Below are positions 1 to 64,000 of a DNA stretch of 64,000 nucleotides, piece by piece; positions within the stretch are counted from its first letter, which is position 1, and each line of letters opens with the position of its first letter. This DNA comes from Octopus sinensis (lineage: Eukaryota): contig NC_043004.1 of the NCBI RefSeq assembly GCF_006345805.1, positions 55,800,001 through 55,864,000 of the forward strand. Direction: 5' to 3'. Both the position numbers and the translations under genes were made by a program. The notes beneath the pieces were generated by a model. It worked only from the letters and a program-made list of their open reading frames with translations. It did not search any database and was not told the DNA's origin.

Positions 1-2020
1 CAGTGCCCTGTGGGACACCGCTTGTTATTTGCGTTTCCTTGGAGGTGGCTCCATTGCTCACAACTGCCTGTTTTCTGTCTTTTAGGAAGTTGTGCAGCCA
101 CTCTCCTAGTTTCCCGCCTATGCTGAGACCACGCAGTTTGTGACAGATCATACCATAGTCGACTTTATCAAAGGCTTTTGCAAAGTCGAGATATATTACA
201 TCCACATTTGAGCTATTTAGTAGCTGTTTCAACACCCAGTCATAGTGTTGCAGGAGCTGTGTTAGGCAGCCTCTACCTGGTCGAAATCCATGCTGGGTGT
301 CAGACAGCAAGTCATTTTCTTCAAGGAACATGATTAGTTTCTTACGGACTATTCGTTCCATGACTTTGCTGATGTGTGAGGTCAGAGAGATAGGCCTATA
401 ATTTTTAGCATCTGCTCTGCTACCTCCCTTATGGATAGGGCATATTACCCCCTCTTTCAATTTGACTGGGAGCTTACCACTTGCAAGAAAGCTCTGAAAA
501 AGAAGCTGTAGCGGTTTTGCAAGGGCTCGTTTGCACGATTTGAGAAGGATCGCTGGGAATCCATCAGGTCCAGCAGCTGAGTTTGTGTCAATCTCATCAA
601 TGGCTAGTGTGATATCATCATCTTCGATGTTGATGTACTCAATTTTTGTCTCTTTGGCCGCAGGTAAAGTGGCAAAGAATTCTTCTGGGTTGTTTACTTG
701 CCTGTGTCCTAGAGGTGTAGTGAACACACTTTGGAACTGTTCGTTCAGTATTTCACTTATCCTCGTGGGATTTCCTGTGAGAGAGCCATCTTTTTGGAAG
801 AGAGGTCCTATTCTCTGGTGCACTGTGGCTGTCTCTTTGGCAAACTTAAAGAAAGCTTTAGGGTTTGATTTTCTATTTTCTATTACCCAAGCTTCTTTAT
901 CTGCTCTCTCCTTTTCATGGGACTGATGTAGACTTTTCTCAGTTTCCATTAGCATTCTTTCGAGCCGAGACTTCTCACCACTTTTGGTGTGCTTGCTCAG
1001 GCGGTTTGCAATCCTTGTCCGTCGTCTCATAAGAATCCTCCTTTCTCTAGGGATCCTGTTTTCGTTCTTGTGTGTGCTGGCCCTGCATACTGGGACATAT
1101 TTGTCACATATGGCTTGTATTATGGACATGAAGTGTTTGTGTTTCATGTTTATGTCCGGTGTGGAGAGACATTCAGGCCAATCCTTTTTGAGGATCTCTT
1201 TCTCAATCAACTTCCAGTTGGCTTTATGAAAGTTTAAGTTGGAGAGATGGTGGGTGCTTCGTATAGGCTGTGTGTCTGCGGGGGCTTTTGTTCCATACAT
1301 AGACAGCTCTATTATGTTGTGATCCGAGATCATTGTCGGCATCACATTAACATTATGGATAATATCCATATTGTTTGTGAAGCAGAGATCCAGTATATTA
1401 TCTGCCCTTGTTGGTTGCAGAACTATTTGCTCCATGAAAGAGGCATTTGTGAGATGGAGCAGGGACTCCACCTGTGCCTGCTGATGGTGTGTCATCCCTG
1501 GGAGCATCTGCCCCCCAGGCCATTCCACATTGGGGAGGTTAAAGTCACCCATGAAGAATACACTGTTGTGCTGTTCAAGGTTGGTGAGGACTTCTCCTAT
1601 TTTTGTTAGGCAGTCTTCAAACATGCCTGAGTGTTTTGGGGCATCTGGTGGGTGATATGTAGTGCATATGACGATATTCAGTTGTCTTATGTGTACAATT
1701 TGAGTTTCACATACTGAGTTTGAATATGACAGCAGGACCTGGGGCGTGAGGTCATCTCGGATGTACATTGCAACTCCACCATGGCTCCTCCCTTTTCTAT
1801 CTGTGCGTATGACTGCATATTGCGGCATGTGTATTTCTGCATCACCTATATCGGGTTCAAGATGCGTTTCAGTGAGTGCCATGCATATAGCTTGATTGCA
1901 TGTCACAAGGTCTCTCAGGAATGAAATTTTCTTTTTACAGTTTCCGCGCAGCAGCCCTCCTACATTCAGTAGAAATATTTTTGTGGTGTGTGTGTTGGTG
2001 TTGGTGTCTGTGGTGGCCAT
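1..2020 (-). CDS. CR1-clade LINE ORF2 (AP endonuclease + reverse transcriptase), open to the window edge
   Basis: Manual translation from ATG 2020 to position 1 has no stop or frameshift: IFLLNVGGL, ALTETHL, MGDFNLP, DNILDL, SDH (APE); GPDG, NYRPISLTS, QHGFRPGRGC, DVIYLDFAKAFDKV, SGVPQGT (RT). Confidence 0.93.
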   Translation of the reverse strand, partial: MATTDTNTNTHTTKIFLLNVGGLLRGNCKKKISFLRDLVTCNQAICMALTETHLEPDIGDAEIHMPQYAVIRTDRKGRSHGGVAMYIRDDLTPQVLLSYSNSVCETQIVHIRQLNIVICTTYHPPDAPKHSGMFEDCLTKIGEVLTNLEQHNSVFFMGDFNLPNVEWPGGQMLPGMTHHQQAQVESLLHLTNASFMEQIVLQPTRADNILDLCFTNNMDIIHNVNVMPTMISDHNIIELSMYGTKAPADTQPIRSTHHLSNLNFHKANWKLIEKEILKKDWPECLSTPDINMKHKHFMSIIQAICDKYVPVCRASTHKNENRIPRERRILMRRRTRIANRLSKHTKSGEKSRLERMLMETEKSLHQSHEKERADKEAWVIENRKSNPKAFFKFAKETATVHQRIGPLFQKDGSLTGNPTRISEILNEQFQSVFTTPLGHRQVNNPEEFFATLPAAKETKIEYINIEDDDITLAIDEIDTNSAAGPDGFPAILLKSCKRALAKPLQLLFQSFLASGKLPVKLKEGVICPIHKGGSRADAKNYRPISLTSHISKVMERIVRKKLIMFLEENDLLSDTQHGFRPGRGCLTQLLQHYDWVLKQLLNSSNVDVIYLDFAKAFDKVDYGMICHKLRGLSIGGKLGEWLHNFLKDRKQAVVSNGATSKETQITSGVPQGT

Positions 2021-2190
2021 CCTGCATCTGTTGGAGGTGGCTTTATGTGGTGGTAGTTCCAGCTTTGTGCTTGTAGCCAGGTCAGCTGCTGAATAATTTT
2101 TTGTGCCATGCACAAAAAAGATTGCTGTTCAGCTGCCGCCCTTCTCACATCTGGGTGAAGCTGGCCACCTGTTGGGTTTCCGCGCACCAC
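1..2190 (-). mobile_element. 5'-truncated CR1-clade LINE, sense to WASHC5, in intron 3
   Basis: ORF2 as above, plus an overlapping short upstream ORF (1966-2190, possible ORF1 C-terminus); the 5' end abuts a TA microsatellite. Confidence 0.88.
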
Positions 2191-2239
2191 ATATATAAAA
2201 TGTATATATATATATATATAAATAATGTGTGTGTGTGTA

Positions 2240-2281
<42 letters not shown>

Positions 2282-2301
2282 TATATATATATAATATATA
2301 T

Positions 2302-2665
2302 ATTGGGTTGGCAACTAAGATCCTGGGTTTTTTTTTAAATTTTGGAACTTATTGCATTTTAAAATTTTGGAATCTATTTTGTTCGAGAATTCTATTTTTG
2401 AATCATTTTGGAATCTATTTTGTTTTTTTACTAGTTAATTTTAGTTAATTTTGTTTATTTTCAGATTATTAAAATGGAAAAATGAGCATTTTTGACACCT
2501 TCTTTTTACTATTAATCAAAGTTCTAAGGCTGCAAAAGCTGCTCACGACATTTGTGCTGTGTATGGAGAGGGTGCCATAGCTGAAAGAACTGCTCGTGAT
2601 TGGTATGCCACGTTCAAAAATGGAAATTTTGACCTCAAATATGCACCTCGTTCTGGCAAAAATTG
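2302..2665 (+). mobile_element. Mariner fragment (TIR + transposase N-terminus)
   Basis: MENEHF...KAAKAAHDICAVYGEGAIAERTARDWYATFKNGNFDLKYAPRSG, a mariner helix-turn-helix region; truncated. Confidence 0.85.
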
Positions 2666-3721
2666 GAAGGGTAGAAGAAACAGGAAAAGAAGAAGATTTT
2701 TGTGGTACCCCAGAACAACTCCATCCCACCCAAGACCACTCAGACCCACCCACCCCATTTCCCCACAAGGAAAAAAGAAAAAGAAAGAACAGACATCACA
2801 CAATTTAGAAAACTCCACCCCGGTGAAAAAGGTTACGAATGCATGATGGAGAGAATGATGTCACTGAGTGATGGAGAAAGGGGAAAAAGGATTAGACTGA
2901 AGGAGAAAAGGACATATTTTAATTGGTTTTTCCTGTTCATTTTCATGTGTCATTCATTATAGCATATTTTATTTTTATATTTTTAATTGTGGATGTGGTA
3001 GATGGAAACTGAAAGAAGCCCATTGTGTACATATATATATATATATATATATGTATGTATTTATGTGTGTGTGTGTCTGTGTTTGTCCCCCCACCATTGC
3101 TTGGCAACCGATGTTGCTGCGTTTACATCTCCATAGCTTAGTGGTTCAGCAAAAGACACTGATAGATTAGATACTAGGCTTATAAAGAATAAGTCCTGGG
3201 GTTGATTTGTTCGACTAAAGTTAGTGCTCCAGTATGGATGCAGTCAAACAACTGAAACAAGTAAAATAATAAAAGAATGTATTATTTATTATTTTATGAT
3301 GATGACCTTTGACATGGTTGAATGACCACTCCAAACCAGTTGGGATTCGTAGTATGGGTTGTCCTATTTATCCTTTCAATTGCTGAATACAAAATGTGGC
3401 TCATGAGAGCTCTGTTAGGGTAATTTTTCCTGAGTTACAATCCCACTCTTGTACACCAATCCGTGTATAAACATACATAGAGACAGTATAAACATACATA
3501 CATTTCGGCTCAGTAATTAGCTGACCAAATGCCTTGTTAGTGTCCTAAGAAAGACAAGCGATAATAAATGTATCTTAGCTTGGCTAAATGATCTGTCACT
3601 GTTTCTGTACAATTCAGACATAGTGTAAGAACCATAGTAGGGAGATAGAGAAACAGGGAAATAGAAAGACACTTCTATTTATACTAGTTGATGGCATGAA
3701 GACAAGAATAATAGTACTTAC

Positions 3722-3806
3722 CAGTAACTGTTTACCATCTTCATTCAGTAATACACTCTCCAATGTCTGCTGGGTGTACACCCCTTCTTCGAGCTCTTCC
3801 AGAAAT
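3722..3806 (-). CDS. WASHC5: Strumpellin coding exon 3 ([29 protein letters not shown])
   Basis: Acceptor ttctcctcag, 85 nt starting in phase 2, donor CTG|GTAAGT; matches human [28 protein letters not shown]. The next exon was not found in 1-3721, so the gene leaves the window. Confidence 0.96.
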
Positions 3807-3934
3807 CTGAGGAGAATATGAGAGACGATATTTTAGAAACAAGTTCATAATGAACATTCCAGAAGATGTTGGTAATAAAAGTGTACAGTTTGTAAAAAGC
3901 TGACGAAAAAAAAAAAGTGGTATTAACGTAGGGA

Positions 3935-4262
3935 TGAGGTGCATTCAAAAAGTATCCAATTGTATTTTTTCTGCCAAAACTAATGCTGTGTCAGCAAAAT
4001 TTTTTGTGTGGGAGACGATGCCACTCTTCCCGTGCATGCAAAACTTGATGCAATATCTTGGTTAAAATGAAAATCCAGTGAATGTACACTACATGTCTGT
4101 ACTCATGGTGTAGTAGCTGGGAACTAAAGCAGCCTACTAGCACAAAAATTTCTATACACATGCAGAAAAGGTGGTGTCACCTCCCACCCAAAGGATTTTG
4201 CCCACATGACATTAGTTTTGGCAGGAAAAAATAAAGTAGGATACTTTTTGAATGCACCTTGT
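3935..4262. mobile_element. Tc1/mariner-type MITE
   Basis: Terminal inverted repeats gaggtgcattcaaaaagtatcc / ggatactttttgaatgcacctt. Confidence 0.7.
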
Positions 4263-4725
4263 GTGATAGTACATGTGTGAGTGTATATATCTATATATAT
4301 AAAACAACTTGTATGTCTGTGTGTGCATCTGTGTGTGTGTGTTTTTAACTTCTTGGCACATCTCCTCCTAGCCAACAAATCGTAGAACCACCAAAAATGG
4401 GTCACTTAAAGTTTAGGCAAATGAAAATTGAACTGCGCTATTCTGTTCCGAAATTCATCTCGCAAGTGCAAAAATCGATAATGTGTTTGTTTAGGCCTTA
4501 TCCCATGCATTGAATAGTGAACTTTAGTCAGTCAGCTGTTTGACGTGAACAGTGTTCACCACGCGTGCAAGCATGCATAAATTGCATGAAAAATAAAAAA
4601 TCAAGATATAAAAACGAATCGCCATAAACATTGTAGAAATTCAGCAAAGAAATGAATTTTCGGGATGTAGCCTGGAGGGATTTTTCGTATTAATATATAT
4701 ATGTATCATCATATATATATGTATG

Positions 4726-4803
<78 letters not shown>

Positions 4804-4836
4804 AACCCGTGCTAGCGCGGAAAACGGACGTTAAAC

Positions 4837-4919
<83 letters not shown>

Positions 4920-5189
4920 GAGAGTATGATAGAAGAAGGCTAACTCTTCCTTCCGTAGAAGAAAATGTTCAAATTGGACCATGTTAACACCAAAAATTAT
5001 TTACATAAAAAAGGTGCCTTTTTTCTATGGAAATCCCTATTTTTTATGATGTTTTGACTGCTGTGTCACCATTTTTCGGTGTATTTCACTTAAAGAGAAT
5101 AACAAGCTACATACTGCCAAATTTTTACTTTTCAAAAATTCCAATTCTAAAGGGTCTAAACAAACCGCAACGCCGGGCGATACTGCTAG
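4920..5189 (+). mobile_element. Helitron 3' fragment
   Basis: Ends gcaacgccgggcgatactgCTAG-T; similar to 11225-11480. Confidence 0.7.
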
Positions 5190-5220
<31 letters not shown>

Positions 5221-7205
5221 TAATAAAAGTGAAATTCAGTCTATATTGCTCTACATACACATATACCATTCTGGAACCAGGATGATCCCAGGATTGAAAA
5301 TCTGATCTTCATTTGGTTCTTGAACACCCAGCATTGGGATTTGATTTAAAAGCATTTGGGTTGCTATTTCTAGCAGGTAAAGCTTGGCTGATTCATGCTA
5401 TCTTGTTTGGCATTTGTCAGATGACATGAGAGATCAAGGGGGAGACAAGTGACATTCACTTCATTAATTTTACATCAAGATAAGAACTTTGGGACAAATT
5501 GGCCAACAGTTGAAATTCTAATTGGAACAATAGAACGATTGCATTACAGAATTAATTCTTATCTGTCCTTAACTTCTGATCAAACACCACTGGGACATAT
5601 AGTCATTGCAGACGTATTATAGTCATGCCATTTCACACTAATTAGTTTTGGGTCACAAACCCAATTAGCCCTCTGTAAAGAGTGCAGCTTTTAATCTAGT
5701 GTATATCAAAAGTAAAAGGAAAAAATGCTTTGAGAACCTTATCATGAAGAAAAGAAAGAAAAGTGTTTTGATTTTCATCAGGATATGCTACCATTTTCAG
5801 TTGTTTTAAGTCAATTTAGTCATGCTGTGAGATAAAGGAAAATCATTAAAGTAAATTAATCTTTCATTGCTATTCTCAATCCGTTGCCAAACAACCATGT
5901 GACATACAGAATGTATTACAGAAAAACAAAGATTAAAATATTCAGTAACAAATTGTATATCAGCAAGTTGCAAAACAAACTTATGTTAATAATGTATATA
6001 TGGTATGTTATTAAGGTGGTGAGCTAGCAGAATCATTAGCAATCCAGGTGAAATGCTTAGCGGCATTTCATCTGTCTTCAAGTTTTGAGTTCAAATTCTT
6101 CCAAGCTTGCCTTTGCCTTTCATCCTTTTGGGGTCGACAAAATAAGTACCAGTTGAGTACTGGGGTTGATGCAACTGGCTTACCCCAACCCCTGAAATTG
6201 CTGGCCTTGAGCCAAAATTCAAAACTAATAATGTATATGCGTATGTTCTTATAAACCATTAATACAATTCACAAATCCATTAGTGAGACGATAAAACAGC
6301 CAATATGTCATCATGCACTCAACATGCTAGAAATAGCAGTAAAATCTCTCACATCATATCTGTTAGTTTCTATTTAAAAAACACAACGACACTCTTACAA
6401 TGCACTCAACATTTCATATTCTCCTGTCTCCACTCACTTTTATTGGCCACATATCCTGAAGGTCAGTTCTGCACCCCATCACCACTATTTATATCCCTTT
6501 CCAGCTCCATCCTGGCCACTCATTCTATCTCTTCTATAATGTAAGTAACTATGTCGCTCCTCTATACCAAGAAACTTGTTCTGTCCTGCCTTCTTTTCTA
6601 AGAATTTAACCCCTTCATGTCACAGAATAAAGCCAGTTCTCTTTCTACTGAAGTATTACTACATCAAAAGGAATCTCAGTCTTACAGGATGTATGACAAC
6701 CTCACTGGTGCAGGTGCCATGAAAAACTGCACTCAGTACATTTGTAAAATGGTTGGAATTAGGATGGGCATCCAGCTGTAGAAACCATACTGTCAAAGCA
6801 GAGGTTGGAGTATGATGCAATCCTTGGACTAGTTGGATCCTGTAAAATCAACCAATCAATAGTATGGAATATGGCTGTTAACACTTTAAGTATTTAATCT
6901 GGCCATATCCAGCAAAAATATTCTACTTGTTTTATGTTCAAATGGGCCAGATCTAGCCTCTCACACCAACCCTACAATGTCATTCTAAAAACACATAATC
7001 ACATCACTGAAATTTCAAAGCTATGAGATAATGCATGACCAATTCAAAACAATGTGAATGAATAAGAATTACTTAGGAGAGAATTATGTGAATGCTAAAG
7101 AATTAAATAAAGATGATGATAGTATACATACATACATACATACATACATACATACATACAGACAGACAGAAGAAAGAATCAATTGAAATCTTTCAGTCAT
7201 GTGAC

Positions 7206-7630
7206 TATCTTATTTCTTTACTGCCCACAAGGGGCTACACACAAAGGGGACAAACAAGGACAGACAAACGGATTAAGTTGATTATATCGACTGCAGTGCA
7301 TAACTGGTACTTATTTAATTGATCCTGAAAGGATGAAAGGCAAAGTTGACCTTGGCAGAATTTGAACTCAGAACGTATAGCGGCAAATGAAATACCTATT
7401 TCTTTACTACCCACAAGGGGCTAAACACAGAGAAGACAAACAAGGACAGACAAATGGATTAAGTTGATTACATCGACCCCAGTGCGTAACTGGTACTTAA
7501 TTTATCGACCTCAAATGGATGATAGGCAAAGTTGACCTCGGCGGAATTTGAACTCAGAACGTAGCGGCAGATGAAATACTGCTAAGCATTTTGCCCGGCA
7601 TGCTAACGTTTCTGCCAGCTCGCCGCCTTA
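7206..7630 (-). mobile_element. tRNA-SINE family B, partial tandem
   Basis: Core ctttcatcctttcggggtcgataaattaagtacc consensus; other copies at about 6013-6215, 21905-22120, 33825-34060, 36815-37030, 37858-38092, 46400-46600, 53605-53835. Confidence 0.8.
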
Positions 7631-8016
7631 TTTTATTTGATTTTTTTTGTAATAGATAGTCATGTGACTATCTATTACATGGCAATCATCTATTTCAAAA
7701 GATCCCTGAAGTAACAAAAATAACCATCAGTTCTGAGTGATATTGAACTCAGTACTAGGAGGTTGCAGTAACAGTTTGATCTCTTTATATTTAGATTCAT
7801 TTTGGTATAATTTCACAATGGATTGAAGAGAAATTACTGTTGAAAAATAAAACCATGAAAGATCAGTTGTTGATAAATTTAAAAATAAACAGAGGAGATA
7901 AATAACGTGCAAAAACAACAGTAAATAATTGAATTATTCTAGTGATTAGAGTAAGTTCTGGCTGACTGATCAATTCTTACAAAGAGCATATCACAACATG
8001 CTAAAATATATTATAC

Positions 8017-8410
8017 TAGCAGTATCGCCCGGCGTTGCTCGGGTTTGTAAAGGAAATAACTATATAAGCATTTTTAGAGAGTTATAGCCAAAAAATAGCA
8101 AAAAATGCATTAAAAATGGAAAAAAAATTATGGTAAATTTTTTTAAAATCGTTGACTCATCGTAGACATTTTTAGAGAGTTACTTCCCTTATATAATAGC
8201 GAAAAAATGCATTAAAATGGATAAAAATGATGGTAAATTTTTTTTAAATCGTAGACTCATTGTAGACGCGCGCTAATACCCAGATGGGCTCGATATGAAT
8301 CACGACTATAAGATACCCAGTTTTGGTTAAACTGCACTGCAAAATGTGGGAGTAATTAGGAATCTAAATCGTAGGAGACAGACACACAACTTTACTTTTA
8401 TATATAAAGA
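8017..8410 (-). mobile_element. Non-autonomous Helitron (about 390 bp)
   Basis: Minus strand starts A|TCTTTATATATAAAAG and ends with a subterminal hairpin + CTAG|T; second copy at 48305-48705. Confidence 0.8.
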
Positions 8411-9955
8411 TTTAGACATACATACGCATACACAAATATACAATTACATACACATATAATACCCACATACATATAATTACATACAAATACTCACACACAC
8501 ATATGCAATTACATACAAACAAATACACACACATGCATATATAGAATTGCATATATAATACTTCATGCACACATATACAACTACATACACAAATAAATGC
8601 ACACAAGCATGCACGCACACACACACACACACACATGTGCAGGGATATAATAACAGAAATTTAATTGAAAGAAAAGTCTTTCAAAACACAATTTGGAAAG
8701 AATCCACAAAAAACCCCCACAAAATCTGGAAAACAAACATAGACTATTTTTCTTTCCAACATGTCATATCTTTATATCTATGTATTAATCTCTTTCAATG
8801 CATGGCTGTGTAGTTAGGAAGTTTACTACCCAACAACACAGCTTCAATGAAAGGCACTATGGACAAATGTCTTCTAATATAGCCCAAGGCAGACCAAAGA
8901 CTGGTGAGTGGATCTTGTAGATGGAAAAATGAAAGAAGCCCATCCTGCAACACACACACATACATTATGCATGGTTGGGTTGTTGGTGACTAAACTGACA
9001 ACACCATCAAGCTTATTGGTGAATAGAGCAGTGTTTAGACAGCCCATGGGATGAAACCCAAGACCCATGAAAGGGCAGCTGGACTCAGGAGGGTCAATTG
9101 CCATCCAGTGAAAACCACTGTGAGCGAGGGAACCCTAGCTATTGTCACAGCATTCTTCTAGGAGACAGATACTCTCATGTAAAACCTATAGTTTATGTGA
9201 TCACTGATTATCTCACTTCAGCCTGTCACCAGGTACTAATCGCAGAAACTCAAAGAGTGGTACTTGTGTTATACAAGACTTTATCACCATGCTCTTGGAC
9301 AGATGTCTCTAAATAGTGCCCTCATTTGTCATGCCATTTATTGAAAGTCAAGTCCTATGGCAATGGAAAAGTGGTGATATGTAAAGACTTAACTAGCTGT
9401 AAACACACAATTATAGATGTTTACATCTGCGAGTCATGGGTGGAAAGTTAATAAGACCATTGAAGAAGCAAAAAGTGGTAGCAATCAACTGTAAAGATTG
9501 AGCAATCACCAAAATTTCCTTCAAAGTTATTGTCTGAAAAAAATATAGTTTGAAAAACTGACAAACATGAACCATCTGCAAAGATGTCTTCATAAAATTC
9601 ATTTCAAAAGGATTCCTGTCAATTTGTTTTACAAAAAAAAAAAAAAAATTTTCAACGTCATTAATGATTTTTAAGAAAATCTTTATATATATGTATGTAT
9701 ACATACATATACTGTTTTATGGTCTCTAAAATATGTGTCTAATACAATTTCAAAGTTTGAGATGATTTACATTACAAAGTTGTACATCATTGCTCTTAAC
9801 TTCAGTATCAAATCGTGTGCAAAGATCTCTACTGGCGTGAGGCTGTTCAGAAATTTGGTTGGATAATTTACAACTGATCACATGACCTGACTATGTCTAT
9901 TGATTTGTAGCATCTTATTTCTTTAGGTAGCATGTCCAGCAAACTTTTGCAGGTA

Positions 9956-11480
9956 TCTTTTATATGACAGGTTTTGGAGCTAGGGTTTTTGGTCAAAGGA
10001 ACTAGTTGGAGGGTAAACTTGTCAGAGATGAATCTCTTATTATAAAAGGCAGATTTTATCTGCCTCCCTTTGGAAGTTATAGAAATCTACAATATAGGAT
10101 TTCTTCAATTACAATTTACCTAGCATTTTTAAGAGTAGAATGCATCGGGTCATGCCAGGTCCAGTTTTTAAAATTTAAACTCCAATTAAGCAAAATTTAC
10201 AGAAAACTCACATTCTGGTGTGTGTGTCAAATGCTTTTCTTAATGTGGTTTACACCACACGCACACGCACACACACAGTGTGCAACGAATAAAATGAAAG
10301 TAAATAGCGACAGAGTGATTTGAAGAAGACTAAACTGAAAGTATTTAAACCACTACTCAAAAAATAAAAAAACACAGCAAACAGAAACAAATAAATACAT
10401 AACGATTTACTCCTCACACAATTTCTTCAATTAGAGTGTACCCATGATTTTTCAGAGTACTTCAGTGGGTGATGCCATAAAAAATTTCTTTCAATTTTAC
10501 CACCAATTAAGACAAGATTCGAGAAAACTCAATATTTTAACATTTCACTCCGAAAGCATTGATGTACATGTGTGCGTGCGTGAGTGTGTGTGTGTGTGTT
10601 TGATGGGTTGTGCGACACAGAAAGTGTGGTGTGTAAGTGAAGTATTTTTGTTAGTGTGTGTAAAGAGACAGACAGAGTGAAAGACAGAAATAAGCGCGCG
10701 TAATTGAAAGTTTTCACTATGATATCATCACGTGCGAAAAAATTCGAAGGTTTTTGAACAATTGAGATACAGATGTCACGCCTGTATTGAAACCATTGCT
10801 AAGCTGTCGTAATTGCTTAATTAAGACTTTGTTTAAATTGAAAGGGGCAAATATGTGACGAGGTTGAAAAAAAATACCCCAGAAAAAAAAATGTACTGCT
10901 GGTATTTATATAATTCACTACTATTTTGCTACAATGTCATGAAAAAGAAAAAATTTAGGTATGTAAATCGAATTCGCCACCCCCTTTTCCCTGTTCGCGT
11001 TTGTGTAAAAAAAATTATTATTTAAGTTTTAAAAATTATTTACTTTGTTCAAAAAATATAAATATTAATTAATTTTCAAGAATTATTTAATTTTATTCTG
11101 TAAAATAGTAATTAATTCATTTATCTGTAAATCCGCAAGGTTGTTACTCAGGCACCTAGAATGGTAACCTTCAACTAACACTATCTCCTCTGAGACCCTG
11201 CGGCGCAAGTTGACCAAAATTGAGAGTATGGTAGAAGAAGGGTTGCTCTTCCTTCCGTAGAACATAAAATTCAAATTGGACCATGTTAACACCAAAAATT
11301 ATTTACATCAAAAAGATGCTTTTTTCTATGAAAATCCCTATTTTTTACGATTTTTTCACTGCTGTGTCGCCACTTTTCGGTGTATTTCGACCAGAAAAAT
11401 GTTCACAAAATTTTTACTTTTCAAAATTACAATTCCAGCGGGTCGAAACAAACCCGAGCAACGCCGGGCGATACTGCTAG
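9956..11480 (+). mobile_element. Probable 1.5-kb non-autonomous Helitron
   Basis: 3' end cccgagcaacgccgggcgatactgCTAG|T is clear; the 5' end A|TCTTTTATAT at 9956 is inferred. Confidence 0.55.
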
Positions 11481-12271
11481 TGTTAGATAAGACTCTAATA
11501 AGTAATTTCTATTTAATGCCTGTGATATGGCCAAATGACTCCTGAAATTTCATCAAGGAGTTCCTTACAATTAATATTATCCAAGGAAAGTAAGGGCTGA
11601 TACAACTTGGTATTAATATTGCAATGGGAGTTGCTGTCAGGATACTGTCTGGAACAAAGACTCTGAGGTATGTTTTCTAATGCTTTAAAAAGTTCTGCTA
11701 AACCGCTGCTCTAGACTCTTCATTGACTCCAACACACTGCCCAAAACTCTTTATTGACTCCTACTTCAAATCAATAAAAACTGAAGTTGACCTCAGCAGG
11801 ATTCCAACTTAGAGCACAGACAACTGGAAGAAATACCACAAGACACTGAATCCAATGGTCTAATGACACTGTCACCTTTTTACCTATATAAATGTGCGTG
11901 CCATCATCATCATTTAATGTCTGCTTTCCATGTTGGCCTGGGCCAGGCAGTTTGATTGGAAGTGGTAAGCTGGAGAGCAGTACCTGGTTCCAGTCTGATT
12001 TGGCATGGCTTCTATGGCTCGGTGCCTTTCCTAATGCCAGCCACACCAAGAGTGTAAGCTATAGATTTTTTATTTATGTATTATCTATGTGTGTGTGTGT
12101 GTGTGCATGGGTATATTTTGTGTGCCTGGCAATATATATACAAACAAGGCATCTGTCAGAAATTTTTTTTTTAATTTCCACTATAAGGAAATAAATAGTA
12201 AGAACATTGTGCATTTGTGCATGTACTTGTCTGTGTGTATGTCAGTGTGTATGTGCATGTGTGTGTGTGTG

Positions 12272-12316
<45 letters not shown>

Positions 12317-12522
12317 TGAAGTAGATAAATGAATTATCTTATTACGGATAATTCAAATGATAACCGATACCTGGGTAGCAAAAATCACAACAGAAAAAAC
12401 ACGGTTGAAGTTACGACCATGGGGCATAAAAACCGTGCCTTAGTGCGGAAATTTGAAGTTTTATATATTAAGTGTAGGAAGAAATGAAGCTGAACGAAGA
12501 TTTAACAAAATTCCTTTATATT

Positions 12523-12608
12523 ATTTTCTACATATGTTTCGAAGGCTGCAAAGTCCCTAATTCGGATTGAATAAGGAGTCCATTTTGCAGCTTTCTCTTC
12601 AGGAAAAT
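12523..12608 (-). ncRNA. Minimal type-I hammerhead ribozyme (left arm, sense to WASHC5 pre-mRNA)
   Basis: Mirror copy of 12717-12802 with one A-C mismatch in stem II. Confidence 0.75.
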
Positions 12609-12716
12609 CCAGGAACTTAATTCTCCAACAAAATGCACAACAAGCTTTTCGACAAAAGCTTGTGAGCGTTTGTCGAAAAGCTTGTTGTGCATTTTGTTGG
12701 AGAATTAAGTTCCTTG

Positions 12717-12802
12717 ATTTTCCTGAAGAGAAGGCTGCAAAATGGACTCCTTATTCAATCCGAATTAGGGACTTTGCAGCCTTCGAAACATATGTAGAAA
12801 AT
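12717..12802 (+). ncRNA. Minimal type-I hammerhead ribozyme (right arm of palindrome)
   Basis: Stem I ATTTTC(12717-22)/GAAAAT(12797-802); core CTGAAGA 12723-29; 12-bp stem II GAAGGCTGCAAA/TTTGCAGCCTTC; GAAA 12785-88; self-complementary stem III ACATATGT; GUA triplet with predicted cleavage after 12796. Confidence 0.8.
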
Positions 12803-12874
12803 AATATAAAGGAATTTTGTTAAATCTTCGTTCAGCTCCATTTCTTCCTACACTATATATATATATATATATAT

Positions 12875-14043
12875 ATTCATCCCATAAATAATGTGTTTTT
12901 TAATATTTCTTTTATTCTTAGAAATTAAGATAAACAAAGTTCTTTTTTAATCTAAAATTTCCTCTCCATTTTCTACAATGCTCTTCCATCTATCTAATAA
13001 ACTTGCAAGGCCATTCTTCCAAAATTCACTTGTCCATAATGAAAAATACTCCACCAGTACTGTTCTGACTTCGTCTACAGAATATATAGATTTTCTATCC
13101 AAATGATTTTGAAGACTGCAGAATAAATGATAATCAGATGGGGCAATGTCTGGCAAATACTGTATGTGGCAGAGCATTATCTTGATGGAAGAATACTTTT
13201 TGTCTTGAAACCAAAGATGGTTGTTTTTCTTCTAGCACTGACTTAAGACCCTCAAGTTGCTTGCAGTAGATCTCTTTTTTTTATCATTTGGTTTGAGTTT
13301 AAATGTTCAATGTGGACTAGGCCTTTCATATCCTGCCAAACAGGTAACAACACCTTATGTGGATAAAGACCTTCTTTAACTTGGAGTTAGAGAAGGTCAT
13401 CCTGTCCATACCCACTTTTTGGTGCTTGACATTTTTATAGAGAACCCATTTCTCGTTGCCAATCACTATTCGTGAGATGTGACAGCAAAGAAGAGCACAC
13501 ATTCACTCTCTGCATGCGACGAGACTTGGAATGTTTGCAAGGAACCCATTGATCCAATTAGCTGACTTTTCCAATGGCCTGCAGGTGTCGATGAATGGTT
13601 GAATGAACAAATCCAAGCTTCTCTCCTAGTTCCTCAACAGTTATGATGGGATTCTGTTCCACCAGGATTTACAGAACATCCTCGTTGAGCTCTACAGATC
13701 TTTTAGGATGAGGCCTGTCTTCTAGGTTGTAGTTTGCAGCTCGGAATTTCTGGAACCACAGTGGAGACTGGCTTACGTTTATTGTCCGATTCTCAAATAA
13801 TGCATCACTATTCCTTGCACTTTCATGTACGTTGTTGCCTTTATTGAACTCATAAAGCAAAATATGCCGAATATGCTTCTTTGTCACTTCCATTATAGCT
13901 TCAAAACTTGCACAAGGTATAAGGACAAGGTAAAATTACTACCTGCTCTTATAGCAAGTTGATGCAGGTAGCTTATCCTGTCCCCATCTGACTTTCAGTT
14001 CATGCAACTGAAAAATGTGCATTATATATGAGATGACCCAATA
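12875..14043 (-). mobile_element. Decayed mariner transposon with both TIRs
   Basis: MEVTKKHIRHILLYEF...(13893) and IAPSDYHLF...RWKSIVENGE (12947); imperfect TIRs attcatcccataaataatg / cattatatatgagatgacc; many stops and frameshifts. Confidence 0.9.
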
Positions 14044-14372
14044 TATAAATTTGGAATGATCCAAGCCTTTTGAAGGAAACAGGGCAGGCAGAATTTGCTG
14101 AAGTCCACCAGAAGAATTACACAGTTAACTCAAAAGATTAACCTTCACAAGATCTGTCATGCTAATTCTGATTAAGACTTACAGCAAGTATACAAATGCC
14201 ATGAAATAATCAGCCACTTTCACATTAATTCATTGAGAAGACAGTTTAACTTCTCAAAACACCAGAATAATCATCTTGGATGACTCTTGACTGAGATCCA
14301 TTTGCTTTTTTACTTTGGATATATGTGCATGAGACATCAGAAAGAAGGAGGATTATGAAGGGCTTCTGGGTG

Positions 14373-14458
14373 TAAAACACTTCCTCAAAAATGCCCCCTT
14401 TCAACTCAAGCCAACATAGAAAAGTAAACATAAAAGAGGATGATGATGATGATACACC

Positions 14459-14533
<75 letters not shown>

Positions 14534-14616
14534 GTATCATCATCATCATCCTCTTTTATGTTTACTTTTCTATGTTGGCTTGAGTTGAAAGGGGGCATTT
14601 TTGAGGAAGTGTTTTA
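14373..14616. repeat. Inverted duplication (88-bp identical arms) centred on a (TA)n tract
   Basis: 14373-14460 is the exact reverse complement of 14529-14616. Confidence 0.9.
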
Positions 14617-14631
14617 TATGTATATATATAT

Positions 14632-14807
14632 AGGGGGAATTCACAAAAGAACAAAATACGAAGACAGGTGGTGTAGACAACAAACAGACGTATTAGTATA
14701 ACACTTGGGAAATGAAAAAGTCTTTAACGTTTCGAGCCTATGCTCTTCCACAGAAAGAAACAAGGAGAGAAAATAAAGAATGTGTAGTGGCTAGTGATAT
14801 ATCATGG

Positions 14808-14810
<3 letters not shown>
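14632..14810 (-). mobile_element. Penelope-like pseudo-LTR fragment with a hammerhead-like motif
   Basis: Minus strand TCTTT-CTGTGGA-A-GAGC ATAG GCTC-GAAA-CGTT-AAAGA; located between TA tracts. Confidence 0.45.
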
Positions 14811-14851
<41 letters not shown>

Positions 14852-14905
14852 TAGATAGATACACACACATACACACAGAGAAGTATGTGTGCATGCTCAT
14901 ATATA

Positions 14906-14939
<34 letters not shown>

Positions 14940-15999
14940 CCGGAGTAAACACATAAATGTGAAACAAGGTGGAAAAAAGAGTACTCAACTACCAGTGGTA
15001 GAGTAATATGCTTTATTTAAAGCTTCCCGTTATATTTATATATATATATATATATAAATACATATATATATATATAATGTGATCATGCGACTGACAAGGC
15101 TATCAGATGCTTTAACACATTGCTGGTCAAAATGCACTTTTTGCATTGCTTTAGTGTTCAAATGACACTACCCTACTAGGTTGATTGAACCTGGAACCAC
15201 ATGGTCACAACATGAGTTTCTTAACTGCAGAGCTATGGCCACACCTACATACACACAGGTACACATATATTTCAGTGTGTGTGTGTTTGATGCAGTATTA
15301 GCAGTTTAAAAGGGTAGAACACACACACATACATAACAAACATACACATATATGAATATATATATACACACAAGCACACACACACACAAACACGATATGA
15401 AAGAAAAAGGAAGTGGAAAGCAGAGGCTTACAGGTCTAGTATTGAACTGCAGCAGAACGAATGCAACAAAGAAAACCTAAGGTGTTAGTATGATGGCGGT
15501 GGCAGTGATGGTGGCGAGATGGTGGCGGTGGCAGTGATGAAGTGAGCTGGGTGCCGTGGTGTTGGGTTGCATTGAAGACATGTTGGTGGGTTTGGCAGGC
15601 GGATGTTGAAGGCATCAACAGAAACATGATGCAGTGGCCTAGTGCCCTCTGGTGGTGGCAGTAATATTGATTTTGTGCAGCAGTAGTAGTAGTAGAGGCG
15701 GCAGCGGTGGCAGTGATGGTGGTGGTGGTGGCAGTATGACACCACTAGATAGATGATGCCTGGTTGGCTGGCTGCCTGCTCAGTAGGCTTTTTTTTTTTT
15801 TCCTAACATATTTGTATGTTGTACCAATAGAAGGTGATGGGGTGCAGGGAGAGGATACTGAAAGAAGAGGTAGGCATCGAACATTGAAATGCATTGTGAG
15901 GGTGGTGGTTGGAAAATGGGGAAGAAGGGAGAGCAGTTGGGGTTTCTGAAGATCTAGAAATAACAATTGTATATTGATAAGTAAATATTAACTTGTGTG

Positions 16000-16039
<40 letters not shown>

Positions 16040-16788
16040 TATGTAAGAGTGTGTGTATATGCATGTATGTATATATGTTTGTGTGTGTGTGTGTGTAGGA
16101 ACCCTTTTGGTTGCGAATGACTATGGGTTTGCACCTAGGAGTTTACCCTTCGAGGCACAAGTCCAAACAAGGTTCTTTTTATGGAAGCCCAGCAGCTGCC
16201 CATGTATACCAGTCTACCTTCTCCACACCACCAATGTTATCCAAGAGAAAGGCAAAGGGGCCGATACAACTTGACACCAATGATGTTGCAACTCATTTCT
16301 AATTCTCAGTGAACAGGAGCAATGTGAAATAAAGTGTCTTGTTCAAGAACACAACACACTGCCTGGTCCGGGAATTGAACTTACTACCTTATGAATGTGT
16401 AAGCCCGACACTAATCCCTGAGCCATGCGCTTCACAAAGACACACACTCACACACACATATGACTTTAAACTGCATCCCCTAGAGGACTCTGGTACATAA
16501 ATTCCAGGGCTTTGAAGAATGTGGAATCACCTCTTAGACTCTATTGTTCCCAGTTCTACACTGACCTGGAACAAAAGCACCTGTTTGGGTCCCTGCAATC
16601 AGTAAACTAGCATGTGAACCACTAGGAGCAAAGAATCCATAATTCTTGCGAGAACTTCCTTGAAGGAAAGAGTAAACTCATTTAAAGAAACTTGAAGTAC
16701 AGTTGGATTCTGGTTGTCTCAATCTTTATTACGGAGATGTACTCGCATAGCAAGTGATTTGATCTGAGATTGTGTGCTGGAACGAAAA

Positions 16789-16985
16789 CAATTGCAGTGT
16801 GGAAGGTGTTTGTAAGCCATTTAAGAAACACACGACGTGATGCAGCATGGATTTTTGTCAGTGAACAGGTTGCGGATTTTAGCAACGAAAATATTTTGAC
16901 AAATTAAACTTAAATGTTGAAGTGAATCGAACGGCTTTTGTGTGTTTCTTAAATGGCTTACAAACACCTTCCAGGCGGCAATTGT
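16789..16985. repeat. Inverted repeat (34-bp perfect core), MITE-like
   Basis: 16800-16833 is the reverse complement of 16940-16973. Confidence 0.75.
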
Positions 16986-17479
16986 CAATCTTTATTGTTC
17001 CACAGGTTTTAGAGCTGAGCACACTGAAGAGTGGGTTCAATGCTATGACACACTTTATCCACTAAAATTCATGCACAGGGTCAATCCACATCTTGTACTT
17101 TTTTTTTCTCCAAACCAAAATTTAAAGTTTTAATTCACCTTAAGAAAGTAGTTTTTCTTTTTTAATGATGAAATTGAATTATTTTTCGATAAAAAATGTG
17201 TCTGAAACAGCTGCAGTGAACCTTTAGTCCATTTGTGTTCTTATTTTATATAAAAACCATAACCGGAACCTTCCCTACGTTGGATCTGGAACTTGCATTG
17301 GACCGTGAACCTGCATGCCTATGTGCATGAGTAAATATTTACATGTATATGTGTATTTATATGTATGTATGTGTTTATGTGTGCATGTATCTGTATGTGT
17401 TACATATATGTGCCAATTTCGAACCTTGCTTAGTGTCCTGAATGTTAAAATATTTTGATTCAAATGAATCCTACAGATA

Positions 17480-17903
17480 ATCAAATATATATATACGGCA
17501 CGTATGCCTGTGCTAGTAGGGTCCCAAGAACAACATCTGAGTGTGATTGTTGCCAGAGCAGCCAACTGGCTTCCGTACCCGTGGCATGTAAAAGGGCACC
17601 ATTCGAGTGTGATCATTACCAACGTCGCTTCATTGGCACCTGTGCCGGTGGGCATGTGTAAAAAAATTCGAGTGAGGTCATTGCCAGTACAACCTGACTG
17701 GCCCCCATGTAGGTGGCACGTAAAAAGCACCCACTACACTCTCGGAGTGGTTGGCGTTAGGAAGGGCATCCAGCTGTAGAAACTCTGCCAGATCAAGACT
17801 GGAGCCTGGTGCAGCCATCTGGTTGCCAGCCCTCAGTCAAAACCGTCCAACCCATGCTAGCATGGAAAACGGATGTCAAATGATGATAATCATGATGATG
17901 ATG

Positions 17904-17905
<2 letters not shown>
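17480..17905 (+). mobile_element. RTE-related non-autonomous element with (GAT)n tail
   Basis: ggcgttaggaagggcatccagctgtagaaac motif and ggaaaacggacgttaaac(gat)n tail; copies at about 33205-33483, 37150-37552, 58410-58720, 62820-63080 (minus), 11900-12050 (minus). Confidence 0.7.
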
Positions 17906-17967
<62 letters not shown>

Positions 17968-18329
17968 GGCACAGGCTTGGCCATATGGTAAGAAGCTTGC
18001 TTCCCAGCTAGATGGTTCCAGGTTCAGTCCTACTGTGTGACACTTTGTGAGTGGATTTTGTAGGCAGAAACTGAAAAGAGCCAAATGTCTATATACACGC
18101 ACACATATATACATACATATATATATGTATATACATACGTATATATACACACATATATATAAACACATACACATATATATGCATGCATATATACATTATC
18201 TATACATACATAGACATTATATATATATATATATATAAGAGAATAAAGGGTACATATACTGCTATATATATACATAAAAATACAATTCCTTCAGGTTTCT
18301 TTGTTAGGTTAGTGACTTTATTATCAGGC

Positions 18330-19830
18330 TGAGTAAAACGTAAGGAATGTTTTGAAACATGAAATTCATCATAATATATTTCAACAATTCTGGAAACTTT
18401 ATTCATCAAAGAAAGTACCATTAGAATTAGCACATTTTTGCAATAAGTTACAAGTTTGTTTATTCTGGTAACATAAAAATCTGGAGTTCTGGAGCTGATG
18501 AACTCTTTGAATGAACTTTCAGCATCAATTTAATTTTGAACTTCTCTTGTAGGGAACCATGAAGGTGCTTGAAAAAGTGGTAGTCGGTAGGAGAAAGGTC
18601 TGGGGATAAACTGGGTAGAGAAGAACTTCGCAGCCAAGTTCTTTCAACTTCTGGAGCGTCATTAGTGAAGTGTGTGGTTGAGCACTGTACTTACTTGTAC
18701 TTGTGGTGACGTTCGCCCTGGGCGGGTTGAGTCGGCTTCTACCACCTCCTTTGAGGCATCTCGACCATGGCAGTGGAAGAAGTTTCGTGGGAATATGAAT
18801 TTCACAAGCGGTCCCCTACAATCCCGCATGTAGAGACATCCTGTTTGCCGCAGATTGTCCGCAGACGCAGGGACAGAATGACTAGGAGCTGCCGGTTGCC
18901 AAAACAGACACTCCAAGGATGTTCACCAGAGCCCCGCCTGCCGGGTTGTGGCCCTAATACCACTTGGTGTCAGACCAATCTGCCTTGGGTGGCCCTACCA
19001 GGAACCGAAGTTCTCAACGGCATAGCTCTGACACTACCCGTTGCCAGCGTCCCCACCACGGTGAGGAGGGGATGGACTTTGAGCCCTGTCATGAAGAATG
19101 ATTGGCCCTCTTCTGTTGACCAGTCTGGGACGGAGAAGTAGCAGTTTATCATTTATTTTGGCAATTTCATGGCAATATGTTTCTGTAGTAATGATGTTTC
19201 TGGGTTTTAAGAAGTTATAGAGAATGAGTCCAGCAGTACACCACCAAACAGTAACTAAACCTTCCTTTTGAAGAACTTGGGCTTAGGGAAGGTTTGTGGA
19301 GCTTCATTTTGGTCCAGCCACTGTGAAGAACATTTTTTATTATTGTACAGAATCCACTTTTCATCACAAGTTACAATATAATTGAGAAATGGATCAATCT
19401 GGTTATGGAGAAGAAGCGACGAGCAAATTTCATATCTATGCATTTCCTGATTTTCATTCAAATCATATGGTACCCATTTGTTGAGCTTTTTTGATTTTCT
19501 GATTGCATGCAAATGGTTGCAGGCCGTTTTGTGGCTAACTTGAAATACTTCTACCAGTTCTTGAGTGGTTCTACATGTGTCTTTCTCAATGACGGTCTTT
19601 AATTGACTATCATCGATGACAGATGGGTGTCCACTATGCTCATGATCTTTAAGGCTCAGGTCTCCACTGCAGAATCCTTTAAACCATTTTTGTGCTGGCT
19701 ACTCACTGGTCATTTTCTCACTAAACATTTCATTGCTATCATGAGCAGTTTCAGCTGCTTTACGTCCTGTTTTGGAGGTGAATAGCAAAATTGCTCAAAT
19801 ATTGCACTTTGAAAAGTTCCATTTCAGACG
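18330..19830 (-). mobile_element. Decayed mariner transposon interrupted by an RTE-derived insertion
   Basis: Motifs KWVP, CDEKWILYNN, HD(R)AQ...AQPHTSLMTLQKL and DLSPTDYHFFKHL, in mixed frames. Confidence 0.88.
18689..19078 (-). mobile_element. 390-bp non-autonomous RTE-derived element with TSD
   Basis: 11-bp TSD ttgagcactgt (18678-88) / ttgagccctgt (19079-89); 3' end encodes an RTE-like ...EVVEADSTRPG and ends in a CAAGTA-type repeat tail. Confidence 0.75.
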
Positions 19831-22800
19831 ATTGTAACAATGATTAAAAAAAATATCGATGTTAATTTAATGATGCATTTAGGCAAGTCTATGTCTGCAT
19901 TATCAGACAATTGCAAAAAAATGCTTTAAAGAAATTCAAAACTATGCAAAAATCTGGTACAAATTCTTCATGGTTCAAAACATTGCTTACTTTTTTACTC
20001 AACCTGATAGTAATATGAATCAAGTACTGTGCGACACAAACATTCACATAAACATGCACATACTCACACACACATATATATATATATTCAAATGTATTAA
20101 TATATGTACACACACATACATATTCAATCTATTCTATGTATGTGTGTACATGCACACACACACACACACACACACAGAAACACACACACACCTGACTGTA
20201 GATGTGTAATATTCATGATACATATCACTGCAATAATTAGTAAGAGCAATGAGTAATTAATCAATGCAATGAGTAATTAATTGATGCAATGAGTAATTAA
20301 TCGATGAGCATATTGTTTTTCTTTCATTTTTTAGGTTATCTTTATCTTTTATGTCTCACTAATTTCAGTCTTTGGACTGTGGTGATGCTGGGGCAGTGGC
20401 TTGCAGGGATTAGTCAAACATACCAACCTTGGTACCTACTTTTAAGTCTGGTACTTATTCTATTGATCGCTTTTTGCCAAACTACTAAGTTACAGGGATG
20501 TAAACAAGCCAACACCAGTTGTCAAAAACACACATATCATATGTACATAGACACACACACACACACATACATATATACGATGCAGTGGAACTGGCATGGG
20601 ACTATCAGTGATGGAGAGCACTGGGGATAAACTCTACGCATGATTGATGTCCTTGGTATCACTAACCTGGCATGAGTCCAGCCCCATCAAGCAAGTGCAC
20701 AAAGCAAGGGTTTCTTTCTGTTTCAATCTACCATATCTATACACATGAAGTTTCCAGCATTGCTTTACTTTCTGGTGTTCAGACATGCCGTTTCTTCTCT
20801 TTGCCTTTTGTACCACTACTATTACAATGGTCTCTGCTTGGAGGTGGCTTGTCTCATATGACACCTCTACCTAGGCCAACCACTTGACTACCTTCTCCCC
20901 TTAATTTCTGTCCTCCATTTTTCATCAATATTGTGACTATTCCCTCTCTAGGCCCTGCACATTAATGAGAGAAGAAAAAGTTGCATGCATAACCCTTAAA
21001 TTTCTTTTTTTTAGGGCATCCAAGATTGGTGGTCAGAAGTTATCCTTAAACCAGAGAGCTGGCCTTGCCTGAATGCCTGCAACAGAGAGCTAAAAGCCCT
21101 CAAGGAACAAGCTGGTGACATTCAGCCAAGAATTTTGAATGGAAAGAGTTGGAAAAAATGCCGTAAGGCATTTTGTTCTAATACTTGATCAATTCCACAA
21201 ATTCATCACTCTGCAATAGTACTGTATATTATCAACTCATGATAACATGAAAGGAGAAGTTGATCTGGGTAGGATTTGAACTCAGAGTACAGAGCACCAG
21301 AAAAAATATTACAAGACGTTATTTTGTCTTACACTTTAAAGGCTCTGACAATTCATAACTTAAAAGTAATAGAAGTCTGTATGATGTGGCATTTATGTCT
21401 TTTGGAATGTCTAGGAAAGGTGTAGCTATTTGACCCTTTTTGCTACCAAATTCCTGTTAAAACACACTGCCTTTGTTTTAATTAATTTTGGTACTAATGA
21501 AGAATTTAGTAAAATAACTGCATCATTAATAAACTGGAGTTTGGGAGATAAATTAATACTCTCTTTTTACTCTCTTTTACTTGTTTCATTGGTGACAAGC
21601 TTTGAGAAGACAATTTGTTTTTATTTAATTTATTTCTCTTTATTTATTATTTATTATTTTGTATTTACTTATGTCAATTAATGAGAATGTGTTTCTTTTA
21701 TTTATTAGCTTAACTGAAAAATCTTACTATCGATGCTTTATTTAAAAAAAAATAAAAAACAAAATCATTGGATCATCAAGGGGACATCTAAGTAGAAATA
21801 TTATCTGCAAGAAATAGCAGTGAAACTTTCCTCAAGTTACACTAATGCAGTGTTACATACTGGATGATATATAAAAGATATATAATTTTAAAGATATATA
21901 ATTTTATTTCTTTATTGCCCACAAGGGGCTAAACAAGGACAGACAAAGGGATTAAGTCAATTACATCAACCCCTGTGCATAACTGGTACTTATCTAATCA
22001 ACCCCAAAAGGATGAAAGGCAAAGTTGACCTTGGCAGAATTTGAACTCAGAACGTAATGACAGATGAGATACTGCTAAGCATTTCGCCCAGTGTGCCAAC
22101 GTTTCTGCCTGCTCACCGCCTAAAAGATATATAATGACAGAGGATAAATAAACAAAAGGAACAACAGAGGTGGTCATGGTTGGCAAGGAATTTTATCAGT
22201 GTTCTGTTTGTCCAACCAGAGCTATCCTGGAGTTATCACCAACCTCAATAGAATAGTATTTCATAAATGTTTGTGTTAAGTTGATATCCAGATATTGAAA
22301 TCTAAGTTTTTGATATATGTTCTTTTACTGGTTGCACTCATTTGGTTGTGGCCATGCTGCAGCACTGCTATGAAATAATGTTTCTTTGTAGGTTTGAGTC
22401 ATAAGGCTGAATGTAAGAAGGCCAAATTTCAAATGAGCTAAAATCAGAATACTAGAAAATAGAAAGACCGCAGTTTCTGAACAACAAAATTTGAAATAAA
22501 CTAGGGGAAAAATATGACAAATTGCCTGAAAAAAATTTATATTTTGCCGTTTTTTCAAGGAAATTTATTGGTGAAACATGTTATATTTACTCATTTTACT
22601 ATATTACATCAGTATAACTATTTCAGGGGATGATAAAAAATAATAAAAAGAAAGGTCTTAAAACATTTATAATGCATTTATTTACAGTTTCAGAATGAAG
22701 TTTATTACATTTTTATATAATGCTACATTGAAATAACAAATGCTACTGAGATATTGTGAGCTATTTACATATATAAACAATAAAACCTTAAACGATGAAA

Positions 22801-22872
22801 ATGCATTGTAGAGATAAAACATTGAAGGCACAAACAGAAGCGAAAAATAGTTTATTTCTTGAATACATCTAT

Positions 22873-23349
22873 TACTCTTTTACTTATTTCAGTCATTTGA
22901 CTGCGGCCATGCTGGAGCACCGCCTTTAGTTGAGCAAATCGACCCCAGGACTTATTCTTTGTAAGTCTAGTACTTATTCTATCAGTTTCGTTTGCCGAAC
23001 TGCCAAGTTACGGTGACGTAAACAAACCAGCATTGGTTGTCAAGTGATGCTGGAGGGACAAACACAGACACACAAACATATACACACACATCCATACATA
23101 CATATTATATATATATATACGACGGGCTTCTTTCAGTTTCCGTCTACCAAATCCACTCACAAGGCTTTGGTCGGCCCGATGCAAAAGTAGAAGACACTTG
23201 TCCAAGGTGCCATGCAGTGGGACTGAACCGAGAACCTGCTTACCAACCACATGGTTCTCGGTTCAGTCCCACTGCGTGGCACCTTGGGACTGAACCGAGA
23301 ACCATGTGGTTGGTAAGCAAGCTACTTACCACACAGCCACTCCTGTGCC
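22873..23349 (-). mobile_element. tRNA-derived SINE family A (internal partial duplication)
   Basis: Head with A-box TGGCTGTGTGGT and B-box GGTTCAGTCCC, central TA/TG microsatellite, (AAAGAGT)n tail. Confidence 0.85.
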
Positions 23350-24188
23350 TAAAATTTTCTTCTTATGAAATATTTTCCTTCTTTTCTGTCAATAAACATA
23401 AACATACTAAACATATACATCAATTAAAAGGCTGAATTTTAATATATCAAAAGCAGGCTCGTGCACCTGTCTTTCTTTGCCGTCACCCATTTTGCTGTGC
23501 AATACCATTATATAAAATTTAGTCTTTTAATAATTTTTTTCCTTATTTTACTTGTTACAGTCATTAGACTGTGGTCATGCTGGGGCACCAACTTGAAGAA
23601 ATTGTTAGTTGAATGAATCAACCTTAGTACTTATTCTATCAGTGTCTTTTGCTGAACTGCTAAGTTATGGGGACGTAGACATACTAACGCCAATTATCAA
23701 GCAGTAGTGGGGACAAACATAGACACACTCACACTCTTTCAGTTTCTGTCTATCAAATCCACTCATAAGGCTTTGGTTGGCCCAAGGCTATTGTAGAAGA
23801 CAGTTGCCCAAGGTGCCATACAATGGTATTGAACCCAGAACCATGTGGTTGGGAAGCAAACTTCTTACCACACAGCCACGTCCTGCACCTATTTGGTATA
23901 CTTATGTTTGTAGTAAAAAAAAAAAGAAATGAAAATATTTAATAAGAGAATTTGAAAGAAAGAAGTATACAGTAAATAAACTATTTACTTTTTTGTTATT
24001 TTTTTGATATCATATTCTTGCAAAAAACAAATCTTTTAACTTTTACTTATTCCAGCCACTGGACTGTGGCCATGCTTGGGTACTGCTTTGAAGGCCTTAG
24101 GCAAACAAATTGACTCCAGTACATTTTTTTTAAAGCCTGGTATTTACCCTGTAAGTTCCTTCTGCTGAACCATGATGTTATTGGGACA

Positions 24189-24417
24189 TTAACCCTTTTG
24201 TTACTGTATTTATTTTGAGATGCTCCGTGTTTCTTTCAATCAATTTTAAATATAACAAAGAATTTAGTAAAATAACTTAGTTATCATTCAGCTAGTGTTG
24301 GGAACATAAATTGTGACTAAGGTTTGGTGGAAGATTTTTATTCAGAACTTATGAATACAAAACATTTGTACTACAGAGCCAGAACCGGTTTCAGCTGGAT
24401 TGGTAACAAAAGGTTAA
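24189..24417. mobile_element. piggyBac-like MITE (second family) inserted in a SINE
   Basis: TTAA-CCCTTTTGTTAC ... GTAACAAAAGG-TTAA; related ends at about 21430 and 59915-59930. Confidence 0.75.
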
Positions 24418-24702
24418 CACACCAATTGGCAGCGAGAGGGAGGAACAAAAGAAAAATACACACTTAGTTTCTATCTACAAAATTCACTCTCAAAGCTTTG
24501 AATGAACTGGGGTTATAAGTAAATGACGTTTGCCTAAGGTACCATGCAATGGGACTGAACCTGAAATCATGTAGTTGCAAAGTGAGTTTCTTAACCACAC
24601 AGATTATAACTTTCTTGTTGTTTTCTTGTAAATGGATGTCCTCACATATCTCTTTGTTATTTAAATGTATCATTATAAAACAATAAATATATTATAAAAC
24701 AA

Positions 24703-25065
24703 TACTCTTTTACTCTTTTACTTGTTTCAGTCATTTGACTGCGGCCATGCTGGAGCACCACCTTTAATCGAGCAACTCGACTCCGGGACTTATTCTTTGT
24801 AAGCCCAGTACTTATTCTATCGGTCTCTTTTTGCCGAACCACTAAATAACGGGGACAAACACAGACACACAACACACACACACGTATATATATACATATA
24901 TCCAACAGGCTTCTTTCAGTTTCCGTCTACCAAATCCACTCACAAGGCATTGGTCGGCCCGAGGCTATAGCAGAAGACACTTGCCCAAGATGCCACGCAG
25001 TGGGACTGAACCCGGAACCATGTGGTTGGTAAGCAAGCTACTTACCACACAGCCACTCCTGCGCC
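24703..25065 (-). mobile_element. tRNA-derived SINE family A
   Basis: Same consensus as the other copies. Confidence 0.85.
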
Positions 25066-26139
25066 TATAAATATATTATAAAAAATTCTCAAACAGACCT
25101 CTCTTAAAACTGCAAGCAATGCATTTAGGAACATCTTCAAATTATTTTCTTCTGAAACATTCCAAAATTTGGAGTCTTAGTTCTTCAAGCCTTTTGTATC
25201 TTGATGTTTATATAATTTAAAATTTGGCTGTCTTGCATTTGGCTTTATGATCAACACTGATATATATATATATATATGAGTGTATGCACACACAAATACA
25301 CACACACATGTATCATCATCATTATCATCCAATTATGTATGTATCAGTGTGAACGTATGTGTGTTTGTTTTTCCTTGGCTTGAAATCCCGTGGTATTAGT
25401 AAATAAATACCACATGTCATACAAAGAATGCTGTTCATTTCTAATATTCTGTGGAAATGTCTGGCCATGGGGAAATATTCCTTGCTTGGAAATAGGTGAG
25501 GACTGGAAACAAGAAGAGCATCTGCCCATAGAAAATCTGTCTCAGTAAACTCTGTCTCCCCATGTGAACATTGGAAATTAGACATTATATCAATATATCA
25601 TTATCATCACCATTTAACGTCTGTTGTCCATGCTAGAAAATAGCTTGCCAGCTTTGGTCACACCATCCAAAACATACACATGTGCAGACACACCAATTTC
25701 TCCATTATATATATATATACATTCTGGCTTTTGCTAAATTTTCTTGAGAACATTCTTTTCTTAGTGGTAAGACCATAGTGGATCTTCTTCTAGCATAATG
25801 GATGTCCACTAACAGGTCATTCCTCTTGTATATATATTCTGCATTAAGTTAAGAAATAATTAAGAGTGAAAATTCTGTAAATATAATTATTAGTTACAGC
25901 TTATTAGTGTTCCATGTACATTTGCTGCAGAAAATAATCTAACATTGTAAAAAATGGGTATTAATATGCATGGAAGTAATAAGTGTGGGTTCACTTCCCA
26001 CACATGCCAATATCCCTTTTTTTTCCTTTGAAGGATTATATGCTCTGATATTAGACTATTTTCTACAGCCAATATACAGTGAACACTTATAAACTTTAGC
26101 TTATATTAATATTTACAGAAAATATATACACACATGTAC

Positions 26140-26186
<47 letters not shown>

Positions 26187-26229
26187 TAAATTAGAGATAA
26201 AACCACTATTAGGCAAATCAAACAGTGAA

Positions 26230-26560
26230 AACCATAAGCCAATACATAGAAATAAAATTAATTAAAAATATAAAAAATATAAAATATAAAAATCCAATTA
26301 AAATATTTAAATTAAAGTTAAAATTTAAAAAAATTATTTAAATTAATAATTTAAACTTATAAATTATAACTATATAAATTATAACTATATAACTATATAA
26401 ATTATAACTTATAAATTATAACTTATAAATTATAACTATATATATTTTTATTATTATTTTATTTAATTAATTATTTTTTTTTATTTATATTTACATTTTT
26501 TATCATTTATTATTTTTTATTTTTTTATATTTTTATATTTATTTATTTATTTATTTTTTT
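26230..26560. repeat. Extremely AT-rich low-complexity block with ataaattataact repeats
   Basis: A-rich left half, T-rich right half, short tandem units in the middle. Confidence 0.8.
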
Positions 26561-27261
26561 CATACTATCAAAAAGTACTAAAAGTTTAATATAAGATAAA
26601 GAGTATATATAGAGATATATATCATTATTTAACATTCGTCTTCCAATGCTGGCATGGGTTGGACAGTTTGTTAGGTGCTTGCCAGGTAGAAGACTACACC
26701 AGGCTACTGTGTTTGTTTCTATATACACAAACACAAACATATATAAACACACAGGCATATGCATCAAAAAACAGTGTATCAAAAAACAGAAAACACCAGC
26801 GACTATACGGCATGAGCCAGCATAAAGCGCATTAGTGGTGCATACTCTAGAGGTTCTAAGACCTTCAGAAGGCTGGTGTGTTGCAGATTAATAAGAATCA
26901 TACCAGCCTCGGAAAAAGCAGACAAAAAAAATCAATGACTGTACACACACACACATCTATACACATACATACACACACATCAATACACATACATACACAC
27001 ACATCAATACACATACATACACACACATCAATACACATACATACACACACATCTATACATATACAAACACACACATATGCAGACATTTTTACACACACAC
27101 AAATGATAAAAAACGATGGCCAATAAGCAAACATTTCTAGTTTTATAAATTTTATCAGTCGATAGACATATTCATCTTAAGTTAGCTATTTTCAAGTGAC
27201 AAGAAACTAATGGTAGTAAAACTTACTTACCATACATGATATATATATATATATATATATA

Positions 27262-28291
27262 TAGTGTAATATATAAAATATATGCATACATACATACATA
27301 TATGTATGTACCTACATCTACATGTATATATACATGTATATATAAATATATATACGTGAGTACAGGACACTACAAATAGACGTAGAACTCAACGAGAAAC
27401 GAAAACGTAAAAACAAACATGGAAAAGGACCTTTTTTTTAACAATGAAAAAACAGAGTACAAGACAAACAACACAAGGAAAAATCCCCTTCATCAGCCGA
27501 CCCTAGTACGACTCCTTGCGTGTTTCGAAGGTGAGGACAGAACACGACTAGTCGACCTAGCCCTTCCTGCGAAAGAATTAAATAAAATTCCTTTGCAGAG
27601 GGGTAAAAACAAGAAAAGAAAAAAATGTGACGTAAAAACGATACAAATAAAATTACAAAATAAAATACAAAATGAAAATACAATTACAAAAAAATACAGT
27701 ACAAGAAATAAAAACAAACAAGAAAACAAACAATGAGGGCCTTTTGGCCTAGACGAGGAAAGATTTTTTAAGAGCGCAGGAAGAAAGCGTGTTCACTGTT
27801 AGGAAGCCGCAAGCGAAAGGAAGTGGTCGCCCGGCTGTGAGAGAGATGAGGAGAGAGTGAGAGAGAGAGGAAGACAAGCGGCTGTGAGAGAGATGAGGAG
27901 GAGTGAGAGAGAGAGAGAGATAGAGGTAGACAAGGAAGGAAGGGAAGGTCAAGCAAAGGGTTATAGAGTTTCGCGTCATAATTATATATAAAAACTTACT
28001 TGGAGGAAACGAAACGACGTGAGGGTGCTCAGTCATACAATAGTATAATATATAAAATATATGCATACATACATATATGTACGTACCTACATCTACATGT
28101 ATATATACATGCATTTATAAATAAATATACGTGAGTACGTCCTGTACTCACGTATATATATTTATATATGCATGTATATATACATGTAGATGTAGGTACG
28201 TACATATATGTATGTATGTATGCATATATTTTATATATTACACTATTGTATGACTGAGCGCCCTCACGTCGTTTCGTTTCCTCCAAGTAAG

Positions 28292-28303
<12 letters not shown>
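27262..28303. repeat. Composite repeat: direct terminal repeat plus 320-bp terminal palindrome
   Basis: Block 27262-27368 recurs at about 28040-28138 and again inverted at 28139-28245; the palindrome spans 27983-28303. Confidence 0.8.
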
Positions 28304-28322
<19 letters not shown>

Positions 28323-28349
28323 CCATATATATCTGTCAACCCCCACCCC

Positions 28350-30490
28350 ACCCCAATGACCATCCCCATCACATCCCTTTCTTCATTCTTACAGAGACTC
28401 ACCTTAACAATTCTCACTTGAAAACTGAAGAAAAGGTGAGGAATACTACCACCATTCGCACAGACTGTGCAAGTAGCAGAGAGGGAGGAGCAGCTATTTT
28501 CCTACACATTTACCACAGGTACTAATAATATCTCATTGTTCAATGGCTATTGTGAATCAGTGTCCATGTGTAACAAAACTAATGATTTAGAAATAATTGG
28601 GCTCTACAGGCCACACCAAGAGCCTCTACTGTGTTTCAAAGACTGCCTCATGAATTTTAATTCTTTCATTCAATCGTGCCGATCTTATAATGTCCTGATG
28701 ATGAATAACATCAATTTTACTTGTGTTGACATCTCTAAGGTCATACCTTGAAGACAGGTGTGTGCATTTCAACCCCAGAGAATGCAGCAGTGAAATTACT
28801 TTTCAAATTCATGAAGAAATTTTTCCTGTCCCAATTCGTATATGTTCCAATGAGATTCACCATAAACACATTGGACTTAATGCTTAGTAACCACACTAAC
28901 ACTATACAGTGGGAAAGAAACCCTCCTGTCTGACCATAATATGGTTCTCTGTAGTTTGAGATTTTGGCAGTATGATTTTGCTCCAGCACACCATTTTCAC
29001 CTAATGGACCAACGAAATGCTAAATGGTAGGCAACCACCTATCATCTTTCACTCATACTCTCCTGGCAGCTATTTGTGGACATTGTCACAAATAAATGTT
29101 CATACACCCAACTACAGTCCACGAGCAAAACTAAATACAAGCTCCCATATAACAGAAGAACACTTACAAGAAAAATAAAAAGGATTTATTGAAAACTCAA
29201 CCAGTTGAAATATTGCAGCTGCATTGCCCATCCTTGACATATATAGCTTTACAGGAATCAGAGAAACACTATCTCCAAAACTGCATGAAGATTATCGTCA
29301 ACAGTCAAAGAGCAGCAGATGAAAAGTAGATCATAGAGAAAAAAAAAGTCAATCCTAAAATGTTCTCGTTCACCAAAAAGCATAAGGTCATGGTCTCACT
29401 TGCTTGACCTCTGATAGATGAAGACAACACTTTGCATAGTGGTGCAGAAGACATGGCTGAGATCCTGCAGAAGCAATACTACTCCACATTCAGCAATCCC
29501 AACATGTGTAATCCTGACAGCAACAGTCAAACAAACCCCCAGCACACCCTATCCAACGTAATCACTTAGTGCCTTAGATATCATAGCAGTTATTAACAAA
29601 TTTACAAACAACTCAGCGGCAAGCCCCAATAGGTCTCCCACTTGAGTCCTGAAGGAGTGCCACTATTAACTAGCATTCCCTTTAGCTATTCTCTGGAGGA
29701 AATCACCGGATGCTGGCTATATTCCTGAACAAATCCTATCTCAGTTGATCGTCCCAGTTTTCAAAAGGGCAACAAATTATGAGAGAGTGGTGAGATCTCA
29801 AGTAACTCATTTTCTGGAAAGTAACAGTCTACTTATTCCAAACCAACATGTGGAGATATGTGGCTTGGTTGTTAGGATGTTGGACTCATGATTGTATGAT
29901 TGTGGTTTCAATCCTTAGACTAGGTCGCACGTGTTTTTGACTAAAACACTTCATTTCATGTTACTCCAGTCCACTTGGCTGGCAAAAATGAGTAACATTG
30001 CAATGGACTGGTGTCCCATCCATGTATGGAATTTATACTCCATGAAACTGGGAAACTAGCCCTTAACCATATCCAGCCCAAATATTCTGTATGTTTTATA
30101 TTCAAACTGGTGATATCTAGCCTCTCACACCTAACCTACATTGATATTCTAAAAATAAACTATCACATCATTGAAACCTCAAAACTATAAGATAATGCAT
30201 GATTAATTCAAAACAATTTGAGTGAAAAACTATTACATTTAACAGAGTAATCTGAATACTAAAGGGTTAATAGTCGGTATGACTTGAGAAGATAATTAAC
30301 TTTTGCTAACTTAACCAGTATGGTTTCCATGATGGCAAGACTGGCCCAACACAGGTCTTGCATCACTTTCATGATATCCTAAGGCTGTGGGAGAAGGCTC
30401 CAATGCAGATTTCATCTACCTGATCTTCAATAAGACCTTTGACAAGCTTAACCACAACATCCTATTAAAGAAACTATTAAATAATGGAGT
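28350..30490 (+). mobile_element. Heavily decayed CR1-like LINE, interrupted by a SINE and a MITE
   Basis: Remnant motifs ILTETHL, REGGAAI, IIGLYRP, NTLDLMLSN and DFIYLIFNKTFDKLNH, with many stops. Confidence 0.75.
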
Positions 30491-31135
30491 CTAGTACTTA
30501 TTCTATCAGTCTCATTTGCTGAACTGCTATGTTACAGGGACATAAACACACCAGCATTGGTTGTCAAGCAATGTTGGGGGTACAAACACAGACACACAAA
30601 CATATACACACATATATATATGTATGTACATATACATATATGTGTGGAGGCGCAATGGCCTAGTGGTTAGGGCAGCGGACTCGCGGTCGTAGGATCGCGG
30701 TTTAGATTCCCAGACCGGGCGTTGTGAGTGTTTATTGAGCGAAAACACCTAAAAGCTCCACGAGGCTCCGGCAGGGGGTGGTGATCCCTGCTGTACTCTT
30801 TCACCACTCTTTCTCCCACTCTTTCTTCTGTTGGCCTGCTCACTTAGCCAGCGGGGTGGCGTCATTCGAAGGCTAAAACAATGCGAACGCATTGTGACCA
30901 GCGATGTGTAACTATATCTGATGGACTGGTCGGTCACGTGATGGTGATGGTGATGACATATATGTACATATATGACAGGCTTCTTCCAGTTTGCGTCTAC
31001 CAAATCCACTCACAAGGCTTTGGTCAGCCTGAGGCTATATTAGAAGACACTTGCTCAAGGTGCCATGCAGTGGGACTGAACCCGGAACCATGTGGTTGGT
31101 TAGCAAGCTACTTACCACACAGTCACTCCTGCGCC
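30490..31135 (-). mobile_element. SINE family A interrupted by SINE family C
   Basis: A-family halves flank 30625-30955 at the central microsatellite. Confidence 0.8.
30625..30955 (+). mobile_element. tRNA-derived SINE family C
   Basis: gtggaggcgcaatggcctagtggttagggcagcggactc head; GGTGAT-type tail. Confidence 0.8.
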
Positions 31136-31773
31136 TATATATATATATATTTATTTATTTATTTATTTTTGTCAATATATGTATATACATACATGACGTG
31201 TATAATATACACACACATACGAACGTATATATATATGTGTGTGTGTGTGTGTATAATATATATATATTTGTGTGTGTGTGTGTGCGTGTATCTTTGTAAG
31301 TCAAAACTACTAACCAAGCCTAAATAACTCTCTTTTAATCTATTGAAATAGATACCTTTCATAAATATATGTTTCAGTGACCGCAAAAAGCCTGCTTTAA
31401 CGACAGGTTGGTGCAAGACCATGATCAATAGGCCAGTACTGAACAGCGATGATCGCACGGCATAGTATTTCTGGTCAGCCCTTGTGTTGGTCATCTGGGA
31501 TTTGGCTCCCTGCCAGATAGAGTATAGAGTGCTGTTTAGTTGGCTGATGATAATACAGCTTTAAAACTGTGTGTGTGTTTGTGTGTTAGTAGTATATATG
31601 TACCAACATATTTTACAGTAGTTCTTTTTCCATGTTGGTATGGGTTATATAATATCTATATCTAGTTAGTTATTTACCTACTTACCTACCTACCTATCTA
31701 TCTATTTATCTGTCTGTCTGTCTGTCTATTTATCTGTGTGTGTATGTACCTATATCTAGTTATATATATCTCT

Positions 31774-32144
31774 CTTTACTCTTTTACTCTTTTACTTGTT
31801 TCAGTCATTTGACTGCGGCCATGCTGGAGCACTGCCTTTAGTCGAGCAAATCGACCCCGGGACTTATTCTTTTTTGTAAGCCCAGTACTTATTCTATCGG
31901 TCTCTTTTGCCGAACCGCTAAGTGACGGGGACGTAAACACACCAACATCAGTTGTCAAGCAATGCTAGGGGAACAAACACAGACACACAAACATACACAC
32001 ACACATACATATATATATATACACGGCAGGCTTCTTTTAGTTTCCGTCTACCAAATCCACTGCCCAAGATGCCACGCAGTGGGACTGAACCCGGAACCAT
32101 ATGGTTGGTAAGCAAGCTACTTACCACACAGCCACTCCTGCGCC
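31774..32144 (-). mobile_element. SINE family A
   Basis: Consensus match with an internal deletion. Confidence 0.85.
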
Positions 32145-32374
32145 CTTATATATATGTACATGTACAAATATATATATATAGACACACATATGCAGTCACA
32201 TGTTTATATTTGCGTCTAAATAAAGATATCTGTATATATGCATGCTTGTGTGCGTGTATACATCTTTTATGACAAATACACAGACACACAGATACATATA
32301 TATGCATTAGTCCAACCCATGCCTACATGGAAGGTGGATGTTAAATGATAATGATGATGATATATACATACATG

Positions 32375-32407
<33 letters not shown>

Positions 32408-32411
<4 letters not shown>

Positions 32412-32728
32412 TAATAAAAGGGTTCAGCAAAGATTTGCTTCACCACACACCGAAGTTAAGAAATAGCAGCCAAAACTTTTAGCTATTTCTTCTACTTTAA
32501 AAAGGGTCTTCCAGAGAAACCAAAATACTTGAAACGCGCGTCCATGGACGACCAGATATTGATTGATTTTCGTTGCTTTATTCTCTGCCTGTGTGAATAA
32601 CCTTCAAGTATTTTGGTTTCTCTGGAAGACCCTTTTTAAAGTAGAAGAAATAGCTAATATTTTTGGCTGCTATTTCTTAACTTCGGTGTGTGGTGAAGCA
32701 AATCTTTGCTGAACCCTTTTATTAGTAT
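32408..32728. repeat. Fold-back element, 126-bp arms, 69-bp spacer
   Basis: 32408-32533 versus 32603-32728 with 2 mismatches; GAAACGCGCGTC (32531-42) lies at the left arm-spacer junction. Confidence 0.88.
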
Positions 32729-33174
32729 TACCTAAGTTTGCCGTGAAACGGTCCTTTTTTCATACCGAATTCTACTTGGTGAAATTATTGATTACTTCTA
32801 AATTAACTAATTTTACCCTTTGTTATTATTGAAATATATATATATATATATATATGTATGTATCTATGTATATACATATATATATATACTTATATATAAA
32901 ATATATATCTCTCTCTCCTTATATATACAGAGTGTAGTACTCGTTTGTGCAGATTTATATTTAAATAAAAAAAAGCAGGTGTTCAAGAGTTTATGTTTAT
33001 TACATATGTGAGGTGTGGGGATATGTGGGTAAACAAGGGAATATAGGGACAAAATAAAGCAAAGAGGATGAAAGAGAATATATTATGGGACAGTGTGATA
33101 TGAAAGAAAGGAACGCAAAGCAACCTGTAAATATTGTAAACTGGTGCCTCAATGTATGTGTGTGTGTGTGTGTG

Positions 33175-33206
<32 letters not shown>

Positions 33207-34379
33207 CCATCCGTTCATGGCCGTTGCCAGCCTTGCCCAGCCCCCCCGTGCCAGTGGCACGTAAAAAGCACCATCCGATCGTGGCCATTTGCCAGGCTCT
33301 TCTGGCATGTAAAAAGCACCCACTACACTCACGGAGTGGTTGGCGTTAGGAATGGCATCCAGCCGTAGAAACATTGCCAGATCAGACTGGGCCTGGTGCA
33401 GGCTTCTGGCTTCCCAGACCCCAGTTGATCCGTCCAACCCATGCTAGCATGGAAAGCGGACGCTAAACGATGATGATGATGATGATATACATGCATATAT
33501 ATTTATATACACAGATATACATATATGTATGCATATGTATATGTACATATCAACATCATTGGCAGCGATTTGAATTCCACTGCTCCGTACACGCATGGGT
33601 TGGACGGAATGTGTTGAGGCAGACTTTCAATGGCTGGATGTCCTTCCTGTTGCCAGCCCTTTCCTGTTTTCAAGGTAATATTTCCTCTTGGCTGGACATA
33701 TTTTACTCAGAAGATTGATAACAAAGGATACCCCTTGCATGACAGTGACACCTGTTCACACCAATCAAGCAATGTGACACCAACCACAAACACATACACA
33801 TATATATGATGGACTTTCAGTTTCTTATTTCTTTATTGCCCACAAGGGGCTAAACATAGAGGGGTCAAACAAGGACAGACAAAGGGATTAAGTTGATTAC
33901 ATCGACCCCAGTCTGTAACTGATACTTAATTTATCGACCTCGAAAGGATGAAAGGCAAAGTTGACCTTGGCGGAATTTGAACTCAGAACGTAGCGGCAGA
34001 AGAAATACCACTAAACATTTCACCCAGCGTGCTAATGTTTCTGCCAGCTTGCCACCCTCAAATGCACTTTCAGTTTCTGCTGACCAAATTCAATTACAAG
34101 TCTTTTGTTGACTTTGTTGGCCCAAGTCTTTGGGAGAAGACATTTGCCAAAGGTGCCACACAGTAGAACTGAACCTAGAACCAAGTGGGTGGGAAGCAAG
34201 TTTCTTAATCATGCACTACACCTTCACCTATATATATATATATATATAGTATTTAAAACAGTTTGATTTGGTTACATGTGTCTTAAAGCTCTACAGGTCT
34301 CTAATAAAAGCCCATCTCTTTCAGACTTTTGGATTACTAAATGGAGAGATAGAAAAAGTCCAAGATGGCTTGAGGCCTG

Positions 34380-34744
34380 TGAAACTTTTGCGGCCATGCT
34401 GGAGCACCGCCTTTAGTCGAGCAAATCGACCCCAGGACTTATTCTTTTGTAAGCCCAGTACTTATTCTATCGGTCTCTTTTGCCGAACCACTAAGTAACG
34501 GGGACGTAAACACACCAGCATCGGTTGTCAAGCAATGCTAGGGGGACAAACACAGACACACACACATATATATACATATATATGACGGGCTTCTTTCAGT
34601 TTCCGTCTACCAAATCCACTCACAAGGCATTGGTTGGCCCGGGGCTATAGCAGAAGACACTTGCCCAAGGTGCCACTCAGGGGGACTGAACCTGGAACCA
34701 TGTGGTTGGTTAGCAAGCTACTTACCACACAGCCACTCCTGCGC
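34380..34744 (-). mobile_element. SINE family A
   Basis: Consensus match. Confidence 0.85.
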
Positions 34745-35245
34745 CTATACATGTAACTCCTACTAAATGTGTTGAGTGCCCTTTTCTTTTGTTTGGCCAC
34801 TCATTCATGGTTGGTGTTAGAAAGAGCATCGATGTTTAAAAACTATGTCAGAAGAGACACTGAAGCCTGGTGCAGCTTCTGCCTAGCCAGCCTCTGTCAA
34901 ACCATGCAACCTGTATCAGCATGGAAAGCAGATGTTAAATGATGATGATGATAATGATGATGATGTGTGTGTGTGGTGTGTGTGTGTGAAGTTGTGTGGC
35001 CTAGTGGTTAGGGTGTTGCAATCTCTAGATTGTGGGTTTGATTCCCTAACTGGGCAGCGCATTGTGTTCTTGAGCAAAACACTTCATTTCATATTGCTTC
35101 AGTCCCCCTTCGATCAGTGGGGATTGTTGGCTTGCTTGCCTAGCCAGCAGGGCAGCATCATTTGAAGGTTAAATAAAAAAGTGCACTGTGACCAGCAATG
35201 TGTAACAACATCTGACAGCCTGGTTAGTCATGTGATCACGTGTTA

Positions 35246-35947
35246 TCTATTATATAAAATCCGTTCTGTCAGTGTGCATGTCTTCTAGGATCTCGGGCAT
35301 CCTCCATTCGATTGCGCTCAAATTTAATATGTAAATACAGACGGTATCAGGGCATGTATAAGTCTTGAAAAAATTACAAAAATTGATTCCAGGTGAGAAT
35401 GCGATCGATAAAGCCATGGGAATGTACATTTGTATATACAAGTACATCAGCTGTTGCGATTGATACTATGTGTACGTGAGAAAAATGCATGTGTAGTTTG
35501 CGCAAAAAAATCATCATGCTTTTCCATCTAGATTTACCTCCAGCTAACCTATTTGCATGAATTGTTTTTGTCCTGCTTTTCTTCCATCAACCTGTACATA
35601 ACTGCACCTTACATTTTTTGTTGTTTTTGTACTGCTTAAAAGCACATTTCTTTCCTGCCAAGCTTACTATTTAAACTATGTTTGTGTTCTCCCAGTCAAC
35701 AGCCTTATCATTACTGGTACTTCAAACTCTTCAGTTGCATATTTGTATGAATAAAATCGTTTTTCTTTGGAATAGAAAAATAGGTTATCTTTATTTCTTC
35801 TCTTGCTGATGCCTTAAATTTAAGTTAAATCAGTGCTTCTTGCTGGGGGAGGGGGGGCTATGGGATGGTCAGACAAGTTGTTTTGAGAAAATTTGGTTTA
35901 AATGTTTGACAACTCAGCACTGTCCATCGGACGGGGGACGTTTTGCT

Positions 35948-35949
<2 letters not shown>
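35246..35949 (+). mobile_element. Non-autonomous Helitron, distinct family
   Basis: A|TCTATTATATAAAATCC 5' end; 3' gtccatcggac hairpin then CTTG|T. Confidence 0.6.
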
Positions 35950-35986
<37 letters not shown>

Positions 35987-36337
35987 GAGTTGTGTAAGAT
36001 ATGGATTTAGAGAATCATGCACCTATCATGGTAAGCACCTCCTACAGACTTGGATCTTAGTCCCCAGCGCAACCGATTACAATGTAGTATACTGTTATGT
36101 GTAGTTGTAGCTGAAAATTTAAGAAATCCAAGCGATAAAATTATTCTGTGAAGAGTATATTAGTTGAACCATTGATGTAACCATGATGTTCTGGTAATTT
36201 GATGAGCTAGCTTTCTCTATATGCATTAATTTGTGAATATACAATTGTATAATGTTGAGCGCACATATTACTGCATATATGTATACACAATTTCTGGTAT
36301 ACTGAAACTAATATTCCTTGAAGTAGGGTGTGAAATA

Positions 36338-36557
36338 CTCTTTTACTCTTTTAGTTGTTTCAGTCATGTTTCAGTCATAAAGGCTGGAGCACCGCCTTTA
36401 ATCGAGCAACTCGACCCCAGGACTTATTCGTTTGTAAGCCCAGTACTTATTCTATCGGTCTCTTTTGTCGAGCCACTAAGTAACGGGGACATAAACACAC
36501 CAGCATCGGTTGTCAAGCAATGCTAGGGGGACAAACACAGACACACAAACATACACA

Positions 36558-36600
<43 letters not shown>

Positions 36601-36757
36601 GACGGGCTTCTTTCAGTTTCCGTCTACCAAATCCACTCACAAGGCATTGGTCGGCCCGAGGCTATAGTAGAAGATACTTGCCCAAGGTGCCACGCAGTGG
36701 GACTGAACCCGAAACCATGTGGTTGGTAAACAAGCTACTTACCATACAGCCACTCCA
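36338..36757 (-). mobile_element. SINE family A
   Basis: Consensus match. Confidence 0.85.
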
Positions 36758-38722
36758 GGTCATAATTCTATAGAAGTCATATGGTCACATGGTTAAATCT
36801 ACATTCACCTTTCATAGGTGGCAAGCTGGCAGAAATGTTAGCATGCTGGGCAAACTGCTTAGTGGTATTTCATCTGTCTTTATGTTCTGAGTTCAAATTC
36901 CACCAAGGTCGATTTTGTCTTTCATCCTTTTGGGGATCAATAAATTAAGTACCAGTTGCATACTGGGGTCAATCTAATCGAGTGGCCCCCTCCCACAAAA
37001 ATTTCAGGTCCTGTGCCTAGAGTAGAAAAGTATATTCACCTTTCATACTTCCTGACGTTATGTTTTATATACACTCATGCATATATGCACAAACCGTCAT
37101 ACCTTGCATTACAGCTACCTCAGGTTACATGATTTCACACACATTGGCATCTCTGCTAGTGGAGCACTAAGAGCACCATCCGAGCATGATCATTGCCAGA
37201 GCAGCTAAAAGCACCATTAGAGTGTGATCGTTACCAGTGTCACCTTACTGGCACGTGAAAAAACATTTGAGCGAGGTCATTGCCAGTGCTGCTGGACTGG
37301 CTCCTATGCAGGTGGCACATAAGAAACACCATTTGAGTGTGGCCATTGCCAGTACTGCCTGACTGGCCCTCATGCCGGTGGCATGTAAAAGCATCCACTA
37401 CACCCTCAGAGTGGTTGGTGTTAGGAAGGGCATCCAGCTGTAGAAACTTTGCCTGGAGCCTGGTGCAAGCCATTTGGTTCACCAGTCCTCAGTCAAATCG
37501 TCCAACCCATGCTAGCATGGAAAGCGTATGTTAAACGATGATGATGATGATGTAATAGATATATCATCATCATCATCATCATTGTTTAACATCCGCTTTC
37601 CAAGCTAGCATGGGTTGGACGATTTAACTTGAACACAGCCTGTAATTTAACCCTCACTCAAACTCAGATATATTTTAAGAACCATAAAACAAATCTACAC
37701 ATTCTGCTCATCCTAAAGGCTGCTTCTTTGTTTTTTAACTAAGGTCAAAGTAATAAACAATTAGGAAAAAATAATCATGATACATAGATATGTGCATGTG
37801 TGTGTGCATGTGCATGCAAAGTGCCAGAGTATATGTCACAACAAGCACTTATGGAATCTCTTTCTTTACTGCCCACGAGGGGCTAAACACAGAGGGGACA
37901 AACAAGGACAGACAAACAGATTAAGTCGATTATATCGACCCCAGTACGTAACTGGTACTTATTTAATCGACCCCGAAAGGATGAAAGGCAAAGTCAACCT
38001 CGCCGGAATTTGAACTCAGAACGTAACGGCAGACAAAATACCGATAAGCATTTCACCCGGCGTGCTAACGATTCTGCCAGCTCACCGCCTTATGGAATCA
38101 TCATCATCATCTAACATCCACTTTCCATGCTGGCATGCATTGGATGGTTTGACAGGTGCTGGCTGGGCAGAATGCAATCACCAAGCTTCAGTGTCTGTTT
38201 TGGCATGGCTTTTTACAGCTGGATGCCCTTCCTAACATCAACCACCTTGCAAAGTGGAATATGAGGTGCGATTTTTCACTAGAGTTGTGGGGTCCTTTTA
38301 GTCCCATTCATGACATGGTTTTCTCTCTAGTGCTGGTATCCTGAAAAGTATAACTAGTATACTCAGTAAAGTGTGAGATTATGAGGACATGACAGTGCTC
38401 TAGAGCCAGGAAAAATACGCACTCCACTGTGTAAAGTAATTAGGAGAGACATCCAGTAGAAGAAAGAAAACCAAAAAATGAAACATGAAAGAGATGAGGT
38501 TCCCTAAAATGTCTAGGCAAGTATTTACTCTGAATATGTGTTGATTCTGACTGACAATCCATCAGTGTGGAAAATAGGAATAAAATGATGGTGATGATGA
38601 TAGGTACCCAGGAAATAATGGTATATGGTTACATGAATATGAGTGGAGTATTTCTCTAGTGCAGAACTCAACATATAAAAGAACAAGAAACTGCTTGTAA
38701 AGAAAGGATGAGACAAACAAAC

Positions 38723-38829
38723 CTGTTGAAATCAGAAACATATTTGTGAATACAGGAAAATGCCTGGTAGAATCGGGTTACAATTTCGATGTGGTTTTCT
38801 TTGAATTCATCATCCAGATCTTGAAGGTC
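38723..38829 (-). CDS. WASHC5: Strumpellin coding exon 2 ([35 protein letters not shown]+AG)
   Basis: Pyrimidine tract + TAAG acceptor, 107 nt, donor AG|GTTTGT (phase 2); matches human [36 protein letters not shown]. Confidence 0.96.
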
Positions 38830-38907
38830 CTTAAAAAATGAGAGCAAAAAATAAATAATCAGATTGAAATAAAAGCAGACAACTGTGATTGGGAACAATA
38901 GAGATAA

Positions 38908-38968
<61 letters not shown>

Positions 38969-40607
38969 GTGATTGAGTGTGTGGGGGTAGGTACATGTGT
39001 GTGTGTGGTGAGGTGTGTGGTACACAGAAAAAATTAATTTTCATACAAAGAGGTTGTGCATGTGAATAAACTTGCACTTGTGGATATATGTGTCACAACA
39101 GAACATACACACACGTTTGTATCTATATGTGCATATACATTTTATACATACATCTATACACACACATATTTTAATTCACCGTTATTGAATTAAAAATCTA
39201 AACATGTTCTTTCTAATCTACTGACGTGTAGAAAGAAGAGTGTGTGACCATTTCTTGGTTTGTAGACTATTTCTCAAAGAAGACATTCTCTGCTTTCTTC
39301 CCAGACCATCAAAATAAGGCATTCAGCTGCTAAATAAAATTAGTCATAAATTAGGTTTTGATATTAGTGGATAACCTAATTTGCATAGCTGTGCATTTGA
39401 TAGCTAGTCATTAATTACACACTATTAATTTTGTTTCTTTCCTGGAATCCTTTGCCAATCAACAGTATAGAATATTCAACTGTTATATAAAGCGGTTATA
39501 AATTAGACTAGATATCGATAGCCTAATTTGCATATTTGTGCATTTAATAGCTCAATATTAATTAATATGTATCTTATGCACATTATATTGTAATTCAGAG
39601 GAAATGAAAATAAATATAAATATTACAAAACTTTGCTTTAGATGAACTAAGAATGCAAACACGTTCAATCAATGCTACAGATGTGAGGAAAAAAAATAAG
39701 GAAGTAGTCTCCTGACAGACTGTTTCTTGGTTTGTTGGTCACTCCCCAGAGAAAATATATCCAGCTTCCTTCTTAATCACTTCTGGTTTATGCTGTTGAG
39801 CATAAAATGAATATTGTTTAATGATGATCTTTCAAATGCGCACATTAAATAGGCTGTCCACTAATGTGCCAGTCTAATTTATGACTACATATATATAAGA
39901 ATTTGGGTATATCTTGTTTAAATAGTGGTCAACAAGCCATGAGTCTACACCTGCAGTATACCAAAACTATATTTACATTCTTAATTCATCCTCAGTGAGG
40001 CTTTGTAATATTTAAATTTATTTTCAGTTCCAATTTATGTCCATAATGCACATGCAGACACATACACACACATACACATATACATACATAAGTGTGTGTG
40101 TGTGTGTGTGTGTGTTGGTATGTATGTGTATATTTCATGACAAATATGGAAAAACAAATAACAATGTAGACCAGTTTATTCAAATTTAATGAAAGTCACT
40201 TATAAGCATGCACACACAAACACACACATACATACATACACATATTACACAGTAACTGTAGGGAAGGAACAGTTTGTAACTGAAATAAATATGAGACAAA
40301 ACTGAGAGGAAGCTGCATCTGTTGACAGTTAACTAATGAAACTGATCTTGTGATTTGGTATTTAGATAAATAAAATATTAGTCTCCTCACAATTATATTT
40401 TTACTTTCTGGCTGGTATTATCAACAATTTAAAATATGGATGCAGGAATGACAATATACTGCTGTGAAAACAACGTACAAAGTACAATTCTTGTTGTTTG
40501 TTCCATTAACCAAAGGTAAGATTAAAACCTTAAATCAATACAAATTACTTGAAACACTAATATCGATGATGATGATGATGATCATCATCATCATCATCAT
40601 GCACATA

Positions 40608-40995
40608 TACTCTTACTCTTTTACTTGTTTCAGTCATTTGACTGTGGCCATGCTGGAGCACCACCTTTAGTCGAGCAAATCGACCCTGGGACTTATTCTT
40701 TGTAAGCCCAGTACTTATTCTATCGGTCTCTTTTGCCAAACCGCTAAGTGACAGGGACGTAAACACACCAGCATCGGTTGTCAAGCAATGCTAGGGGGAC
40801 AAACACAGACACACAAACACACACACACATATATATATACATATATATGACAGGCTTCTTTCAGTTTCCGTCTACCAAATCCACTCACAAGGCATTGGTC
40901 GGCTCGGGGCTATAGCAGAAGACACTTGCCCAAGATGCCACGCAGTGGGACTGAACCCGGAACCATGTGGTTGGTTAGCAAGCTACTTACCACAA
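40608..40995 (-). mobile_element. SINE family A
   Basis: Consensus match. Confidence 0.85.
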
Positions 40996-42129
40996 ACAAT
41001 GATGATGAAGTATCACCTGGCCCATGGAAAAGTGGATGTTGAAATGGTGGTGATGATGATGTATCATCATCATCATCACCACCATTTCAACATCCACTTT
41101 TCCATGGGCCAGGTGATACTTCATCATCATTGTTTTAATGTCCATGTATTAGTCAAACAGAATCTGCTGAGGTGGGTTTTTTCTGCAACTGGATGCCCTT
41201 CCAGTCACCAAACCTCATTTATTTCCAGTACTGAAGTACACCACTTGCATGATGGTGATACTCGTTTACAACTATCACATGAATAGCAAAGCAAGAAGAC
41301 AGTAACACACAAACTCATACACACACGACAAGCTTCTTTCAGTTTCTGTCTACTAACTCCACTCACATGGCTTTATTCAACCCAGAGCTACATTAGAAAA
41401 CAGCCAAGGTGCTGTACAGTGGAACTGAATCTGGAAACATGGAGTTGGGAAGCAAACTTCTTATCATACATGCACCTATATAAACTTCTTGCCACACCAG
41501 TGCTTATGCACTTGTTGAGGCAGATAATTTTCAGTTCGAGACTCTTCCTGTCACCAACCATTACTTGTCTCCAAGCAAGATAACATTTCATCTAGTCCTT
41601 CAAACACTAACACCTGAATGGCCAGACATGCTTTCATGGAAGATTGCAGAAAAATTATGCCATTTTTATATGAGCAGTGACTTTCTTTACAGTCAGCATG
41701 CAAATGTCATGACAAGGACACACAAACACATAAAAGGCTTCTTATAGTTTCCATGCGCCCATAGTTGTATGTGATATCTTTATTTCTATTTGTAAGACTA
41801 TCAAAACTTTTTGTGCTTTTTTCATGTCGACCTATTGTATGAATTATCTTTTAATAAATAAATTGTTTTTATTTGTAAGCCTAATAAAACTTTTTTATAA
41901 TTTTTGCTTTGTTTTTAAAAAATGTCAACATATTGTCCTTTTGGCAAATTGTCCAATCGGTCAAGTCTCCTGTCTATAAGTTGTCTGTCAGCCAATTGTC
42001 TGTCAATGAATTATCCGTCTATCAAGTAAACAAGTTCAATGTGATCTTTTAGATGTTAATTGGTGATTTGAAAGATGAAAGGTTATCAATTATAGCAATG
42101 GTGGTGAGACGAAAGATAGCGATTATATC

Positions 42130-42915
42130 AATGACACAGAGATGACTGGTACTGATTATATTAACAATGGAAAAAGGAATGAGAAAATCTATTTTGGTTG
42201 GATTTGAACTCAAAAACATAAAAGGATGTAACTACATACTACAATTTTTTAACTGTAATAATTACAACAATTATAGGTACAAGGTCTAGGTCTGAAATTA
42301 GGAAAGGAACACTTGATTACACTGACCCCGGTTTTGATATGCTACTTATTTTATTGATCCCTGAAAGGGTGAAAAGCAAAGTCTACCTCAGTGGAATTTG
42401 AACACCCAACATGCTGCAAAGCATTTTGCTCAGCATGCGTGTTCACTGGCTTCCTGTCCTACTGTAATAATGATTTCAAATTTTAGCACAAGGTCAGCAA
42501 TCTTCGGGAAGGGACTGGTCAATTACATGAACCCCCAGTACTGAACTGGTACTTATTTTACTGACCCTGAAAGGATGAATGGCAAATTTGACCTCAGCTG
42601 AATCTGAACTCAGAACATAAAGATGGATGAAATGCCACTAAGCATTTTCCCTGGCATGCTAACAATTCTGCCAGCTCACCACCTTGCTGTCCTACTATAA
42701 TCTTTTCTATTCTAGGTAGAAGGCCTGAAATTTTGGGGGCGGGTGGCAGTCGATTAGATTGACCTCAGTATGCAACAGGTACATAATTAATCAACCTAAA
42801 AAGGGCGAAAATCAAAGGCGACCCCAGCAGAATTTGAATTCAGAACAATAAAGACAGACAAAATACTGCTAAGCATTTTGCTTGGCGTGCTAACGTTTCT
42901 GCCAGCTCACCGCCT
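42130..42915 (-). mobile_element. Cluster of three decayed family-B SINEs
   Basis: Three successive same-orientation matches to the family B core. Confidence 0.7.
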
Positions 42916-43202
42916 TGTCTGTCCTACTATAATAATTACAACACAAACATACAGATATGTTAGTACACATATCATTCTTTAGGAGTTGACGATCATAAAC
43001 AAGTATACACATGTTATCACATATATTTATTGATAGTTAAATGATGATGATGATGATGAAGTCACATTAAGTAGAACAGAAATACACATCATAGTACACA
43101 TATTTATGGACAGTCAAGTTAAACATCATAGAAACACAAGTTAGCACGTGTATGTATATTAATAGTCAACAGTCATGTTAAACACAAGTATACACATGTT
43201 AG

Positions 43203-43609
43203 TGCGCAGGAGTGGCTGTGTGGTAAGTAGCTTGCTAACCAACCACATGGTTCCGGGTTCTGTCCCACTGCGTGGCATCTTGGGCAAGTGTCTTCTGCTA
43301 TAGCCCCGGGCCGACCAATGCCTTGTGAGTGGATTTGGTAGACGGAAACTGAAAGAAGCCTGTCGTATATATGTATGTATACGTATGCGTATGTGTGTGT
43401 ATGTGTTTGTGTGTCTGTGTTTGTCCCTCTAGCATTGCTTGACAACCGATGCTGGTGTGTTTACGTCCCTGTCACTTAGCGGTTCGGCAAAAGAGACCAA
43501 TAGAATAAGTACTGGGCTTACAAAGAATAAGTCCTGGGGTCGATTTGCTCGACTAAAGGCGGTGCTCCAGCATGGCCGCAGTCAAATGACTGAAACAAGT
43601 AAAAGAGTA
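43203..43609 (+). mobile_element. SINE family A (source of the inverted duplication)
   Basis: Full head-to-tail copy. Confidence 0.88.
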
Positions 43610-43678
43610 GGGTTTCTCAAGGTATCCACTGCAATAAAGTTTGTTTTAACAGAACATCCAAGTTTCAGTGGGGATAAA
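43408..43678 (+). repeat. Inverted duplication, copy 1 (SINE 3' half + 70 bp unique flank)
   Basis: 271/271 identical to the reverse complement of 44944-45214. Confidence 0.95.
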
Positions 43679-43784
43679 TATTACCTCTTGTTTTTATTTT
43701 GCTTCTGTAGCTAATATATAGCTATATTAATAGTCAAAGATCATGTTCAATAGTTTTTATTTCATTCACCACTGTTACCAGCAC

Positions 43785-44025
43785 TACATCTCAATCAAAG
43801 GAGAGGGGCTTTCTCTGTCCAGGTTGCGGATCCATGGAATAAGCTGCCAGATGAGATGGTGAAGATGCCGACAACCGCTCGGTTCAAAGTCTCCCTTGAC
43901 CTCAAGTGGCCTGAACTCTTTACATGAATACCACCCTGTACATAACTCCATGTCCCCCTACATGGCCTTGCTTTTTGCTTTTTGAGCCAAAAAATTAACA
44001 AACTAACTAACTAACTAACTAACAA
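43785..44025 (+). mobile_element. CR1 LINE 3' end fragment
   Basis: AFSVQVADPWNKLPDEMV (CR1 C-terminal FS-R-V--WN-LP motif) followed by a (CTAA)n tail. Confidence 0.8.
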
Positions 44026-44239
44026 ACATATACCACCATCAGCAGAGCCACCACCACTATAATCACCGCTACTGCCAACACTCTACACCCCAACCACGTC
44101 TGTTAAAGCCATAAAGCTAACTTAATCTTTAAATAATTTCTTTTTAATCCGTTCATCACTCAACCTTTTCGAAAGTTTCATTTTTAAATCCCTGCAAGAA
44201 AAAAAAAACAACAACAACATTTATAATGAAACAACTTAC

Positions 44240-44464
44240 AGGTCGGCTGTCAATTTTGCTGTCAAACTGCTCAGTGTTCTTGAAGTAACTGAAGTCACAG
44301 AGGATCTCACCATATTTCGCCTGGTCCTGACGGTTATCTTGGCGGAACACAGGCGGAACATAGTCCGACAGTCGAAGCAGCTCAGCTATAATAGCGTTAC
44401 CTCTTGATGTCAGGTGAATCAGGTTCTGGCCACACTGGTTATTTTCAGCTAGAAATTCTGTCAT
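44240..44464 (-). CDS. WASHC5: WASH complex subunit 5 (strumpellin), first coding exon, aa 1-75
   Basis: Translates [40 protein letters not shown]...SRP, matching the strumpellin N-terminus I recall (human [40 protein letters not shown]). In-frame TAA 6 nt upstream of the ATG; donor CCT|GTAAGT; 225 nt, phase 0. Confidence 0.97.
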
Positions 44465-44522
44465 GTTTTAAGGCTCTGGTATCAATATAACAACCAGGAG
44501 CTGAAAGACTTTCTAAGGGGAG
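44465..44522 (-). other. WASHC5: 5' UTR part of the WASHC5 start-codon exon (58 nt)
   Basis: Long poly-T tract + TTTCCAG acceptor at 44524-44523 implies an upstream non-coding exon, which I could not locate. Confidence 0.7.
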
Positions 44523-44630
44523 CTGGAAAGACAAAAAAAAAAAAAGAACAGAAAAATATATAATAAGAAAGAAAAAAGAAGTAAACAGTCTTAGTCTTCA
44601 AACATAATTTCAATTACATCAACAATGTAC

Positions 44631-44640
44631 AATAATAATA

Positions 44641-44686
<46 letters not shown>

Positions 44687-44706
44687 TAATAATAATAATA
44701 GTAATG

Positions 44707-44748
<42 letters not shown>
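44631..44748. repeat. (AAT)n microsatellite
   Basis: Visible directly; further tracts at 45355-45454, 45881-45902, 57720-57785. Confidence 0.95.
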
Positions 44749-44749
<1 letters not shown>

Positions 44750-45355
44750 GACTAAAACAATACCTGTTGTCATAGGTGCCCTGGGAATGATAGCAAAAGG
44801 GGCTGATAGCTACCTAACTCAGATACCAGGAAACCCAAAAATGGCAGAAGTTCAAAAGATAGTGCTCATGGGAACTGCTCATATCCTACGCAAAATACTC
44901 TCTATGTAATCTCATGGTTTAAAACAAACATAATTTTCGGTTTTTTATCCCCACTGAAACTTGGATGTTCTGTTAAAACAAACTTTATTGCAGTGGATAC
45001 CTTGAGAAACCCTACTCTTTTACTTGTTTCAGTCATTTGACTGCGGCCATGCTGGAGCACCGCCTTTAGTCGAGCAAATCGACCCCAGGACTTATTCTTT
45101 GTAAGCCCAGTACTTATTCTATTGGTCTCTTTTGCCGAACCGCTAAGTGACAGGGACGTAAACACACCAGCATCGGTTGTCAAGCAATGCTAGAGGGACA
45201 AACACAGACACACATTAGTACAACATCCCCACCCCCCAAATATATGGCACACTAGGCATAACAACAACATGAACTTCCAACCCTGTTGTCTCTTGAGGTC
45301 TCTGGGTGAGACTTGGAGCCAACTTGTACAAATATAAAGCAAAAGTCAAACATAG
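44749..45355 (+). mobile_element. 3' end of an RLE-type (R4/Dong-like) non-LTR retrotransposon inserted in (AAT)n
   Basis: TIPVVIGALGMIAKG...QKIVLMGTAHILRKILSM* is a typical R4-clade C-terminus; (AAT)n on both sides; interrupted by 44944-45214. Confidence 0.75.
44944..45214 (-). repeat. Inverted duplication, copy 2, lying inside an R4/Dong-like 3' UTR
   Basis: Exact reverse complement of 43408-43678, including the SINE-flank junction. Confidence 0.95.
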
Positions 45356-45391
45356 AATAATAATATAATAATAATAATAATAATAATAATG

Positions 45392-45446
<55 letters not shown>

Positions 45447-45454
45447 TAATAATA

Positions 45455-45880
45455 GATTTGCTTGTCAGTTGTTTGACCTTAACCAGTTGAGCATGTCCCT
45501 TAGTGGCTGACGATATGTGCATCTCTGATCACGAGCAGAAGTAGTGGGGGAGCATCATAGCCATGTGTTGAGAGGGATTCTTTGGGGTTTGAATAGTTCA
45601 CCTCTGGAAAAATGGGTGGTTCTTTCAACATCCTTAAACAACCCTTATTCAGGGACCGTTTGAGCAGGATGGGCTACTCAACCTGAAGAAAATTCTAACT
45701 GGGCCCCACCTGCAAGGTCATGTGCTGTTTATCTTGATATGAGATCACCATGTCGCGCACATATGGTTGTGATGCATGTGCCTGGTGTACCTTTATCAGA
45801 CGGGTAGTCATGATGGGTATATTGGGCTTCGTATATTTTACCCCAGTGTCACTTTGATGGCATGAACTGCTCTCTCACTC
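45455..45880 (+). mobile_element. Non-coding element embedded in (AAT)n, family unassigned
   Basis: About 425 bp of complex sequence bounded by (AAT)n tracts on both sides. Confidence 0.5.
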
Positions 45881-46682
45881 AATAATAATAATAATAATAA
45901 TATTCGATCAAAAGGCAGCAAGCTGGCAGAATTGTTAATTGCATCAGATGAAATGCTTAGGTGTGCCTTTGTTTTGATTTTCATGTTTACAATTTTTACC
46001 AATATAGATCACATATTTGCATGCATGCATGCTCACACACACACAAGACAAATTTTTTCAGGTTTTGTCTGCCAAACTCACTTTCAAGGCTTCGCTTTAG
46101 TTGGCTTGGGGTTACAGACATTTGCCCAAGGTGCTGCATAGTGGGACCGAACCCACATATTGATAAGTGAACTTCTTTACCACACAACCTTTCCCTTTTG
46201 AACAGTTTCCCTTCTAACAGCTAGCTGTACCAAAGAGTTAAAACTTAATGAATTATCAGAACGTGAAACCCCATATCCTGTGCCCCCACCATGTTCTATT
46301 AAGTTTTAGTAGCCTTGTGCACATAAATCTTATGTTGTGCCACTTGTTTTATACTTTGACAAATGTATATATGACACTGAATACATAAATCTTTCTAATT
46401 TTGGCACAAGGCCAGCAGTTCTGAGATGGACAAGCTCATTACATTAACCCCAATGCTCTACTTACTTTATCAACCCTGAAAGGATGAAAGGCAAAACTGA
46501 CCTCAGTGGGAGTTGCTCAATACATAAAGTGGTGGTAGATATGCTGTTGAGCATTTTGTCTGACAGACTAATGATTCTGCTGGCTCACCCACCCTAAACA
46601 CAGAATTACTAAATACTGCATAATTTAAATAAGCATTTTATGTTCACAATGAATATTGTGAACATAAAATTGTTTGTTTGTT

Positions 46683-46980
46683 CATTCTCGAGCCATGCCT
46701 GGCTCATAAGGGCCGGTTTCCCGGTTTCTTGGCGTATAGGTTCCCCACCTGGATGGGACGCCGGTCCGTCGCAGGTGAGCTGCAAGATGCAGGAGGAGAG
46801 AAAGAGTGAGAGAAAGTTGTGGCGAAAGTGTTAGCAGAGGTTCGCCATTACCTTCTGCCGGAGCTGCGTTGAGCTTAGGTGTTTCGCTCATAAACACACA
46901 TATCGCCTGGTCTGAGATTTGAATCCGCGATCCCTTGACCGTGAGTCTGCTGCTCTAACCACTAGGCCATGTGCCTCCAC
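46683..46980 (-). mobile_element. SINE family C head and body with an alternative tail
   Basis: Shares head and middle with 30625-30955; different 3' part ending (AAAC)n. Confidence 0.8.
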
Positions 46981-47586
46981 TGAACATAAAATTGCGTATA
47001 GAGATCATAAAATGTGTGTATGGGCACAGAAGCTTAGCGTAGAGGGAAATTCATTTCATCAACCACACCTTTACTCTTGTTCACCTCTCACCAAATTCAC
47101 CTTTACCCCATCATCTTATGATCCTCTCATATGCTACTAAAACTGTCTACTTTCTCCTCTCCCTTCCTGATCCACTGCCTTTATCACCTCTTATGCCCAC
47201 ACTCTTGTACCTTGAGTATTTACTTGGGCATTCCATTACTGCTATCTTTATCCTCTTTCAAGCTATTCAAACCCATGCTTATGATAATGTAGGGTAGCCA
47301 TATTTCAACACCCTATTATAAAGCCCCTTAACTGCACTTAACTTTCCTTTTCTTTTGGTCTGCAAGTAACTTGGTGACTTCACTAGTGCCGGTGGAACAC
47401 AAAAAAGGGGGGAAAAAAAAACTCCTAGTACATACTGTGAAGTGGTTGACATTGAGAATGCCGTCCAACCACAAAAACCATGCTGAATCTGATTTTGGAG
47501 CTTGATGCATCTTACAACTCACAGGACCCCATCAAGCCATCCAACTCATCCCAAACTGCTCCACCACTGAATCAGTACTTTACCCA

Positions 47587-48145
47587 TACTCTTTTACTCT
47601 TATACTTGCTTCAGCCATTTGACAGTGGCCATGCTGGAGCACCGCCTTTGGTCAAGCAAATCGATCCCAGGACCTATTCTTTGTAAGCCTAGTACTTATT
47701 CTATCAGTCTCTTTTGCTGAACCACTAAGTTTTGCTGAACTGCTAAGTTACAGGGACATAAACAGGCCACCATCGGTTGTCAAACGATGTTAGGGGGACA
47801 AACACACACACAAACATATACACAAGCATATATATATACACACACATACATATATACCACACCAGCATCGGTTGTCAAGTGATACTGGGGAGACAAACAC
47901 AGACACACAAACGTATACACACACATACATATATATAATATATATATATATAATATATATATATATACATACATATATATATACAACGGGCTTCTTTCAA
48001 TTTCCGTCTACCAAATCTACTCACAAGGCTTTGGTCGGGCCGAGGCTATAGTAGAAGACACTTGCCCAAGGTGCCACACAGTGGGACTGAACCCGGAACC
48101 ATGTGGTTTGTAAGCTAGCTCCTTACCACACAGCCACTCCTATGC
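47587..48145 (-). mobile_element. SINE family A with internal tandem duplications
   Basis: Repeated ttttgctgaac and catcggttgtcaa blocks. Confidence 0.8.
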
Positions 48146-48304
48146 CTAAGGTAACAGTTATTTGTATTCCTTTACTGCTTCTGAGTTGTCGGACAGTGGC
48201 CATGCTGAAGCAACCTTTGGATCAATTCATAATAAAAGGGCCAAGTTCTTTTGAAGAGCTAATGCAAGTTAATGCATTTTCTTTTACAGATATAAATATT
48301 AAAT

Positions 48305-48705
48305 TACTAGCAGTATCGCCCGGCGTTGCTCGGGTTTGTAAAGGAAATAACTATATAAGCATTTTTAGAGAGTTATAGCCAAAAAATAGCAAAAAAATGC
48401 ATTAAAATTGGAAAAAAAATGATGGTAAATTTTTTTTTAAATCGTTGACTCATCATAGACATTTTTAGAGAGTTACTTCCCTTATATAATAGCGAAAAAA
48501 ATGCATTAAAATGGAAAAAAATGATAGTAAATTTTTTTTTAAATCGTAGACTCATTGTAGATGCGAGCTAATACCCAGAAGGGCTCGATATGAATCACGA
48601 CTATAAGATACCCGGTTTTGGTTAAACTGCACCGCAAAATGTGGGAGTAGTTAGGAATCTAAATCGTAGGAGACAGACACACAACTTGACTTTTATATAT
48701 AAAGA
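48305..48705 (-). mobile_element. Non-autonomous Helitron, same family as 8017-8410
   Basis: Near-identical to 8017-8410, same termini. Confidence 0.8.
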
Positions 48706-48811
48706 TTTACACTGATAATTACACTGTTATTTATGCATATCAGTCACACACACACACAATCTTCTGTACAGGTTCTGTCTGATAAATTTGACTTACAAGG
48801 CACTGTTTAAC

Positions 48812-49041
48812 TTAACCCTTTAGTGTTTGCATTATTCGGCCAAAACTAATGCTTTTTTATCCACATTGTTTTGAACTAATTGTGCATTATCTTGTAGCAA
48901 TGAGATTTTGATGAGGTAGCTGTTAATTTTTTATAACGATATTGTAGGGTTGGTGTGAGAGACCAGATATGGTCAGTTTGAACATAAAACAGGCAGAATA
49001 CTTTTGGCCGGATATGGCCGGTTTAAATGCTAAAGGGTTAA
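48812..49041. mobile_element. piggyBac-like MITE with TTAA TSD
   Basis: TTAA-CCCTTTAG ... CTAAAGGG-TTAA; related copies at about 6880-7095, 30060-30270, 55632-55845 and 63355-63870 (split by a SINE). Confidence 0.8.
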
Positions 49042-49246
49042 GGCTGTGTTAGAGAAAACTTGTCCAAGCCACCATGTATTAAAATTATAGTCGAAACCAC
49101 AAGACTGTGAAGCAAACTAATTAACCATACAGCCATACATGTGAACCACATGCGTATGTGTGTGTATGTGTGTGTGTATACAAGAGTGAGTCAGAAAGTA
49201 ATGCAATTTTTATTTGCAATAAAATTAAAAATTTTTATTTGCAAAA

Positions 49247-49411
49247 GGCGTAGGAGTGGCTGTGTGGTAAGTAGCTTGCTTACGAACCACATGGTTCTGG
49301 GTTCAGTCCCACTGCGTGGCATTTTGGGTAAGTGTCTTCTACTATAGCCTCGGGTGGACCAAAGCCTTGTGAGTGGATTTGGTAGACGGAAACTGAAAGA
49401 AACCCGTCGTA

Positions 49412-49456
<45 letters not shown>

Positions 49457-49652
49457 GCGTGTTTGTGTGTCTGTATTTGTCCTCCCAACATCGCTTGACA
49501 ACCGATGCTGGTTCGACAAAAAAGAGACCGATAGAATAAGTACTAGGCTTACAAAGAATATGTCCTGGGGTCGATTTGATCGACTAAAGGCGGTGCTCCA
49601 GCATGGCCACAGTCATATGACTGAAACAAGTAAAAGAGTAAAGAGTAAAAGA
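49247..49652 (+). mobile_element. SINE family A
   Basis: Consensus match. Confidence 0.85.
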
Positions 49653-49985
49653 GTTCTTACTGCTTTGCTCTTGTGTGTATACATATATACACAAACATGT
49701 ATGAACGTTATTGAATTGGTTCACAAGCTAATAGTTGATAATTAAAGAAAATTTCTAAATAAGTTCCAAAATATTTGGAAATCACACACAGACACACAGA
49801 TATATAAATATATCAACAATAAAATAGCAAAAAGAAACAGAGTATGTGTGTGTATGTGGGGAGGATGCCTAACACAAAATCCACAAAACAACACACATCT
49901 GTTCACGCATTAATTTGGGATATGGAATTATTAATGTAGTAGGATGCATATATATATATATATTTATATATACCCTTAATTATTG

Positions 49986-50018
<33 letters not shown>

Positions 50019-52304
50019 TACATATATACATAAATTTTTATCTATTTATGCATTTATTTTTCTTTGTATTAAGGTTTACTTTGAAGTGTTAAAAGATATA
50101 AAATATAATAGAATAATAAATATACTCAATAAACAACCTTATATAAATATATATATGAATAATAATAAAAAAGCTTCCAGCAAACATTTAAATACCTCGC
50201 ATATTTCATTTCTAGAATATGCAAATTATTTTTCTTTCTGTGTTATTTTGATTTTTTTGATTTTTAAAATAATTCTTGTTCATTCTCTGTCTCTCCTTCT
50301 TTCTCACTCACACTTTTCTTTCTTTCTGACATTGATAATATAATAAGTGATCAAAGAGATAAGAGTGCGAGTGTGTATGTGTGTGTGTTAGGCAAAGAGA
50401 AGCAATAAAAATAAAAAAAAATAAAAACTACAAACAAAACACAGAAAAGGAATCAGAAAAATAATGCCAACACCATGCAAACAAGTGTTCATTGATTACT
50501 GCTTTTGAAATGGAAATCACAGAAGGGGAGCAAATTATCATTAAGTCAAGTATATATCTTGGGAATCAAGAAGATGGAAATTCCACATGGTGGAGAAGTG
50601 GTTGTGGAGGTGTGGAAGGCACAGGTAAATTAAAAAAAAAAAATCAAATTGGTGGTGAACATGATGGTGTGGTGATGATGACTGTAACAACGAACAGGGC
50701 CGAAACAAACAAAATAGGATGAAATAAAACTTAGAAAAAAACCCAAACCAAACAAACAACATTTTATTAAGTAAACAGATGTGCACACATGAACGCGCAG
50801 CATTATATATGAGAGAGAAAAAAAAACCCCACATTATATATACAGCATTATTTCTCTCTCTCTCTCTAAATATACATATATTTATATTCACTGTCTCTTT
50901 CCACACACACACACATATATATATATATCTAAGAAATAATTTCATTATGCATATATAAACAGCTATATGTGTGTGTAGGGAGAGATAGATAGACAAATAA
51001 GTAGATAGCGATAGACACACACACAAATCAATGTACACTATATCATGTCATCATCAATTTAGCAGCAGCTTTTCCTATGCTGGCACGCACACACACACAC
51101 ACACATAGAGACACACACACACGCACACACACACACATACACTCACATGTAATCTGAAGCAATCTAAGAAATTTTTATAACCGTTTTTAGTATCAATTTT
51201 TAAAAAATATTTTTATAATCTCAAAAAATAATGATATACTGTTAATTTGATATAGTGAACTCTTGTAAATACTGATAGAAATAATATTAACAATAATTTA
51301 ATGATATATTTTTTTTATACAATCAGATAACAAAAAATACTTCACCATGATATATTTATACAGAATTACTTTTATATTTTCTTTTAGTTAATTTAGTGAA
51401 TTTTGCAATACATAAAATTGAAATTTTCAAAATCAGTCTTATTGATTTAGATATTGTAAATTACCACTGGATTTCGATATTTTCATAATAACATCATTAT
51501 GGTAATTATTTATAATAGTAATTCTTTCTTATATAAGAACAGAAAATTATGTGATTAGGTGTACTGTTTTTATTTCCTTAGAGAAATAGCTGTGGTTGTG
51601 TGGTAAGTAGTTTGCTTCCCAACCATAGGGCTTTGAGTTCACCACCATTGTATGGCACCTTGGGTAGATGTTTCCTACTAGAGCCCTGGGCTGAACAAAG
51701 TCTTGAGAGTGGATTTCGTAGATGAAAACTGAAAGAAACCTGCCAGATGAGGTGCATGTATTTTGGTTCCCAAACACTGCTTGACAACTGGTATTGGTAT
51801 TGGTGTTAGCAATGCCAAAAGCAAGTCAGACGACTGATAATGAATAATGTGCAAGACTGTTGATTTATAAGGATGGATTTCCTAACTACATGGTTTTGGG
51901 TTCAGTCCCACTGTGTGGCACTTTGGGTAAGTGTCTTCTACTATAGCCCCGAGCCAACCGAAGCTTTGTGATTGAATTCGGTAGGTGGATGTGTGTATGT
52001 GTGCGTATAGCTGCTCAGTGCCTCTCCGAAAGAGAGAGAAGGGATTTATCAATGGTTCAACATTCTGCTGTTACTACTTACTGGCATTTCTAGAGTGTGC
52101 GCACACATACACACACGCATGTATGTATATATATATATATATACACACACACACATTATATATATATAAAAGAGGTAATGGTGTCATTGAGACCCAAAGG
52201 TGTCAGATAATGCAGAGTAAGTGCTATAGAGAGACCATAGTTAAGTTCCAGGTTTGGTGATTTTACGAATAAGGGGTTCAATGTTGGTCATATGTCAGCG
52301 TGTG

Positions 52305-52457
52305 TATATAAGAATTTTTTGCATAATGAGATAAAAAAAACCAAGGGTGTGTAGATATTAGAGCATTTATAGATAGATAGAAAGTCTATCTATAAATGTT
52401 CTAATATCTACACAGCCTTGGTTTTTTTATCTCATTATGCAAAAAAATTCTTATATA
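52305..52457. repeat. Palindrome, about 73-bp arms, 7-nt loop, TA-flanked
   Basis: Two substitutions and homopolymer length differences between arms; loop TAGAAAG 52378-84. Confidence 0.88.
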
Positions 52458-52460
52458 TAT

Positions 52461-52641
52461 GCGCAGGAGTGACTGTGTGGTAAGTAGCTTGCTAACCAGT
52501 CACATGGTTCTGGGTTCAGTCCCACTGCGTGGCACCTTGGGCAAGTGTCTTCTGCTATAGCCTCGGGCCGACCAAAGCCTTGTGAGTGGATTTGGTAGAC
52601 AGAAACTGAAAGAAGCCTGTCATATATATGTATATATATAT

Positions 52642-52712
<71 letters not shown>

Positions 52713-52914
52713 ATATGTTTGTCCCCCTAGCATTGCTTGACAACCGATGCTGGTGTGTTTATGTTCCTGTAACTTAGCGGTTCGGCAAAAGAGACCGATA
52801 GAATAAGTACTGGGCTTACAAAGAATAAGTCCCGGGGTCGATTTGCTCGACTAAAGGCGGTGCTCCAGCATGGCCGCAGTCAAATGACCGAAACAAGTAA
52901 AAGAGTAAAGAGTA
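52461..52914 (+). mobile_element. SINE family A
   Basis: Consensus match; abuts the 52305-52457 palindrome. Confidence 0.85.
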
Positions 52915-54166
52915 TACATATACACACACTTTACAACCACATGCATCTGGATTTAGTTCCACTGTGTAGTACCTTGGGTTAGTGTCTTCTACTAAAGCCT
53001 TGTCAGTAGATTTGGCAGACAGAAACTAAAAAGAACCTGTCATATATATATATGCATATTTTTGTGTATTTGTCCCCCCACCACCACCACTTGACAACTG
53101 TTGTTGGTGTACTTACATCCCAGCAAACTTAGCAGTTCAGCAAAAGTGTCTGATGGAATAAGTACTAGGCTAAAAAAAGTATTAGGGGCTGATTTGTTTC
53201 ACTAATTCTTCAAGATGGTGCCCCAGCATGGCTGCAGTCAAATGACTGAATGAAGGAGAAAAGATTTATCGCTACCATCTTCTCTCTTTTTCAAAGGGGA
53301 GAGCCCTGTCTCTCCCCTGCAGCAAGACACCTGTACCTGTCTCCTTTTCATACTTGAACCTCCCACTACCTCATATAAAGCCACCTCCCTCAATATCACC
53401 ACCCCGCTCAGTTGTGGGTTCTTGAGTGCCTGTCACTTGATGATCTCACTGGTACCAGTGCCATGTAAGAAACACCAAGAACATTCTGTGAAGTGGTTGA
53501 CATTCAGAAGGGTATCCAGCTGTAGAAACCATATCAAAGTACACTTGGGAGCTTGGTACAGTTCTCTGTCTTACCAGCTCCTGCTGAACTGTCCAAACTA
53601 TGCCTATTTCTTTACTGCCCACAAGGGGCTAAACATAGAGGGAACAAACAAGGACAGATAAACGGATTATGTCGATTATATCGACTCCAGTGGGTAACTG
53701 GTACTTATTTAATCGACCCCGAAAGGATGAAAGGCTAAGTCGACCTCGGCGGAATTTGAACTCAGAACGTAACGGCAGATAAAATACGGCTACGCATATC
53801 GCCTGGCGTGCTAACGTTTCTGCCAGCTCGCCGCTATGCCAGCATGGAAAACAGATGTTACATGATGAGTATGAGGATGTCCGTGATACACTACTGCCAC
53901 AATTTTTGTTGACTGCTTACTTGCTGGTTCTTGCTTGAGGGAGCTGAGGCAATCTCAGATTAGTGGTCCCAGAGATGTCTTCATGTGTAGAGCTGGCCAG
54001 GTCCACCAGTGCTTTCCATTGCTTAAGGAATTTTTTCTTTAGTTGAATAAGCTCCCATTAGTCTTGTCACTTTTCTCATTGCTGTTCTTGCTACTGTTGT
54101 AATTGTTATTAATTTTGTTCTTCACTTTCAGATGACAGTGGTTTCTTTTCTTTTCTCTGATGTCAT

Positions 54167-54597
54167 CTTTACTCCTTTACTCGTTTGAGTCATTTGACTG
54201 TGGCCATGCTGGAGCACCACCTTTAGTCGAGCAAATCGACCCCAGGACTTATTCTTTGTAAGCCTAGTACTTATTCTATCAGTCTCTTTGCCGAACCACT
54301 AAGTTATGGGGACGTAAACACACCAGCATCGGTTGTCAAGTGATATTGGGAGGACAAACACAGACACACAAACGTATACACACAGACATACACATATACA
54401 TATATATATATTATATATATATATATGCACATATATACAACGGGCTTCTTTCAGTTTCTATTTACCAAATCCACTCACAAGGCTTTTTGGTCTACTCAAG
54501 GCTGTAGTAGAAGACACTTGCTGAAGGTACCACGCAGTGTGACTGAACCCAGAACCACGTGGTTCGTAAGCAAGCTACTTACCACACAGCCACTCCT
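54167..54597 (-). mobile_element. SINE family A
   Basis: Consensus match. Confidence 0.85.
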
Positions 54598-57500
54598 AGT
54601 CACAGTAATAGCATCACTGTTATTTGCTGAACAGATGCTTGACACATTCATTGCTTCACCTACCTCTCTCTTTGTTTCTATTAAATACTCTTTCACTCCT
54701 TGTGTTTTTCATTTGTCCTTGGTGAATATTTTTATTTTTGCAAAATAATGGCATTAATCAAACAGTAGCACTTTCTCTAGACCCAGATAAAATAATACAA
54801 GCTGGAAATGGCAGTAACAGAGATGTGGCTGAAATTGGGGTGACATGCATTCATCAATAGTAAAATGATGGCTTCAAGTGTTACACTATAGGTATCAAGC
54901 AATTGACAATCCTGCTTCATAGAGTGTGGAAATTTGATTAGAAATTTGGTTCAGTAAAATATACAAAGATATATTCAATAAATAGAATTAGTAACACCCA
55001 GTAATATCAAGGTACATAACGGAAAAGAATTTGTAACTCTAGTTATTATCAGGTACTGAACAGTATATGCTTCGATAAACAGATATAATATGACTGCTTC
55101 CAAGCAAGGCAATATCTCCCTTTGGCCAGATATGATTTTACAGGAGACTGGAAATGAATGATATCCATTTACAATAATCATGCGATGTCAAGGAAAAGAG
55201 ACACAAACATATACTCACACATACATACATTATGGATAAATACACACACACCACACACACACACATATATATATATATCATAAACCACAGACGCTCGATG
55301 TATGTGCTTTGCTTATTTGCTTATAAGCTGCAGTGAGGATGATTCCCTCAAAGCACCAGGTGTTAAAACACCTAAAAGTTATAGACAAGTGAGACAACTC
55401 ATCCCAAATCCCATGCAGGAGTGATGGACATTGATGTTTGGCCGTTTCTGAAGATTATCTGCATCACATACCTGAACTAAATCAAGGGTGAACTGAATTA
55501 CCAGTCCATGACTATATACAAATAGTAGAAAAGCTATTTGCTAGTATGCCCCAATGATGCATACGTTAGAATAAATTCAAATATGCATTAGAAGCAGTGC
55601 AAATGTTGTAAACATTATTGACTACACATACTTAACCCTTCATATCCGGCCAGAAGTATTCTGCCTATTTTATTTTCAAAATGGCCAGATCTGGTCTCTC
55701 ACACCAACCCTACATTATCCTTTTAGAAATTAACAGCTACCTCATCAAAATCTCATAGCTACAAGATAATGCACAATTAGTTCAAAACAATGTAGATGAA
55801 GAAGCATTAATTTTGGCAGAATAATGCTAACACTAAAGGGTTAAAGAACATACTTTGCTTGTTCACCGGTAGGCTGTGACTCCCTCAAAGCACTGGAAGT
55901 TAAAACACCTGAAAGTCATAGAATGGCAAAACAACTCACACCAAATCTCAAACAATGAGCTTCTTTCAGTTTCCATCGACCAAATCTGTTCACATGGCCT
56001 TGGTCACCCCAGGGTTATAGTAGAAGAGACTTATCCAAGGCAGAATGCAGTGGAACTGAACCTGAAATCGTATGGTCGGGAAGCAAACTTCTTAACCACA
56101 AATCCATACCTGCATCTTAATGATAACTTTAAGGATGCTAAAAGCTGTTAATGTTATGCAGTACATTATAATGTATACAAGGCTACTTTTTGCTAATTAC
56201 ATGCGAGGGGAATGACGATGGGGAACTTGTAAAAGGGAGTATACAGAAAAAAGATAAAAAGAATCATGGCTCTGCGTGGTTGTTTGACTTGTAAAAAATT
56301 AAATTTCTCTCATATTATGCTCAACACATTGTGTAAGGCAATGTGGTCCTTATTTTACTGTGCTCAGAGAAAAAAAGCAAGGGGGGCCATCCCAGCTATG
56401 AACGTCTTTGATCATAGGTCTAGTTTATGATTGCAAGTAATAGGCAAAATTTCCTTTCCCAGTTTTCATGGCGTATATATTCCCTACCTGGACAGGACGC
56501 TGGTCCATCACACGATTACTCATCTTTGCCAGCTTTGTGGAATGGAGCAACGTGAAGTGAAGTGGTTCGCTCAAGAACGCAACGTGTCGTCCTGTCCAGG
56601 ACTCAAAACCACAATCTTACAATCATGAGTCCAACACCCTAACCACTAAGCCACCAGCCAGGTGCTAATAAACAACAAGGTAATGCAATTCTAATTCTCT
56701 GCCCGCTTTAAATAAAAAAAAAAACCTGTAGACTATTTAAAGCTGAACATTATAATAGACACAGCATAAAGCATTTCAATTTCCACAGCAAAAAAAAAAT
56801 ATTTTATGCATGCGAGTTAAAAAAAAAAAATCTGCGCTTATTTAAATTATGTGTAGATATCAAACATACTGTTATTATCGTTGGATATGAAACGGTTAAC
56901 ACCCCTGCCACTATAATTTAGAGGAGTTTACATATAAAATCTATAATAATTACAGATAGCAACTGTTAGAGACATCGTGTTCTTCAAGCTAACATTTTAA
57001 TAAAACGCAAAAAAGAACAAAATAAATAATGGCATTAACATATTTAACATTAAGAAAAAAGAGTTATCTCCCTTATATCTGGAAATCTGAATTCACGACC
57101 CAAGTTCCGAAAGTCTTAGAGTGATAAGAAAATCAATATGATCGAGGCCCTTTTAACAGTTGGATCTTCAATTTAATGCAAATTTGATTATTCCGATAGA
57201 TATATAACAAAAAGATGGTTGCCTTCTAAATGTTAGGAATTTGAGATACATTTTCTGTTAATATTCACTGCCTCAGTGAATTTTATAGTAAGGAGATGAT
57301 CATTATGTTTAGAGTAAGAATATTTTTACACTTGAATTATATTTTTATACGATAAAACAGGAATATCTTTGAAGATTTAGTTTCTTTATAGTAAGTTGGT
57401 TGTAGTTTATTCTCAGATCAGACCTTTAGAGAATAAAGGCATTCCTTTCTTTTAAAGGAATCACAGAATACAGTAGCCAAAGTGTCCTCACCTTTTTTTT

Positions 57501-57735
57501 TTATCGAGACGGTAAAGTGTAATTTGGCTGCTATATCTAGCAATTCCCTGTATAGAGGTGAAGAGCCAATCTCTCATTTTGATGTGTAACGATTCCGAGT
57601 GTTAACGTCAATAAGTCATAAATATAAAATAGCTTTCAGAGCAAAAACGGAACCTAAAGAGCATTAAAGAAATTCTATATACCTGTTCCTTTTTCTTTAC
57701 TTCAATTTCGCCTCTCAGATTATTATTTTTATTAC

Positions 57736-57786
<51 letters not shown>

Positions 57787-57842
57787 GGTGGCAAGCTGAC
57801 AGAGTCATTAACATGCAGGGCAACATCCTTTTTTTTTTTTTT

Positions 57843-58234
57843 TTTACTTGTTTCAGTCATTTTGACTGCGGCCATGCTGGAGCACCGCCTTTAATCGAGC
57901 AACTCGACCCCGAGACTTATTCTTAGTAAGCCCAGTACTTATTCTATCTGTCTCTTGCCGAACCGCTAAGTGACGGGGACGTAAACACACCAGCATCGGT
58001 TGTCAAGCAATGTTAGGGGGACAAACACAGACACACAAACGTACACGCACATACATATATATATATATATACGACGGGCTACTTTCAGTTTCCGTCTACC
58101 AAATCCACTCACAAGGCATTGGTTGGCCCGGGGCTATAGCAGAAGACACTTGCCAAAGATGCCACGCAGTGGGACTGAACCCGGAACCATGTGGTTGGTT
58201 AGCAAGCTACTTACCACACAGCCACTCCTGCACC
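57843..58234 (-). mobile_element. SINE family A
   Basis: Consensus match. Confidence 0.85.
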
Positions 58235-58729
58235 TATATTGACATTTTGTCCAACTTTATGCTCAGAGTTCAAATTCTGTCAAGGTTGACTTTCCCTTTC
58301 ATCCTTTAGGGGTTGATAAATTAATTACCACTTGAGTACTGGGGGTTGATGAAATTAACTAGACCCCTTCCCTGAAAATTTCAGGCCTTATGCCTTTAGT
58401 AGAAAGATTGGTGGCACATAAAAAGCACCATCTGAAAATGGCCGATGCCAGCGCTGCCTTGACTGGCTTCCGTGCCGGTGGCACATAAAAAGCACCAGCC
58501 GATCATGGCTGTTGCCAGTCTCCCCTGGCCCCCGGGCCAGTGGCTTGTAAAAAGCACCCACTACACTCACAGAGTGGTCAGCATTAGGAAGGGCATCAAG
58601 CTGTAGAAACACTGCCAGATCAGACTGGAGCCTGGTGCAGCCTCCTGGCTTCTCAGACCCCGGTTGAACCATCCAACCCATGCTAGCATGGAAAACGGAC
58701 GTTAAACGATGATGATGATTATTATCATT

Positions 58730-59510
58730 ATTATTAAGGCGGTGAAAATCCCACTGAGGTTGACTTCGCCTTTCATTCTTTCAGGGTCAATAAATTAAGT
58801 ACCAGTGAAATTCTGGGGTTGATGTAATCAACTAGTCCCCTTCCCTAAAATTTCAGGCCCTGTGCCTATAATAGTAAAAATTATTAAGACAATGAGCTGG
58901 CAGAATTGTTAGCATGCTGCGTGAAATACTTAGCAGCATTTCATCTGTCTTTACGTTCTGAGTCCAAATTCCATGAAGGTTGACTTTGTCTTTCATCCTT
59001 TCAAGGTCGATAAAAGAAATACCAGTTGACTACTTGGGTCAATAATGTAATCAATTTACCCATTGCACTGAAATTGCTGGCCTTGTGCCAACATTTGAAA
59101 TCATTATCATTATAGGCAGAATCACTAGAGTATTGGTTAAAAGACCTTCATTCTAGCCCTTTAACATCTGAGTTCAAACCCTGCTGAGGCTGACTTTATT
59201 TGTCATCCTTCCGAGTTCAATAAGCTAAAACACCAGTCAAGAACTGGTTTTGATGGTATCAATTGAACCCTTCCCCACGTACTTCAGACCTTGTGGTTAA
59301 GCATACATGAAGGCAGTGAGCGGACAGAGTTGCAAGCACACTGCACAAAGGACTTAGTATGTCACGTTTTTATGTTCTGAGTTCAAATTTCGTTGAGGTT
59401 GATTGTACCTTTTAATACCTTTGTGGTTGATAAAATATTTACCAGTCGACTAATCCTCACCCCTAAAATTTCAAGCCTTGTGCCTATCACTATGGGCACA
59501 AGACTTGAAA
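58730..59510 (+). mobile_element. Cluster of decayed family-B SINEs
   Basis: About four successive same-orientation matches to the family B core. Confidence 0.7.
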
Positions 59511-59534
59511 GAAATATTATAATGCATGCATATC

Positions 59535-59930
59535 TTAATCCTTTAACTACGAAATTAAATTTCATTGAACAGTAAAGTGAGTAGCCACATCAAAGTGACA
59601 GTTGAATGTCACTACTAGCTTAGCCCCAGGCAGATTCTCCACCAGCTGGTTTTCAATGCAATGTTCTGCATCCTTTATATACAATACATTGTTATCAGGG
59701 GGGAGCAGATCACAGGACTGGCCCAGTTTCAAGCTATTTGGCTCATCCTCAGCCGCGTGCACCTGTGCAGTGGAGTGATAGCTAAGATCCACTTTTGCCA
59801 TTCATTAATATTCCAGTATGACGAGCGATGTTCGAAAAACCATAAATTTTATTAAATTCTTGAACATTTTCAAAATTAATTGAAACAAAAGTGATGCATT
59901 TCAGTAGAAGTGTGGTAACAAAAGGGTTAG
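59535..59930. mobile_element. piggyBac-like non-autonomous element with unrelated internal sequence
   Basis: Right end gtaacaaaagggttag matches the 24189-family TIR; left end ttaatcctttaactac is degenerate. Confidence 0.45.
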
Positions 59931-60067
59931 ATATCCCGACATTCCAGTAATGATGATAAATAGCTACCAAAAAAATAGAATTGGTATTTTCTACATGTTA
60001 CCTTGCCTCAATAAATGGCATTTGAACAAAAATAAAGTTTCCATGAAAATGCTTCCCAAAGCTTTTG

Positions 60068-60228
60068 GCAGGAGTGGTTGTGTGGTAAGTAGCTTGCTAA
60101 CCAACCACATGGTTCTGGGTTCAATCCCACTGCATGGCATCTTGGGCAAGTGTCTTCTGCTATAGCCCCGGGCCGACTAATGCCTTGTGAGTGGATTTGG
60201 TAGACGGAAACTGAAAGAAGCCCGTCGT

Positions 60229-60278
<50 letters not shown>

Positions 60279-60490
60279 TTGTGTGTCTGTGTTTGTCCCC
60301 CTAGCATTGCTTGACAACCGATGCTGGTGTGTTTACGTCCCCGTCACTTAGCGGTTCGGCAAAAGAGACTGATAGAATAAGTACTGGGCTTACAAAGAAT
60401 AAGTCCCGGGGTCGATTTGCTCGACTAAAGGCGGTAGCTCCAGCATGGCTGCAGTCAAATGACTGAAAAGAGTAAAAGAGTAGAGAGAGA
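60068..60490 (+). mobile_element. SINE family A
   Basis: Consensus match. Confidence 0.85.
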
Positions 60491-60984
60491 GAGTGGATAT
60501 ATCTGATTTGCACAGCAAAAGGGTTAATATATTTTCCATTCTGCTGGCATGGTTGCACAGGTCCATAGTAAAGCATAATATTGTTCTTCACAATTCTAGA
60601 AGCCGTTGCTTTTCAGGGGCTAATAATCTTAAATCCGACTTTACCATTTATCTCATCTTTCTTATTCTTTGTCTGTCAGGGATACATTCCACTGTCAATA
60701 TATGGTACTTTGCATCCTGTAGAAGTGATCAATATATAATACATATCCAGTAGAGCACAACAATCATCCCTGTATACATTGATTAATATCTTTAGAACCT
60801 AACCATCTTCTTTTGTATTCTACCTTTCACACAAGTTAGAATAGCACAGCCAACAGAACATACTCCAGAGTTGCAAAAAAAAAAAGATGTTGACCTAAAC
60901 AACAAGGTTCGAACCACACAAAAAATTCAGATATCAATAAGCAAATATTTTTATATCTCTGTATTTGGTTTACATGCATACATA

Positions 60985-60989
60985 CATAA

Positions 60990-61058
<69 letters not shown>

Positions 61059-61107
61059 ACACACACACACACACATACATACATACATACATACATACAT
61101 ACATACA

Positions 61108-61140
<33 letters not shown>
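60985..61140. repeat. Compound (CA)n-(CATA)n microsatellite
   Basis: Visible directly; the window has dozens of (TA)n, (CA)n, (GAT)n and (GATA)n tracts. Confidence 0.95.
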
Positions 61141-61667
61141 GTCCCCCCACAACTTGTATGTATTTTTGCTTAAATTGCAGACAATGCTTTAACAGCATTT
61201 CAAAATGTACACCTCTGCAAAATGAAAAAAAAAAAAAATTACATATAAATACAAAGAAATGTGAATCCATTATATGACAAAAATCAATATCTCTCTAAGC
61301 TTAAACAAAAAAAACGAAAATAAATATATAAATAAATAAATAGACTGAAATACCTAATGGAAACAAAAGGAATTGTTATAAACTGAAATAATTCTTTGAG
61401 AGGATGATCCCACCTGGTGAGAATATTCCAATTCCCACATCAGATGTTAATTGTGTTTGAAGTTGCGAAGGTGGAATAGAATAAATGAGAAGTGAAGTAT
61501 TGAAAGGTAGATATATACTGTACAAGGAAATCGATATAATTGTAATGTAGAGGCGCTGACGGTAACTAGGTGGAGGACGACAAGTATCAGATGTTAGTAG
61601 GTAATGCTATAGCCATATCATGAGGAGGCAGAATGAAGAAGTACTGAGATCATCATGTTTTCTTAGA

Positions 61668-62025
61668 TCCACATGGTTCCAGGTTCAGTCCCACTGCGTG
61701 GCATCTTGGGCAAGTGCCTTCTGCTATAGCCCCGGGCCAACCAATGCCTTGTGAGTGGATTTGGTAGACAGAAATTGAAAGAAGCCTGTCGTATATATGT
61801 GTATATATATATATATGTGTGTGTGTGTTTGTCTCCCTAGCATTGCTTGACAACTGATGTTGGTGTGTTTACGTCCCCGTCACTTAGCGGTTCGGCAAAA
61901 GAGACCGATAGAATAAGTACTGGGCTTACAAAGAATAAGCCCCGGGGTCGATTTGCTCGACTAAAGGCGGTGCTCCAGCATGCCTGCAGTCAAATGACTG
62001 AAACAAGTAAAAGAGTAAAAGAGTA
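61668..62025 (+). mobile_element. SINE family A (5' truncated)
   Basis: Starts within the tRNA head. Confidence 0.8.
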
Positions 62026-63484
62026 TATAATGAACTTCTTTCAATTTCTGTCAACCAAATCAACTCACAAGGCTTTGATCAGCCTGAGGCTATTGTAGAA
62101 GACACTTCTTACCACACAGTCACATTGTATAAATACACTTTTCTTGTCATTGCTCTATGTACTATTCACCACTTGGTAATGTTACTTTAACTAAAGGGAC
62201 ACACTGTACAGTAGTGAGGGTTCTTTAGTTGTACAGGGTAGAAGGCAACATCACTAGTACTGGTGCTGTGATTAAATTCCCCCAGTATACTCCATAAAGT
62301 GGATGATAAAATAGGGCTGAGAGAAAACCCTTTAGTAATGTTCTGGACATGATAAACTCCATATGACTGGTGTCAAGATAATATGCTTCCAAGGCACTAA
62401 ATAAAGTAGTGGTTAGGAAGAGTATCTAGTCATAGAAGTTACGCCAAAAGTGAAACTTATAAGCAAGATGTAGTCCTTTGACCAATCAATCAGGACAATG
62501 GTTCTGAATAAGGACTGATGTTTTTGTTTTGTAGAACACCCAAAACCTTTTGCAATGGCGATCAGAAATATATATAATGCTTGCAACAAGGTAGGGCTTA
62601 TTAAAGGTACTTAAGGGGGGTCGTGTTATTGGCTACTAGAAGAACATATGAAGGAACTTCTAGTATATCATTCTTTGACCCATTTGATACCAACCTGCTT
62701 GAAAATAAACCTTGGTCCTCTGATACAAACTTTCTGTCTTAAGGTAACCGACATTAAAGGATTCCATAAAAATTTCATACTAATTGAGGTTCAAAACACC
62801 AGCTTATAATGACAGACTCATCATCAACATCATTCAATGTCCAGTCTCCATGCTGGCATGGGTTTCATGGTTTAACATGGAGCTGGATAGCAGGGAGCTG
62901 TCCAGATTCCAACTGCCTGTTGTGGCATAGTTTCTACAGCTGGGTGCCCTTCCTAATGCCAACCACTTTACAGAGTGTACTGGGTGCTTTTTACAGGTCA
63001 CTGTCACAGGTGCATTAATGCATGGCTGCTTTTTAAGTAGCAAAGGCACAAGTGCCTTTTTTAAGTGGCACCAGAACATGCAAAGACAAGCCTGTGTGTG
63101 TGTGAAAGGCAGTGATTTTAATTAGTTTGATGTGTCTTACCAAGTACAGCAAATCGCCACTTCCCCCGGGTCCCTTATCATTTCCTCTTTCTTTAGTGAT
63201 TCTGATAAATATTTAGAACAGCGGGACACTAGTCCCATTCAAATATTTAAAAAGAGGCACATGATGTGTGTATGTGTTTGTGTGTGTTGTGGGGGGAATG
63301 ACATAAGAAAACAAGGATAATAAACTACTGCACAAAATTAATTTCCGTTTGATTAACCTTTTAGCTTGCTGAACTATTCCGTTAAATATAATGCCTTTTT
63401 ATTCAAATTGTTTGAATTAATCATGCATTGTCTTATAACCTTGAGGTTTTGATGATGTGGTCGTTTATTTTTAGAATGTCAATG

Positions 63485-63776
63485 CGCAGGAGTGGCTGTG
63501 TGGTAAGTAGCTTGCTTACCAACCACATGTATATATATATGTATGTGTGTGTATATGTTTGTGTGTCCGTGTTTGTCCCCCTCGCATTGCTTGACAACTG
63601 ATGCTGGTGTGTTTACGTCCCCGTAACTTAGCGGTTCGGCGAAAGAGACCAATAGAATAAGTACTAAGCTTACAAAGAATAAGTCCCGGGGTCGATTTGC
63701 TTGACTAAAGGCGGTGCTCCAGCATGGCCGCAGTCAAATGACTGAAACAAATAAAAGAGTAAAGAGTAAAGAGAGT
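63485..63776 (+). mobile_element. SINE family A (internally deleted) inserted in a TTAA MITE
   Basis: MITE halves at 63355-63484 and 63777-63870. Confidence 0.8.
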
Positions 63777-64000
63777 AGGTTAGGTGTGAGAGGCCAAACA
63801 TGGCCAGTTTGAATATAAAGCATGTAGAATATTTGGGCCAGATATGGCTGGTTTAAATGCTAAGGAGTGAAGGCAATATGACAATTGTAAAACACCATTC
63901 TGTGAAAGGGAATGCCAAGACACAAAAACTTGAGGACCCCATGGAAGAAGATATAGAAATATCAATATTCACTCGCGGAGTGGTTGGCGTTAGGAAGGGC

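Follow-up and report, generated by a model that had tools for sequence, protein, structure and literature searches.

The sequence analysed here, a stretch of 64 kb from Octopus sinensis that we call the window, contains the start-codon exon of WASHC5 (strumpellin) between two identical sequences in inverted orientation. How did such an arrangement arise, and could it affect the gene? A repeat finder delimited two arms of 271 nt each, a left arm at 43408-43678 on the plus strand and a right arm at 44944-45214 on the minus strand, with 100% complementarity and 1265 nt between them. Their exact reverse-complementarity was verified again by a scripted string comparison. Besides microsatellites, this arm pair is the sole long perfect repeat in the 64-kb window. 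The left arm is separated from the exon by 561 nt (43679-44239) and the right arm by 421 nt (44523-44943). The original prediction, made from the sequence, had described a fully reverse-complementary pair at distances of about 560 and about 420 nt from an exon of 283 nt. Both comparisons and the recomputed values (561, 421 and 283 nt) agree with that description. If the arrangement is real, a perfect 271-bp inverted repeat surrounds the start exon of an essential endosomal-trafficking gene.

The exon occupies 44240-44522 on the minus strand and comprises a 58-nt leader followed by 75 codons, from the ATG (44464-44462) down to 44240. Its original assignment as the WASHC5 start-codon exon is borne out by protein comparisons. 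The spliced exons 1-3 (139 aa) match Pfam PF10266 with an E-value of 5.8e-48 over profile positions 1-114, all 142 database matches of the 75-aa exon peptide carry PF10266, and residues 1-75 of human WASHC5 map to 44464-44240 by tblastn. The next coding exon, at 38723-38829 on the minus strand (107 nt), places WASHC5 on the minus strand and the left arm within a 5.4-kb intron. A third coding exon in the window lies at 3722-3806 on the same strand (85 nt). On the minus strand, a GTAAGT donor follows the start exon immediately at 44239-44234. Directly upstream of the exon, an acceptor-like polypyrimidine tract, T13-GTCTTTCCAG, spans 44523-44560 on the minus strand, and a TATA-like TTATATAT is found at 44563-44556. 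In locus L001 of a distant cephalopod, a comparable (T)n-CTCTTTTCCAG precedes the ATG by 29 nt, with no clear counterpart in two other molluscs (L002 and L003). This acceptor-like motif (44523-44545) is the only support for the start exon being internal. For the right arm to be intronic, transcription would have to start upstream of 45214. Upstream of the start exon we found neither a promoter nor a further exon, no CpG island and no adjacent gene, and the upstream ORFs gave no Pfam matches. The single CpG-rich spot upstream, at 46700-46980, was rejected as a CpG island because it is another SINE family.

Each arm combines two kinds of sequence. Arm positions 1-202 derive from the 3' portion of a highly abundant SINE of about 400 nt and match about 20 other SINE copies with 72-96.5% identity in a BLAST search of the arm against the 64-kb window. 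In the same search, arm positions 203-271 (43610-43678 and 44944-45012) match the two arms only. A 68-nt probe from this flank returned two matches at three or fewer mismatches against none expected from 100 shuffles, which is far beyond chance. Two independent SINE insertions were rejected as an explanation, because the identity does not stop at the SINE tail but continues for 69 nt, through sequence that the window contains nowhere else than in the arms. BLAST and MAFFT comparison with 13 other copies in the window identified a full-length SINE of about 400 nt at 43206-43609 on the plus strand, the 3' 202 nt of which (43408-43609) are the SINE part of the left arm, followed by the unique flank (43610-43678). 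This SINE aligns unbroken across 43407/43408, and the family tail, ...AAGTAAAAGAGTA, ends at 43609. The right arm is the reverse-complement copy, with the unique flank at 44944-45012 and the SINE 3' part at 45013-45214, and carries the private changes of the left SINE (gtccctct, cctgtcac and gaccaatag), which are absent from the other family members in the MAFFT alignment. The common 69-nt non-SINE flank, the private variants, and an identity of 100% versus at most 96.5% all confirm that the pair is a duplication rather than two SINE insertions, as had been proposed. Rfam at gathering thresholds (41-48 kb) and ARAGORN (43-47.2 kb) gave no match and thus no support for a tRNA origin of the SINE.

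The copy is young. The arms have no differences in 271 nt, the divergence of every other SINE pair is 3.5% or more, and the left SINE itself is about 2% off its family consensus. The boundaries of the copy, which is inverted and lies 1265 bp away, are unrelated to the ends of the element: one falls within the microsatellite of the SINE, the other 69 nt beyond the point where the SINE ends. The right arm ends inside the (TG)n microsatellite of the SINE, and the left arm runs on into the intact full-length SINE. Local alignment of the sequences outside all four ends scored under the shuffle mean, revealing no homology beyond the arms, so the boundaries of the event are sharp and not those of a transposable element. 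Eroded homology past the arms, as expected of an older duplication kept identical by conversion, is absent in this flank alignment. The private variants together with the sharp ends indicate one very recent local inverted copy, derived from one specific SINE copy. The sequence makes the SINE at 43206-43609 the likely source copy. No recognisable target-site duplication (TSD) was found at the ends of either SINE copy, which we counted against a proven direction of copying; other family members have TSDs of about 17 nt, for example the copy at 24711-25064.

On balance, and with modest confidence, we favour a very recent local inverted duplication at the DNA level, namely a templated inverted insertion that is most likely neutral. 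A source segment of 271 bp from WASHC5 intron 1, consisting of the last 202 nt of the resident SINE and the following 69 nt of unique DNA, would have been copied in reverse into the tail of a LINE fragment, at a distance of 1,265 bp and some 420 bp upstream from the start exon. A template switch onto a nearby template during replication or repair would be the most likely mechanism. Such a switch might have occurred as an MMBIR/FoSTeS-type or break-repair "templated insertion", or through one-ended repair primed on an inverted SINE and running on into the flank of its neighbour. Microhomology is confined to 2 nt (TT) at one junction, where 44944-45 equals 45215-16 and leaves the placement of the right arm ambiguous by these 2 nt, with none at the other junction, too little to diagnose the mechanism. 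Two reports on template switching describe an inverted copy of nearby sequence as typical of the process (PMC7954356, PMC11724301). The WASHC5 copy resembles the short-range templated inverted insertions presented there in being a nearby inverted copy with sharp ends unrelated to transposable elements and little or no junction homology, but at 271 bp it is longer than the events of tens of bp described there. Clinical inverted duplications extend from kb to Mb, whereas the WASHC5 copy is much shorter. If real, the WASHC5 copy is a clean and datable instance, from the genome of a cephalopod, of a small templated inverted duplication.

The right arm appears, from the sequence around it, to sit in the 3' UTR of a LINE. 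A (TAA)n microsatellite at 44628-44750 lies between the exon and the LINE fragment, followed by 44757-44908 on the plus strand, which we take from its motif (PVVIGALGMIAKGADSYLTQIPGNPKMAEVQKIVLMGTAHILRKILSM and a stop) to be the C-terminal end of a LINE ORF. This putative ORF end has no Pfam match, and the right arm begins 35 nt past its stop. A second (TAA)n microsatellite at 45360-45455 might be the tail of the LINE fragment. A search with the reconstructed empty site, 44751-44943 joined to 45215-45365, found no second copy of the LINE tail in the window. On the other side of the exon, the 561-nt stretch of intron 1 on the minus strand between the left arm and the exon (43679-44239) has no other copy in the window and contains a C-terminal fragment of a LINE ORF2 at about 43800-43925 on the plus strand.

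Mobile-element activity could in principle have produced a copy with such a composition. If the copy arose by retrotransposition with 3' transduction, transcription of the left SINE would have read through into 69 nt of flank, and the transcript would have been reverse-transcribed, truncated at its 5' end and inserted nearby. LINE or SINE 3' transduction would be expected to leave a 5'-truncated element joined to sequence from downstream of its source, which is exactly what the right arm consists of, the flank contains an AATAAA at 43633-43638, and three extra A residues follow the copy (GGGGAT-AAAAAA versus GGGGAT-AAA-T in the source). However, the insertion lacks a TSD at 44943/45215, whereas family members have TSDs, and it has neither the (AAAGAGTA)n tail of the family nor a real poly(A) tail. 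A chance landing 1.3 kb from the source in a Gb-sized genome would also be very unlikely. These differences from known transduction events make this origin highly improbable. A foldback or long-TIR DNA transposon, mobile and ending in inverted repeats of 271 bp, would explain why perfect terminal inverted repeats bound a unit of 1807 bp (43408-45214). Its interior would then be a conserved, correctly oriented host exon with intron sequence, and its "TIRs" are a SINE fragment and flank, with no TSD beyond the TT dinucleotide and no second copy in the window. We regard the probability of such an element as negligible; the host-exon interior, the missing TSD and the single copy in the window effectively refute it.

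Identical inverted copies bracketing a short segment are also a feature of staggered-break inversion, a model reportedly put forward by Ranz et al. 2007 for inverted duplications at inversion breakpoints. The staggered-break model inverts the bracketed segment, but the WASHC5 exon is oriented like the remainder of the gene. The segment has therefore never been inverted, or has been inverted twice, and we rejected this model.

Might the right arm, or the whole arrangement, be absent from the genome and present in the assembly as an artefact? The right arm could have entered during contig building or gap filling, through a long read that was chimeric or folded back, and polishing with reads of the true left copy could have made it base-perfect. 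The identity of exactly 100% over 271 nt, in a sequence where all other SINE pairs diverge, would be the outcome of gap filling or polishing as well as of a recent copy. One breakpoint falls in the (TG)n microsatellite, and the insert lies between two (TAA)n arrays, all of which is difficult sequence. Chimeric or palindromic long reads and the misassemblies that result from them are documented (PMC6218980, PMC7500977). Despite about 20 SINEs and long microsatellites, the 64 kb contain no N gaps, and within this uninterrupted sequence the insert is bordered by unique DNA on either side. The lack of gaps suggests assembly from long reads, and an insert of 271 bp in its interior would have to be backed by reads. 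Typical fold-back chimeras are palindromes without a unique spacer of 1.3 kb, and no other perfect duplicate was found in the window.

Look-ups of independent sequence gave nothing to confirm the junctions. Exact-product look-ups gave no record for the exon ORF or for the ORFs that span the inner junctions of the two arms, and a metagenome scan with a 24-mer of the unique flank gave no matches. Two protein searches returned no relative at the level of Octopus, with fragments of at most 81% identity only. The best retrievable locus, the distant cephalopod L001, aligns in the exons only, with 72-79% nucleotide identity, and does not have the SINE. We consider an artefact somewhat unlikely, and we infer that the sequence is present in the animal. 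If it were an artefact, the 5' end of WASHC5 would contain a local misassembly that misleads editing and circRNA callers.

A templated inverted insertion at this position could have consequences for the RNA. It is established that flanking inverted repeats promote exon circularisation, as reported by Jeck 2013, Zhang 2014, Liang and Wilusz 2014 and Ivanov 2015. The two arms might pair in the WASHC5 pre-mRNA and loop out the ATG exon, giving rise to appreciable amounts of a 283-nt circRNA, possibly with a 100-aa peptide, to skipping of the exon, or to both. In the MFE structure of the pre-mRNA strand, the arms pair over 271 of 271 bases with a duplex energy of -543 kcal/mol, if both are on one transcript. 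Strong acceptor-like and donor motifs on the exon, with a similar acceptor motif upstream of the ATG in the distant cephalopod, fit this possibility, and so does the proximity of the arms to the exon (421 and 561 nt); the arms would also be transcribed ahead of any competitor. At the hypothetical back-splice junction, 44240 joined to 44522, the sequence would read ...GACAGCCGACCT followed directly by CTCCCCTTAGAAAG.... The circular ORF of 100 aa that had been predicted, with 75 aa of strumpellin and 25 further residues, was reproduced in our arithmetic.

Nevertheless, if the start exon is the first exon, back-splicing is impossible and the right arm is promoter-proximal DNA. By human standards, a circRNA made of one exon of 283 nt would be short. 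Longer SINE duplexes also compete with the arm pair, one inside the intron of the left arm and others spanning the exon. The inverted SINE at 40614-40994 on the minus strand, which shares this intron with the left arm, has 94.6% identity over 391 nt and is a competing pairing partner: its predicted duplex with the full left SINE reaches -736 kcal/mol with 372 bp paired. Upstream of the exon, two adjoining inverted SINE copies at 47595-48141 on the minus strand form an older pair with the left SINE across the exon. The predicted duplexes of the full left SINE with upstream inverted copies have -631 kcal/mol (47595-48141; 374 bp paired) and -637 kcal/mol. In this comparison, the arm pair, with -543 kcal/mol and 270 bp, is out-competed by the same-intron SINE pair, yet it is transcribed first. 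Ordinary inverted SINEs are thus predicted to pair across the exon, which was already bracketed before the duplication.

The abundance of circRNAs in octopus also bears on this question. CircRNAs are "expressed at overall low levels" in Octopus vulgaris, which has been linked to repression by ADAR (Zolotarov et al. 2022, PMC9699675). The original prediction had pointed to the heavy editing of coleoid cephalopods; heavy ADAR activity argues against a circRNA rather than for it (PMC9699675). In octopus, as in animals at large, young inverted repeats are the principal substrates of ADAR (PMC9989829). If the transcription start site lies upstream of 45214, a perfect 271-bp intronic dsRNA would form, for which hyper-editing by ADAR would be expected, and back-splicing or skipping of the ATG exon would be favoured modestly at most. 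The arrangement resembles the mammalian IRAlu or reverse-complementary-match pairs in that inverted sequences derived from SINEs flank an internal-looking exon, with a predicted long intramolecular dsRNA joining the splice sites as a substrate for ADAR (PMC9989829). It differs from them in being one locally duplicated segment that includes non-SINE DNA and is perfectly identical, in being known from sequence alone, and in that the WASHC5 exon was already flanked by ordinary inverted SINE pairs. Back-splicing, exon skipping and editing at this locus are hypothetical, and an appreciable circRNA or exon skipping seems quite unlikely. The effect of an extra close and perfect repeat is expected to be small, and the duplication is most likely functionally neutral.

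That the duplication is a real, perhaps polymorphic variant altering WASHC5 output, either via the ATG-containing circRNA or start-exon skipping or via arm-mediated flipping of the 1.27-kb segment, is very unlikely. If circularisation or skipping did occur, the locus would offer a natural allele-specific test of circularisation driven by inverted repeats in a heavily editing animal. With flipping, recombination between the 271-bp arms would turn the start-exon segment and switch the gene off on that chromosome. Carriers and non-carriers would constitute a natural experiment on editing, back-splicing and exon use amid saturating inverted SINEs. Elsewhere in the gene, intron 2 contains a second local inverted duplicate of 108 nt with 98% identity, which shows that the process or the structure recurs.

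Over 42-46.5 kb, the repeat finder returned a single outstanding inverted pair, 43408-43678 (left arm) and 44944-45214 (right arm), with 271 nt per arm, 100% complementarity and a 1265-nt spacer. Direct string comparison reproduced the exact reverse-complementarity, confirming the perfect 271-bp arms of the original prediction. The window has no N characters, and a self-comparison of its whole length at ≥97% identity found no other long perfect repeats: nearly all of the remaining matches were palindromic microsatellites of the (TA)n or (TAA)n type, and the sole other real repeat was an inverted 108-nt pair (98%) in a different intron.

The exon between the arms had been read as the start-codon exon of WASHC5, an assignment upheld by Pfam and tblastn. 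Minus-strand 44464-44240 translates to 75 aa, and PF10266 (Strumpellin) is carried by 142 of the 142 database relatives of this peptide. In tblastn, residues 1-75 of human WASHC5 map to the exon, and the following segments hit this strand again at ~38.8 kb and ~3.7 kb. Three minus-strand exons were set from the sequence (44522-44240, 38829-38723 and 3806-3722), and their 139-aa spliced product matches PF10266 from profile position 1 (E 5.8e-48). The first has the donor CCT/GTAAGT, and T13-GTCTTTCCAG immediately 5' of 44522 is a near-ideal acceptor motif. Its length (283 nt), its distances from the right, upstream arm (421 nt) and the left, downstream arm (561 nt), and its hypothetical 100-aa circular ORF were recomputed and agree with the predicted values. 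These comparisons support an inverted duplication that has the WASHC5 ATG exon between its copies.

A BLAST search of the window with the arm as query assigned arm positions 1-202 to a very abundant interspersed repeat of ~400 nt, a SINE family with ~20 copies in 64 kb on either strand, 72-96.5% identical to the SINE part of the arm; this comes to roughly one copy every 3 kb. When the copies were aligned together with their flanks, the 3' terminus of the family fell at ...AAGTAAAAGAGTA, often followed by further AAAGAGTA units, which is position 43609 in the left copy. The other 69 nt (43610-43678 and 44944-45012) are present in the window at the two arms only, and a probe allowing up to 3 mismatches gave two matches against none expected in shuffles, as the predicted unique flank in both arms requires. 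Substitutions private to the left copy (gtccCTct, ccTgtcac, gaccAatag) and absent from the other family members in the alignment recur in the right arm. The left arm runs uninterrupted into an intact full-length SINE (43206-43609), and the right arm ends at 45214 within the internal (TG)n tract of the SINE, with unrelated DNA beyond. The boundaries are sharp, since local alignments of the 300 nt outside each of the four arm ends scored lower than shuffled controls did on average. Together, these features support the view that the arms are a single duplication rather than two SINE insertions. The head of the family consensus has a B-box-like GGTTCAGTCC; a tRNA origin, as in octopus SINEs, is putative for this family, and neither ARAGORN nor Rfam at gathering thresholds made a tRNA or RNA-family call.

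From the exon to the right arm, the sequence passes through an A-rich stretch, then a (TAA)n array (44628-44750) and then the C-terminal end of a putative LINE ORF (44757-44908). The arm begins 35 nt past the stop of this fragment and a second (TAA)n array lies beyond it (45360-45455), so that it has the appearance of an insert within the 3' tail of a LINE; a search of the window for another copy of this tail, to serve as the empty site, found none. Junction homology is limited to a TT dinucleotide (44944-45 = 45215-16). A templated inverted insertion would account for this structure: a template switch, either in replication or in the repair of a break, would have copied a sequence 1.3 kb away and inserted it inverted. 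In keeping with this, the copy is inverted and nearby, its boundaries are unrelated to element ends and its junctions have almost no homology; the copying may have run in either direction. Events of this kind are described in PMC7954356 and PMC11724301, and the WASHC5 copy resembles those in its nearby inverted source and non-element boundaries. Alternatively, a break beside the left SINE could have been repaired by priming on the inverted right SINE, with a 69-nt run into its flank. Retrotransposition with 3' transduction would match the content of the right arm, but it is a weaker explanation, as the arm has neither a target-site duplication (TSD) around it nor a tail, and the new copy would have had to land by chance 1.3 kb from its source. 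An inversion between staggered breaks would have inverted the exon, yet the exon keeps the orientation of the gene, and the host exon inside excludes a long-TIR transposon.

The left SINE differs from the family consensus at ~2% of positions by hand count on the multiple alignment, mostly CpG transitions, and there are no differences between the arms in 271 positions. The duplication might thus be much younger than the SINE insertion, be kept identical by conversion, or be an assembly artefact. An artefact is possible, given the exactly 100% arm identity, the breakpoints within or close to microsatellites, and chimeric long reads, a source of misassembly documented in PMC6218980 and PMC7500977. 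Nevertheless, the insert, flanked on both sides by unique DNA, sits within 64 kb of sequence that has no gaps, its arms are separated by a spacer, unlike the spacer-less palindromes of fold-back chimeras, and a second local inverted duplicate in intron 2 (27261-27368 versus 28139-28246, 98%) adjoins an 86% palindrome. We consider it rather likely that the sequence exists in the animal. It would add one more example to two known classes, templated inverted microduplications and inverted-repeat pairs around exons, and is most likely neutral; it might serve chiefly as a natural allele on which to test inverted-repeat effects, or else to flag a local misassembly.

Any effect on RNA depends on whether the exon is internal, because a first exon could not be back-spliced and the right arm would not be co-transcribed with the gene. 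Upstream of the exon to 64 kb, the search for a WASHC5 promoter or 5' exon found only repeats, and ten of the more protein-like upstream ORFs gave no Pfam match. The lone CpG-rich spot upstream (46700-46980, minus strand) is a second SINE-like family; it has a tRNA-like head (ggaggcacatggcctagtggttagagc...ggattcaaatctc), and ARAGORN made no tRNA call there. L001, a distant cephalopod-like locus with 81% aa identity in the exon and alignable in exons only, has AAATTTTTTTCTCTTTTCCAG 29 nt 5' of its ATG; this and the strength of the acceptor motif at 44522 count for an internal exon. In two further, more distant mollusc-like loci the acceptor upstream of the ATG is ambiguous. Against it counts a TATA-like TTATATAT ~35-40 nt 5' of 44522, a kind of motif common in AT-rich DNA. 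On balance, we somewhat favour an internal exon with both arms co-transcribed.

In the predicted fold of 2,020 nt of the pre-mRNA strand, all 271 right-arm bases pair with their left-arm partners, and the minimum free energy is -888 kcal/mol versus -485 kcal/mol with base-pair span limited to 600 nt. The arm pair (270 bp, -543 kcal/mol, across the exon) is not the strongest duplex among those computed: the left full SINE is predicted to pair with the inverted copy 40614-40994 in the same intron (372 bp, -736 kcal/mol) and, across the exon, with the copies at 47595-48141 (374 bp, -631 kcal/mol) and 54170-54597 (369 bp, -637 kcal/mol). Inverted SINEs bracketed the exon already, with a within-intron competitor at 40614-40994, and the contribution of the duplication is proximity, perfection and earliest transcription. 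With ~20 copies in both orientations, inverted SINE pairs flank every WASHC5 exon in the window, and duplexes of >330 bp are possible. Across animals, Octopus bimaculoides among them, ADAR finds its main substrates in young inverted repeats (PMC9989829). In Octopus vulgaris, Zolotarov et al. 2022 reported low overall circRNA levels and connected these with repression by ADAR (PMC9699675). This literature and the competing SINE duplexes point the same way: if there is an RNA outcome at all, the expectation is hyper-edited arms, not circRNA in abundance. The hypothetical functional reading of the duplication (circRNA, skipping, editing) is somewhat weakened.

Several minor features accompany the duplication. 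The left SINE has no recognisable TSD at either end, and its 3' side may itself have been remodelled; the copy at 24711-25064 has a TSD of ~17 nt. A 28-nt direct repeat, 43155-43182 and 43723-43750 (86% identical, TATATTAATAGTCAA..ATCATGTT.AA, 568 nt start to start), encloses the left SINE and 113 nt of its 3' flank. Its divergence and its distance from the SINE ends are too great for a TSD, and it may be what is left of an older duplication, or a coincidence. The LINE fragment and its presumed 3' tail, bordered by (TAA)n arrays on either side, are reminiscent of LINE families with the Dong/R4-like habit of targeting TAA repeats or ending in them; the 53-aa peptide gave no Pfam match. The part of intron 1 that separates the left arm from the exon contains a further LINE ORF2 C-terminal remnant (..WNKLPDEMVKMPTTARFKVSLD..) at 43800-43925 (+). 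The 108-nt arms in intron 2 are 770 nt apart, and 28139-28246 sits within a near-palindrome (27978-28129 and 28157-28308, 152 nt, 86%, 27-nt spacer) with a direct copy (88%) at 28048-28138. Candidate explanations of this structure are a TE with inverted termini and a second template-switch product; the DNA inside it (~27380-27980) is CpG-rich, with an o/e of ~1.1.
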